Below, piece by piece: positions 1 through 45,164 of a DNA stretch of 45,164 nt. The stretch's first letter is position 1, and the number at the start of each line of letters is the position of its first letter. Both the position numbers and the translations under genes were made by a program. The notes under the pieces are model-generated. The model was not told the origin of the DNA and made no database searches. It worked only from the letters and a program-made list of their open reading frames with translations. This DNA comes from Bacilli bacterium (lineage in GTDB: Bacteria > Bacillota_I > Bacilli_A > RF39 > UBA660). Where the stretch lies: contig JAEETF010000025.1 of assembly GCA_016290195.1 (NCBI GenBank), forward strand, positions 1 to 45,164, read 5' to 3'.

Positions 1-1100
1 ACCTCCTCTATTTCAATCATTCCATTATTAATTTTAAACAACTTAGAATTTTTAATAATACTATCATCAATATTTTTTAAATCAGTTGTTGTTATTATTG
101 TTTGTATATCCTGATTAATATATTTTAATAACTTATTTTTTTTCTCATCATCTAATTCACTAAATACATCATCTAATAATAATATAGGAATATCTTTCTT
201 TTCTTCTTCAAATATTTTTATTTCCGATAATTTATGAGCTAAAATTGCCATTCTTTGTTGTCCTTGTGAACCAAATTCTTTTAAATTATTATTCTCTATT
301 ACATAAATATAATCATCTTTATGAACACCGTATAAAGTACTGCCACTTCTTATTTCTTCCTTATAATTTTTTTTAAACAATTCTAACATTTCTTCTTTAT
401 AATTAAACTTCATTTCAAAATTTGGTTTATAAATTATTTTGAATTTATCATAATTACTTATTTCTTTATATATATTTGTACATATATTATTTATTTTTTC
501 AAAATACTTTTTTCTATATCTATATATAATTTCCGATTTATCAATTAAATAACTAGTAACAATATTAAAGTAATTAATATCAATACTTAAATTTAATTTC
601 AATTTTTTTAAGTAATCATTTCTTATTTTTAATAATTTATTATAATCATTTAAAGCAATAATATATTCATTATATAACTGACTAAGTTCAATATTTAAAA
701 ATCTTCTACGATCACCAGGTGTACCTTTAATTAAATTTAAATCTTCTGGATAAAAAATAATAATACTAGAATCTTTTATATAATCATTTATTTTTCTTAT
801 TTTTTGATTATTTATTTCAAGATTCTTACCTTTTTCATTTATTAATATATTTTGCTCTTTATCCAAAATATCACTTTTAAACTTTCCAGTTATTTTTAAA
901 AACTCTTCACCACTCTTTATAAGATTATTATCAACGTATGGTCTATGTGATTTTGTTAAACATAAAACAAAGATTCCTTCAAGTATATTTGTTTTTCCTT
1001 GTGCATTATCTCCATAAATAATATTTAATTTTGGAGAAAAAGATATATCAAGATGTTTATAATTTCTAAAATTTATTAATTCTAAATTCTTTAAAATCAT
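1..1100 (-). CDS. recF: DNA replication/repair protein RecF (3' end runs off window)
   Basis: Not in ORF track; manual translation from ATG at 1100 gives MILKNLELINFRNYKHLDISFSPKLNIIYGDNAQGKTNILE (FRNY + Walker A), later GSQGQQR and LLDDVFSELD; the same frame reads GMIEIEE at the window edge; canonical position near dnaA/dnaN. Confidence 0.95.
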   Translation of the reverse strand, partial: MILKNLELINFRNYKHLDISFSPKLNIIYGDNAQGKTNILEGIFVLCLTKSHRPYVDNNLIKSGEEFLKITGKFKSDILDKEQNILINEKGKNLEINNQKIRKINDYIKDSSIIIFYPEDLNLIKGTPGDRRRFLNIELSQLYNEYIIALNDYNKLLKIRNDYLKKLKLNLSIDINYFNIVTSYLIDKSEIIYRYRKKYFEKINNICTNIYKEISNYDKFKIIYKPNFEMKFNYKEEMLELFKKNYKEEIRSGSTLYGVHKDDYIYVIENNNLKEFGSQGQQRMAILAHKLSEIKIFEEEKKDIPILLLDDVFSELDDEKKNKLLKYINQDIQTIITTTDLKNIDDSIIKNSKLFKINNGMIEIEE

Positions 1101-1143
1101 AAAAAATTAATTTTAAGCACAAATAAGAAAAAAAACAGTACAT
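1066..1143 (-). CDS. putative 25-aa upstream ORF overlapping the recF start out of frame
   Basis: AGGAGG SD 7 nt before ATG; translates MYCFFSYLCLKLIFYDFKEFRINKF*; preceded by TGaTATAAT. Confidence 0.3.
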   Translation of the reverse strand: MYCFFSYLCLKLIFYDFKEFRINKF

Positions 1144-1168
1144 ATCGTGTCCTCCTACATACAAATAT

Positions 1169-1177
1169 ATTATATCA
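1169..1177 (-). promoter_or_regulatory. extended -10 promoter (TGaTATAAT) upstream of recF
   Basis: TG-N-TATAAT on minus strand just downstream of the comK terminator. Confidence 0.55.
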
Positions 1178-1199
1178 TAAAATGAGGTATTTTTGTACT

Positions 1200-1225
1200 A
1201 AAAAAATAGGTATTACCCTATTTTT
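1200..1225 (-). terminator. intrinsic terminator after comK
   Basis: AAAAATAGG/CCTATTTTT inverted repeat over the stop codon, U-tract on minus strand. Confidence 0.55.
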
Positions 1226-1662
1226 CTTTTTCTTAAAATTGAATCCAACCTAGTAGCTCGCATTATTTGATTTTCAAGAACATTAAATGACACATCTAAT
1301 TCAAGCTTATAACCATTATAAAATACCAAATTAGCTTTCTTTTCACATCTTTTATATTCCATTATATTATTTAATGATATCCAAGAACAATTAGTAATTC
1401 TTGGTGATGCTGTTGGAAAAAAAATCATATTTGTTGATTCTTCAATTATAATTGGTGATTTATAAGAAATACCTGTTAATCTTTTAGTACCTTCATATCT
1501 TCCATTATAAGAACTTCCAAAATAACTACAACTATTCTCTATTATTTTCATAGCTGGTGTATTTACTATAAAATCTCTTTCTTTTTCAATTATTCTTGAA
1601 TTATTTTCATCAATGGCAATTACTGCTAATGTTGAATTATTTACTTCATAAATTTCTTCCAT
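1213..1662 (-). CDS. comK: competence transcription factor ComK family protein
   Basis: IIENSCSYFGSSYNGRYEGTK...YKSPIIIEE...IFFPTASP...CSWIS matches the ComK family pattern (C.YFGSSY.GR..G..; K.PI; FFPT.SP; WI). Confidence 0.85.
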   Translation of the reverse strand: MEEIYEVNNSTLAVIAIDENNSRIIEKERDFIVNTPAMKIIENSCSYFGSSYNGRYEGTKRLTGISYKSPIIIEESTNMIFFPTASPRITNCSWISLNNIMEYKRCEKKANLVFYNGYKLELDVSFNVLENQIMRATRLDSILRKRKIG

Positions 1663-1753
1663 AAATTTTCCCCCTTAAATATATAATTCCAAAAAATTAC
1701 ATATTTCCCTACTTATATCATAAATTTTTGTCAAAATTTGATACTTTTTGTTG

Positions 1754-1779
1754 AAAAAAAAGAACTTTAATAAGTTCTT
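1754..1779 (-). terminator. intrinsic terminator after dnaN
   Basis: AAGAACTT-taat-AAGTTCTT hairpin with 8-U tract on minus strand. Confidence 0.6.
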
Positions 1780-2888
1780 ATAGGTAAAATTAATTCAATT
1801 AGATCTTGATTATCACTACTCTTTATTATTATAGGTTTTACTTCTCCATTAAAACAAATAATAACATCATCAGCAGTAAATGCTTTTAAAGCATCCATCA
1901 TATACTTAGAACTAAATGAAATTTTTATATTTTCTTTATTATTTTTCTTTACAATTATATTTTCCTCTACATTACCTATTTCAGGTATATTAGATGAAAT
2001 TTTTATTTTATCATCAAATGTTTCAAGATTAATTGTATTTTTATCATCTTGATTTGTTAATAAAGAAGCTCTATCAAGTGCTGTATATAATTCATTTAAA
2101 TTTAATGATACTTCAAGCATGAATTCTGTTGGTATTAATTTTGCTGTATCTGGATATGTCCCATTTATTAATGTAGTCATCATTATTATATTATCAAATT
2201 TAAATATAACTTTATTATTAAATATATGCATTTCTATATCTTCTTCATTATCATTAATTAATTTAACTAATTCATTTAAATTTTTTGTAGGAATAATTAT
2301 ATTAATTAAATTTTCCACATTACAATTTAATTTTATAGTTTTTTTAGATAATCTATAGGAATCAGTTGCTACACATTCCATTACATCATTTTCTATTTTA
2401 AAATTAATTCCTGTTAAAACTGGTCTAGATTCTTGAGTAGATGCTGCAAAAGATGTTTGATTTATTATATTTTTAAATATTCTTCTATCAATACATATTG
2501 GATTTTTACTAACATCTAGATTTAAATCTGGAAAGTCATTAACATTATTACAATTTAAATTAAATGAAGAATTATCATTATATATATATAACTTTGAATC
2601 AACTACTTCTTCAAGATTTACTAAATTGTTAGGCATTTTTCTTATTATTTCATAAATATATTTACCAGATACAACAATAGATCCTGTTTCTACTATTTCT
2701 TCTATTTCTTGTCTTGGTATAAAAGTTTTAATAGCTATTTCATTATCTGTACTCATTAAATATAATCCATCACTTGTTAAATCCATTTTAATACAGTTTA
2801 GAATAGGAATTAAATTTTTAGTAGATACCCCTTTTATTACATAATTTAAATGTTCCATCAATTTTGATTGTTTAATTTTTAATTTCAT
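1767..2888 (-). CDS. dnaN: DNA polymerase III beta sliding clamp
   Basis: 373 aa; SRPVLTG, ATDSYRL, GTYPD, C-terminal LILPIRTY; downstream of dnaA. Confidence 0.98.
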   Translation of the reverse strand: MKLKIKQSKLMEHLNYVIKGVSTKNLIPILNCIKMDLTSDGLYLMSTDNEIAIKTFIPRQEIEEIVETGSIVVSGKYIYEIIRKMPNNLVNLEEVVDSKLYIYNDNSSFNLNCNNVNDFPDLNLDVSKNPICIDRRIFKNIINQTSFAASTQESRPVLTGINFKIENDVMECVATDSYRLSKKTIKLNCNVENLINIIIPTKNLNELVKLINDNEEDIEMHIFNNKVIFKFDNIIMMTTLINGTYPDTAKLIPTEFMLEVSLNLNELYTALDRASLLTNQDDKNTINLETFDDKIKISSNIPEIGNVEENIIVKKNNKENIKISFSSKYMMDALKAFTADDVIICFNGEVKPIIIKSSDNQDLIELILPIRTY

Positions 2889-3023
2889 ATATATTCTCCT
2901 TTATTTTTTAATATTATTATTATTATTGTGGAAAATGTGGAAAACTTTTATTTTTTATTTATTTATAATACTTAATCCAAAATAATAATATACATTATAT
3001 TGTGTAAAAAAAATTTTTTTCAA
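2889..3023. promoter_or_regulatory. oriC unwinding half (dnaA-dnaN intergenic): tandem DnaA boxes plus DnaA-trio-like repeats
   Basis: TGTGGAAAA at 2927-2935 and 2936-2944, TGTGTAAAA at 3001-3009; (TAT)5 run at 2912-2926 abutting the box pair; AT-rich. Confidence 0.8.
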
Positions 3024-4373
3024 CTATTTTATTTGATTAATAATCTTTTTAATAACTAATTCTAGATTATTATCTTTTTTTATAGCTTTTTTAATTTTAT
3101 CAACAGAGTGCATAACTGTTGTATGGTCTTTTCCACCAAATTCCATACCTATTTTTGGATAAGATTCTTCACAAGCAACTCTACATATATACATTGCTAC
3201 TTGTCTTGGGCCAGCAATACTAGCATTTCTTTTTTTACTTTTTAAATCATCTATTGAAATATTGTAAGCATCAGCAACTAATTGTTGAACCATATCTATT
3301 TTATTTTTAGATATTATAGTTTTAACAAAATAATCTTTTAAAGCTTCTATTGTTAATTCTAAATCAATATTTACTCCACCCTTCATTGCTGAATAAGCAA
3401 CAACTCTGGTAATGGCCCCTTCCAATTTTCGAACATCACTATCGCAGTTACTAGCAATATAGTTTTTAACATCTTTAGGAATATCACTAACCATTGCATT
3501 TCCTTCAATTTTTTTCTCAATGATATGAAGTCTAAGTTCAAAATCAGGTGGTAATATATTTGTGGTTATTCCCCAGTGAAATCTAGTTTGTAATCTTTCC
3601 TCAAGAGCTTTTAAATCATCTGGTGAACGATCGGATGTAATTATAATTTGTTTATTACTTCCATGAAGCTCATTAAATGTGTTGAAAAATTCTTGCTGAG
3701 CTTTGTTAGCTATTTGAAGATATTGAATGTCATCAATCATTAATACATCAATATCTCGATATTTTGATTTAAAATATTTAACATCATTTATATTATCGTT
3801 TTCTTTGTTCTTACGATATAAATCAATAAAATCATTAACAAATTGTTCACTTGTTACATATAATACTTTCTTTTTTGAATTTTTTATAATATAGTTACCA
3901 ATTGCGTGCATTAAATGTGTTTTACCAAGTCCACTTTTTCCATATATAAATAACGGATTGTACATCATACCTGGTTTTTCTGCAACCGCAAGAGCAACAG
4001 TATGGGCAAATTTATTACTATCCCCTACTATAAAATTATCAAACGTATATTGTGGTTTTAAATTATTTTCATATGTATTTGATGGAATACCAATATTACT
4101 AGTATCAATTTCCACATTTTGCTCTATTTCATCATCTATATAGTATTCAAATTGAAAATTAGAACCTGCTACACTAGCAAAGTTTTCCACAATAAAGTCA
4201 TTATAGTTTTCTTTTAAATGTTTCTTATGAATATGCATAGGAACTATAACTTTAGCAATTCCATCATTTAATGAATGTAATTTTGTTTCACTAAACCATG
4301 TTTCAAAAAGCATAGGTGCTATTTCATCTTTTATTTTATCTAAGAAAGATTGCCATATTACATTTAAGTCCAT
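3024..4373 (-). CDS. dnaA: chromosomal replication initiator DnaA
   Basis: YTFDNF, NPLFIYGKSGLGKTHL, IDDIQ, ITSDR, GGKDHTTV. Confidence 0.99.
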   Translation of the reverse strand: MDLNVIWQSFLDKIKDEIAPMLFETWFSETKLHSLNDGIAKVIVPMHIHKKHLKENYNDFIVENFASVAGSNFQFEYYIDDEIEQNVEIDTSNIGIPSNTYENNLKPQYTFDNFIVGDSNKFAHTVALAVAEKPGMMYNPLFIYGKSGLGKTHLMHAIGNYIIKNSKKKVLYVTSEQFVNDFIDLYRKNKENDNINDVKYFKSKYRDIDVLMIDDIQYLQIANKAQQEFFNTFNELHGSNKQIIITSDRSPDDLKALEERLQTRFHWGITTNILPPDFELRLHIIEKKIEGNAMVSDIPKDVKNYIASNCDSDVRKLEGAITRVVAYSAMKGGVNIDLELTIEALKDYFVKTIISKNKIDMVQQLVADAYNISIDDLKSKKRNASIAGPRQVAMYICRVACEESYPKIGMEFGGKDHTTVMHSVDKIKKAIKKDNNLELVIKKIINQIK

Positions 4374-4798
4374 ATCCTCACCTACTAACTAACTCACAAT
4401 TTCATTTTACCTTAAATTTAAACAAAAAACAAACAAAATGTGGAAAAAAATTAAAAAAATAAAAATTTCCACAATAAAAAAGTATAAAAAAATAGTAAAA
4501 GTGCAAAAAAAAATAGAAATACACATAGTTATACACATCTAAAATTACTTATTTTTATTAAATTTTTTAAATTATTAACAATAGTTGTGGAAAACTTCTA
4601 CATAATAATAAACAATGTTATAATTTTTTCCACAATATATGTGTATAAATTAAAAAGAATAGAAAAAATAATTAAAAAATAATGTGGAAAATTAATTTTA
4701 ATTAAAAATAAAGAAAATGTTTGACATTTAGTATATTTATATATATAATTAAACAAGTAAACAAATGAATTTGAATTTTAGTACAGGAGGTGTCTTGA
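4374..4798. promoter_or_regulatory. oriC upstream half / dnaA-rpmH divergent promoter region with DnaA-box cluster
   Basis: TTTTCCACA-type boxes at 4439-4447, 4586-4594, 4626-4634, 4683-4691; ATTTCCACA 4465-4473; TTATACACA-type at 4529-4537 and 4640-4648; gene orientation flips here; candidate dnaA promoter TTGTTT-17-TAAAAT (minus, 4432-4404). Confidence 0.85.
4721..4749 (+). promoter_or_regulatory. consensus sigma-A promoter of rpmH operon
   Basis: TTGACA-17 bp-TATAAT. Confidence 0.85.
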
Positions 4799-4921
4799 AT
4801 GAAAAGAACTTATCAACCAAATAATAGAAAAAAATCTAAAAAAATGGGTTTTTTAGCGAGAATGGAAACAAAAATAATTAATAGTCGTCGTCGTAAAGGA
4901 CGTAAAGTTTTATCTCATTAA
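4799..4921 (+). CDS. rpmH: 50S ribosomal protein L34 (40 aa)
   Basis: Not in ORF track; AGGAGG SD; [40 protein letters not shown]; divergent from dnaA, upstream of rnpA. Confidence 0.97.
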
Positions 4922-4928
4922 TTAAAAG

Positions 4929-4952
4929 AACGTCACTGATTGGTGACGTTTT
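4929..4952 (+). terminator. stem-loop/partial terminator between rpmH and rnpA
   Basis: AACGTCAC-tgattg-GTGACGTT followed by TT. Confidence 0.5.
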
Positions 4953-4975
4953 AATCTTAATTAGGAGTGAATAAT

Positions 4976-5332
4976 ATGAAAAAAATTAATATAATTAAAA
5001 AGAATGATGAATTTACTCGTATTATAAAAAATAATAGATCATTTAAATCAAAATACTTTATTATTTATGTGGAAAAAACTGAAGAAGAAATTTATCATTT
5101 TGGATTGTCAGTAGGTAAAAAAGTAGGCAATGCTGTTACGAGAAATAAAGAAAAAAGAAGAATTAAATCTATTTTAGATAAATTTATCTTTAAAAAAGGC
5201 TTTAATTGTATTATAATTGTGAAGAGGGAAATAGTAGATAAATCTTTCAAAGAAATGGAAGAAGATTTGATATTTGCTATTAAAAAATTAGATATAATAA
5301 AGGAGAGTAAAGATGAAGAAAAAAAGTATTAA
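4976..5332 (+). CDS. rnpA: ribonuclease P protein component
   Basis: IKKNDEF, FGLSVGKKVGNAVTRNKEKRR (RNR-like motif); start set at ATG 4976 after GGAGTGA. Confidence 0.95.
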   Translation: MKKINIIKKNDEFTRIIKNNRSFKSKYFIIYVEKTEEEIYHFGLSVGKKVGNAVTRNKEKRRIKSILDKFIFKKGFNCIIIVKREIVDKSFKEMEEDLIFAIKKLDIIKESKDEEKKY

Positions 5333-6248
5333 AGTATTAGTATTATTTGCATTATTATTAACATTAACAGGATGTACAAAATATATAAAAAATGATGGCA
5401 AAGTAGTAAAAAATCCAGAAACAGGACAAAGTTTACCACAAAATATTTTATGCCAAGTAGAAGATGAGAAAACTATAGAAATATATAAAGAAAATGGCAT
5501 CAATATGGAAGATTATCCAAAATGTAGTGAATTTAAAGTTACTAGTGGTGGATATGATGGTAGTTTATTCTCAGCCATATTTGTAAAACCACTTGCATGG
5601 TTAATAATTAAATTTGGTATTCTTTTTAAAAACTATGGTGTAGCAATTATACTTGTTACTTTATTAATAAGATTAGCTATGTATCCAATGACAAAGAAAA
5701 CTGCTATGCAATCTGAAAAGATGAAATATGCGCAAAAAGAATTATCAAATTTGGAAGCAAAATATAAAGATAAAAAAGATCAACAAAGTATGATGCAAAA
5801 GAGTCAAGAAATGATGATTATATATAAAAAATATAATATAAATCCTATTTCTGGTTGTTTATTTGCATTAATACAAATTCCACTTTTCTTTTCATTCTAT
5901 GAAGCAATGAATCGTTTACCAGCAATTTTTGAAGAGAATTTCTTAGGTTTCCAACTAGGAACAAGTCCATTAACAGCTATTCAAAATGGAAAATATTATT
6001 ACATTATATTTGTTGTTTTAGTGGCAGTAGCAACTTTCTATTCATTTAAATTGAATAGTGGTGCAAGTATGTCACCAGATCAAGCAAAACAAATGAAAAT
6101 GTTCTCAAAAATTTCAGTAGTTATGATTACAGTTGCAGCTATTACAATGTCAGTTGGTATTCAATTATACTGGATATTCAATAGTACATTCACAATAGCC
6201 CAAAATTTATTAGTAAAAAGGATGAAGAAAAATGTTGTTATTAAATAA
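5313..6248 (+). CDS. yidC: membrane protein insertase YidC/SpoIIIJ (lipoprotein signal)
   Basis: lipobox LLTLTGC; NYGVAIILVTLLIRL, NPISGCL..LIQIP, LYW; follows rnpA. Confidence 0.95.
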   Translation: MKKKSIKVLVLFALLLTLTGCTKYIKNDGKVVKNPETGQSLPQNILCQVEDEKTIEIYKENGINMEDYPKCSEFKVTSGGYDGSLFSAIFVKPLAWLIIKFGILFKNYGVAIILVTLLIRLAMYPMTKKTAMQSEKMKYAQKELSNLEAKYKDKKDQQSMMQKSQEMMIIYKKYNINPISGCLFALIQIPLFFSFYEAMNRLPAIFEENFLGFQLGTSPLTAIQNGKYYYIIFVVLVAVATFYSFKLNSGASMSPDQAKQMKMFSKISVVMITVAAITMSVGIQLYWIFNSTFTIAQNLLVKRMKKNVVIK

Positions 6249-6852
6249 GTATGTATATGAAGAAAAAAATTTAGATAAAGCTTTTGAAAAATTTGAACAA
6301 GAAACAAATTTAACAAAGGAAGATGTATTATATACATCAACAGAAGAAAAAGGTGGATTATTAAAATCTTCTAAAGTAATATTAGAAATTGTTAAAAAAG
6401 GAGATTTAATTAGTTTTATAAAAGATTATTTTGATAATCTTGCAAATGGATTAAATATTCAAATTAATACTGAAATAAATATTGAAGAAGATATTATTAA
6501 TATTAATTTAAGTTCTAATGATGCATCTGCCTTAATAGGTAAAAATGGTAAAATGTTAAATTCATTACAAGTATTATTAAGAAAAATGATTGAAGTAAAT
6601 ACAAATGTAAGTCTAAAAATTAATTTAGATGTGGAAAACTATAAGAAAAGAAAAATTAGTTATTTAGAACGTGATATTAAGAAAATAATTAAAGAAGTTT
6701 TAAGAACAAAAGTAGATGTTAAATTAGATCCAATGAATTCTTATGAAAGAAGAATAGTTCATAATTTAGTGAGTAATTATGGACAATTAACATCTGAAAG
6801 TGAAGGCGAAAGTCCAAACAGATGTGTTGTAATCAAATATATTGAAGGATAA
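6232..6852 (+). CDS. jag: Jag/KhpB/EloR RNA-binding protein (KH + R3H)
   Basis: EEKGGLL, LIGKNGKML (KH GxxG), PMNSYERRIVH (R3H), SEGESPNR; follows yidC. Confidence 0.92.
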   Translation: MLLLNKYVYEEKNLDKAFEKFEQETNLTKEDVLYTSTEEKGGLLKSSKVILEIVKKGDLISFIKDYFDNLANGLNIQINTEINIEEDIININLSSNDASALIGKNGKMLNSLQVLLRKMIEVNTNVSLKINLDVENYKKRKISYLERDIKKIIKEVLRTKVDVKLDPMNSYERRIVHNLVSNYGQLTSESEGESPNRCVVIKYIEG

Positions 6853-6869
6853 GCATCGCTTATTCTTTT
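6844..6869 (+). terminator. intrinsic terminator after jag
   Basis: GAAGGATAAGC-atc-GCTTATTCTTT hairpin. Confidence 0.5.
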
Positions 6870-6885
6870 ATTTAGGAGGAAAAAA

Positions 6886-7392
6886 ATGTCTAAAAATATT
6901 AATCTAGATAATGATTATTATGAGATTGTAAAAGATATTATAGAAACAGATGAATTTAAAAAAAGAAAAAATTATCGCCATCATGGTGAAATAAGTGTTT
7001 ATGAACATTCATTAAGTGTATCTATATGCTCATATAATTTTGCACGAAAAATTAATTCTATTTTTAGAAGAGAAATAGTAAATGAAAATAATATGGCAAT
7101 AGCTGGGATTTTGCACGATTTTTATTATAATGATTATACAAAATCTAAAGAAAAAAAGAGTTTGTTTAAAAAACATGGATTTGTGCATGCAAGAGAAGCA
7201 TTGGAAAATTCAAGAGAAAAATTTCCACAATATATGAATGATCATATTGAAAATACAATTTTAAGACATATGTTTCCTTTAAATATTACACCTCCTAAAT
7301 ATATTGAAGGCTGGATAATTGTCTTTGTTGATAAAATAGTATCTTTAGAAGTTTTTCCATACTTAATAAAAAAATTAGTAAGGAGTATATAA
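6886..7392 (+). CDS. HD-domain phosphohydrolase
   Basis: HHGEISVYEHS, GILHDF, HGFVH, RHMFPL, VDK metal-binding pattern. Confidence 0.8.
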   Translation: MSKNINLDNDYYEIVKDIIETDEFKKRKNYRHHGEISVYEHSLSVSICSYNFARKINSIFRREIVNENNMAIAGILHDFYYNDYTKSKEKKSLFKKHGFVHAREALENSREKFPQYMNDHIENTILRHMFPLNITPPKYIEGWIIVFVDKIVSLEVFPYLIKKLVRSI

Positions 7393-7393
7393 T

Positions 7394-8743
7394 ATGGATG
7401 ATACAATAGCTGCGATTTCAACATCATCTGGTGTTGGAGCAATTTCGATAATTAGAATAAGTGGTAAAAATTCTATTGAAATAGTAAATAATATAACAAA
7501 CATAGATTTATTAAAAAAAGAAAGTCATACTATTAATTATGGCTTTATTTATGATAAAGAAATAATGATTGATGAAGTATTAATAACAATAATGAAAGCT
7601 CCAAAAACTTTTACAAAGGAAGATGTTGTAGAAATTAATTGTCATGGTGGAGTAGCAGTAACTAACAAAATATTAGAAATACTATTAGAAAATGGATGTC
7701 GTCTAGCAGAACCAGGTGAATTTTCAAAACGTGCATTTTTAAATGGAAGAATAGATTTATTAGAAGCAGAAGGTATTATGGATATGTTAAATGCTAAAAA
7801 TGAATCAGCTCGCCGTTTAGCCATGAATAATATTAATGGTAATTTATCAACTAAAATAAGAAATATAAGAGAAAAATTAATTCAAATGTCAGCAAATATA
7901 AGTGTTAATATTGATTATCCAGAATATGATGATGTTAAAGAAGTAACAAATGATAATATTTTAGCTGAATTAAATGAAGTTGAAATAAAAATTAATGAAT
8001 TAATAAAAGAAAGTAAAAATGGTCAAATTATAAAAAATGGTATTAATACTGTTATTATAGGAAAACCAAATGTAGGTAAGAGTAGTTTACTTAATTTATT
8101 ACTTGACGAAGATAAAGCAATAGTAACTGATATTCCTGGTACAACAAGAGATATAGTAGAGGGAAATATTAATTTTGATGGTATTTTATTAAATATAATA
8201 GATACTGCTGGAATAAGAGAAACTGAAGATATTGTTGAAAGCATTGGTGTAAAAAAAAGTTTAGAATATATTGATAAAGGTGATTTAATAATTTATTTAT
8301 TAAATAATAATGATGAATTAACTAATGAAGATTATGAAATATTAGAAAAAATAAAAAATAAAAATCATATAATTCTTATTAATAAAATAGATTTAGATAA
8401 TAAATTAGATAAATCAAAAATAAATGAAGAATATATTGAAATAAGCGTAAAAGAAAAAATAGGTCTTGAAAAATTAAAAAATACTATTAGAAAAATGTAT
8501 GAACTTGAGAAAATTGAAAATAGTGATTATACATATTTATCTAATGTTAAAGATATAAACAATTTAAAAGAATGTTTAAATTTAATTAAAAGTATAAAAG
8601 AAAATATAGAAAATGATATGCCAATTGATATTATTGATATAGATATTAAACATATTTGGGAAATACTTGGTTTAATAACTGGTGATACATATGATGAAGA
8701 ATTTTTGGATGAGTTATTTAGCCGTTTTTGCCTAGGTAAATAA
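7394..8743 (+). CDS. mnmE: tRNA modification GTPase MnmE (TrmE)
   Basis: DTIAAIST, GKPNVGKSS, GTTRD, DTAG, NKID, C-terminal FCLGK. Confidence 0.99.
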   Translation: MDDTIAAISTSSGVGAISIIRISGKNSIEIVNNITNIDLLKKESHTINYGFIYDKEIMIDEVLITIMKAPKTFTKEDVVEINCHGGVAVTNKILEILLENGCRLAEPGEFSKRAFLNGRIDLLEAEGIMDMLNAKNESARRLAMNNINGNLSTKIRNIREKLIQMSANISVNIDYPEYDDVKEVTNDNILAELNEVEIKINELIKESKNGQIIKNGINTVIIGKPNVGKSSLLNLLLDEDKAIVTDIPGTTRDIVEGNINFDGILLNIIDTAGIRETEDIVESIGVKKSLEYIDKGDLIIYLLNNNDELTNEDYEILEKIKNKNHIILINKIDLDNKLDKSKINEEYIEISVKEKIGLEKLKNTIRKMYELEKIENSDYTYLSNVKDINNLKECLNLIKSIKENIENDMPIDIIDIDIKHIWEILGLITGDTYDEEFLDELFSRFCLGK

Positions 8744-8759
8744 AGAAGAAGGTGTCATA

Positions 8760-10631
8760 ATGAATTATGAAATAATAGTAGTAGGTGGAGGCCATGCTGG
8801 TTGTGAAGCTGCATTAGCGTCAGCAAGAAAAAATCATAAAACATTACTAGTAACAGGAAATATTAAAAATATTGCAGATATGCCATGTAATCCATCAATA
8901 GGAGGATCTGCAAAAGGAATAGTAGTAAGAGAAATAGATGCTCTTGGTGGTGAAATGGGTAGAAATGCCGATAAATCATTACTACAAATAAAGATGCTTA
9001 ATAATAAAAAAGGTCCAGCCGTTCAAGCGTTACGTGCACAAGCAGATAAAATAACTTATCCACAGGAAATGTTAAAAACACTTCAAAATGAATCAAATTT
9101 AGATATAAAAGAAGAACTTGTAAAAGATTTAATAGTCGAAAATAATGTTGTAAAAGGTGTTATTTTAGAAAATGAAGAAAGAATAAGTAGTAAATGTGTT
9201 ATTTTAACAACTGGTACTTATATGAAAGCAGATATACTTGTTGGAAGTACACGTCATAGAGAAGGTCCACATGGAGAAAAACCAAGTAATTATTTAAGTG
9301 AAAACTTGGAAAGATTAGGATTTACAATCAAAAGATTAAAAACAGGAACTCCACAAAGAATAGCTAAAGATAGTATAGATTATTCTGTATTAAAAATGGA
9401 ACCAGGTGATGATTGTTACCATACATTTAGTTTTGATAACAAAATATATTATGATAAAGAAAAGCAAGTTCCTTGTTATTTAACATATACAACAGATGAA
9501 ACACATAAAATTATTAGGGAAAACTTAAATAAATCAAGTATGTATGGTGGTTTAAGTGATATAAGAGGTATAGGTCCAAGATATTGTCCATCAATTGAAG
9601 ATAAAGTAGTAAGATTTGCTGACAAAGAAAGACATCAATTATTTTTAGAGCCAGAAAGTTTATATTATGATGACATATATTTACAAGGTTTTTCTACAAG
9701 TATGCCTCATGAAATTCAAGAACAAATGGTTCATTCGTTACCAGGTCTTGAGAATGCTAAAATACTTAAATATGCATATGCTATTGAATATGATGCAATT
9801 TATCCAACTCAGTTAAAACAATCACTTGAAACAAAATTAATAGAAAATTTATTTACTGCAGGTCAAATAAATGGTACTAGTGGTTATGAAGAAGCAGCAT
9901 GTCAAGGATTAATAGCTGGTATAAATGCCGCATTAAAAATAGAAAATAGAGAACCACTCATTTTAAAAAGAAATGAGGCATATATTGGTGTATTAATTGA
10001 TGATTTAGTTACCAAAGGTATAAGAGATCCTTATCGTTTACTTACTTCAAGAGCTGAATATAGATTATTATTAAGAAGTGATAATGCGGATTTAAGATTA
10101 AGTAAGATAGGTTATGATTTAGGGCTTTTACCAGCTGAAAGATATAAAAAACTAGAATCTAAAAAACAAAAAATAGAAGAAATGCTAGAATTTTTGAAAA
10201 ATAATAAAATTACACCAAAAGAGGAGATAAATAATAAATTAATAAGTTTTAATTCTAGTCCTATTAAAGATGGTATAAAATTATATGATTTATTAAGACG
10301 TCCTGAAATAAGAATGGAACATATAAAAGAATTTATAGATATTCCATTTGATGAAGAAGTTATTGAGCAAGTTGAAATAAATATTAAATATGAAGGATAT
10401 ATTAAAAAAGAAGAAAAAGAAGCAGAAAAAATGCTTACTTTAGAAAATAAAAAGATTCCAGAAAATATTGATTATTATAGTATTCATAATTTGGCTAGTG
10501 AAGCAAAACAAAAATTAACTGAAGTAAAACCAACATCAATTGGCCAAGCATTACGTATAAGTGGTGTTAATCCAGCAGATATATCAATATTAAGTATTTA
10601 TCTAAAGAAAAATCATAATTATGAATCTTAA
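8760..10631 (+). CDS. mnmG: tRNA uridine 5-carboxymethylaminomethyl modification enzyme MnmG (GidA)
   Basis: GGGHAGCEAA, MPCNPSIGG, RYCPSIEDK, AGQINGTSGYEEAA. Confidence 0.99.
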   Translation: MNYEIIVVGGGHAGCEAALASARKNHKTLLVTGNIKNIADMPCNPSIGGSAKGIVVREIDALGGEMGRNADKSLLQIKMLNNKKGPAVQALRAQADKITYPQEMLKTLQNESNLDIKEELVKDLIVENNVVKGVILENEERISSKCVILTTGTYMKADILVGSTRHREGPHGEKPSNYLSENLERLGFTIKRLKTGTPQRIAKDSIDYSVLKMEPGDDCYHTFSFDNKIYYDKEKQVPCYLTYTTDETHKIIRENLNKSSMYGGLSDIRGIGPRYCPSIEDKVVRFADKERHQLFLEPESLYYDDIYLQGFSTSMPHEIQEQMVHSLPGLENAKILKYAYAIEYDAIYPTQLKQSLETKLIENLFTAGQINGTSGYEEAACQGLIAGINAALKIENREPLILKRNEAYIGVLIDDLVTKGIRDPYRLLTSRAEYRLLLRSDNADLRLSKIGYDLGLLPAERYKKLESKKQKIEEMLEFLKNNKITPKEEINNKLISFNSSPIKDGIKLYDLLRRPEIRMEHIKEFIDIPFDEEVIEQVEINIKYEGYIKKEEKEAEKMLTLENKKIPENIDYYSIHNLASEAKQKLTEVKPTSIGQALRISGVNPADISILSIYLKKNHNYES

Positions 10632-11325
10632 TGAATTTATAATTGAATTAAAAAAAATAAATATTGATGTAACTGAAGAACAATTAAATCAATTAAATGA
10701 ATATTATATATTATTAGTAGAATGGAATCAAAAGGTTAATTTAACTAGAATTATAGATAAAGAAGATGTTTATTTAAAACATTTTTATGATAGTGCTACT
10801 TTAAATAAGGCAATTAATTTAAATGAAATCGACAATTTATGTGACTTTGGCACAGGAGCCGGTTTTCCAGGAATAGTTATTAAAATATTATTTCCCAACA
10901 TAAAAATTACTCTTGTGGATTCATTAAATAAGAGAGTTAATTTTCTTAATGAAGTAATCAATAAATTGAATTTAAAAGATATTGTAGCAATTCATACAAG
11001 AGTTGAAGATTTTGCAAAAAATAATCGGGAAATATTTGATGTAGTAGTTGCAAGAGCAGTAGCTAAATTAAATATATTAATAGAATATGCAACTCCTCTT
11101 GTCAAATGTGAAAAATATTTTATTGCAATGAAAGCAAATATAGATGAAGAATTAGAGGAAGCAAAATCTGCTATAGAAAAGCTTCATCTTTCTTTAAAAA
11201 ATAAAGTTGAATTCAAATTACCAAAGGAAGAAAGTATAAGAAATATTATTGTTTTTCAAAAGAAAAAGCGTACTGAATTAAAGTATCCACGTAGTACTAA
11301 TGAGATAAAGAAAAGATTATTATAA
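10621..11325 (+). CDS. rsmG: 16S rRNA m7G527 methyltransferase RsmG (GidB)
   Basis: NLTRI, KHFYDS, DFGTGAGFPG, DSLNKR, ARAVA; follows mnmG. Confidence 0.97.
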   Translation: MNLNEFIIELKKINIDVTEEQLNQLNEYYILLVEWNQKVNLTRIIDKEDVYLKHFYDSATLNKAINLNEIDNLCDFGTGAGFPGIVIKILFPNIKITLVDSLNKRVNFLNEVINKLNLKDIVAIHTRVEDFAKNNREIFDVVVARAVAKLNILIEYATPLVKCEKYFIAMKANIDEELEEAKSAIEKLHLSLKNKVEFKLPKEESIRNIIVFQKKKRTELKYPRSTNEIKKRLL

Positions 11326-11335
11326 TCTTTTTTTT
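11311..11335 (+). terminator. intrinsic terminator after rsmG
   Basis: AAAAGATTA/TAATCTTTT hairpin with U-tract (AT-rich, weak). Confidence 0.45.
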
Positions 11336-11382
11336 ATTTTGGGAAATAATTTGTTGCAATATTTCCCAAAATATAGTAATAT
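11335..11382 (+). promoter_or_regulatory. 14-bp perfect inverted repeat (NBS half-sites) overlapping putative noc promoter
   Basis: TATTTTGGGAAATA (11335-11348)-11 bp-TATTTCCCAAAATA (11360-11373); TTGCAA-17-TAATAT overlaps it. Confidence 0.6.
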
Positions 11383-11416
11383 ATATTATAGAATAGAAAG
11401 ATAGTTGGTGGTTGAT

Positions 11417-13174
11417 ATGAAGGAAGGCAAAAACGTAATACAAATAAATCTTAATGATATATTACCAAATCGTTTTCAACCAAGAATAAAATTTAATGAA
11501 AAATCAATTGTTGAATTATCTGAATCAATAAAAGAACATGGTGTTATTCAACCAATCATTGTTCGAAAGATAAGTGATAAGTTTGAAATAATAGCAGGTG
11601 AAAGAAGATATAAAGCAAGTGTATTAGCAGGTAAAACTGATATACCAGCAATTATAGTTGATTTGAATGATAAAGATAGTTCAGAAATTGCTCTTATTGA
11701 AAATGTTCAGAGAGAAGATTTAACTGCAATTGAAGAAGCTATCTCATATCGAAAAATTCTTGATATGGGATATTTAACACAAGAAGCATTAGCTAATAGA
11801 CTTGGCATTGCTCAATCAACAATTGCAAACAAAATTAGATTATTAAATCTTGATGATGATGTCCAAGAAGCTTTACTGGATGGTAAAATTTCAGAGAGAC
11901 ATGCTAGATCTTTATTAAAATTATCTCCATCTTTACAAAAAAAGATGCTTGATAAAATAATAAGTGAAAGATTAACGGTTAGAAAGACTGATGAGGTGAT
12001 AAATGATATGTTAAAAAATGAAACTGTTTTAGATAGCTTAAATGCAAATGTTTCAGATATGACTCCAACAAATGATGTAGTAGTTGCTCCAAGTGAAAAT
12101 CCATTTTTACTAAATAATATGTCATCACCATCATCTCCAAATGTTGAAGTTTTAGATTTAGGTTATGCAGATATAAAAGCACCAAATGCAAATATTCCAT
12201 CAAGTCCTATAATAGAAGATGATGTAGTAGTGCCACAAATGCCAGTTCAGAAAGAAATTCCAGCTATGAGTCAACCAGCCGAAGTGATTCCACAACCAGT
12301 GGCATATTCCACTTCAGTTGAAATGGCGCCACAAATACCAGTTCAGGAAGAAATTCCAGCTATGACTCAACCAGCCGAAGTGATTCCACAACCAGTAGCA
12401 TATTCCACTTCAGTTGAAATGGCACCACAAATGCCAGTTCAGGAAGAAATTCCAGTTATGATTCCAACTCAGCCAATAATTGAAGATAATAGTTCATTTG
12501 AAGGTCCTTCACCAATGCCTATTCCAACAGCACCAATTCAAAAAATAAGTGTAGAAGAACCAATTCAAGAAGAAGTACATCAAAATAGATTTTTTACAAT
12601 GATGGCTCCACAACCAGAGGAGATACCTGTTCAAATAGATAATTCAGTTATGAATAATCAATCTGAAAAAGTTGTTCCACCAGTAGAACTAGCAGTCCCT
12701 GATTCAAATTTAAACATATTTGATTCAAGTGCAATTAATAATCAACAATTTGTTCCAACACAACAAGTAAGTATCACTCCTGAAACAGTAGCACCTATTC
12801 AACAAATTCCAGTTGAAAATAATATATTTAATGCTGCTCCAGTATATCAAAATGCAGTACCTACTCCAGAGATGCCTATTCAAAATTTTGAACAGCCAGT
12901 AATTGAAGATAATTCAGATGATACTGAAATAGAAGATACACCAATTGATATTGTAGAATCAGATGAACCAATAATTCAACAAGTAGTTCCTTTAACTGTA
13001 GATCAACCAATGATTCAAACAGTACCAGTTCAAGAGGAAAGTTATAACTTAAGAGATGTTATAAATAAAATGCGTAAATGTGCAGATGAAATAGAAGCGA
13101 TGGGATTTGAAATAGACACTGAAGAATTTGATTTTGATGATATGTATCAAGTAATATTTAAAATTAAAAAGTAA
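11417..13174 (+). CDS. noc: nucleoid occlusion protein Noc-like ParB-family CTPase with long low-complexity insertion
   Basis: PNRFQPR, GERR, LIENVQREDL; HTH TQEALANRLGIAQSTIANKIRLL..ERHAR is Noc-like; Noc-like C-terminal domain; position directly after rsmG; start set at ATG 11417 after GGTGG. Confidence 0.8.
   Translation: MKEGKNVIQINLNDILPNRFQPRIKFNEKSIVELSESIKEHGVIQPIIVRKISDKFEIIAGERRYKASVLAGKTDIPAIIVDLNDKDSSEIALIENVQREDLTAIEEAISYRKILDMGYLTQEALANRLGIAQSTIANKIRLLNLDDDVQEALLDGKISERHARSLLKLSPSLQKKMLDKIISERLTVRKTDEVINDMLKNETVLDSLNANVSDMTPTNDVVVAPSENPFLLNNMSSPSSPNVEVLDLGYADIKAPNANIPSSPIIEDDVVVPQMPVQKEIPAMSQPAEVIPQPVAYSTSVEMAPQIPVQEEIPAMTQPAEVIPQPVAYSTSVEMAPQMPVQEEIPVMIPTQPIIEDNSSFEGPSPMPIPTAPIQKISVEEPIQEEVHQNRFFTMMAPQPEEIPVQIDNSVMNNQSEKVVPPVELAVPDSNLNIFDSSAINNQQFVPTQQVSITPETVAPIQQIPVENNIFNAAPVYQNAVPTPEMPIQNFEQPVIEDNSDDTEIEDTPIDIVESDEPIIQQVVPLTVDQPMIQTVPVQEESYNLRDVINKMRKCADEIEAMGFEIDTEEFDFDDMYQVIFKIKK
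12233..12460 (+). repeat. 96-bp (32-aa) coding tandem repeat, about 2.4 copies
   Basis: units start 12233, 12329, 12425: PQMPVQKEIPAMSQPAEVIPQPVAYSTSVEMA, near-identical DNA. Confidence 0.95.
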
Positions 13175-13192
13175 GTGTAACTTACTTTTTTT
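13166..13192 (+). terminator. intrinsic terminator after noc
   Basis: AAAAAGTAAGT-gta-ACTTACTTTTT plus U-tract. Confidence 0.65.
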
Positions 13193-13570
13193 ATGAATAA
13201 TAATAATATAGATTCAATACTTGAAAAATTATCAAAATTAAAATATCGTGGTTCTTTTCATTTAAATAAAAAAATGAAAGAATATGTAAATAAAAAAGGA
13301 ATAGAAGAAATAAGAAAACATGCTGAAAAAATAATTTTTGAAAGAATTAGTCCAGCAGTATTAAATAATGATGGCAAACAAACACCATATCGTCAAGTTC
13401 ATCCAGTATTTATTGCTCAACATGCATGTGGTTGTTGTTGCAGAGGCTGTATAGAAAAAATCCATCATATTTCAAAAGGAAAAGAATTAATTCCTGATGA
13501 ATTTAATTTTATTATCAATTTATTAATAAAATGGATAATTAAAGAATGTCAAAACGAGGTGAAAAAATGA
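13193..13570 (+). CDS. DUF4186 family protein
   Basis: FHL, NDGKQTP, HPVFIAQHA..CCRGC.EK.H.I..G signature. Confidence 0.85.
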   Translation: MNNNNIDSILEKLSKLKYRGSFHLNKKMKEYVNKKGIEEIRKHAEKIIFERISPAVLNNDGKQTPYRQVHPVFIAQHACGCCCRGCIEKIHHISKGKELIPDEFNFIINLLIKWIIKECQNEVKK

Positions 13571-14463
13571 ATATTAATGAAGTAGAAAAAGCTAGAAAGA
13601 AAGCTCTTTATCCAATAATTATTTGTAGTTTATTAGATTTAATATTACTAAGTATTAATATAATTTATCCACATTTAGTATTTTTTGTAGTACCGCTTGG
13701 AATAACAATAATAACAATGATAATAGTACCAGAACGCATAAATAATTTTAGAAAAAATTATTTTATATATTTAATGCTTGTTGATATAAAAAATACAGAA
13801 TGTTTGAAAAAAATAGAATATCAACCATCAACAGGTTTCCCATATCATAAAGTATATAATTCATATGCAATGACAGATGGTGATAAATATAAATCTTCGA
13901 ATTATGTATTATGTTCATCTGATAACATAAAGCTTGAACAAGCTCATATTACTATATCAAATATAAATAATACATATTTAGGCCCAAAAACATATGATAT
14001 TTGTTTTAAAGGTGAATGGTTAAGATTTACTTTACCAAGGGCATTTAAAACTAATTTATATATATATCAAAAAAATTTTAGAAATATGATAAAACTATCA
14101 GTTGTTGGAAAATTTTATAAACAAGTAACATCTAATTTTATTGAATTTGATAATAAGTTTATTATTAGAACTAATAATGAAAAAGAGTATTTAAAAATGT
14201 TACAATTAGTAATGCTTGAAGTATTAGAAATAAGGAAAAAGATAAAGGGTAAAATGATGATTTGCTTTAGAGACAACTATATTTATTTAGGTATTGATAG
14301 ATATGATGGTATAGTTGAAAATCCTAGTATATTTCATAAATATACTGAGCAAGATAAAGAATTAAAACCAACAGGTATTGTATCAAAGGTATTTGAAATT
14401 GTTGATAACTTAAAAATAGATTCAAATTTATTTAAAGACATAGAGGAAAAGAAGGAATTATAA
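13567..14463 (+). CDS. DUF3137-like membrane protein
   Basis: two N-terminal TM segments, then D.Y.S...., FKGEW...F, EFDNKF.I pattern; ATGA overlap with upstream stop; GAGGTG SD. Confidence 0.6.
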   Translation: MNINEVEKARKKALYPIIICSLLDLILLSINIIYPHLVFFVVPLGITIITMIIVPERINNFRKNYFIYLMLVDIKNTECLKKIEYQPSTGFPYHKVYNSYAMTDGDKYKSSNYVLCSSDNIKLEQAHITISNINNTYLGPKTYDICFKGEWLRFTLPRAFKTNLYIYQKNFRNMIKLSVVGKFYKQVTSNFIEFDNKFIIRTNNEKEYLKMLQLVMLEVLEIRKKIKGKMMICFRDNYIYLGIDRYDGIVENPSIFHKYTEQDKELKPTGIVSKVFEIVDNLKIDSNLFKDIEEKKEL

Positions 14464-15294
14464 ATGAATGCATTAAAAAAATTAATTACTATATTTATAG
14501 GAATTATACTTACTATTACTTTATTTTCGTCTTCAGTAGTTTTAATAATTAAAAATTTATTCGAAAAACAATTAGTATCTAATGTTCTTAAAGAAGAAAT
14601 AATAGTTTCATATTCAAAAAAGGTAACTGATGATGAAAAAGTAGAACAATTAGAAAATTTATTGGAAGATAAGGAATTAAAAAAATTAGCACAAACTGTT
14701 ATTGATGAATACATTGATGTTATGTCAGGAGATAAAGATAAAATTAGTTATGAAACAGTTGATAAAATAATAGATTTTGTTGTTAATCATAAAGAAAATC
14801 TTGAAGAAATTACTGGAGAAAAAGTAAGCGTTGAAGAAATAAAATCTGAAAAAAATAGAGAAAAATTATATGAAAATTTAAATAATAATATTAATCAAAT
14901 AGAAGAAGAAACGAATGAATTAGAAATAGCTGCTAAAGCATATAATATAGTGACTTCTTCAGGGGCATTAACATTTGTAATAATTGTTGTAATTGTGTCA
15001 GTAGGAATGGTGATTTTAATAAATCAATCTATTCGTACAGGCCTTACAATGCTTGGTGTTATATCTATTATACTTGGAATAAATCATTTATCATTTTATG
15101 TATTAGTTGAAAGTTTACTTTCTGTTACAAAAATTAATATTAATAATAGACCAATAAATATAAATGTAAGCATTATTTTAATTGTAGGAATTATTTCCTT
15201 ATTATTAGGGATAATAATGTTAGTTAGTAAAAAATTTATACCTAAAAAAGAAAATGGCACTACTCAAATGAATAGTGAAATAAAGGCCAGTTAA
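14464..15294 (+). CDS. hypothetical membrane protein
   Basis: N-terminal TM, acidic helical soluble region, three C-terminal TM segments. Confidence 0.75.
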   Translation: MNALKKLITIFIGIILTITLFSSSVVLIIKNLFEKQLVSNVLKEEIIVSYSKKVTDDEKVEQLENLLEDKELKKLAQTVIDEYIDVMSGDKDKISYETVDKIIDFVVNHKENLEEITGEKVSVEEIKSEKNREKLYENLNNNINQIEEETNELEIAAKAYNIVTSSGALTFVIIVVIVSVGMVILINQSIRTGLTMLGVISIILGINHLSFYVLVESLLSVTKININNRPININVSIILIVGIISLLLGIIMLVSKKFIPKKENGTTQMNSEIKAS

Positions 15295-15304
15295 TGGCTT
15301 TTTT
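15282..15304 (+). terminator. intrinsic terminator
   Basis: AAAGGCCA-gttaa-TGGCTTTT plus U-tract. Confidence 0.6.
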
Positions 15305-15370
15305 TAATACTATTGTAATTTGTCTTTATTTTTGTTAAAATTATATCTAATTATGAAAAGGAGGAATTTA

Positions 15371-17332
15371 ATGAAAAATAAATTTAAATTAGTAGCTCCT
15401 TATAAACCTAGTGGAGATCAACCAGAAGCAATAAATAAATTAGTAAATGGAATTAAAATTGGTGAAAAAAATCAAGTTTTACAAGGTGTAACTGGTAGTG
15501 GTAAAAGTTTTACTATGGCTAATGTTATTGAAAAAGTTGGTAAACCTACCCTAATACTTGCTCACAATAAAACTCTTGCTGGACAGTTATATAGTGAAAT
15601 GAAAAAGTTTTTTCCAGAAAATAGAGTTGAGTATTTTGTTAGTTATTATGATTATTATCAACCAGAAGCATATGTAGCTAAAACAGATACATATATTGAA
15701 AAAGATTCTTCAATTAATGATGAAATAGATGAATTGCGTCATTCAGCAACAGCAGCTCTTTTAGATCATGATGATGTTATAGTAGTTGCAAGTGTCTCTT
15801 GTATATATGGTATAGGAGAAATTGAAGAATATCGAAAAAAATTATTAGTTTTAAATGAAAATGAAACAGTAGATCGTAATTATGTTATGGAAAAACTAAT
15901 AGATATGCTTTATGAACGAAATAATATTGATTTAAAAAGAGGAACTTTTCGTGTTAGAGGTGATGTATTAGAAATAATTCCAGTTGGTGAACATTCTAAA
16001 GGAATACGTGTTGAATTCTTTGGTGATGAAATTGATAAAATATATGAATTTGATACTTTAACTGGAAAAATAATCCAAGAAAAAAATAGTGTATCGATAT
16101 ATCCAGCAAGTCACTTTGTAACAAGTGATGAAAAATTGCAATTAGCAATCAAAAATATAAAAGAAGAACTAGAAAATCAACTTGCATATTTTAAACAAGA
16201 AAATAAATTATTAGAATATCAACGTTTAATGGAAAGAACAAATTATGATTTAGAAATGCTTTCTGAAACTGGTTTTTGTCATGGTGTTGAAAATTATTCA
16301 CGCCATTTAGCTCTTAAACAAGCAGGAGAAACACCTACTACATTATTAGATTTTTTTAAAAAAGATTTTATTTTATTTATAGATGAATCTCATGTTACTT
16401 TGCCCCAAGTAAGAGCTATGTATAATGGAGATAGAATGCGTAAACAATCATTAGTTGATTATGGTTTTAGACTTCCAAGCGCTCTTGATAATAGACCATT
16501 AAAATTTGAGGAGTTTGAACAAAAACTAGATAATGTAATTTATGTTTCAGCAACACCTGGTGATTATGAATTAGAAAAGTGCAATTATAAAGTAATTGAA
16601 CAAATTATACGTCCAACAGGACTTTTAGATCCAAATATTGAGGTAAGAAAATCAAAAAATCAAATTGATGATCTTGTTGAAGAAATAAATAAATGTAAAG
16701 AAAAAAATGAAAGAGTATTAATTACTACTCTTACTATTAGAATGTCTGAAGAATTAACTGATTATTTAAAAAAATTAGATATTAAAGTCGCATATCTTCA
16801 TAGTGAAATAAAAACATTAGAAAGAATGAAGATAATTAGAGATTTAAGAATAGGAAAATACGATGTCATAGTTGGTATTAATTTATTAAGAGAAGGACTT
16901 GATATACCAGAAGTAAGTTTAATAGCTATATTAGATGCTGATAAACAAGGATTCTTAAGAAGTACAAGAAGTTTAATTCAAACAATAGGAAGGGCAGCTA
17001 GAAATTCTAATGGTAAAGTAATTATGTATGCAGATACTATTAGTGATTCTATGAAGGAAGCAATTAATGAGACAATGCGTAGAAGAAATATTCAAAATAA
17101 ATATAATGAAGAACATGGTATAATACCTAAAACAATTATTAAAGAAATTAGTGAGATAATTACCAATAATAAGGAAGTTAATGATAAAGGTGAAATTCAA
17201 ATGACAAAAGCTGAGAAAAAATCATTAATAATCAAGATAGAAAAAGAAATGCATGATGCAGCTTCAAGACTAGATTTTGAACGTGCTACTGAATTACGTG
17301 ATATTTTATTTGAATTAAAAGCAAATAATTAA
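15371..17332 (+). CDS. uvrB: excinuclease ABC subunit B
   Basis: [45 protein letters not shown]-terminal UVR domain; AAGGAGG SD before ATG 15371. Confidence 0.99.
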
Positions 17333-17362
17333 AAAATGTGTTATAATAAAAGAGGTGACTTT

Positions 17363-17761
17363 ATGAAAAAGAAGACTAAAACTATTAAAGTATTAGATGC
17401 AATAATATCTATAATTATTTATTCTATAATATTGATAACAGTATCTCTTATATTTGATGATACAGTATATATTGATAACGCTTATTATGGTGTTTATAGC
17501 TTACTTGCTTCTTTTATAATATATATACTAAATAGAACTGTAAAACCAATACTTGTTTGGATTACAATACCTATTACTGCAATAACTTTTGGTTTATTTT
17601 ATCCTATGATAAATGTATTTATATTAAAAATAACAGATTGGATACTTTTCTCTCATTTTGAAATAAAAGGTATTATTATTCCATTTTTTGTGGCCATTAT
17701 AATATCTATAACACATATAATTATGGAGCATTTTGTAAATAAGATATTGGAGGCTAAATAA
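17363..17761 (+). CDS. YvlD-like (phage holin family 4_2) membrane protein
   Basis: LNRTVKPIL..ITIP.T..TFGLF..IN pattern, 4 TM; syntenic between uvrB and lgt; AGAGGTGA SD. Confidence 0.8.
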   Translation: MKKKTKTIKVLDAIISIIIYSIILITVSLIFDDTVYIDNAYYGVYSLLASFIIYILNRTVKPILVWITIPITAITFGLFYPMINVFILKITDWILFSHFEIKGIIIPFFVAIIISITHIIMEHFVNKILEAK

Positions 17762-18537
17762 TGAATAGTGTCTTAATTGATTTAGGATTTATAAAAATAT
17801 ATTGGTATTCTTTCTTTATTTGTGTGGGTTTTGTTTTAGGCGCAATACTTGCTTTAAGAGAAGCCAAGAAAAAAGGAATTTCTAAAGATGTAATGTTAGA
17901 TTATTTCTTTTATTTAATACCGATTGTTATATTAGGAGCCCGTTTATATTATGTATTGTTTAATTTTGATAATTATCGTGATAATTTAATAGATATTTTT
18001 AAAGTATGGGAAGGCGGATTAGCTATTCATGGAGGAGTAATAGCTGGTATCATATGGACTTATATATATTCTAAAATTAAAAAGATTAATTTCTTTTTAA
18101 TCACTGATATAATGGTTGTAAGTTTAATTCTTGGCCAAGCAATTGGAAGATGGGGTAATTTCTTCAATCATGAAGCACATGGTCCTATGATTGAACTAGC
18201 TACATTACAAAAAATGAATATACCACAATTTATAATAGATGGCATGTTTATAAGAGGTAATTATTATGAACCTACTTTCTTTTATGAATCAATTTGGTGT
18301 TTGTCTGGATTTATAGCCCTAGTAACGCTAAGATTAACTAAAAAATTACGTATAAGCAATTTAACATCATTTTATTTAGTATGGTATTCTATTGGTAGAT
18401 TTTATATAGAATCATTAAGAACTGATAGCTTGATGTTTTGCGGTTTAAAAGTTGCTCAAATAATTTCTATTTGTGCAATTATTGCAGGAATAATAATATT
18501 TATATTTTCATTTAAAAAAAAGAATAAACTTTATTGA
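17761..18537 (+). CDS. lgt: prolipoprotein diacylglyceryl transferase
   Basis: IYWY, GARLYYV, WEGGLAIHGG, QAIGRWGNFFN.E, PTFFYES, E.LRTD. Confidence 0.98.
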   Translation: MNSVLIDLGFIKIYWYSFFICVGFVLGAILALREAKKKGISKDVMLDYFFYLIPIVILGARLYYVLFNFDNYRDNLIDIFKVWEGGLAIHGGVIAGIIWTYIYSKIKKINFFLITDIMVVSLILGQAIGRWGNFFNHEAHGPMIELATLQKMNIPQFIIDGMFIRGNYYEPTFFYESIWCLSGFIALVTLRLTKKLRISNLTSFYLVWYSIGRFYIESLRTDSLMFCGLKVAQIISICAIIAGIIIFIFSFKKKNKLY

Positions 18538-18553
18538 TAAGTTTATTCTTTTT
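18517..18553 (+). terminator. intrinsic terminator after lgt
   Basis: AAAAAGAATAAACTT-7 nt-AAGTTTATTCTTTTT. Confidence 0.65.
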
Positions 18554-18555
18554 AA

Positions 18556-18585
18556 TAGACAAAAATATAGAAAAAATGGTATACT
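18556..18585 (+). promoter_or_regulatory. sigma-A-type promoter of the pilin-like gene
   Basis: TAGACA-18 bp-TATACT with TG extension. Confidence 0.6.
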
Positions 18586-18626
18586 TTAGTGTAGGATAGA
18601 TAAATAATAAAGATAAGGTGATAGCG

Positions 18627-21600
18627 ATGAAAAGAAAAGGATTTACTTTAGTAGAATTATTAGCTGCCATTTTAATTATTGGAATAGTAGCATTAATTTC
18701 AGTGCCAATATTTAATTCGACAGTTAAAAATTCAAAAAAATCAACTTTTCAACAGAATGCTGTTAACATATTAAAAATGGTACATATAGAACGTAACAAC
18801 GATGGTAAGACTAATGATAGCGATATTGTTGAAGAATATATAATAAGTTCAGCTGATAATGCTGTTTATTTTAATGGTGAAAAAATAAGTACAGATTATG
18901 ATGGAAAAATAGATGGAGATGGTGTTGTAAGTATTGATAGTGATGAAAGAACTGCAATACTATATTCAAATAGTGAATGGTGTGCTTATAAGTTTTTTGA
19001 TGACACAGATGTTAAAATAATAGATGGTAATTGTGATTCAATTATGACTAATTGCAATAATCCAGAAATAATTATCAATCCAGAAAACAAATGGTCACAA
19101 TATAAAGTAGTAAGTACAAATTTTATTAGAGGTATATGTGGAAGTGTAAAATATAGTCTTAATGGTGAAAATTATGAGGAATATAGAGGGCAAGTTGAAA
19201 TAAGAACGAATAATACTAATTTTTCTCTAAAAACGATTAAAAATGACAATTCAGAAATAATTAGAACGGCTCAAATTACAAATATTGATACAACAGCTCC
19301 TACAAATGTAAGTGCAAGTGTTTCAATAGATAATTCAACGCTTACAATCGTTGGATATGCATCAGATTTAGAAAGCGGAATATCAGCATATGCATTTAGC
19401 CTTGATGATGGGAAAACATGGTCATCTTATCAAGAAACAAATACATATACTATTACTAATCCAGAAAACAAAACATATATGATAAGAGTAAAGGCTTATA
19501 ATGGTACATATAATAGTATAGGTGCTCAAGAATCACTTGGTGCTTCAATATCTGATGCAGTAATTACAACAATTCCATCTTGTCCACTACCAACATTTAG
19601 TGTTACACCAGCTGCAAATATTTGGACACAAAAGAAAATTGTTACGATAGATTATCACAATTCAAATAATAGTGAATGTGTAGGTAGTTATAGCATAGAT
19701 GGTGGAGTAACATGGCAAACAGGTAATTCTGTTATATTTACTGGTGAAGGAAATATAAGTGCTAAAACTGAGAAAAACGCAAATAATAAAAATATTAACA
19801 ATTTAAGCATAATAAATGTTGATAATACTAAACCAAATTATGTGAATTTTTCATACAGTAGAACAACAAATAGTATTACAATAATACCAACTGCTATAGA
19901 TTCAGAAAGTGGAATATGGGGTTACGAATACTATTTGGATAATGAACTTCGTGGAACATCAAGTGATCCAACATTTACTTTTACAAATCTTTCTACAAAT
20001 GTAAAAGACACGTACGATGTAAAAATAGTTGCTATAAATAATGCATATCAAAATACTCCATCGGAAGATAAAAATAAATTGATAGGTTCGCTTGAATCAG
20101 AAACTAAAAGTATTAAATTATTGGTATGTCCAGCTCCAACATTTAAGGTGGAACCAAGTGGTAGTGAATGGGTTCCTTCAAGAACAGTGCATATTCAATA
20201 TGGTAATGTAAATGGTTGCATAGGTTCTTATAAAAAAGATGATGGACAGTGGACAAGTGGTGATACTGTGGTATTCACTGCCAATGGTCACTTGGATGCT
20301 AAAAATACTGATGGTACAAATGAAGTACATGCAATTTCTTCTATTGAAATAATTAATGTTGATTCAGTACCTCCAACATTTACTAGTTTATCAGTTGAAT
20401 CTCCATTAACAGGTAGTTATCCACAAGGCGAAAAGATAAGAATAGCAGCAACATTTAGTGAGAATGTTTATACTAGTGATAAACAATTATTATCTACTGA
20501 TATTTCACAAGCTCCAAATCTAAGTATAAAAATTGGATCAGGTTCTGTAATAAATGTACCTAAAAAATCTGTAAGTGGAAATAAAATTATTTATGAATAT
20601 CAAACAACAAAAGATGATCTAGGAGTAGTATCACTAGTATCATTTAGTGGAACAATTTATGATAGAGCTGCTAATAATTTAACAGTTACTACTCCAACTA
20701 GTGTAGGTGGTTTACCTATTACAATTGAAAAAAATATTCAAATAGCAACAAGTGGAAATTCAAAAGTAGTGATTTCTTCGCCTAAATTACCATCTGGTGG
20801 TGATTGGGTATTTGAATATGCTATAGATGGAACAGATTTTTATCCAGCCACAAATCCTCAAGAACTATCACCAATTGCTAGTACCACTATATATGCTAGA
20901 TATAGACAAACAGGTACTAATTCTACTTCATTACCTGTAGTTACTTGTGAAACTGAATATCAATTTATTTCAGGAGATACACGTACAGTAATGCTAGATG
21001 ATTTTATTGGTAAATTTGTCACTAATTTTGTTTCAAATAATGGTTATTCTAGATGGAGAATATTTGGGGTATATGATGGTGCAGTGTGGTTGATACCAGA
21101 ATATTATATTCCAACATCACAAATTAATAATAATTGTTCAGAATACTGGAGTAGTTTTGAAGGAGTAGCACTTGACACAGATTGTTTCCATATAGTTAAC
21201 AACTATGTTATAAAGAATAATACTATGTGCGATGGTAGTTGTTTAAGCTATGGTTTTACTAAACAAGCCGTATGGTCAAGATTAATTGATAATACATTTA
21301 CTGACTATATTCAAGGAGCAGCACAGGGTGATTTATTCATATCGTCATATAATAGCGTGGAACATACTCCAGGCTATAGACAAAAATTTGAACAATTAGG
21401 AATTATTGCTACAACATCACCTACTTCCGACAAAATAGATCCAAATGATTATAAAAATAATAATGATGGAAGTAACTATGGATTATGGGCTATAGATTCA
21501 CAAACAAACGCTTCAGCTTATTTCCTATATGATTATTATGGTGGTAGTCATTATGCAATATGGAATGATGGCCATATGGCCCCAACTGATACAGATGCAA

Positions 21601-22946
21601 GTAGAGAAAATTCTGGATATTCACCAAATCCAGTTGGAATAAGGCCTGTTGTTAAATTAAAAAACAATACTAAATTTACTAAGCATGTTGACGAAAATGA
21701 TATAATCACATATACAATTGAATTAACAAATGAATCTGCTAAGCCAACAGTTGATTTTACAATGTCTCATGCGGGTTCTATCGTAACATCTGGTTCCAAT
21801 GTATATGGTGAAGTTACAGTAGTGGCAACATGTAATAATCCACTTAATAATGGTATTAAAAAATATAATATTGAAGTATATGATGGTGAAACTTTAAAAA
21901 CTTCTACAAATAATTCAACGATTACATTTGATGCTTCAACATTTACTACTAATAATATAAATATAAGTGCTACGTGTACTACTGCAACAGGTATTAATAG
22001 TGATTCAAAAACAGCAATCTTATATAAAGTTGCTCCACCAGCTCCAACAATTGATTACACAATTACTTATGGTGGACTAACTATACCATCAGGTTCAACA
22101 GTTAATGGAACAGTAACTATTAATGCTGTATGTAATAATCCATATGGCTATAATACGAGGGCATTTAATATTGAAATCTATGATGGAACAACATTAAAAT
22201 CAAACTCATCAACTTCTACGGCAACTTTAGATTCTAGAACATTTACAAGCAATAATATAAATATAAGTGCAACTTGTACATCTACTACAGGTGTAACAAG
22301 TGTACCAAAAACGGCAACTTTAGTTAAAGGAGCTGAAGCAGAGACAACAACTTGTGAAATAATTCAAGGACGTTGTGCACCTTTATGTAACAATGAAAAA
22401 TCAATATATATTACTAATTGCAATAATTTGTGTGGAAATGATCCAAATTATCCCGAATGTTCCGACTGTTCATCTTTCGGAGAAACACAACGTATAAGTT
22501 GTATGTCAACATGTATGTCGTCATTAGGTGAAGATTATAATTTGTCATGTACAATCGGTGGATCTTCTTCAAGTGATGAAGCAACTTGTTCGCAAATAAT
22601 TTCTACATGTTCTGTTAATTGTTCAAATGCTGGTTCAAGTTGTTATAGCGCTTGTTCAGCAGCCGGAGCTTCAAATTGTTCTAGTTGTAGTAATGCAGTT
22701 TATTCATGTTTGAATTCTTGTGTAAAATATAGAGCTCGTGCAAGTGAGATAGAGTGTGAATACTCTGTTTCAAGTGGAGGTTCTGATTCTTGTGGCGCAG
22801 ATGCTATGGAAAGATGTCAACAACATGAAGCAGGGCAATCTTGCTGGAATGTTTCTGAGTCACCAGATGGAAGCCAGCATGTTGAATATGGTGGCAGTGT
22901 TGAATGTAGATGCCTTGATGGTTCTGTAGTACCAGTTTGTAATTAA
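18627..22946 (+). CDS. giant prepilin-type N-terminal cleavage/methylation domain protein (type IV pilin-like adhesin) with Ig/FN3-like repeats and Cys-rich C-terminus
   Basis: MKRKG|FTLVELLAAILIIGIVALISVP class III signal with E5; repeated beta-rich modules; 26 Cys in last ~200 aa; AAGGTGA SD before ATG 18627. Confidence 0.85.
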   Translation: MKRKGFTLVELLAAILIIGIVALISVPIFNSTVKNSKKSTFQQNAVNILKMVHIERNNDGKTNDSDIVEEYIISSADNAVYFNGEKISTDYDGKIDGDGVVSIDSDERTAILYSNSEWCAYKFFDDTDVKIIDGNCDSIMTNCNNPEIIINPENKWSQYKVVSTNFIRGICGSVKYSLNGENYEEYRGQVEIRTNNTNFSLKTIKNDNSEIIRTAQITNIDTTAPTNVSASVSIDNSTLTIVGYASDLESGISAYAFSLDDGKTWSSYQETNTYTITNPENKTYMIRVKAYNGTYNSIGAQESLGASISDAVITTIPSCPLPTFSVTPAANIWTQKKIVTIDYHNSNNSECVGSYSIDGGVTWQTGNSVIFTGEGNISAKTEKNANNKNINNLSIINVDNTKPNYVNFSYSRTTNSITIIPTAIDSESGIWGYEYYLDNELRGTSSDPTFTFTNLSTNVKDTYDVKIVAINNAYQNTPSEDKNKLIGSLESETKSIKLLVCPAPTFKVEPSGSEWVPSRTVHIQYGNVNGCIGSYKKDDGQWTSGDTVVFTANGHLDAKNTDGTNEVHAISSIEIINVDSVPPTFTSLSVESPLTGSYPQGEKIRIAATFSENVYTSDKQLLSTDISQAPNLSIKIGSGSVINVPKKSVSGNKIIYEYQTTKDDLGVVSLVSFSGTIYDRAANNLTVTTPTSVGGLPITIEKNIQIATSGNSKVVISSPKLPSGGDWVFEYAIDGTDFYPATNPQELSPIASTTIYARYRQTGTNSTSLPVVTCETEYQFISGDTRTVMLDDFIGKFVTNFVSNNGYSRWRIFGVYDGAVWLIPEYYIPTSQINNNCSEYWSSFEGVALDTDCFHIVNNYVIKNNTMCDGSCLSYGFTKQAVWSRLIDNTFTDYIQGAAQGDLFISSYNSVEHTPGYRQKFEQLGIIATTSPTSDKIDPNDYKNNNDGSNYGLWAIDSQTNASAYFLYDYYGGSHYAIWNDGHMAPTDTDASRENSGYSPNPVGIRPVVKLKNNTKFTKHVDENDIITYTIELTNESAKPTVDFTMSHAGSIVTSGSNVYGEVTVVATCNNPLNNGIKKYNIEVYDGETLKTSTNNSTITFDASTFTTNNINISATCTTATGINSDSKTAILYKVAPPAPTIDYTITYGGLTIPSGSTVNGTVTINAVCNNPYGYNTRAFNIEIYDGTTLKSNSSTSTATLDSRTFTSNNINISATCTSTTGVTSVPKTATLVKGAEAETTTCEIIQGRCAPLCNNEKSIYITNCNNLCGNDPNYPECSDCSSFGETQRISCMSTCMSSLGEDYNLSCTIGGSSSSDEATCSQIISTCSVNCSNAGSSCYSACSAAGASNCSSCSNAVYSCLNSCVKYRARASEIECEYSVSSGGSDSCGADAMERCQQHEAGQSCWNVSESPDGSQHVEYGGSVECRCLDGSVVPVCN
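21744..22330 (+). repeat. two diverged 100-aa (300-bp) Ig-like repeats within the pilin-like gene
   Basis: PTVDFT...VATCNNP...TFTTNNINISATCT (from 21744) and PTIDYT...NAVCNNP...TFTSNNINISATCT (from 22044). Confidence 0.85.
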
Positions 22947-22977
22947 GGAAAACACATTTTATTGTGTTTTTCTTTTT
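22945..22977 (+). terminator. intrinsic terminator after pilin-like gene
   Basis: AAGGAAAACACA-ttttat-TGTGTTTTTCTT plus U-tract. Confidence 0.65.
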
Positions 22978-23019
22978 AATAATTAAGAAAATATAGTATA
23001 ATATTAATTGGTGAGATTT

Positions 23020-23961
23020 ATGAATAAAAAAGTCGTAGTTTTAGGTGGAGGAACAGGTTTATCAACAATGCTTCGTGGTTTAAAAGAATTTCCACTTGAT
23101 ATAACTGCTATTGTATCTGTTTGTGATGATGGTGGAAGTACAGGAGTATTACGTAAAGAATTTAATATGTCAGCAGTTGGTGATATTAGAAAAGTAATTG
23201 CTGCACTTTCAACAACAGAACCTTTGATTGAAGAATTATTAAATTATCGTTTCGAAACAACAAGTGATTTAAATAATCATACTATTGGTAATTTACTTCT
23301 TACTGCTTTAACTAATATTACAGGAAATTTGTCTGATGGTATTGAATCACTTTCTAATGTCTTAAATTTAAAGGGAAAAGTATTACCTCTTACAGAAGAT
23401 GATGTAGTATTAATGGGTAAAATGGAAGATGGTACAATAGTAGAAGGTGAACATAATATTACTGAGGATAAAAGAAAAATAAAGGATGTTTATTATAAAG
23501 AACTTCCTATTGTAAATCCAGTTGCTCTTAATGCTATAAAAGAAGCAGATTTAATAATATTAAGTATGGGTAGTTTATTTACAAGCATAGTTCCAAATCT
23601 TATATGTCCAGAAATAAGAAAAGTACTTGATAAAAGTAAGGCAAAAATAATGTACGTATGTAATATGACAACACAACCAGGAGAAACAGATGAATTTAAA
23701 GTAAGTGATCATATTAATCTATTAAATAAATATCTTGGTGAAAAGAAAATTAGTATGGTAGTTGCGAATAATGGTCGAATTGATCCAGAAATAGCTCTTA
23801 AATACTCTACTTTGGAACAAAAAGATCCAGTTAGATTAGATCCAGAAAATATTGATAGTAGTGTTAATATAATAAGTTCAAATTTTGTAAGCATTGAAAA
23901 TAATGTTATAAGACATAATGCAATTAAATTATCATCTTATATCTTTATGAGTATGTTATAA
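23020..23961 (+). CDS. yvcK: YvcK/GlmR family UDP-GlcNAc-binding (gluconeogenesis factor) protein
   Basis: GGGTGLS, DDGGSTG, GNL, GSLFTSIVPNL, NMTTQPGET, RH; upstream of whiA. Confidence 0.93.
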   Translation: MNKKVVVLGGGTGLSTMLRGLKEFPLDITAIVSVCDDGGSTGVLRKEFNMSAVGDIRKVIAALSTTEPLIEELLNYRFETTSDLNNHTIGNLLLTALTNITGNLSDGIESLSNVLNLKGKVLPLTEDDVVLMGKMEDGTIVEGEHNITEDKRKIKDVYYKELPIVNPVALNAIKEADLIILSMGSLFTSIVPNLICPEIRKVLDKSKAKIMYVCNMTTQPGETDEFKVSDHINLLNKYLGEKKISMVVANNGRIDPEIALKYSTLEQKDPVRLDPENIDSSVNIISSNFVSIENNVIRHNAIKLSSYIFMSML

Positions 23962-24878
23962 TGTCCTTTACTAGTAAAACAAAAGATGAAATTATATCTT
24001 TAAAGTTCAATAAGGCTGAAGAAATATCATTTGCATCTGCTATTATTAAAAATATAGGTGTAATTGATGGCAATTTTAAAGTAATGACAGAAAATGAATT
24101 ACTTGCTAGATTAGTTTATAATTTTTTAAAAAATAATTATAATAAGGATATCAAAATTACTGTTCGTCGTGGATATAATTTTCATAAAAATTACTTATAT
24201 ATATTAGAAATAAATAAAAAAATAGAAGATATAATTGATGATTTTGGATTCAAATCTGGAAAAATTAAAGAATTTTTAATAGATGATATGGCTCTTAAAA
24301 GAGCATACCTAGCCGGTCTATTTATGGCAACTGGTAGTATTAATGATCCAAGTACTGCTAGATATCATTTGGAATTTATAATAAATGGAGCAGATTATGC
24401 TGTAAATGTTCAATATCTATTGAATGAGTTTAATCTTAATAGCAAAATCTTAAAAAGAGATAATAAATATATGATATATGTTAAAGAAGCGGAAAAGATT
24501 GCTGATTTTTTGCGTATTATAAGTGCTACTAAATCACTTCTTTATTATGAAGATGTTCGTGTATATAGAGAAAGTAAGAATTTGGCTAATCGCTTAAATA
24601 ATTGCGAACAAGCAAATGTTGATAAAACAATAATGGCTGCTAGTGATTTAATTAATGAAATAAATTATTTAAAAGCAAATAATACTTTTGAATTATTAGA
24701 CGATAAAGTTAGAATAGTTGCAGAATATCGTTTAAAATATGAAGAAGCTTCTCTTCAGGAACTTAGTGAAATAATTAGTAGTGAAATGCAGTCTAAAATA
24801 ACTAAATCTGGAGTAAGTCATCGTTTAAATAAGGTAAAAGAGTTTGCTACTCGTATGCATAAATTTGACAAAAATTAA
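23961..24878 (+). CDS. whiA: DNA-binding protein WhiA
   Basis: MSFT..K.E, GSINDP...YHLE, NRLNNCEQAN.DKT, TKSGVSHRL; TAATG overlap with yvcK. Confidence 0.95.
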   Translation: MSFTSKTKDEIISLKFNKAEEISFASAIIKNIGVIDGNFKVMTENELLARLVYNFLKNNYNKDIKITVRRGYNFHKNYLYILEINKKIEDIIDDFGFKSGKIKEFLIDDMALKRAYLAGLFMATGSINDPSTARYHLEFIINGADYAVNVQYLLNEFNLNSKILKRDNKYMIYVKEAEKIADFLRIISATKSLLYYEDVRVYRESKNLANRLNNCEQANVDKTIMAASDLINEINYLKANNTFELLDDKVRIVAEYRLKYEEASLQELSEIISSEMQSKITKSGVSHRLNKVKEFATRMHKFDKN

Positions 24879-24893
24879 ATTTTGTGTTAATAT
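24865..24893 (+). promoter_or_regulatory. sigma-A-type promoter
   Basis: TTGACA-17-TAATAT with TG extension. Confidence 0.6.
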
Positions 24894-24919
24894 ATGCACC
24901 ACGAAAAAGGGGGATTATT

Positions 24920-25465
24920 ATGTCAAAAATTAATTTATATGACAAATGTAAGATGTTTTTAAATAAAAATAATACAGCTGTAATAGCAGCTACAACTATT
25001 ATTGGAGCTGGAATAATTGTAGGTGCACAATATTTACCTGCAACTGTTCCAGAAAAAAGTGTAGTAATGGATCAAGATATAGAAGTTAATAGCATTAATG
25101 AAAGTAATTCTAAACCATTAATTTCAGAAATTGATTATAACATGACTATACCTTCAAATAATGATTTGGGATATGAAAATGTAATAGTAAAGGATATAGC
25201 TTTTACTGTTGAAGATATTATGGGTAATAAAAAATTAATTGCATCGCGTGACTTAGATAAAAATTATGCTGACATTAAACAAATTCAAGCACTTTTATAT
25301 ACTAAAAATATTTCTAACGGCACAAGTTCAGCATTAAGACAAGAAAAAGTATATGCAACAGCATATTTAGTATATAATGAAGATGGTACTAAAGAATATC
25401 ATATTATTTCTGATTTAAAAGATTATGCAAATACAAATGAAGACACAAAAACTTTTCAAAAATAA
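24920..25465 (+). CDS. hypothetical membrane-anchored protein
   Basis: AAGGGGG SD; single N-terminal hydrophobic segment (AVIAATTIIGAGIIVGA); no recognised family. Confidence 0.7.
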   Translation: MSKINLYDKCKMFLNKNNTAVIAATTIIGAGIIVGAQYLPATVPEKSVVMDQDIEVNSINESNSKPLISEIDYNMTIPSNNDLGYENVIVKDIAFTVEDIMGNKKLIASRDLDKNYADIKQIQALLYTKNISNGTSSALRQEKVYATAYLVYNEDGTKEYHIISDLKDYANTNEDTKTFQK

Positions 25466-25521
25466 TAATATGTTATTGAAAATATATAGTAATTTTAATT
25501 AAATATAATGGGGTGATATTT

Positions 25522-25575
25522 ATGTCATTACTTTGTATAATCAAAATAATAAAAATGCTTAAGAATAAAAAATAA
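25522..25575 (+). CDS. putative 17-aa small peptide MSLLCIIKIIKMLKNKK
   Basis: GGGGTGA SD 5 nt before ATG; intergenic; followed by terminator-like hairpin. Confidence 0.4.
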   Translation: MSLLCIIKIIKMLKNKK

Positions 25576-25588
25576 AATTGTGATAATT

Positions 25589-25621
25589 AACAATCATCTT
25601 TTTGTGTGGTGGTTGTTTTTT
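25589..25621 (+). terminator. terminator-like hairpin directly upstream of the RSH gene RBS
   Basis: AACAATCATC-9 nt-GGTGGTTGTT (two G-U pairs) followed by TTTT. Confidence 0.5.
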
Positions 25622-25637
25622 GTTAGGAGTTGGTTTT

Positions 25638-27152
25638 ATGTTTGAAGAATTTATCAAAACAATAAAAGAATATAATCCAGAAGAAGTAGAAATTATAACT
25701 AAGGCTTATAAAATGGCAGAAATACTTCATAGTGGACAAAAAAGACAAAGTGGAGAACCATATATTGTTCACCCATTAGCAGTTGCTAGTATTCTTGCTG
25801 AAATGAAAGCAGATAGAGATACTATATGTGCGGCACTTTTACATGATACACTTGAAGATACAAATATTACTAAAGAAGAAATAGCTAGAGAATTTAATCC
25901 TACTGTTGCAAACTTAGTAGATGGTGTTACTAAAATAACTAAAGAATCAGTGGTTAAAGAATATAATAAAATGGCTGCTGGTTTTATTAGTGGTCCTGAA
26001 TTAAATATTATGAATAAGGAAGATCAGGATTTAGCTAACACAAGGAAAATAATAGTTGGTATTACTGAAGATGTTAGAATTATTATTATTAAACTTGCAG
26101 ATCGACTTCATAATATGCGTACACTACAGTATAAATCTGAATACAAACAAAAGGAAAATGCTTTAGAAACAATGGACTTATTTGTGCCACTTGCCTATTA
26201 TATAGGTGCATATCGTATAAAAAATGAATTAGAAGATTTATCACTAAGATATTTAAAGCCAGATGAATATCGTAGAATAGAAGAACAAAAACTAAAAATT
26301 GAAGAAGAAAGTAATCAATGTTTACTGGAAATGTATACAAAGATAATGGAAATATTAAATGCAAAAGAAATTCCTAATGAAATTAAAATGCGAACTAAAA
26401 ATATATATGGTATATATAAATGTTTAAAAGAGGGACAAAAATTATCAGATATACCAGATTTACTTGCATTAAAAGTTATGGTTGATACAATAGATAATTG
26501 TTACCGCACACTTGGATTAATACATAGTGAGTATCATCCAATTAATAATAAGTTTAAAGATTATATTTGTAATCCAAAAACTAATATGTATCGTTCACTT
26601 CATACAACCGTTTTTGGAAGCAATGATAGAATTGTTCAAACCCAAATTAGAACATTTGATATGGATAAAGTTGCTTCTTTTGGTCTTACTTATTATTGGG
26701 ATTTAAAGAAGGGTGATGCTAGAAATGTTATGCAAGAAGAATTAAGACAAAAGTATCAGTTTTATAAATCTTTAACAGAAATAAATGCTATGTTTAGTGA
26801 TAATAAAGATTTTGTTAATCAAGTAAAATATGAGTTATTTTCAACTAAAATATATGTTCATGCATCACTTGATGTTAAAACAGAAGCAAGAAAATTTAGT
26901 GGTGATATTGAACTTCCAGTTGGTTCTACATTAATTGATTTAGCTTATAAAATAAATACTAATGTAGGAAATACAATGGTAGCAGCAAAAGTAAATGATG
27001 AGTATGTGTCTCTTGATCATGTTCTTGAAAATAATGATATAGTAAAGATTATTACAGATGATCTATCATTTGGTCCAAAACAAGATTGGATTGAAAAAGC
27101 ACATACTGGATATGCTAAACAAAAGATAAAAGAATATGGTATAAAAATATAG
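25638..27152 (+). CDS. RelA/SpoT homologue: HD hydrolase + degenerate synthetase + TGS, no ZFD/ACT
   Basis: HSGQKRQSGEPYIVHP, LLHDTLED, KLADRLHNMRTL, KDYI.NPK.N.Y.SLHT, LPVGST..D.AY (TGS); AGGAG SD before ATG 25638. Confidence 0.9.
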   Translation: MFEEFIKTIKEYNPEEVEIITKAYKMAEILHSGQKRQSGEPYIVHPLAVASILAEMKADRDTICAALLHDTLEDTNITKEEIAREFNPTVANLVDGVTKITKESVVKEYNKMAAGFISGPELNIMNKEDQDLANTRKIIVGITEDVRIIIIKLADRLHNMRTLQYKSEYKQKENALETMDLFVPLAYYIGAYRIKNELEDLSLRYLKPDEYRRIEEQKLKIEEESNQCLLEMYTKIMEILNAKEIPNEIKMRTKNIYGIYKCLKEGQKLSDIPDLLALKVMVDTIDNCYRTLGLIHSEYHPINNKFKDYICNPKTNMYRSLHTTVFGSNDRIVQTQIRTFDMDKVASFGLTYYWDLKKGDARNVMQEELRQKYQFYKSLTEINAMFSDNKDFVNQVKYELFSTKIYVHASLDVKTEARKFSGDIELPVGSTLIDLAYKINTNVGNTMVAAKVNDEYVSLDHVLENNDIVKIITDDLSFGPKQDWIEKAHTGYAKQKIKEYGIKI

Positions 27153-27154
27153 AC

Positions 27155-27183
27155 TTGAAAAAAAATGAAAAATGTGCTATAAT
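27155..27183 (+). promoter_or_regulatory. sigma-A promoter
   Basis: TTGAAA-17-TATAAT with TG extension. Confidence 0.75.
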
Positions 27184-27208
27184 ATAACACATATTTTGGG
27201 GGGAAAGT

Positions 27209-28081
27209 GTGAGTATGAAAGGTGTTACTGAAGAATTAGTGATTTATAGAGGATTGAGAGAAAAATGTGTTGAACAAAAAAAGCTTAGTTTGCAAGAGTT
27301 TTTGCATCCTTTAATGCTTAAAGTTGTATCACTTATATGTAATAAAAATATAAAAATATTAAATGCTGAAAAGCTGCCAAAAAAGGATGAAGTATGTATT
27401 TATGCTTTTAATCATACTAATGGCCATGATTTTCCAACAGCAGCTTGTACTGTAAAAAATCATTTTTATATTTTAGCTGATTATACTATGCAAAAAGATC
27501 TATTAGTAAATATAGTTAATAGATTAAATGGTGTAATTTATGTAGATCGAAAAAATAAAGAATCTAGAGCAATAGCCAAAGATAAATTACTTAATAAATT
27601 ATCAGATGGAAAGAATGTTTTTATATTTCCAGAAGGAACTTGGAATTTAACTCCAAATAAAATGATGTTACCACTTAATTGGGGAATAATTGAAATAGCT
27701 CGTTTATCTGGAGTACCAATTATTCCAGCTGCTATTGAATATAAGGATAATAAAGCTTATGTTAATGTAGGCGATAGATTCTATGTTCAAGAAAATGATG
27801 ATAAGAAAATTAAAATAGATGAACTTACAGATGTAATGGCAACCTTACGATGGGAATTAATTAGTTCATTTGGTATAACAGCAAGAAATTCATTACCTAA
27901 AGATGCTTATGATCAATTTGTAAATGCTGCATTAGCTACTTATAAAAAATTAGATTATGAATATGAACAATCAGTTATTTTGAAAAAAGATGTAACATCT
28001 GATGATGTATATGAATGTATGAATAATGTAGAAGTAACTAAAAATAATGCATTTTTATTAAGTAAAAAAATACATAATTAG
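27209..28081 (+). CDS. lysophospholipid (1-acyl-sn-glycerol-3-phosphate) acyltransferase family protein
   Basis: NHTNGHD (NHxxxxD), VDR, FPEGT, VPIIP motifs. Confidence 0.85.
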   Translation: MSMKGVTEELVIYRGLREKCVEQKKLSLQEFLHPLMLKVVSLICNKNIKILNAEKLPKKDEVCIYAFNHTNGHDFPTAACTVKNHFYILADYTMQKDLLVNIVNRLNGVIYVDRKNKESRAIAKDKLLNKLSDGKNVFIFPEGTWNLTPNKMMLPLNWGIIEIARLSGVPIIPAAIEYKDNKAYVNVGDRFYVQENDDKKIKIDELTDVMATLRWELISSFGITARNSLPKDAYDQFVNAALATYKKLDYEYEQSVILKKDVTSDDVYECMNNVEVTKNNAFLLSKKIHN

Positions 28082-28100
28082 TTACAAAAATATTATGATA

Positions 28101-28133
28101 TGATATAATCTTCTTAGTAATACTAGGAGGATT
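28101..28133 (+). promoter_or_regulatory. extended -10 promoter overlapping an SD-sequestering hairpin
   Basis: TGaTATAAT 28101-28109; AATCTTCTTAGT-aat-ACTAGGAGGATT stem containing AGGAGG. Confidence 0.5.
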
Positions 28134-28139
28134 TTTTTT

Positions 28140-29975
28140 ATGAGTAATCTTTATATACCTGTTTGTGCATTTTTTATTTCAATAGTTTTAAATATTATTT
28201 TCTTTTCCAAAGAAAATGTAAAAAATGTTGAAACAAAAATATTTTCAAAATTATTAGTTATTAATTTATTTGATATTATTATTATGATTACTTTAGTTTT
28301 TTTGGGGTACTGGCAAAATATAATTAATAATGATATTTATGCAATTATATTAAATAAAATTGATTACATTTTATATTTGTTTTGGGCTTGGTTATTCTTC
28401 TTATATATTATTAACATATCATTTAAGAAAGAAGAAGAATCATATGAATTTGTTAAAAAATTAACATTAGTAATTAATATAATTTGTTCAATTGCCATAA
28501 TAATTTTAGATACAAATTTATATAATGAAAATAATGTAATGTATTCTTATGGACCATCAGCTATTTGTTTATATGCAATATGTGGTTTTTATTTCTTTGT
28601 AATATTTATGTCAATTGTTGTTAATTATAAAAATATTTTAAATAAAAAATATTATCCAGTTTATGTATTAATCTTTTTAATATTTGTAATATTTGTTGTA
28701 AGAAGTATTAATCCTGGATTACTTATTATTTCAGCAGTAATGACATTTATTAATTTAATTATGTATTTTACTATAGAAAATCCAGATTTAAAAATGATTA
28801 CACAATTAGAAAATGCTAAAATTCAGGCTGATAATGCACGTATTCAAGCAGAAAAAGCCAATAGAGCTAAAAGTGATTTCTTAAGTAGTATGAGTCATGA
28901 AATAAGAACACCTTTAAATGCTATTGTTGGACTATGTGAAGATATTGGAAGTTATAAAAAAGATGTACCAAAGGAAGTATCAGAAGATGCTGAAGATATT
29001 ATTAATGCTTCTGAAACATTACTTGAAATAGTTGGTAATATTCTGGATATGAATAAAATCGAAAACAATAAAATGGAAATAGTAGAATATTCATATAATC
29101 CAAAAACTATAATAAAAAAAGTTGCAAAAGTTGCAGCTACTAGAATAGGAAATAAACCAATTAAGTTTAATATGCATATTGCCGAAGATTTACCATATGA
29201 ATTAATTGGTGATAAGTTACATTTAAAAGAAATAATTAACAATTTATTAACTAATGCTTGTAAATATACTGAAAAAGGACTTATTAATCTAACTGTAAAA
29301 TGTATAAATGAAAAAGATAAGTGTAATTTAATTATTAGTGTTGCTGATACTGGTAGAGGTATTAAAGCAGAAAATATAACAAAATTATTTACTAAATTTG
29401 AAAGATTGGATGTTGAAAAAAATACTACTATTGAAGGAACAGGACTTGGACTTGCGATTACAAAAGCTCTTGTTGATTTAATGGGTGGAAAAATTAATGT
29501 TCAAAGTCAGTATGGTATGGGTTCTATATTTGTAGTTAATTTACCACAAAAAATAGGAAAAATGATTAATGAAAAAGAAGAAGAAGAAAATCCTAATACT
29601 GTATCTTCATATTGGAATCGTAAAGTATTAATAGTAGATGATAATAAATTAAATATTAAAGTTGCTAAGAAAGCTTTAAATGATTTTAATTTTGAATTAG
29701 ATGAATGTTATGATGGTTTATCTTGTTTAGAAAAAGTAAAAACTAAAAATTATGATTTAATACTATTAGATATTATGATGCCTAAACTTGATGGTAATGA
29801 AACTATGAAAAAATTAAAAGAAAATCCTAATTTTAATACTCCAGTAATTGCTTTAACTGCAGATGCAGTAGCCGGTGCTGAAGAAAAATATTTGAAGAAT
29901 GGATTTAGTGATTATATTGCTAAACCATTTACAAAGTCTCAAATAAAAGAAAAATTAGACTCAATTTTTAAATAA
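28140..29975 (+). CDS. multi-TM hybrid sensor histidine kinase (HisKA + HATPase + receiver)
   Basis: about 7 TM segments; MSHEIRTPLNAI, NLLTNACKYT, DTGRGI, GTGLGL; receiver VDDN, LLDIMMP, ALTA, KP. Confidence 0.95.
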   Translation: MSNLYIPVCAFFISIVLNIIFFSKENVKNVETKIFSKLLVINLFDIIIMITLVFLGYWQNIINNDIYAIILNKIDYILYLFWAWLFFLYIINISFKKEEESYEFVKKLTLVINIICSIAIIILDTNLYNENNVMYSYGPSAICLYAICGFYFFVIFMSIVVNYKNILNKKYYPVYVLIFLIFVIFVVRSINPGLLIISAVMTFINLIMYFTIENPDLKMITQLENAKIQADNARIQAEKANRAKSDFLSSMSHEIRTPLNAIVGLCEDIGSYKKDVPKEVSEDAEDIINASETLLEIVGNILDMNKIENNKMEIVEYSYNPKTIIKKVAKVAATRIGNKPIKFNMHIAEDLPYELIGDKLHLKEIINNLLTNACKYTEKGLINLTVKCINEKDKCNLIISVADTGRGIKAENITKLFTKFERLDVEKNTTIEGTGLGLAITKALVDLMGGKINVQSQYGMGSIFVVNLPQKIGKMINEKEEEENPNTVSSYWNRKVLIVDDNKLNIKVAKKALNDFNFELDECYDGLSCLEKVKTKNYDLILLDIMMPKLDGNETMKKLKENPNFNTPVIALTADAVAGAEEKYLKNGFSDYIAKPFTKSQIKEKLDSIFK

Positions 29976-29998
29976 CTTTTCTATATGAAAAGTTTTTT
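29974..29998 (+). terminator. intrinsic terminator after histidine kinase
   Basis: AACTTTTC-tatat-GAAAAGTT plus U-tract. Confidence 0.55.
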
Positions 29999-30056
29999 CT
30001 TTGTATTCCTTTAAAATATCAATATTTTATAGTATAATATTTTTAGAGGTGATAGT

Positions 30057-31031
30057 ATGAAAAAGTTTTTTTCGTCATTAACCAAAAAAATTGAAGAAAA
30101 AGAAAAAATAATTCTAATGACTCATAAAAATATGGATTTAGATGGTTTTTCAGCATCACTTTGTTTATTTAATATTATTAGCAAAATGAATAAAGAATGT
30201 TTTATATATTTAGGTGAAAAACAAAATAATGATTGTATAATTAAAACAATTAAAAAGCTAAAAAAAGAAAATTATGAGTATAATGTATTATCTAAGAAAG
30301 AATTAGATGATTTTTCATTTGATAATACATTGTTGATAATAGTTGATGTTAATAAAAATCATTTATTAGAAAATAATGATTTATTAAATAAAGTAGATGA
30401 AGTAATTGTTATTGATCATCATATTCAAGATATAGATTATATACATAACACTATTTTTTCTTATGTTAATGCTAGTATGTCTAGTGTAGCAGAAATTATG
30501 GTAGAATATTGTAAATATCTAAAATTTGAGCCAGATACAATATTAGCAACAATTTTACTATGTGCAATAACAATTGATACAAATTATTTTAATTTTAAAA
30601 CAACTGCAAATACATATGAAAGTGCTGCCTATTTAACAAAATGTGGGGCTTCTACTATAATTAAACAAGAATTACTTAGAGAAAGTAAAGACATATATAT
30701 TGAAAGACAAATATATATTGAACACAGTTATCAAATAAGTGATGATATAATTTTTTGTGTAATAGATGATAAAATTGTTTCTTCATCTTATTTGGCAATT
30801 GTTGCTGACAATATATTAAATTTTGAAGGAATAGAAGCATCATTTTGTATTGGCAAGATTGAAGATAATACTGTAGGTATTAGTGCAAGATCAATTGGTA
30901 ATATTGATGTTCAAAAAATAATGAAAAAACTTGGTGGTGGTGGTCATATTACTGATGCTGCTACTAAGATAGAAGATACCGAAATAGATGAATGTATAGA
31001 TAAATTAACTAAAATTATTAAGGAGGGATAA
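30057..31031 (+). CDS. DHH/DHHA1 phosphoesterase (GdpP catalytic part only)
   Basis: H...DLD, IVD, IDHH, IDT, ISARS, GGGGH; directly upstream of rplI-dnaB like gdpP; no TM/PAS/GGDEF region. Confidence 0.85.
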   Translation: MKKFFSSLTKKIEEKEKIILMTHKNMDLDGFSASLCLFNIISKMNKECFIYLGEKQNNDCIIKTIKKLKKENYEYNVLSKKELDDFSFDNTLLIIVDVNKNHLLENNDLLNKVDEVIVIDHHIQDIDYIHNTIFSYVNASMSSVAEIMVEYCKYLKFEPDTILATILLCAITIDTNYFNFKTTANTYESAAYLTKCGASTIIKQELLRESKDIYIERQIYIEHSYQISDDIIFCVIDDKIVSSSYLAIVADNILNFEGIEASFCIGKIEDNTVGISARSIGNIDVQKIMKKLGGGGHITDAATKIEDTEIDECIDKLTKIIKEG

Positions 31032-31032
31032 C

Positions 31033-31479
31033 ATGAAAGTAATATTATTAAAAGATGTTAAAGGTCAAGGTAAAAAAGATGATATTATTGATGTAAAACC
31101 AGGCTATGCTATGAACTTTTTAATTAAAAATGGTTATGGCGTAGCTGCAACAAGTACTAGTGTAAAACGTTTAGATAGTGAAATAACTGATCGCAAAGAA
31201 AAAGAAAAAGAACTTATAGCTTCTTGTGAAAAAATAAAAGAAAAATTAGCTACTTTAACACTAACATTTAAAGTAAAAACTGGTAGTGGTGATAGAGTAT
31301 TTGGTAGTGTAAGTACTAAACAAATTGCAGATGAATTAAAAAAGAAAAAATATGATATAGATAAAAAACAAATTAATTTAAAAGAAGCATTAACAAGCTT
31401 AGGGTTTCATGATGTAGAAATTAATTTGCATAAAAAAGTAGTAGCAACTATTAAAGTACAATTAGTAAAGGAAGATTAG
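31033..31479 (+). CDS. rplI: 50S ribosomal protein L9
   Basis: MKVILLKDVKGQGKK..VKPGYA.NFL, FGSVSTKQI. Confidence 0.98.
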   Translation: MKVILLKDVKGQGKKDDIIDVKPGYAMNFLIKNGYGVAATSTSVKRLDSEITDRKEKEKELIASCEKIKEKLATLTLTFKVKTGSGDRVFGSVSTKQIADELKKKKYDIDKKQINLKEALTSLGFHDVEINLHKKVVATIKVQLVKED

Positions 31480-31480
31480 T

Positions 31481-32824
31481 ATGAATGGTAAAGAATTGCC
31501 ACATGATTTGATAGCTGAAAAATCAGTTTTAGGGTCAATGTTTTTATCAAAGTATGCTTTGCAAAGAGCAGTAGAAACATTATCTCCAGAACATTTTTTT
31601 GCATCAGCTAATAGTAATATATTTAAAGTATTATCAGATTTATGTGAAAAAGGAACAGCAATAGATTTTACAACTGTTACAGCAGAATTAGTTACAAGAA
31701 ACTTATTAAAACAAGTTGGAGATGTTGAATATTTAACAGAAGTAATTAATGCTGTACCAACAGCAGCTAATATTGATGAATATATTAAAATTGTAGAAGA
31801 AAAAGCTTTAAGAAGAAAATTAATATCTGAAGCAACTGATATTGCTACAACAGGATATACTTCATCAGATTCAATAGGTGATATTTTAGATAATGCTGAA
31901 AAGAAAATATTTAGTGTTGTAAAAACAAGAAAAGGTACAGAATTTAGAAGTATTCAAGATGTTTTATTTAAAACACAATCTGATCTTGAAAAACTAGCTC
32001 AAACTAAAGGTGAAATTACAGGACTTTCTACAGGTTTTTATGATTTGGATAAAGTAACAGCTGGATTACATCCAAATGAATTAATAATTATTGCAGCCAG
32101 ACCAGCTATGGGTAAAACAGCATTTGCCCTTAATTTAGCAACTAATATAGCCATGAATACAGAGAAAAGTGTAGCTGTATTTAATATGGAAATGAGTGCA
32201 GAACAACTTGCAACAAGAATGCTATCATCTGTAGGACAAATAGAATTTAATAAACTTAAAAGTGGTAACTTAGAACATAATGACTGGAAACGTATAAATG
32301 AAGCAATCAGTAAACTTGCAGATACTAAATTATATATTGATGATACACCTGGTATGACAATTGGAGAAATTCGTTCTAAATGTCGTAGACTTGCATCATC
32401 TCAAGATGGTTTAAGTATTGTTATAATTGACTATTTGCAATTAATTAATGGTTCTGATAAATATGCTGGTAATAGACAACAAGAAGTATCAGAAATATCA
32501 CGTTCACTTAAAACAATGGCACTAGAACTTGGAATTCCAGTTATTGCCCTTGCCCAACTATCACGTAGTGTTGAAGGAAGAGATGATAAACGTCCAATCC
32601 TTAGTGATTTAAGGGAATCAGGATCAATTGAACAAGATGCCGATATAGTCGCATTCTTATATCGTGATGATTATTATAATAAAGAAAGTGCTATAGATGA
32701 ATATACAAGTCGTAGTGAATTTATTATTGGAAAACATCGTAGTGGTCCAACAACAACAATTGATTTGTTATTTAAAAGAAATACAAGTACTTTTGTAAAT
32801 TTTATAGATAAAGAAGAAAGTTAG
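31481..32824 (+). CDS. dnaB: replicative DNA helicase (DnaB; DnaC in B. subtilis nomenclature)
   Basis: AARPAMGKT, IDYLQL, QLSR, SDLRESGSIEQDAD. Confidence 0.99.
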   Translation: MNGKELPHDLIAEKSVLGSMFLSKYALQRAVETLSPEHFFASANSNIFKVLSDLCEKGTAIDFTTVTAELVTRNLLKQVGDVEYLTEVINAVPTAANIDEYIKIVEEKALRRKLISEATDIATTGYTSSDSIGDILDNAEKKIFSVVKTRKGTEFRSIQDVLFKTQSDLEKLAQTKGEITGLSTGFYDLDKVTAGLHPNELIIIAARPAMGKTAFALNLATNIAMNTEKSVAVFNMEMSAEQLATRMLSSVGQIEFNKLKSGNLEHNDWKRINEAISKLADTKLYIDDTPGMTIGEIRSKCRRLASSQDGLSIVIIDYLQLINGSDKYAGNRQQEVSEISRSLKTMALELGIPVIALAQLSRSVEGRDDKRPILSDLRESGSIEQDADIVAFLYRDDYYNKESAIDEYTSRSEFIIGKHRSGPTTTIDLLFKRNTSTFVNFIDKEES

Positions 32825-32831
32825 GGGTTAT

Positions 32832-34277
32832 ATGAAAAAAGTATTAATTATAATCTTATTATTAGTAGTGGCAGCAGTAACTGCTTACTTAGGTTTTGAT
32901 TATAAGCATAGTATAGAACCAAATCATTATTATCAAGTATACTTAGATGATGAATTATTAGGTACTATTAAGTCTAAAAGTGAATTTGAAAAATATGTTG
33001 ATAAACGTGGTGAATATATAAAAAATAGATATAATGTAAAAAAAATATTATCACCAAATGGATTAGAAATAAGACGTATTTCTACATATGATGCTGAATT
33101 ATCAACCGTAGAAGATATTTATAATAAAATAGTGGATAAAAAAGCTTTTACAATAGCTGGATATCAATTTACTTTAACAAATGATAATGGTAGTAAAGTT
33201 ATATATGTTCTTGATAAAGATGTTTTTGAAAAAGCAGTTACTAAGGCAATAGAAACATTTGTTGGAACAGAAAAATATGATTCATTTTTAAATAATACGC
33301 AAACTGAAATAGAAACAACAGGGTCATATACAAATAATATATATATTGACGAAAAAATAACACCAAAGGCAGTAAATATACCTGTTAATGAAACAATTTA
33401 TACAGATGTAGATGAACTTACAACTTATTTGATTTTTGGTAAAGATTATAAAAAGGAAATATATGAGATTCAACCGGGTGATACCATTTCAAAAGTAGCT
33501 TTTAATCATGAAATTGGTATTTCTGAATTCTTAATGTCCAATCCAGATTTAACAAGTGAAAATAATTTATTATTCCCAGGTGAAAAAGTTATTATTGCTC
33601 AAACAAATCCACAATTAAGTGTCGTTATTGAGGAAAAGATAGTAGAAGATGTAGATGACATATTCCAAGTAATTGAACAAGTTGATCCAGATGAATTAGT
33701 GGGTCATGATAAGGTATTACAAGAAGGAGAAAATGGAATGTCACGTCTTACACGTAATACTAAGAAAATAAATGGTGTATTTATTTATTCAGATACAGAA
33801 AAACGTGAAATATTAAAACCAACAATTGATAAGATTATTTCAAAAGGTGGAAAAATTATTCCAAATGTTGGATCTCTTACAAGCTGGGGCTGGCCTACAG
33901 AACCAGGATGGGTTATTACAGATGACTTTGTATGGCGTATTAATCCAATAACAGGTGCTCGTGAGCTTCACTCAGGAATTGATATTGCAGGACTTGGTTA
34001 TTATGCCCCAATTTATGCAACTAATAATGGAACAGTAGAAACAAAAAGATATTCATATGATTATGGTAATCATGTAATCATCAATCATAATAATGGTTAT
34101 TACACTCTATATGCACATATGGCTGACTTTTCAACTCAACAAGTTGGTGATACAGTATCACGTGGTGAATTAATTGGTTATATGGGTATGACAGGATATG
34201 CAACTGGTGTCCACCTTCACTATGAAGTATGGGAAGGATGCCGCTTCTGCCGTATTAGTCCATGGAGCATCTATTAA
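32832..34277 (+). CDS. membrane-anchored LysM + G5 + M23 peptidoglycan endopeptidase
   Basis: N-terminal TM; YEIQPGDTISKVA (LysM); QEGENG (G5); HSGID and HLH zinc motifs. Confidence 0.9.
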   Translation: MKKVLIIILLLVVAAVTAYLGFDYKHSIEPNHYYQVYLDDELLGTIKSKSEFEKYVDKRGEYIKNRYNVKKILSPNGLEIRRISTYDAELSTVEDIYNKIVDKKAFTIAGYQFTLTNDNGSKVIYVLDKDVFEKAVTKAIETFVGTEKYDSFLNNTQTEIETTGSYTNNIYIDEKITPKAVNIPVNETIYTDVDELTTYLIFGKDYKKEIYEIQPGDTISKVAFNHEIGISEFLMSNPDLTSENNLLFPGEKVIIAQTNPQLSVVIEEKIVEDVDDIFQVIEQVDPDELVGHDKVLQEGENGMSRLTRNTKKINGVFIYSDTEKREILKPTIDKIISKGGKIIPNVGSLTSWGWPTEPGWVITDDFVWRINPITGARELHSGIDIAGLGYYAPIYATNNGTVETKRYSYDYGNHVIINHNNGYYTLYAHMADFSTQQVGDTVSRGELIGYMGMTGYATGVHLHYEVWEGCRFCRISPWSIY

Positions 34278-35038
34278 TGAAATATAGTGTTCTAGCAACC
34301 GGTATTACTGGTAATGGAACATATATTGAAACAGAAAATACCAAGATTTTAATAGATCTTGGTATGAACTGTTTATATGTGAAAAATCATTTCAAAGAAA
34401 TGACTATTAATCACGCAGAAGTAGAAGCAATATTAATAACACATACACATATTGACCATATTGCAGGTTTAAAAGTATTTTTAAAAAAATATAAACCTAT
34501 GTTATATATAACTACAAAAATGTATCCTGATTTAAAAGAAATAATTGGAAGTAATGAGTATCAAATAATAAGTGATAAATTCTTTATTAGTGATTTAGCT
34601 ATTACTCCTATTACACTTTCTCATGATGCACCTGATATTAAAGGTTATTTATTTGAATCAAATGGCAAAACACTAGTACATATTACTGATACTGGATATA
34701 TAAATAATAAATATTTAGATTTATTAAAAAATCATAATGCCTATAATTTTGAAAGTAATCATGATGTAAAAATGTTAATGGATGGGAAATATCAATTTCA
34801 CCTTAAACAAAGAATACTAAGTGATAAAGGACATTTATCAAATAAAGATAGTGCCTATTATTTATCAAAATTAATTGGAAATAAGACTAAAAATGTAGTT
34901 TTAATCCATTTAAGTCGTGATAATAATACACCAGAATTAGCAAAAGAAAGTTTTAATGAAATGATTAAGAAAACAAATTATAAAATAGAACCAATTATTT
35001 CATCACCAACAGAAAGAACGGAGTTATTTATAATATGA
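34277..35038 (+). CDS. yycJ: YycJ/WalJ metallo-beta-lactamase-fold nuclease
   Basis: THTHIDH, SHDA, TDTG, ESNHD, GHLSN, HLSRDNN; upstream of rlmH; TAATG overlap with M23 gene. Confidence 0.88.
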   Translation: MKYSVLATGITGNGTYIETENTKILIDLGMNCLYVKNHFKEMTINHAEVEAILITHTHIDHIAGLKVFLKKYKPMLYITTKMYPDLKEIIGSNEYQIISDKFFISDLAITPITLSHDAPDIKGYLFESNGKTLVHITDTGYINNKYLDLLKNHNAYNFESNHDVKMLMDGKYQFHLKQRILSDKGHLSNKDSAYYLSKLIGNKTKNVVLIHLSRDNNTPELAKESFNEMIKKTNYKIEPIISSPTERTELFII

Positions 35039-35490
35039 TAAAACTAATTGTAGTTGGCAAAATAAAAGAACAATTTTTTAGAGATGCCATAGAAGAATAT
35101 AAAAAAAGATTATCTAAATATACAAAATTAGAAATAATTGAAGTAAATGATATAAATGATTCTAATGAAAGTATTATTATTCAAAAAGAAAAAGAAGAAA
35201 TATTAAAACATATATCAAAAAATGAATATTTAATTTCACTTGATATTAATGGCAAAGAATTAACTTCTAAAGAATTAGCTAGTAAACTTGATAATCTATT
35301 TATTACTAATAGTACTATTACATTTATAATTGGTGGTTCATATGGACTTCATGATGATATAAAAAATATGTCCAATGAACGAATATCATTTTCTAAGCTA
35401 ACATTTCCGCATCAATTATTTAGGGTAATTTTACTTGAACAAATATATAGAGCATATAAAATAAATAATAATGAGGCTTATCATAAATAA
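35035..35490 (+). CDS. rlmH: 23S rRNA m3Psi1915 methyltransferase RlmH (OrfX)
   Basis: VGKIKE, FIIGGSYG, TFPHQLFR..LLEQIYRA, YHK. Confidence 0.98.
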   Translation: MIKLIVVGKIKEQFFRDAIEEYKKRLSKYTKLEIIEVNDINDSNESIIIQKEKEEILKHISKNEYLISLDINGKELTSKELASKLDNLFITNSTITFIIGGSYGLHDDIKNMSNERISFSKLTFPHQLFRVILLEQIYRAYKINNNEAYHK

Positions 35491-35492
35491 AT

Positions 35493-35538
35493 GAATAAAA
35501 AAATAAAATCATCTCATAAAGATATTGGAGATGATTTT
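35493..35538 (+). promoter_or_regulatory. sporulation-sigma-like promoter embedded in an SD-sequestering hairpin upstream of spoIIR
   Basis: GAATA-17-CATAAA; AAAATCATCTC (35505-35515)/GAGATGATTTT (35528-35538) perfect 11-bp inverted repeat. Confidence 0.45.
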
Positions 35539-35539
35539 T

Positions 35540-36061
35540 TTGAAGAATATTTTATTATTTATAGGAATAATTGCTTTTTATTTATTATTAAGTGAAACAG
35601 TAGTTAGTCAAAATCTTATACCAGAAGATGCTATTAGGATAAGAGTAATACCAAATAGTAATGATACATATGATATTAAAATAAAAGAAGAAGTATCAGA
35701 CATGTTAAAAGAAGATATGTATAAATTATTAAAAGATATTAAAGAAACAGATAGAGCCAAAATAATAATTGAAAATAATATAGACAATATAAGTACTAAT
35801 ATTAGTCATATTTTTGACAAAAATAGTTATAAAAAAGAATTTAATGTTAATTTTGGATTAAATTACTTTCCTGAAAAAGAATATAAAGGAATAAAATATC
35901 AAGAAGGATATTACGAATCGCTTGTTGTAACTATTGGTGATGGTTTGGGTGACAACTGGTGGTGTGTATTATTTCCTCCATTATGTTTAATTGAAGAAAA
36001 TGAAAGCACAGATGTAAAATATACAACAATGGTAAAAGAAATACTTGATAACTATATGTAA
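35540..36061 (+). CDS. spoIIR: stage II sporulation protein R
   Basis: IPEDAIRIRVIPNSN...D..IK, FPEKEY, G.YESL...IG.G.G.NWWCVLFPPLC; signal peptide; start set at TTG 35540 after GGAGATGA (35525/35531 also possible). Confidence 0.95.
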   Translation: MKNILLFIGIIAFYLLLSETVVSQNLIPEDAIRIRVIPNSNDTYDIKIKEEVSDMLKEDMYKLLKDIKETDRAKIIIENNIDNISTNISHIFDKNSYKKEFNVNFGLNYFPEKEYKGIKYQEGYYESLVVTIGDGLGDNWWCVLFPPLCLIEENESTDVKYTTMVKEILDNYM

Positions 36062-36090
36062 TTAAGTTAAAATATTAAGTGGTGATTGCA

Positions 36091-36462
36091 GTGGAAAAAA
36101 ATCATTATGAATTAGCTGATAATATAACAATTGCTGATTTAAAAAAAGTTGGCTTTAATGAATTTAAATGTGAAAACAAAACATATATTTCATATTATAG
36201 ATGTTTATATGAAGAAATTGATTTACATATAACATTTGATATAACTAGTTCTAATATAATTACTTTCGATGAAGATAAAAACGTAGAAGTAATTGATGAT
36301 GAATTTGGACAGTATTTAAGTTCATTTTATTCAAATACTAGAAATAAATATATAGATAAAGTAATTAGTAGATATAATGAAGAAATGAATCATTTAGTAA
36401 ATTTAGGTATTTTAAAAAAAATATTATTAGATAAAGACAAACAATTTATTAAAATTAATTAA
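36091..36462 (+). CDS. hypothetical protein
   Basis: own TTGATA-17-TAAAAT promoter (36045-36073) and GGTGA SD before GTG 36091; no recognised family. Confidence 0.7.
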   Translation: MEKNHYELADNITIADLKKVGFNEFKCENKTYISYYRCLYEEIDLHITFDITSSNIITFDEDKNVEVIDDEFGQYLSSFYSNTRNKYIDKVISRYNEEMNHLVNLGILKKILLDKDKQFIKIN

Positions 36463-36505
36463 TGTATAAATAAACCTTCTATAAATATAATTTTATAGGA
36501 GGTTT
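36463..36505 (+). promoter_or_regulatory. promoter with -10 in the loop of a 14-bp anti-SD hairpin
   Basis: AAACCTTCTATAAA-TATAAT-TTTATAGGAGGTTT. Confidence 0.6.
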
Positions 36506-36507
36506 TT

Positions 36508-37038
36508 ATGAATTTAATATTTGTAATAATACTTGCAGTATCTCTATCTATGGATGCTTTTTCATTAGCAATTGCCTATGGCACATTAAATTTACAAAAA
36601 AATAAGATATTTTTAATTTCTTTAGTAGTTGGTATATATCATTTTTTTATGCCTCTAATAGGCCTATTAGTGGGAGAAATAATAATAAAGCATATTAGTA
36701 TATCTTCAGATATAATTGTATTTATTGTATTATTATTTATAGGTATGCAAATGATAGTAGAAAGTTTTAAAAATAAAAATAGTATTAAAAAAGTAGAATT
36801 TATTGAAATAATTCTATTTGGATTTGCAGTCAGTATTGATAGTTTGTCAGTAGGAATTAGTATGAATGCATTTGAAATAAAACCATTTATATGTACTACT
36901 ATATTTTCAATTACTAGTTTTATATTTACATATATAGGTTTATTATTTGGTAAAAAGCTAAACTCAATTTTTGGTAAGATTTCAACAATAATTGGTGGGA
37001 TATTATTAATAATACTGGGTATAATTTATTTAATCTAA
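36508..37038 (+). CDS. mntP: manganese efflux pump MntP/YtaF family membrane protein
   Basis: SLSMDAFS, FFMPLIG, AVSIDSL.VG, GG.LLI.LG; ywlD-like position after spoIIR. Confidence 0.8.
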   Translation: MNLIFVIILAVSLSMDAFSLAIAYGTLNLQKNKIFLISLVVGIYHFFMPLIGLLVGEIIIKHISISSDIIVFIVLLFIGMQMIVESFKNKNSIKKVEFIEIILFGFAVSIDSLSVGISMNAFEIKPFICTTIFSITSFIFTYIGLLFGKKLNSIFGKISTIIGGILLIILGIIYLI

Positions 37039-37057
37039 CAATAGTTAGATTTTTTTT
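37032..37057 (+). terminator. intrinsic terminator after mntP
   Basis: AATCTAAC-aata-GTTAGATT plus U-tract. Confidence 0.65.
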
Positions 37058-37196
37058 GTAAAAATGTGTAAACATTATTGTATTTACTTGCGTTTGACTA
37101 CATAAAAATTATATAATAAATAAGACAAATTTTTATGGTTTGACACCAAATTTGAATATAGACATATTTATATATTGAACAAGTGGAGGGCATATA

Positions 37197-38453
37197 ATGA
37201 AACAGATAATTATAAATGGTGGAAAAGTACTGTCTGGTGAAATTAAAATAAGTGGAGCTAAAAATAGTGCAGTTGCACTTGTACCAGCTTCTATTTTATC
37301 AGATGGCATAGTTAAAATTGATAATATACCTGCAGTTTCTGATATAGATGCTCTAACAGAAACATTACTTTACTTAGGTGCCAAAGTAAAACGTGAAGAT
37401 GGTTTAATGGAAATAGATGCTACTAAAATTAAATCTATACCAATACCACAAAATTTATCTCAAAAATTACGTGCATCTTATTATTTTATGGGTGCATTAT
37501 TAGGAAAATTTAAATATGCAGAAATGTATTTTCCAGGTGGGTGTTCAATAGGTGCAAGACCAATTGATCAAACTTTAAAAGCTTTTAAATTATTAGGAGC
37601 TAACATAGAAGAAAATGCTGATATGTATAAAATAAGTGCTGAAAAATTAGTGGGCGCACATATCTATCTTGATATGCCAAGTGTTGGTGCAACTATAAAT
37701 ACACTTTTAGCTGCAGTAAGAGCTGAAGGAGTAACAAGACTTGAAAATGCTGCAAAGGAGCCAGAAGTAGTTAATGTTGCAACATTCTTAAATAATATGG
37801 GTGCCAAAATTACTGGTGCTGGAACAAGTGAAATTAAAATAGTTGGTGTTAACCACTTAAATGGTTGTTTTTCAGAAGTAATACCTGATCGTATTGAAGC
37901 AGGTACTTATACAATACTTGGGGCTCTAATAGGCCAAGAATTAAAAATTAGTAATATAATACCTGATCATATAGAATCTCTTTTATCAAAATTAAAAGAA
38001 ATGGGAGTTTCATTTATTGTAAATGATGATAGTTTAATAATTTCAAGTGCTCCAAAAATGCGTGCAGTTGAAGTAAAAACTTTAGGTTATCCCGGTTTTC
38101 CTACAGATTTGCAGCAACCTCTTACTGCCCTACTTACACAGTGTAATGGTAAATCTAGACTAGAAGAAACAATTTATGAAAATCGCTTTAAAAACGTTGA
38201 TTATTTAAATAAAATGGGTGCAAGTATAGATAAGAAAACTAATCGTATAATTTATGTTCATGGCAAAACAGATTTAAAAGGTAAAACTGTAATCGCAACT
38301 GATCTTAGAGCAGGTGCTTGTATGTTACTTGCAGGTTTAAAAGCCAGTGGTAAAACAACAATTAATAATGTTGAACATATATTAAGAGGATATGAGAATT
38401 TAATTGAAAAATTAAGAGCAGTTGGTGCTGATATAGAAATTGTTGATGCATAA
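37197..38453 (+). CDS. murA: UDP-N-acetylglucosamine 1-carboxyvinyltransferase (MurAB/MurZ-like)
   Basis: GAKNSA, LRASYY, PGGCSIGARPID (active-site Cys), SVGAT, PDRIEAGT, GFPTDLQ, DLRAGA. Confidence 0.98.
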   Translation: MKQIIINGGKVLSGEIKISGAKNSAVALVPASILSDGIVKIDNIPAVSDIDALTETLLYLGAKVKREDGLMEIDATKIKSIPIPQNLSQKLRASYYFMGALLGKFKYAEMYFPGGCSIGARPIDQTLKAFKLLGANIEENADMYKISAEKLVGAHIYLDMPSVGATINTLLAAVRAEGVTRLENAAKEPEVVNVATFLNNMGAKITGAGTSEIKIVGVNHLNGCFSEVIPDRIEAGTYTILGALIGQELKISNIIPDHIESLLSKLKEMGVSFIVNDDSLIISSAPKMRAVEVKTLGYPGFPTDLQQPLTALLTQCNGKSRLEETIYENRFKNVDYLNKMGASIDKKTNRIIYVHGKTDLKGKTVIATDLRAGACMLLAGLKASGKTTINNVEHILRGYENLIEKLRAVGADIEIVDA

Positions 38454-38501
38454 ATAAATATTTTATTCATAAATTAAAGTAGATAAAAATCTACTTTTTT
38501 T
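38448..38501 (+). promoter_or_regulatory. sigma-E-like promoter abutting the murA terminator
   Basis: GCATAA-14-CATAAATT (38448-38475); hairpin AAAGTAGAT-aaaa-ATCTACTTT plus U-tract (38476-38501). Confidence 0.45.
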
Positions 38502-38510
38502 GGGGGTAAA

Positions 38511-39161
38511 ATGAAAAAATTAATATTTCTATTATTAATAATAATTATAGTTATAATAATCTATTTAAGAAATCAAGATAAGAAAATATATTATTTATCA
38601 CTGGGTGATGAATTATCTCAAGGTTATACAAAGTATGTAACTGATTATATAAAAGAACAAGGAAAATTAGAATTATTAAATAATAATTATTATATTGATA
38701 ATATGCGAACTATTGATTTAAAAAATATGATAATAGAAAATTATGAAAGTGAAAAAACTATTCAAAATGCTTTAATTAAAGCAGATTTAGTTACTATTTC
38801 TATTGGTCAAAACGATATTATAACTAAATTAATTCTTTCTGAAAATTATGATGAAAATTATATTTATAAATTTTTAAGCGATTATGTAAATGATTTAGAT
38901 AATCTTTTACAATTAATAAGAAAATATTGTAAAGAAAAGATTATTTTTATAGGATATTATAATATTATCAATAAATCTAATGTTAATAAGTACTATATAT
39001 ATTTGAATAAAAAGGTAGAAAAATTACTAAATAACTATAATATTATCTATATAGATTTATTTTCTAAATTAAATTCATCAAAATATATAACTGAAAATAT
39101 GTACCCTACTTTAGATGGTTATAAATTAATAGGTAGTGAAATTGTAAAGTATATTGAATAA
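38511..39161 (+). CDS. SGNH/GDSL-fold membrane-anchored protein with degenerate catalytic residues
   Basis: N-terminal TM; YLSLGDEL (block I), SIGQND (block III), ENMYPTLDGY (block V). Confidence 0.75.
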   Translation: MKKLIFLLLIIIIVIIIYLRNQDKKIYYLSLGDELSQGYTKYVTDYIKEQGKLELLNNNYYIDNMRTIDLKNMIIENYESEKTIQNALIKADLVTISIGQNDIITKLILSENYDENYIYKFLSDYVNDLDNLLQLIRKYCKEKIIFIGYYNIINKSNVNKYYIYLNKKVEKLLNNYNIIYIDLFSKLNSSKYITENMYPTLDGYKLIGSEIVKYIE

Positions 39162-39175
39162 TTAGGAAAAAACAC

Positions 39176-39251
39176 TTGTCAAATAAGAAAAAATTTGATA
39201 TATTAAGTTAGTATTTATATCTATGGCTTTTAAAAGTCATGGCGAAAGGAG
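39176..39251 (+). promoter_or_regulatory. rpmE promoter and structured 5' leader (L31-leader-like)
   Basis: TTGTCA-17-TATATT with TG; hairpin CTATGGCTT-ttaa-AAGTCATGG followed by CGAAAGGAG. Confidence 0.5.
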
Positions 39252-39258
39252 AATTAAA

Positions 39259-39474
39259 ATGGCAAAAGATACTAATGTAAAATACGTAGATACAGAAGTT
39301 ACTTGCGCATGTGGAAATACCTTTACTGTTAAATCAACAACTGAAAAATTACATCTTGAAGTATGTAATAAATGTCATCCAGCATTTACAGGTGAACAAG
39401 GAAAAACTAAAACAAGAGCAGGTGCTATTGATAAATTTAATCGTAAACATGGTTTTACTAAAGAAGAAAAATAA
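39259..39474 (+). CDS. rpmE: 50S ribosomal protein L31 (zinc-binding type)
   Basis: CACGNTF...EVCNKCHPAFTG...FNRK; AAAGGAG SD before ATG 39259. Confidence 0.96.
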   Translation: MAKDTNVKYVDTEVTCACGNTFTVKSTTEKLHLEVCNKCHPAFTGEQGKTKTRAGAIDKFNRKHGFTKEEK

Positions 39475-39487
39475 TTCTTCTTTTTTT
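39460..39487 (+). terminator. intrinsic terminator after rpmE
   Basis: AAAGAAGAA-6 nt-TTCTTCTTT plus U-tract. Confidence 0.6.
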
Positions 39488-39609
39488 ATTGAAAAATTGT
39501 AAAAAAAATATATATATGATAATATATATTTGAAATAATAATCTATATTTGTCGATTTATAATACGAAAATATTGATTATAATTATAATATAATAAAGTG
39601 GGTGTTAGA

Positions 39610-40044
39610 ATGAAAGTAGGAATTGCTTCAGATCATAGAGGATTTGAACTTAAAAGTAAAATAATAAGTGAAATGCCAGAATTAATTGATTATGGTACTA
39701 ATAGTAGTGATAGTACTGATTTTCCGTTATATGCATTTAAAATAGGAGAAGAAATTAAAAATGGAAATCTAGATTATGGAATATTAATTTGTGGATCTGG
39801 TATTGGGATGAGTATTGCTTGTAATAAAGTAAAAGGTGTTAGATGTGCTAAAATAGATAATGTAGACGAAGCTGAATATACAAGACGTGATAATGATGCA
39901 AATGTAATTAGTTTTTCAGAAAAACATAGTGTTGATGAAGCAACTAGAATGATTAATACATTTTTAACTACACCATTTAATAGTGAAGAAAAATATAGAA
40001 GACGTTTAAAACAAATTATAGATTACGAAAAGAAAAATGGTTAG
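39610..40044 (+). CDS. rpiB: RpiB/LacA/LacB sugar-phosphate isomerase
   Basis: IASDHRG, CGSGIG, ACNKVKGVR; RRDNDAN where the family usually has R.HN.AN. Confidence 0.9.
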   Translation: MKVGIASDHRGFELKSKIISEMPELIDYGTNSSDSTDFPLYAFKIGEEIKNGNLDYGILICGSGIGMSIACNKVKGVRCAKIDNVDEAEYTRRDNDANVISFSEKHSVDEATRMINTFLTTPFNSEEKYRRRLKQIIDYEKKNG

Positions 40045-40231
40045 AATAATATTATATATATTTTTTGTTCCTATTTCTATTTGGGCATTAGATGCAATTA
40101 ATATAAATGGTTTGTTTAAAAAAAATAGTTATTATAAAGCTAGAGTATTATATCTTTTATTTGCTCTATCATTATCATATTTAAGTGTTAATTTTTTAAT
40201 GGATTTTTTTATAAGTACACAAAGTCTTTAG
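40037..40231 (+). CDS. DUF1146 (YwzB-like) small membrane protein
   Basis: WAL..IN...FKK....AR.L...L...VNF..DF pattern, 2 TM; upstream of spoIID. Confidence 0.8.
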   Translation: MVRIILYIFFVPISIWALDAININGLFKKNSYYKARVLYLLFALSLSYLSVNFLMDFFISTQSL

Positions 40232-40269
40232 AGTAGTGGTTTGTATGTTTTATTTAAGAGGTGAAATAT

Positions 40270-41184
40270 ATGAGAAAACTATTCTTTTTTTTATCTAGTT
40301 TAATAGTTATTCCAATTTTAATTATTTATATTTTAAATAGAAAAGAAGAAAGAAATTTAAGTTTAATTAAAAATCAAATAATTAGAGTAAAACATGATAG
40401 TAATGGGTTAATTGAAGAAGTTCCACTTGAAAGTTATATAAGAGGTGTTGTAGCTGGAGAAATGCCAATATCTTTTAGTTTAGAAGCACTAAAAGCCCAA
40501 GCTGTAGCAGCTCGTTCTTATGTTTTGAAAAAAGTAGAATATAATAAAACTTTAGATTATGACATTATTGATACACAAGTAAATCAAGTATATTATACTG
40601 ATTCTGAACTTATTGATGCTTGGGAAGATAAATATGATTCTAATATGGCAAAAATAAGTACTGCAGTTAATAGTACATCTGGTGAATATATAGATTATAA
40701 TGGTGAAATAGCTGATGCATTCTTTTTTTCCACAAGTACTGGGGAAACTGAAAATAGTGGTGAAATATTTATGAATCAATTACCCTATTTAGTAAGTGTT
40801 GATTCTAGTTGGGATAGTGAAGTATCACCTCTTTATAGTACTAACAAGTATTTTTCTTTAGAAGAATTTTATGATTTATTAGATATACCATATAGTGATG
40901 ATTTAGATATAGAAGTTATCCGAACTACTAGTACTGGAAGAATGCGTGAATTAAAGATAAATGGCTATTATTTTACTTCCAATGATATTACTGATTATCT
41001 TGATTTAAGATCTTCCTATTTTAATATAGAACAAGTAAATGACTCTATAATTGTTAATGAAAAGGGATATGGACATGGTGTTGGTATGAGCCAGTATGGA
41101 GCAGAAGCTATGGCAAAACGTGGTTATAAATATGATGAGATATTAAAGTATTATTATACTGGTGTAAGTATTAAAAAAATTTAA
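40270..41184 (+). CDS. spoIID: stage II sporulation protein D (lytic transglycosylase)
   Basis: LESYIRGVVAGEMP.SF.LEALKAQAVAARSY, PYLVSVDS.WD, GYGHGVGMSQYGA, ILKYYY; AGAGGTGA SD before ATG 40270. Confidence 0.95.
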   Translation: MRKLFFFLSSLIVIPILIIYILNRKEERNLSLIKNQIIRVKHDSNGLIEEVPLESYIRGVVAGEMPISFSLEALKAQAVAARSYVLKKVEYNKTLDYDIIDTQVNQVYYTDSELIDAWEDKYDSNMAKISTAVNSTSGEYIDYNGEIADAFFFSTSTGETENSGEIFMNQLPYLVSVDSSWDSEVSPLYSTNKYFSLEEFYDLLDIPYSDDLDIEVIRTTSTGRMRELKINGYYFTSNDITDYLDLRSSYFNIEQVNDSIIVNEKGYGHGVGMSQYGAEAMAKRGYKYDEILKYYYTGVSIKKI

Positions 41185-41187
41185 AAT

Positions 41188-41215
41188 GTATATTTTTTTT
41201 ATTTTTGTTCACACT
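41188..41215 (+). promoter_or_regulatory. forespore sigma (F/G)-like promoter upstream of spoIIQ
   Basis: GTATA-14-GTTCACACT (equivalently GTATA-17-CACACT). Confidence 0.5.
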
Positions 41216-41233
41216 TTTATTAGAGGTGATAAA

Positions 41234-41878
41234 ATGAAAAAATATAGAATTAGAAAACCATTTATATATGGCATTTATGTATTAACATTTATTAGTGTAT
41301 TTGGTAGTATCTATTTTATTGAAAAGTCAATAAAAGAAAGTAATAGTTTTAATGAAAAAAATTTTAAATATATTTATAATATTCCCGATGATAGAGTTAA
41401 GCCAGTATCTAAAGAAATAGAACCTAAAAAGACTAAAATAATTAGACCATACTATATAACAGATGCTGTTATAGTTCAAAATTATTATGATTATAAAGAT
41501 GATGCTTCTAAACAAGTTAATTCATTAATTTATTACGATGATACTTATTTACAAAGTACTGGTGTAGCTTATACTAGTCCTAAACAATTTGATGTGGTAT
41601 CTATATTAGATGGAACAATTACTTCTATTAAAGATGATCAGTTATTAGGAAAAGTAGTAGAAATTACACATAACAATAATTTAATTAGTGTATATCAAAG
41701 TTTGGGCGAAGTAGATGTTAAAGAAAATGAATTTATTAAACAAGGAGATATAATTGGTATTAGTGGGGAAAATAATATTTCTAAAGAAATTGGCAATCAT
41801 TTATATTTTGAACTAATTCAAAATGGAATAAATGTTAATCCTGAAGAATATTTTGATAAAAATGTAGATGAAATATAG
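41234..41878 (+). CDS. spoIIQ: SpoIIQ-like degenerate M23/LytM membrane protein
   Basis: N-terminal TM; YYD, STGVAY (degenerate HxxxD), FDV....GT, LG..VEI.H....S.YQSL, GNHLYFE, VNPEEY; between spoIID and mbl; start ATG 41234. Confidence 0.8.
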   Translation: MKKYRIRKPFIYGIYVLTFISVFGSIYFIEKSIKESNSFNEKNFKYIYNIPDDRVKPVSKEIEPKKTKIIRPYYITDAVIVQNYYDYKDDASKQVNSLIYYDDTYLQSTGVAYTSPKQFDVVSILDGTITSIKDDQLLGKVVEITHNNNLISVYQSLGEVDVKENEFIKQGDIIGISGENNISKEIGNHLYFELIQNGINVNPEEYFDKNVDEI

Positions 41879-41944
41879 GAACAGACTACCATAGCCTTTT
41901 AGAATATGGTATAATATACATAGTTATAGAAGGTGGGGGAAAAT

Positions 41945-42934
41945 ATGTTTTCAAAAGATATTGGAATTGATTTAGGTACAGCAAATGTCTTAATTTATAT
42001 TAAGGGACAAGGAATAGTATTAAATGAGCCAAGTGTTGTCGCAATTGATTCAGAAACAAAAAAAGCATTAGCAGTAGGAACAGAAGCAAGGGATATGCTT
42101 GGTAGAACCCCAGGAAAAGTAAAAGCTATCAGACCTATGAAAGATGGAGTTATAGCTGATTTTGAAACTACAGAAATAATGCTTAATCATTTTATTAGAA
42201 AAGTAAATGGTAAGAGTTTTTTTGCAAGACCACGCATTTTAATATGTTGTCCATCAAATATTACTCAAGTTGAAAAAAATGCAATTAAAGAAGCAGCTGA
42301 AAGAACAGGTGCTAGAAAAGTATTTATTGAAGAAGAACCAAAAGTTGCGGCTATTGGTGCAGGACTTGATATATCAAAGCCAAGTGGTAATATGGTTATT
42401 GATATTGGTGGTGGTACTACTGATATTGCAGTATTATCTCTTGGAGGAATTGTTGATAGTTCTTCTATCAAAATAGCTGGTAATAGATTTGATACTGACA
42501 TAATTAAATATGTCAAAGATAAATATAAATTATTAATTGGTGATAGAACAGCTGAGGAAATTAAAATGACTATAGGTACTGTACTTCCAGATGCTAAAAA
42601 AGAAAAAATGGATGTTAGAGGAAGAGATTTAATTACGGGACTTCCACATACTATTACTTTTACATCTAAGGAAGTAGAAGAAGCACTTCGTGAAAGTGTG
42701 TATACAATTATCCATACAGCAAAGAATGTTCTAGAGCAAACACCACCAGAATTATCTGCAGATATCATTGATAAGGGTATTGTTATAACAGGAGGAGGAG
42801 CCCTTATAAATGGGTTTGATGAACTAATTTCTCAAGAGTTAAAAGTACCTGTATTTTCAGCAGAAAGTCCTCTTACATGTGTAGTTGAAGGAACTGGTGT
42901 ATTACTTGATAATATTGAGTTAATTGAAAAATAA
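41945..42934 (+). CDS. mbl: MreB-like protein Mbl
   Basis: DIGIDLGTANVLI, NEPSVVA, RPMKDGVIADF, DIGGGTTD, TPPELSADI; Mbl-like N-terminus and position; TGgTATAAT at 41907-41915. Confidence 0.9.
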   Translation: MFSKDIGIDLGTANVLIYIKGQGIVLNEPSVVAIDSETKKALAVGTEARDMLGRTPGKVKAIRPMKDGVIADFETTEIMLNHFIRKVNGKSFFARPRILICCPSNITQVEKNAIKEAAERTGARKVFIEEEPKVAAIGAGLDISKPSGNMVIDIGGGTTDIAVLSLGGIVDSSSIKIAGNRFDTDIIKYVKDKYKLLIGDRTAEEIKMTIGTVLPDAKKEKMDVRGRDLITGLPHTITFTSKEVEEALRESVYTIIHTAKNVLEQTPPELSADIIDKGIVITGGGALINGFDELISQELKVPVFSAESPLTCVVEGTGVLLDNIELIEK

Positions 42935-42951
42935 GGAATTTCCTTATTTTT
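42927..42951 (+). terminator. intrinsic terminator after mbl
   Basis: AAAAATAAGGA-att-TCCTTATTTTT. Confidence 0.65.
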
Positions 42952-43001
42952 ATTTGTATTTTTTTAAATAAATGGTATAATAAACGCTAGGTGGTTTGAT
43001 T

Positions 43002-44039
43002 ATGTGTGACTTAATACTAAAAATTTTATTAATTGTTTCAACAACATTTACTTTTGTAGCACTAATAATACCTTTTATTATTAAACTTGCATTTCAGATT
43101 GGAGCAATAGATGTACCAAGAACTAGACATATTCATACTAAGAATATGCCAAAACTTGGAGGACTTGGTATTTTTTTAGGTTTTGTACTTGGATATATGT
43201 TATTTGGGGAACCTAGTACTCAAATGATATCTATTTTAATAGGTGGCTTTTTAATATTAATAAGTGGAATTATTGATGATGTGACTGAATTATCAGCTAA
43301 AACACAATTGCTTTTTCAATTAGCAGCTGCTTGTGTTATAGTTTTTTATGGTAATATTCTATTAATTGATATTTCGGCTTTTGGTTTTTATATTCATTTT
43401 GGAATATTTGCTTATCCTTTAACTATTTTATTTATTTTAGGTTGTATAAATTGTTTAAATTTAATAGATGGACTTGATGGATTATCTGGTGGAATAAGCT
43501 CTATTTACTTTTTAACAATTGGTATAATAGCTACTATGCAAGGAAGTAGAGGACTTGATTTTGTATTATGCTTTGTTATGCTTGGTTCAACACTTGGCTT
43601 TTTACTTCATAATTTTCACCCTGCTCGTATATTTGCAGGTAATTCAGGATCTATGTTCTTAGGTTTTATTATTTCAGTAATAGCTTTACTTGGGTTTAAA
43701 AATGTTACATTAACATCTTTAATTATTCCAATATGTGTACTTGCTATTCCTATATTAGATACTTTATTTGCTATATTACGTCGTTTACTTAAAGGTGAAA
43801 ATATATTGAAAGCAGATCGTTTTCATATTCATCATCAATTATTAAATCGTCATTTTTCACAAACACAAACAGTTTTAATTATTTATTTAATAGATATATT
43901 ATTTGCTGCTGCTTCTATTGTATATGTATCTAATCATCATGAATTAAGCTACATATTATATAGTATTTTATTAATTCTAGTAATTATATTTGTAGCAAAA
44001 ACAGATGTTATATTTGAACATAAAAAGAAAAACAAATAG
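43002..44039 (+). CDS. tagO: undecaprenyl-phosphate GlcNAc-1-phosphate transferase (TagO/WecA family)
   Basis: D.P..R.IH...P.LGG, GIIDD, NLIDGLDGL, NFHPARIF.G..GS, D..HIHH. Confidence 0.85.
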   Translation: MCDLILKILLIVSTTFTFVALIIPFIIKLAFQIGAIDVPRTRHIHTKNMPKLGGLGIFLGFVLGYMLFGEPSTQMISILIGGFLILISGIIDDVTELSAKTQLLFQLAAACVIVFYGNILLIDISAFGFYIHFGIFAYPLTILFILGCINCLNLIDGLDGLSGGISSIYFLTIGIIATMQGSRGLDFVLCFVMLGSTLGFLLHNFHPARIFAGNSGSMFLGFIISVIALLGFKNVTLTSLIIPICVLAIPILDTLFAILRRLLKGENILKADRFHIHHQLLNRHFSQTQTVLIIYLIDILFAAASIVYVSNHHELSYILYSILLILVIIFVAKTDVIFEHKKKNK

Positions 44040-44048
44040 GTGATATTT

Positions 44049-45164
44049 ATGCGTAATGAAGTTTATGCACAATTTGAATATGCTCGTAAAAAAAAGGATT
44101 TAAAAGTAATGGAAGATTTATACTTTCAAAATCCAAAAGATGAGCAAATAAAATTCGGATATGCCAAATTACTTGTTGAAAAAGGATATATAAGTGAAGG
44201 CAAAGAATTGTTATTTGAACTTTTAGGTAGTAAAAACAATATATATGCTTGTTTAGAGCTTGGAAAAGCTTTAGCTTTTGAAGGAAATTATGAAGAAGCA
44301 AAAAAGTACTTTACTAAGTTATCAGATATTGGTGATCGCTATGGAAAATTAGAACTAGGTGTACTTGAAAGTCGTGCTGGTAATTATGAAATAGCTCGTG
44401 AAATATTTAATGAATTAATTGAATGGTACAATGATGAAAGAGCAAAAGTAGAACTTGCTCGTTTAGATCATAAAGATGGTAAATCAAAAGTAGCTTCCAA
44501 TTCCCTACGTGAATTAAGTGTTGGTGAAAAGGGATATATTGCTATGTATTCGCTAGGCATAATTGAAAAAGAAAGAGGTAATTTAGATAAAGCTAAAAAA
44601 ATCTTTCTTTCTCTTTTGGATAAACCAAATTCTGTTAAAGCAAAATTTGAAATAGCTAAAATAGAAACAATGTTTGGTGATATTAATCTTGCTCGTTTTT
44701 ATTTTCAAGATCTAATAGGTACAGCTAAAGATTCATATGCACGTTTAGAACTTGGAAGATTAGAAACACGTGTTGAAAACTATGATAGAGCCCGTGAAAT
44801 TTTGACAGAATTATATAATGATGAAAAGTCAGATGAAGCAAAACTGGAATTAGGTATATTAGAAGCAAATGCTGGTAATACTGACAAAGCAAGAAAACAT
44901 TTTCGTGAATTAATTACTAAAAGTAATGGTGAATATGCTAAGCGTTTATTACTTCTTTTAGAAGTAAAAGAACAAAATGATTTAGAAGCAATAAAAATAG
45001 CCCGTGAAATGTTAGCTAGTGGAAGTGAAGTAAATCTTCATATTATTTTATATTTAAGTTCTAAATATAATATATTTTTTGAAAAATTTGATTATTCAAA
45101 TATAGTATACAAATATATATCAAATCAAATTCTTGATTATAATTTTGAGGGAGCTATAAGACAT
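44049..45164 (+). CDS. tetratricopeptide-repeat protein (3' end runs off window)
   Basis: Not in ORF track; AGGTGA SD, ATG 44049, in frame at window end; repeated A.LELG.LE...GN...AR..F..L units. Confidence 0.85.
   Translation, partial: MRNEVYAQFEYARKKKDLKVMEDLYFQNPKDEQIKFGYAKLLVEKGYISEGKELLFELLGSKNNIYACLELGKALAFEGNYEEAKKYFTKLSDIGDRYGKLELGVLESRAGNYEIAREIFNELIEWYNDERAKVELARLDHKDGKSKVASNSLRELSVGEKGYIAMYSLGIIEKERGNLDKAKKIFLSLLDKPNSVKAKFEIAKIETMFGDINLARFYFQDLIGTAKDSYARLELGRLETRVENYDRAREILTELYNDEKSDEAKLELGILEANAGNTDKARKHFRELITKSNGEYAKRLLLLLEVKEQNDLEAIKIAREMLASGSEVNLHIILYLSSKYNIFFEKFDYSNIVYKYISNQILDYNFEGAIRH

Follow-up and report, generated by a model that had tools for sequence, protein, structure and literature searches.

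A very large modular type IV prepilin encoded among housekeeping genes of an uncultured ruminant-gut Bacilli bacterium

The window, meaning the whole 45,164-nt stretch of DNA analysed here, belongs to an uncultured bacterium of the ruminant gut whose genome is very small (assembly of 1.13 Mb, 25% GC, 89% complete). As the initial annotation had it, a single intact gene of 1,439 codons occupies 18627..22946 on the forward strand. The open reading frame is listed as 18618..22946 (+) from a GTG, and translation from the ATG at 18627 yields 1,439 residues, uninterrupted by any stop. The gene order is gidA, gidB, parB, uvrB, lgt, the pilin gene, cofD/yvcK, whiA, relA/spoT and dnaB; the neighbours are housekeeping genes and none of the 20 flanking ORFs scanned was a pilus gene, in agreement with the setting first described. 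The features of the locus are as follows.

18517..18553 (+): hairpin and U-run 3' of lgt, likely terminator (-13.8 kcal/mol, z -5.74)
18556..18585 (+): promoter-like TAGACA-18 nt-TATACT with TG before the -10 (consensus scan, 10/12 matches)
18615..18621 (+): RBS AAGGTGA, 5 nt upstream of the ATG (read from the sequence)
18627..22946 (+): CDS, including the stop codon, of the 1,439-aa modular prepilin; frame uninterrupted
18627..18641 (+): leader MKRKG, residues 1-5, which PilD is predicted to cut off after Gly5 (N_methyl and IV_pilin_GFxxxE above cut-off)
18642..19052 (+): pilin module, residues 6-142, with Phe+1, Glu+5, long alpha1, beta-sheet head and Cys119-Cys136 loop (model and pilin matches)
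19053..19283 (+): A1, residues 143-219, Ig-like beta-sandwich with CxxP...W...C.G (model, fold search, alignment)
19284..19577 (+): B1, residues 220-317, FN3-like (VIA-align Z 11.1, rmsd 2.1, 84 aligned to 9kvu_A)
19578..19820 (+): A2, residues 318-398, with an SxDGGxTW Asp-box-like motif (35% and 41% identity to A1 and A3)
19821..20126 (+): B2, residues 399-500, FN3-like (34% identity to B1; weak Pfam fn3 match at 402-480, E 0.18)
20127..20360 (+): A3, residues 501-578 (alignment to the other A modules)
20361..20723 (+): B3, residues 579-699, an Ig-like module of another type, lacking ESGI (alignment)
20724..20951 (+): A4, residues 700-775, degenerate and A-like, weakly supported (9-16% identity to A1-A3, common Y.IDG core)
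20952..21683 (+): X domain, residues 776-1019, 244 aa, possibly DUF6273-like, ending GIRPVVKLK (ESM Atlas feature score)
21744..22025 (+): R1, residues ~1040-1133 (start ~1033-1040), FN3/PKD-like beta-sandwich with one Cys pair (pLDDT 78-89)
22026..22322 (+): R2, residues 1134-1232 (52% identity to R1; model; fold search)
22323..22943 (+): Cys-rich tail, residues 1233-1439 (26 of the protein's 43 Cys, six CxxxC)
22945..22975 (+): hairpin and U-run abutting the stop codon, likely terminator (-12.9 kcal/mol, z -6.05)

The gene had been credited with its own promoter and terminators. Both hairpins upheld the second part (0/200 shuffles as good in either case), and the one 3' of lgt likely shields the pilin gene from upstream transcription. 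Promoter-like hexamers are present but were no commoner than in shuffles (38 sites found vs 45 expected), so that the site at 18556..18585 is weak when taken alone. Transcription is weakly indicated by two contigs of 151 nt from a single RNA library, in which some DNA may be present. Because its GC3 (0.115) is host-like (0.085-0.158 in the neighbours), its orthologues are 75% and 71% identical, with intact frames of 1,348 and 1,288 aa, and contigs 99-100% identical to it recur in independent ruminant-gut runs, we regard the gene as real and maintained.

The encoded protein opens with a class III signal and a pilin-type head. The remainder is made up of about nine beta-sandwich modules of Ig/FN3-like type, a single 244-aa domain and, at the end, a Cys-rich cap. 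The N-terminus, MKRKG/FTLVE, displays Gly-1, Phe+1 and Glu+5 on direct reading, and the class III signal reported earlier was borne out by both Pfam N_methyl (PF07963; residues 2-25, E 1.4e-6, 28.1 bits vs a cut-off of 21.2) and NCBIfam IV_pilin_GFxxxE (TIGR02532; 26.3 bits vs a cut-off of 16.3). Across 24 family sequences, G5, F6, T7, L8 and E10 were invariant. A pilin-sized head was likewise recovered: the model of residues 1-330 (mean pLDDT 86) contained a helix at 8-58 (pLDDT 86-91 there), and DSSP assigned six strands between residues 69 and 133, followed by a 16-residue loop bounded by Cys119 and Cys136. Using phmmer, the alpha1 region matched solved pilins, e.g. Streptococcus sanguinis PilE1 (8pfb, E 8.8e-5, residues 6-68), and stand-alone pilins of the same genus (137-148 aa) aligned to residues 1-136 with ~34% identity. 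The matches listed by both fold searches of this model were FN3 and covered residues 142-320.

Downstream of the head, the three CxxP...W...C.G modules of the initial annotation were found as A1-A3, starting at residues ~143, 319 and 501 and sharing 23-41% pairwise identity. Alternation with FN3/Ig-like modules bearing D.T.P...D.ESGI held for B1 and B2, both of which contain this motif, but not for the third (residues 579-699), which is Ig-like and has no ESGI. B1 also matched the Fn3 domain of Clostridium thermocellum CbhA (3pdg_A, Z 9.6), and A2 gave sub-threshold Pfam matches to Reelin_subrepeat-B and BNR; residues 571-774 had no Pfam match at E<=10. The two ~100-aa repeats described previously correspond to R1 and R2. 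R1 resembled PKD1 of PrtV (4l9d_A, Z 10.2, rmsd 1.7), R2 resembled 2c4x_A (Z 10.8, rmsd 1.9), and the R1-R2 tandem resembled CbhA Fn3 (3pdd_A, Z 11.6).

Two distal regions were less readily classified. The 'lectin-like' label first given to residues ~776-1019, here the X domain, found no support in any test run. The X domain had no Pfam match at E<=10 and its model had a pLDDT of about 30. The ESM Atlas feature score to DUF6273-bearing clusters was 0.93 (174-182 shared features), and the X domain has a terminal G[IV]RPV[IV] motif in common with DUF6273 (PF19789); hhalign gave a probability of 4.6% over 11 columns, and a six-frame search of the genome with the DUF6273 family did not match the window. 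The Cys-rich tail was as first described, with no match in the ESM Atlas or Pfam (E<=10). It is the fastest-evolving part of the protein, with few invariant columns past residue 1243 among three orthologues, and one strain variant carries an in-frame 6-nt insertion there.

Three other assignments were considered and rejected. Among ComGC-ComGG competence minor pilins, the best score was to ComGE (32 bits vs an NCBIfam cut-off of 49), with ComGC, ComGF and ComGD lower. The C-terminus (...CRCLDGSVVPVCN) has no LPXTG, hydrophobic stretch and basic tail of a sortase-anchored protein. No PilY1-type adhesin domain occurred among the five Pfam families listed at E<=1.

The genome encodes both a prepilin peptidase and an assembly ATPase, together with a PilC-type platform, which leaves the pilin reading of the initial annotation standing; its description of the gene as a very large, modular type IV prepilin that stands alone is supported. 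The single Peptidase_A24 match (272 aa, A24_N_bact and Peptidase_A24) adjoins a 652-aa PilC-like platform with two T2SSF domains, in which the PilC/GspF models were covered over their full length and which bears a 250-aa N-terminal extension. The PilB/GspE-type ATPase (544 aa) aligned to PilB positions 177-560 of 564, and the N-terminal region of PilB is missing from it. These three genes are spread over two contigs, neither of them that of the pilin gene. Of the two T2SSE ATPases, one is TadA, and no third ATPase of this type that might serve as a PilT retraction ATPase was found in the 89%-complete assembly. PilM_2 had one marginal match (28 bits vs a cut-off of 27). Three sortases are also encoded, so that other display routes are available.

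Fourteen prepilin genes, all scattered, were found in the genome. This included small pilins of 120-150 aa as well as at least nine proteins of >=300 aa, two of the 14 genes being cut by contig ends (at least 1,025 aa and at least 2,529 aa). Three giant pilin genes alone make up >1% of the genome (15 kb or more out of 1.13 Mb). One small paralogue combines N_methyl with Laminin_G_3, the same architecture as S. sanguinis PilC.

We further compared the family, taken as 65 proteins (64 homology-search matches and P0065), of which 28 were prepilin-type and >=300 aa. A Cys-rich last 120 aa occurred in 10/28 large prepilins versus 0/37 non-prepilin matches. A terminus of the G[IV]RPV[IV] type occurred in 6/28 large prepilins, and both of the two that were scanned with Pfam carry DUF6273. 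Relatives have the head and stalk in common and differ at their distal ends. The lgt-cofD slot is either empty or occupied by another gene in relatives. The pilus had been proposed to display large interchangeable adhesins or effectors; 'interchangeable' fits these swapped distal ends, whereas display by the pilus and a role as adhesin or effector are proposals.

That pilins can bear grafted functional modules for display is an established principle, catalogued in >1,200 proteins (Raynaud et al. 2021, PMC8179133), and the novelty first claimed for it was therefore overstated. In the accessible text of that survey, FN3 (IPR003961) is among the frequent grafted domains, some modular pilins have predicted peptidase modules, and the largest multi-domain modular pilin named has 860 residues. 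S. sanguinis PilB (pilin plus vWA) and PilC (pilin plus ConA-like lectin) (PMC8179133) resemble the giant pilin in having a class III signal and small pilin module, a short linker and non-pilus modules, in a monoderm. The corresponding linker here is the interval between Cys136, where the head ends, and Cys143, where the first Ig-like module starts. However, PilB and PilC are described there as having a single grafted module each and a size of no more than about 50 kDa, whereas the giant pilin has about eleven modules in 1,439 aa; it is also monocistronic, far from pilus genes, and ends in a Cys-rich cap outside known families.

The large minor pilins CofB and TcpB share the order of a pilin module followed by beta-rich domains and, according to the portions available of two sources (PMC8179133, PMC10191384), have a flexible linker and are thought to be located at the tip and to start assembly of type IVb pili. 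In contrast to the giant pilin, CofB has two extra domains and lies within its own pilus operon, and neither CofB nor TcpB was among the homology-search and phmmer solved-structure matches of the giant pilin. PilY1/PilC of diderm type IVa pili, outlined in the same survey text, are large modular tip adhesins with variable N-terminal binding modules and follow the same logic of carrier plus effector (PMC8179133). PilY1, by contrast, is no pilin and is defined by a C-terminal beta-propeller, while the giant pilin bears a class III signal of its own.

Taken together, the protein is probably a modular minor pilin carried as a tip adhesin by a non-retractile type IV pilus, with its processing, incorporation and binding inferred. 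The hydrophobic alpha1 would insert the protein in the membrane with the remaining ~1,300 residues outside, and the lone PilD-type peptidase would cleave after Gly5 and methylate Phe+1. The head would then enter a minor-pilin complex that primes the filament, and, as the PilB-type ATPase and PilC-type platform polymerise a small major pilin, the giant pilin would be pushed through the wall. A beta-sandwich module is about 3.5-4 nm long, and on this per-module estimate the extended stalk would measure some 30-40 nm, keeping the X domain and Cys-rich cap off the cell, where they may bind a ligand in the ruminant gut. Given that the search for a retraction ATPase found none, a static, adhesive fibre is more probable than one that drives twitching.

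A rather improbable alternative is that no long pilus is made and that the signal and alpha1 serve as a PilD-processed anchor or very short pseudopilus, with the Ig/FN3 stalk spanning the wall and itself forming the fibre, much like the bindosome-type surface proteins with class III signals in archaea. With about nine beta-sandwich modules the stalk could be long enough to cross a Gram-positive wall alone, the machinery is minimal and dispersed (no PilT found among the two T2SSE ATPases), no major pilin has been assigned in the genome, and 14 scattered prepilin genes with at least nine of >=300 aa are an odd ratio for one filament. Yet Glu+5 and a full-length alpha1 are conserved family-wide, as expected if the helix packs in a filament, pilins of 120-150 aa able to form the shaft are present, and the characterised modular pilins in the survey text are borne on filaments (PMC8179133).

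We consider it unlikely that the pilus instead delivers an enzyme or effector, with the X domain or Cys-rich tail catalytic or metal-binding and with plant fibre, mucin or the envelope of another microbe, for example, as its target. The existence of modular pilins with predicted peptidase modules (PMC8179133) would allow this, as would an X domain without an assigned function and a matched FN3-like type that is typical of clostridial glycoside hydrolases (CbhA, chitinase ChiA74, CelAly). However, no catalytic family was matched by the whole protein at E<=1 or by its segments at E<=10, the sole lead for the X domain is itself a domain of unknown function, and the tail is hypervariable between close orthologues, unlike an active site. 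That the gene is decaying, a recent insertion in the lgt-cofD slot that is silent or no longer working, is highly improbable: relatives lack it at that slot and the transcription evidence is weak, but its 4.3-kb frame has stayed open at 25% GC, its start region, RBS and terminator hairpins show no damage, codon usage is that of the host, the orthologue frames are unbroken and 99-100% identical copies occur in several independent runs.

The giant pilin, read as a modular minor pilin, is a very large new example of the principle published by Raynaud et al. (2021); with the basic principle already in print, what it adds is a matter of scale and distribution rather than a new kind of protein. The newer aspect is the family-wide expansion of large pilins with swappable distal caps in gut Bacilli of ~1 Mb. 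Tentatively, a stripped-down PilB-type ATPase/PilC/PilD machine without a retraction ATPase may be the general display platform of one family of such gut and rumen Bacilli, carrying a large, fast-turning-over repertoire of scattered, individually transcribed giant pilins. These would have a common head and (Ig-FN3)n stalk with swapped caps (Cys-rich knob, DUF6273-like, ConA-like lectin, GLUG), with new ones inserted in housekeeping slots at the species level, and might be the main hold of reduced, probably partner-dependent cells on host or fibre surfaces or on other microbes.

If the tip-adhesin reading is true, monoderm type IV pili can bear subunits ten times the normal pilin size, which would matter for understanding the extraction of such subunits from the membrane and the way they start a filament. 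The conserved head and stalk, with their exchangeable caps, might also find use as a display scaffold. The uncultured, genome-reduced gut lineage would then constitute a natural library of stalk-and-cap adhesins and an entry to finding attachment targets in the rumen.

The ORF listing of the window gives 18618..22946, opening on GTG, as its one long plus-strand frame. ATG 18627, which has AAGGTGA 5 nt ahead of it in the sequence, is a better start than GTG 18618 and translates into 1,439 residues with no internal stop (N-terminus MKRKG|FTLVELLAAILIIGIVALISVP). Residues 2-25 matched Pfam N_methyl (28.1 bits; cut-off 21.2), and the NCBIfam prepilin cleavage/methylation domain scored 26.3 bits (cut-off 16.3). 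Beyond this prepilin signal, Pfam and NCBIfam searches of the whole protein returned no family over cut-off; the NCBIfam ComG, GspG/H/J and PilV models remained sub-threshold and were confined to the N-terminal ~40-80 residues. With a single intact frame, N_methyl over cut-off and no pilus genes adjacent, the stand-alone, very large type IV pilin proposed in the initial annotation was borne out. The main features of the locus are listed here.

Features of the studied locus (window coordinates)
11405-13174 (+): ParB homologue, 589 aa, ParB_N and HTH_ParB filling residues 10-203 only
17336-17761 (+): 141-aa Phage_holin_4_2-family membrane protein, directly upstream of lgt
18556-18585: TG-extended promoter-like site (consensus scan)
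18627-22946 (+): modular prepilin, 1,439 aa
Upstream neighbours: gidA, gidB, parB, DUF4186, DUF3137, uvrB, holin-4-like membrane protein, lgt
Downstream neighbours: cofD/yvcK, whiA, relA/spoT, plsC-like, hybrid kinase, DHH protein, L9, dnaB, M23 peptidase

All 20 neighbouring ORFs scanned were housekeeping. Pfam recognised nothing at E <= 1e-5 in the other ~385 residues of the ParB homologue. The studied gene lies between two AT-rich hairpins carrying U-runs, spotted by eye and then folded (-13.8 and -12.9 kcal/mol), each of which beat 200/200 shuffles; a GC-based scan detected no terminator flanking it. The promoter-like site is plausible as a promoter and is graded no higher because, in DNA this rich in AT, the consensus scan turned up such sites no more often than in shuffles. 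Of the promoter and terminators credited to the gene at the outset, the hairpins are likely terminators and the promoter is a plausible one.

We compared the slot occupied by the gene across 21 family genomes. holin-lgt-cofD-whiA was contiguous in 5/21, and in one (L039, G008:C18, 517-1443) a ~300-aa gene lay between lgt and cofD, as it also did in the same-genus genome G001 (L048, G001:C2, 2487-3389). From its CA.CDG motif, this gene looks like a thioredoxin reductase. The other 15 gave no lgt match within the upstream flank of <=1.5 kb, and none of the 21 had a pilin match in the slot. The studied gene therefore fills, at species level, a slot that varies within an otherwise conserved block. 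A recent foreign origin was unsupported, as its GC3 (0.115) falls within that of its neighbours (0.085-0.158). The Phage_holin_4_2 protein, conserved directly upstream of lgt here and in 5/21 family genomes, for that reason looks like a membrane protein with a housekeeping role rather than a phage remnant.

Sequencing runs containing the gene came from bovine, sheep and goat gut metagenomes. One independent ruminant-gut run yielded a contig of 2,769 nt that differs from the gene at 23 positions, and another independent run yielded pieces with 0-3 differences over much of 18801-23000, tail included. Parts lacking coverage in single runs and two 'joints' in run X5 (side 21-22 letters) were set aside as unreliable. 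Two identical 151-nt contigs from one polyA RNA library were not counted as expression, because the library may contain DNA.

Residues 1-330 were modelled from an alignment of 24 relatives, with a mean pLDDT of 86. In this model, residues 8-58 form a 51-residue helix and six strands lie between 69 and 133, the layout of a pilin. The head closes with a loop of 16 residues between Cys119 and Cys136, an arrangement taken to be typical of a pilin D-region. The alpha1 sequence matched solved pilins, among them S. sanguinis PilE1 (8pfb; E 8.8e-5 over residues 6-68) and a Geobacter pilin (7tgg, E 3.3e-5). Foldseek against the PDB and a wide VIA-align search, both with model 1-330, reported only residues 142-320 and hence no solved-pilin fold for the head, because FN3/Ig tandems filled both result lists.

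The head is followed by a beta-sandwich stalk, in which the three CxxP modules alternating with FN3/Ig-like modules were recovered as first described. CxxP modules start at 143, 319 and 501 (mutual identity 23-41%); the modules at 220-317 and 399-500 carry D.T.P...D.ESGI and are 34% identical. Module 220-317 was FN3-like by VIA-align (Z 11.1, rmsd 2.1, 84 aligned to 9kvu_A; Z 9.6 to C. thermocellum CbhA Fn3). The third interleaved module (579-699) is of another Ig-like type, and residues 700-775 form a degenerate A-like (CxxP-type) module. A-type modules of relatives had precomputed Pfam matches to PF03174, PF21471, PF02012 and PF07495; PF03174 is presumably the chitobiase/hexosaminidase C-terminal domain, with which one source name among the relatives agrees.

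Further out, the X domain (776-1019), the segment that the initial annotation called lectin-like, had a pLDDT of about 30 in an AlphaFold model from a 4-row alignment, so no fold could be called for it. It had no Pfam match at E <= 10 in a segment search. With residues 760-1439 as query, exhaustive phmmer against 1.84 billion representatives retrieved only the orthologue cluster P0002 and one Calx-beta/T9SS protein, the latter matching the 100-aa repeats; for the X domain the orthologues were the only relatives. The ESM Atlas set the X domain beside DUF6273-bearing clusters (score 0.93), and its C-terminus, GIRPVVKLK, resembles DUF6273 domain ends. Aligned by hhalign to the DUF6273 segments of two related proteins (P0041, P0025) and of an ORF on contig C69, it matched at the terminal GIRPV motif alone (probability 4.6%). 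A DUF6273 identity is therefore treated as an Atlas lead, given the hhalign value and the empty Pfam search, and the X domain is left unassigned. The C69 ORF itself (L049:832-3267, +), of at least 812 aa, contains a pair of DUF6273-like stretches (23 bits) with IRPVIP motifs at their ends, has ankyrin-like repeats at its C-terminus and shows no signal peptide by eye. Just upstream of this ORF is a near-duplicate C-terminal segment.

Both ~100-aa repeats noted at the outset (about 1040-1133 and 1134-1232) are present, 52% identical and confidently modelled as FN3/PKD-like sandwiches (pLDDT about 80-90, Z 10.2-11.6). The Cys-rich tail was likewise confirmed, with 26 Cys in the last 207 residues, six CxxxC among them; it was modelled as low-confidence helices and had no match in the ESM Atlas or Pfam.

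A word-indexed search gave 64 proteins, query included, and these showed a conserved base with variable caps. Two orthologues (75% and 71% identity; 1,348 and 1,288 aa) were found, about a dozen prepilins of 900-1,800 aa resemble the query over no more than its first 30-40%, where they have the head and a variable number of A/B modules, and many non-pilin proteins share the Ig-type modules alone. We surveyed the termini of 65 proteins, adding P0065 from the exhaustive search, of which 28 were prepilin-type and at least 300 aa. At least 8% Cys in the last 120 aa was seen in 10/28 of these versus 0/37 of the others, and G[IV]RPV[IV]-type termini in 6/28 (P0014, P0025, P0029, P0033, P0041, P0057); both Pfam-scanned proteins with such a terminus carried DUF6273.

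Conservation of the body across the three orthologues is about 75-85%, and the tail from residue 1243 retains only a handful of invariant columns and differs in length. In one run the tail occurs as a variant with 6 nt inserted in frame, and the contig of another strain departs from the gene after 22194. Together, the few invariant columns, length differences and strain variants mark the distal end as the fast-evolving part. Metagenome contig scans located neither orthologue locus (P0002, P0003). Many otherwise unrelated contigs of runs X2, X3 and X5 follow the gene for its first ~40 nt (window 18627-18666) and then diverge. DNA for the signal and alpha1N is therefore nearly identical among many pilin genes of these communities, and may allow these genes to recombine with one another.

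The gene's own genome (G000; 1.13 Mb, 88 contigs, 25.1% GC, 89% completeness, 4.6% contamination) holds 14 prepilin genes by motif scan and family search, each solitary in the stretches examined and sitting among housekeeping genes. That no assembly genes lie near the studied gene is therefore true, and the same arrangement applies to all pilin genes of the genome. Ten prepilins are uncut (120, 132, 150, 307, 316, 332, 348, 471, 546 and 1,439 aa) and four are cut by contig ends (at least 28, 105, 1,025 and 2,529 aa).

Prepilin and pilus loci elsewhere in the genome
C29, L010:1-7589 (-): second giant prepilin-type ORF, at least 2,529 aa, running off the contig end, larger than the studied protein; N_methyl 2-25 and GLUG 2338-2363, nothing else recognised
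C44, L011:6165-9233 (+): third of the giant prepilin ORFs, at least 1,023-1,025 aa, cut by the contig end; N_methyl alone recognised; 22% identical to the studied protein over residues 2-472 of the latter
C36, L012:4235-5230 (+): 332-aa pilin between rmuC-like and pgk; N_methyl plus Laminin_G_3 (ConA-like lectin), the architecture of S. sanguinis PilC
C36, L012:9647-10006 (+): 120-aa pilin between a Spo0A-like regulator and rbfA
C46, L008:1797-10435 (-): PilC-like and PilD genes directly upstream of a complete-looking, separate Tad/Flp operon (Flp, two TadE-like, CpaE/TadZ-like ATPase, TadA, TadB, TadC)
C40, L009:3225-8730: PilB-type ATPase gene, alone and divergent from two large ALK_LTK_GRD glycine-rich-domain genes (571, 680 aa)

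The prepilin peptidase and assembly ATPase, whose lack was to count against a pilin, are both present, as is a PilC-type platform. The one Peptidase_A24 match, a putative PilD of 272 aa that also has the bacterial N-terminal domain, is the single prepilin peptidase found for both the type IV and Tad systems. It adjoins the 652-aa PilC-like protein, which has two T2SSF domains, a full-length PilC/GspF alignment and a 250-aa N-terminal extension. Besides TadA there is one other T2SSE ATPase, of 544 aa, which aligns to PilB positions 177-560 of 564 and so lacks the PilB N-terminal region; it has a C-terminal extension of ~155 aa. A third T2SSE ATPase (possible PilT) was not found in this 89%-complete genome, and PilM_2 gave one marginal match. 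The TadB-like protein carries a Bact_surface_Ig-like/HYR insert. Loss of sortases in the lineage, with pilins replacing them, was ruled out by three Sortase matches over cut-off.

This repertoire extends across the family. N_methyl matches (E <= 1e-3) occurred in 40/41 family genomes (0.8-1.5 Mb), with counts of 0 to 33 (median 9) in the 40 other than G000. Among the 150 matches listed of 452, at least 10 lay in open frames of 800 aa or more, and frames from the prepilin search of relatives include 2,302, 1,804 and 1,233 aa. In a class-wide sample (E <= 1e-5), 46 of 47 genomes outside the family had 0-5 matches, the exception being a 0.9-Mb genome of another family with 21, and four genomes of the studied family had 3-19; as related genomes are not independent, these counts are a pattern and not a statistical test.

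We consider the protein to be, on balance, a modular pilin of the pilus tip. A fibril anchored by its pilin part, with no long pilus involved, is unlikely, though the strongest of the alternatives, and a role as carrier of enzyme or effector cargo is more doubtful still. A dead gene is extremely improbable. For a tip pilin, the steps follow established type IV filament biology, as covered in the accessible parts of PMC10191384 and PMC8179133: PilD would cleave and methylate the prepilin, the head would enter the complex at the tip from which assembly begins, a small major pilin would extrude the giant pilin as it polymerises, and the X domain and cap at the distal end would do the binding. The fibre is expected to be adhesive and, because no PilT was found, non-retractile.

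The protein has the architecture by which Raynaud et al. (2021) define modular pilins and differs from ComG equivalogs, PilY1 and LPXTG surface proteins, whose definitions it does not fit. The accessible text of PMC8179133 puts the number of modular pilins above 1,200, spread over 264 architectures and mostly bimodular; the most extreme multi-domain case it names has 860 residues and 12 repeats, and its Dataset S1 may list larger or similar architectures. Literature searches on giant pilins and on pili or pilins in RFN20/RF39 returned nothing on this pilin family; PMC11680825, one of the papers returned, deals with a Tad-type cluster of the Clostridia order TANB77. The studied gene thus encodes a real, intact, very large protein of an already described modular pilin type, and its interest lies in its size, its Cys-rich cap and a lineage-wide, scattered pilin repertoire served by a minimal machine.
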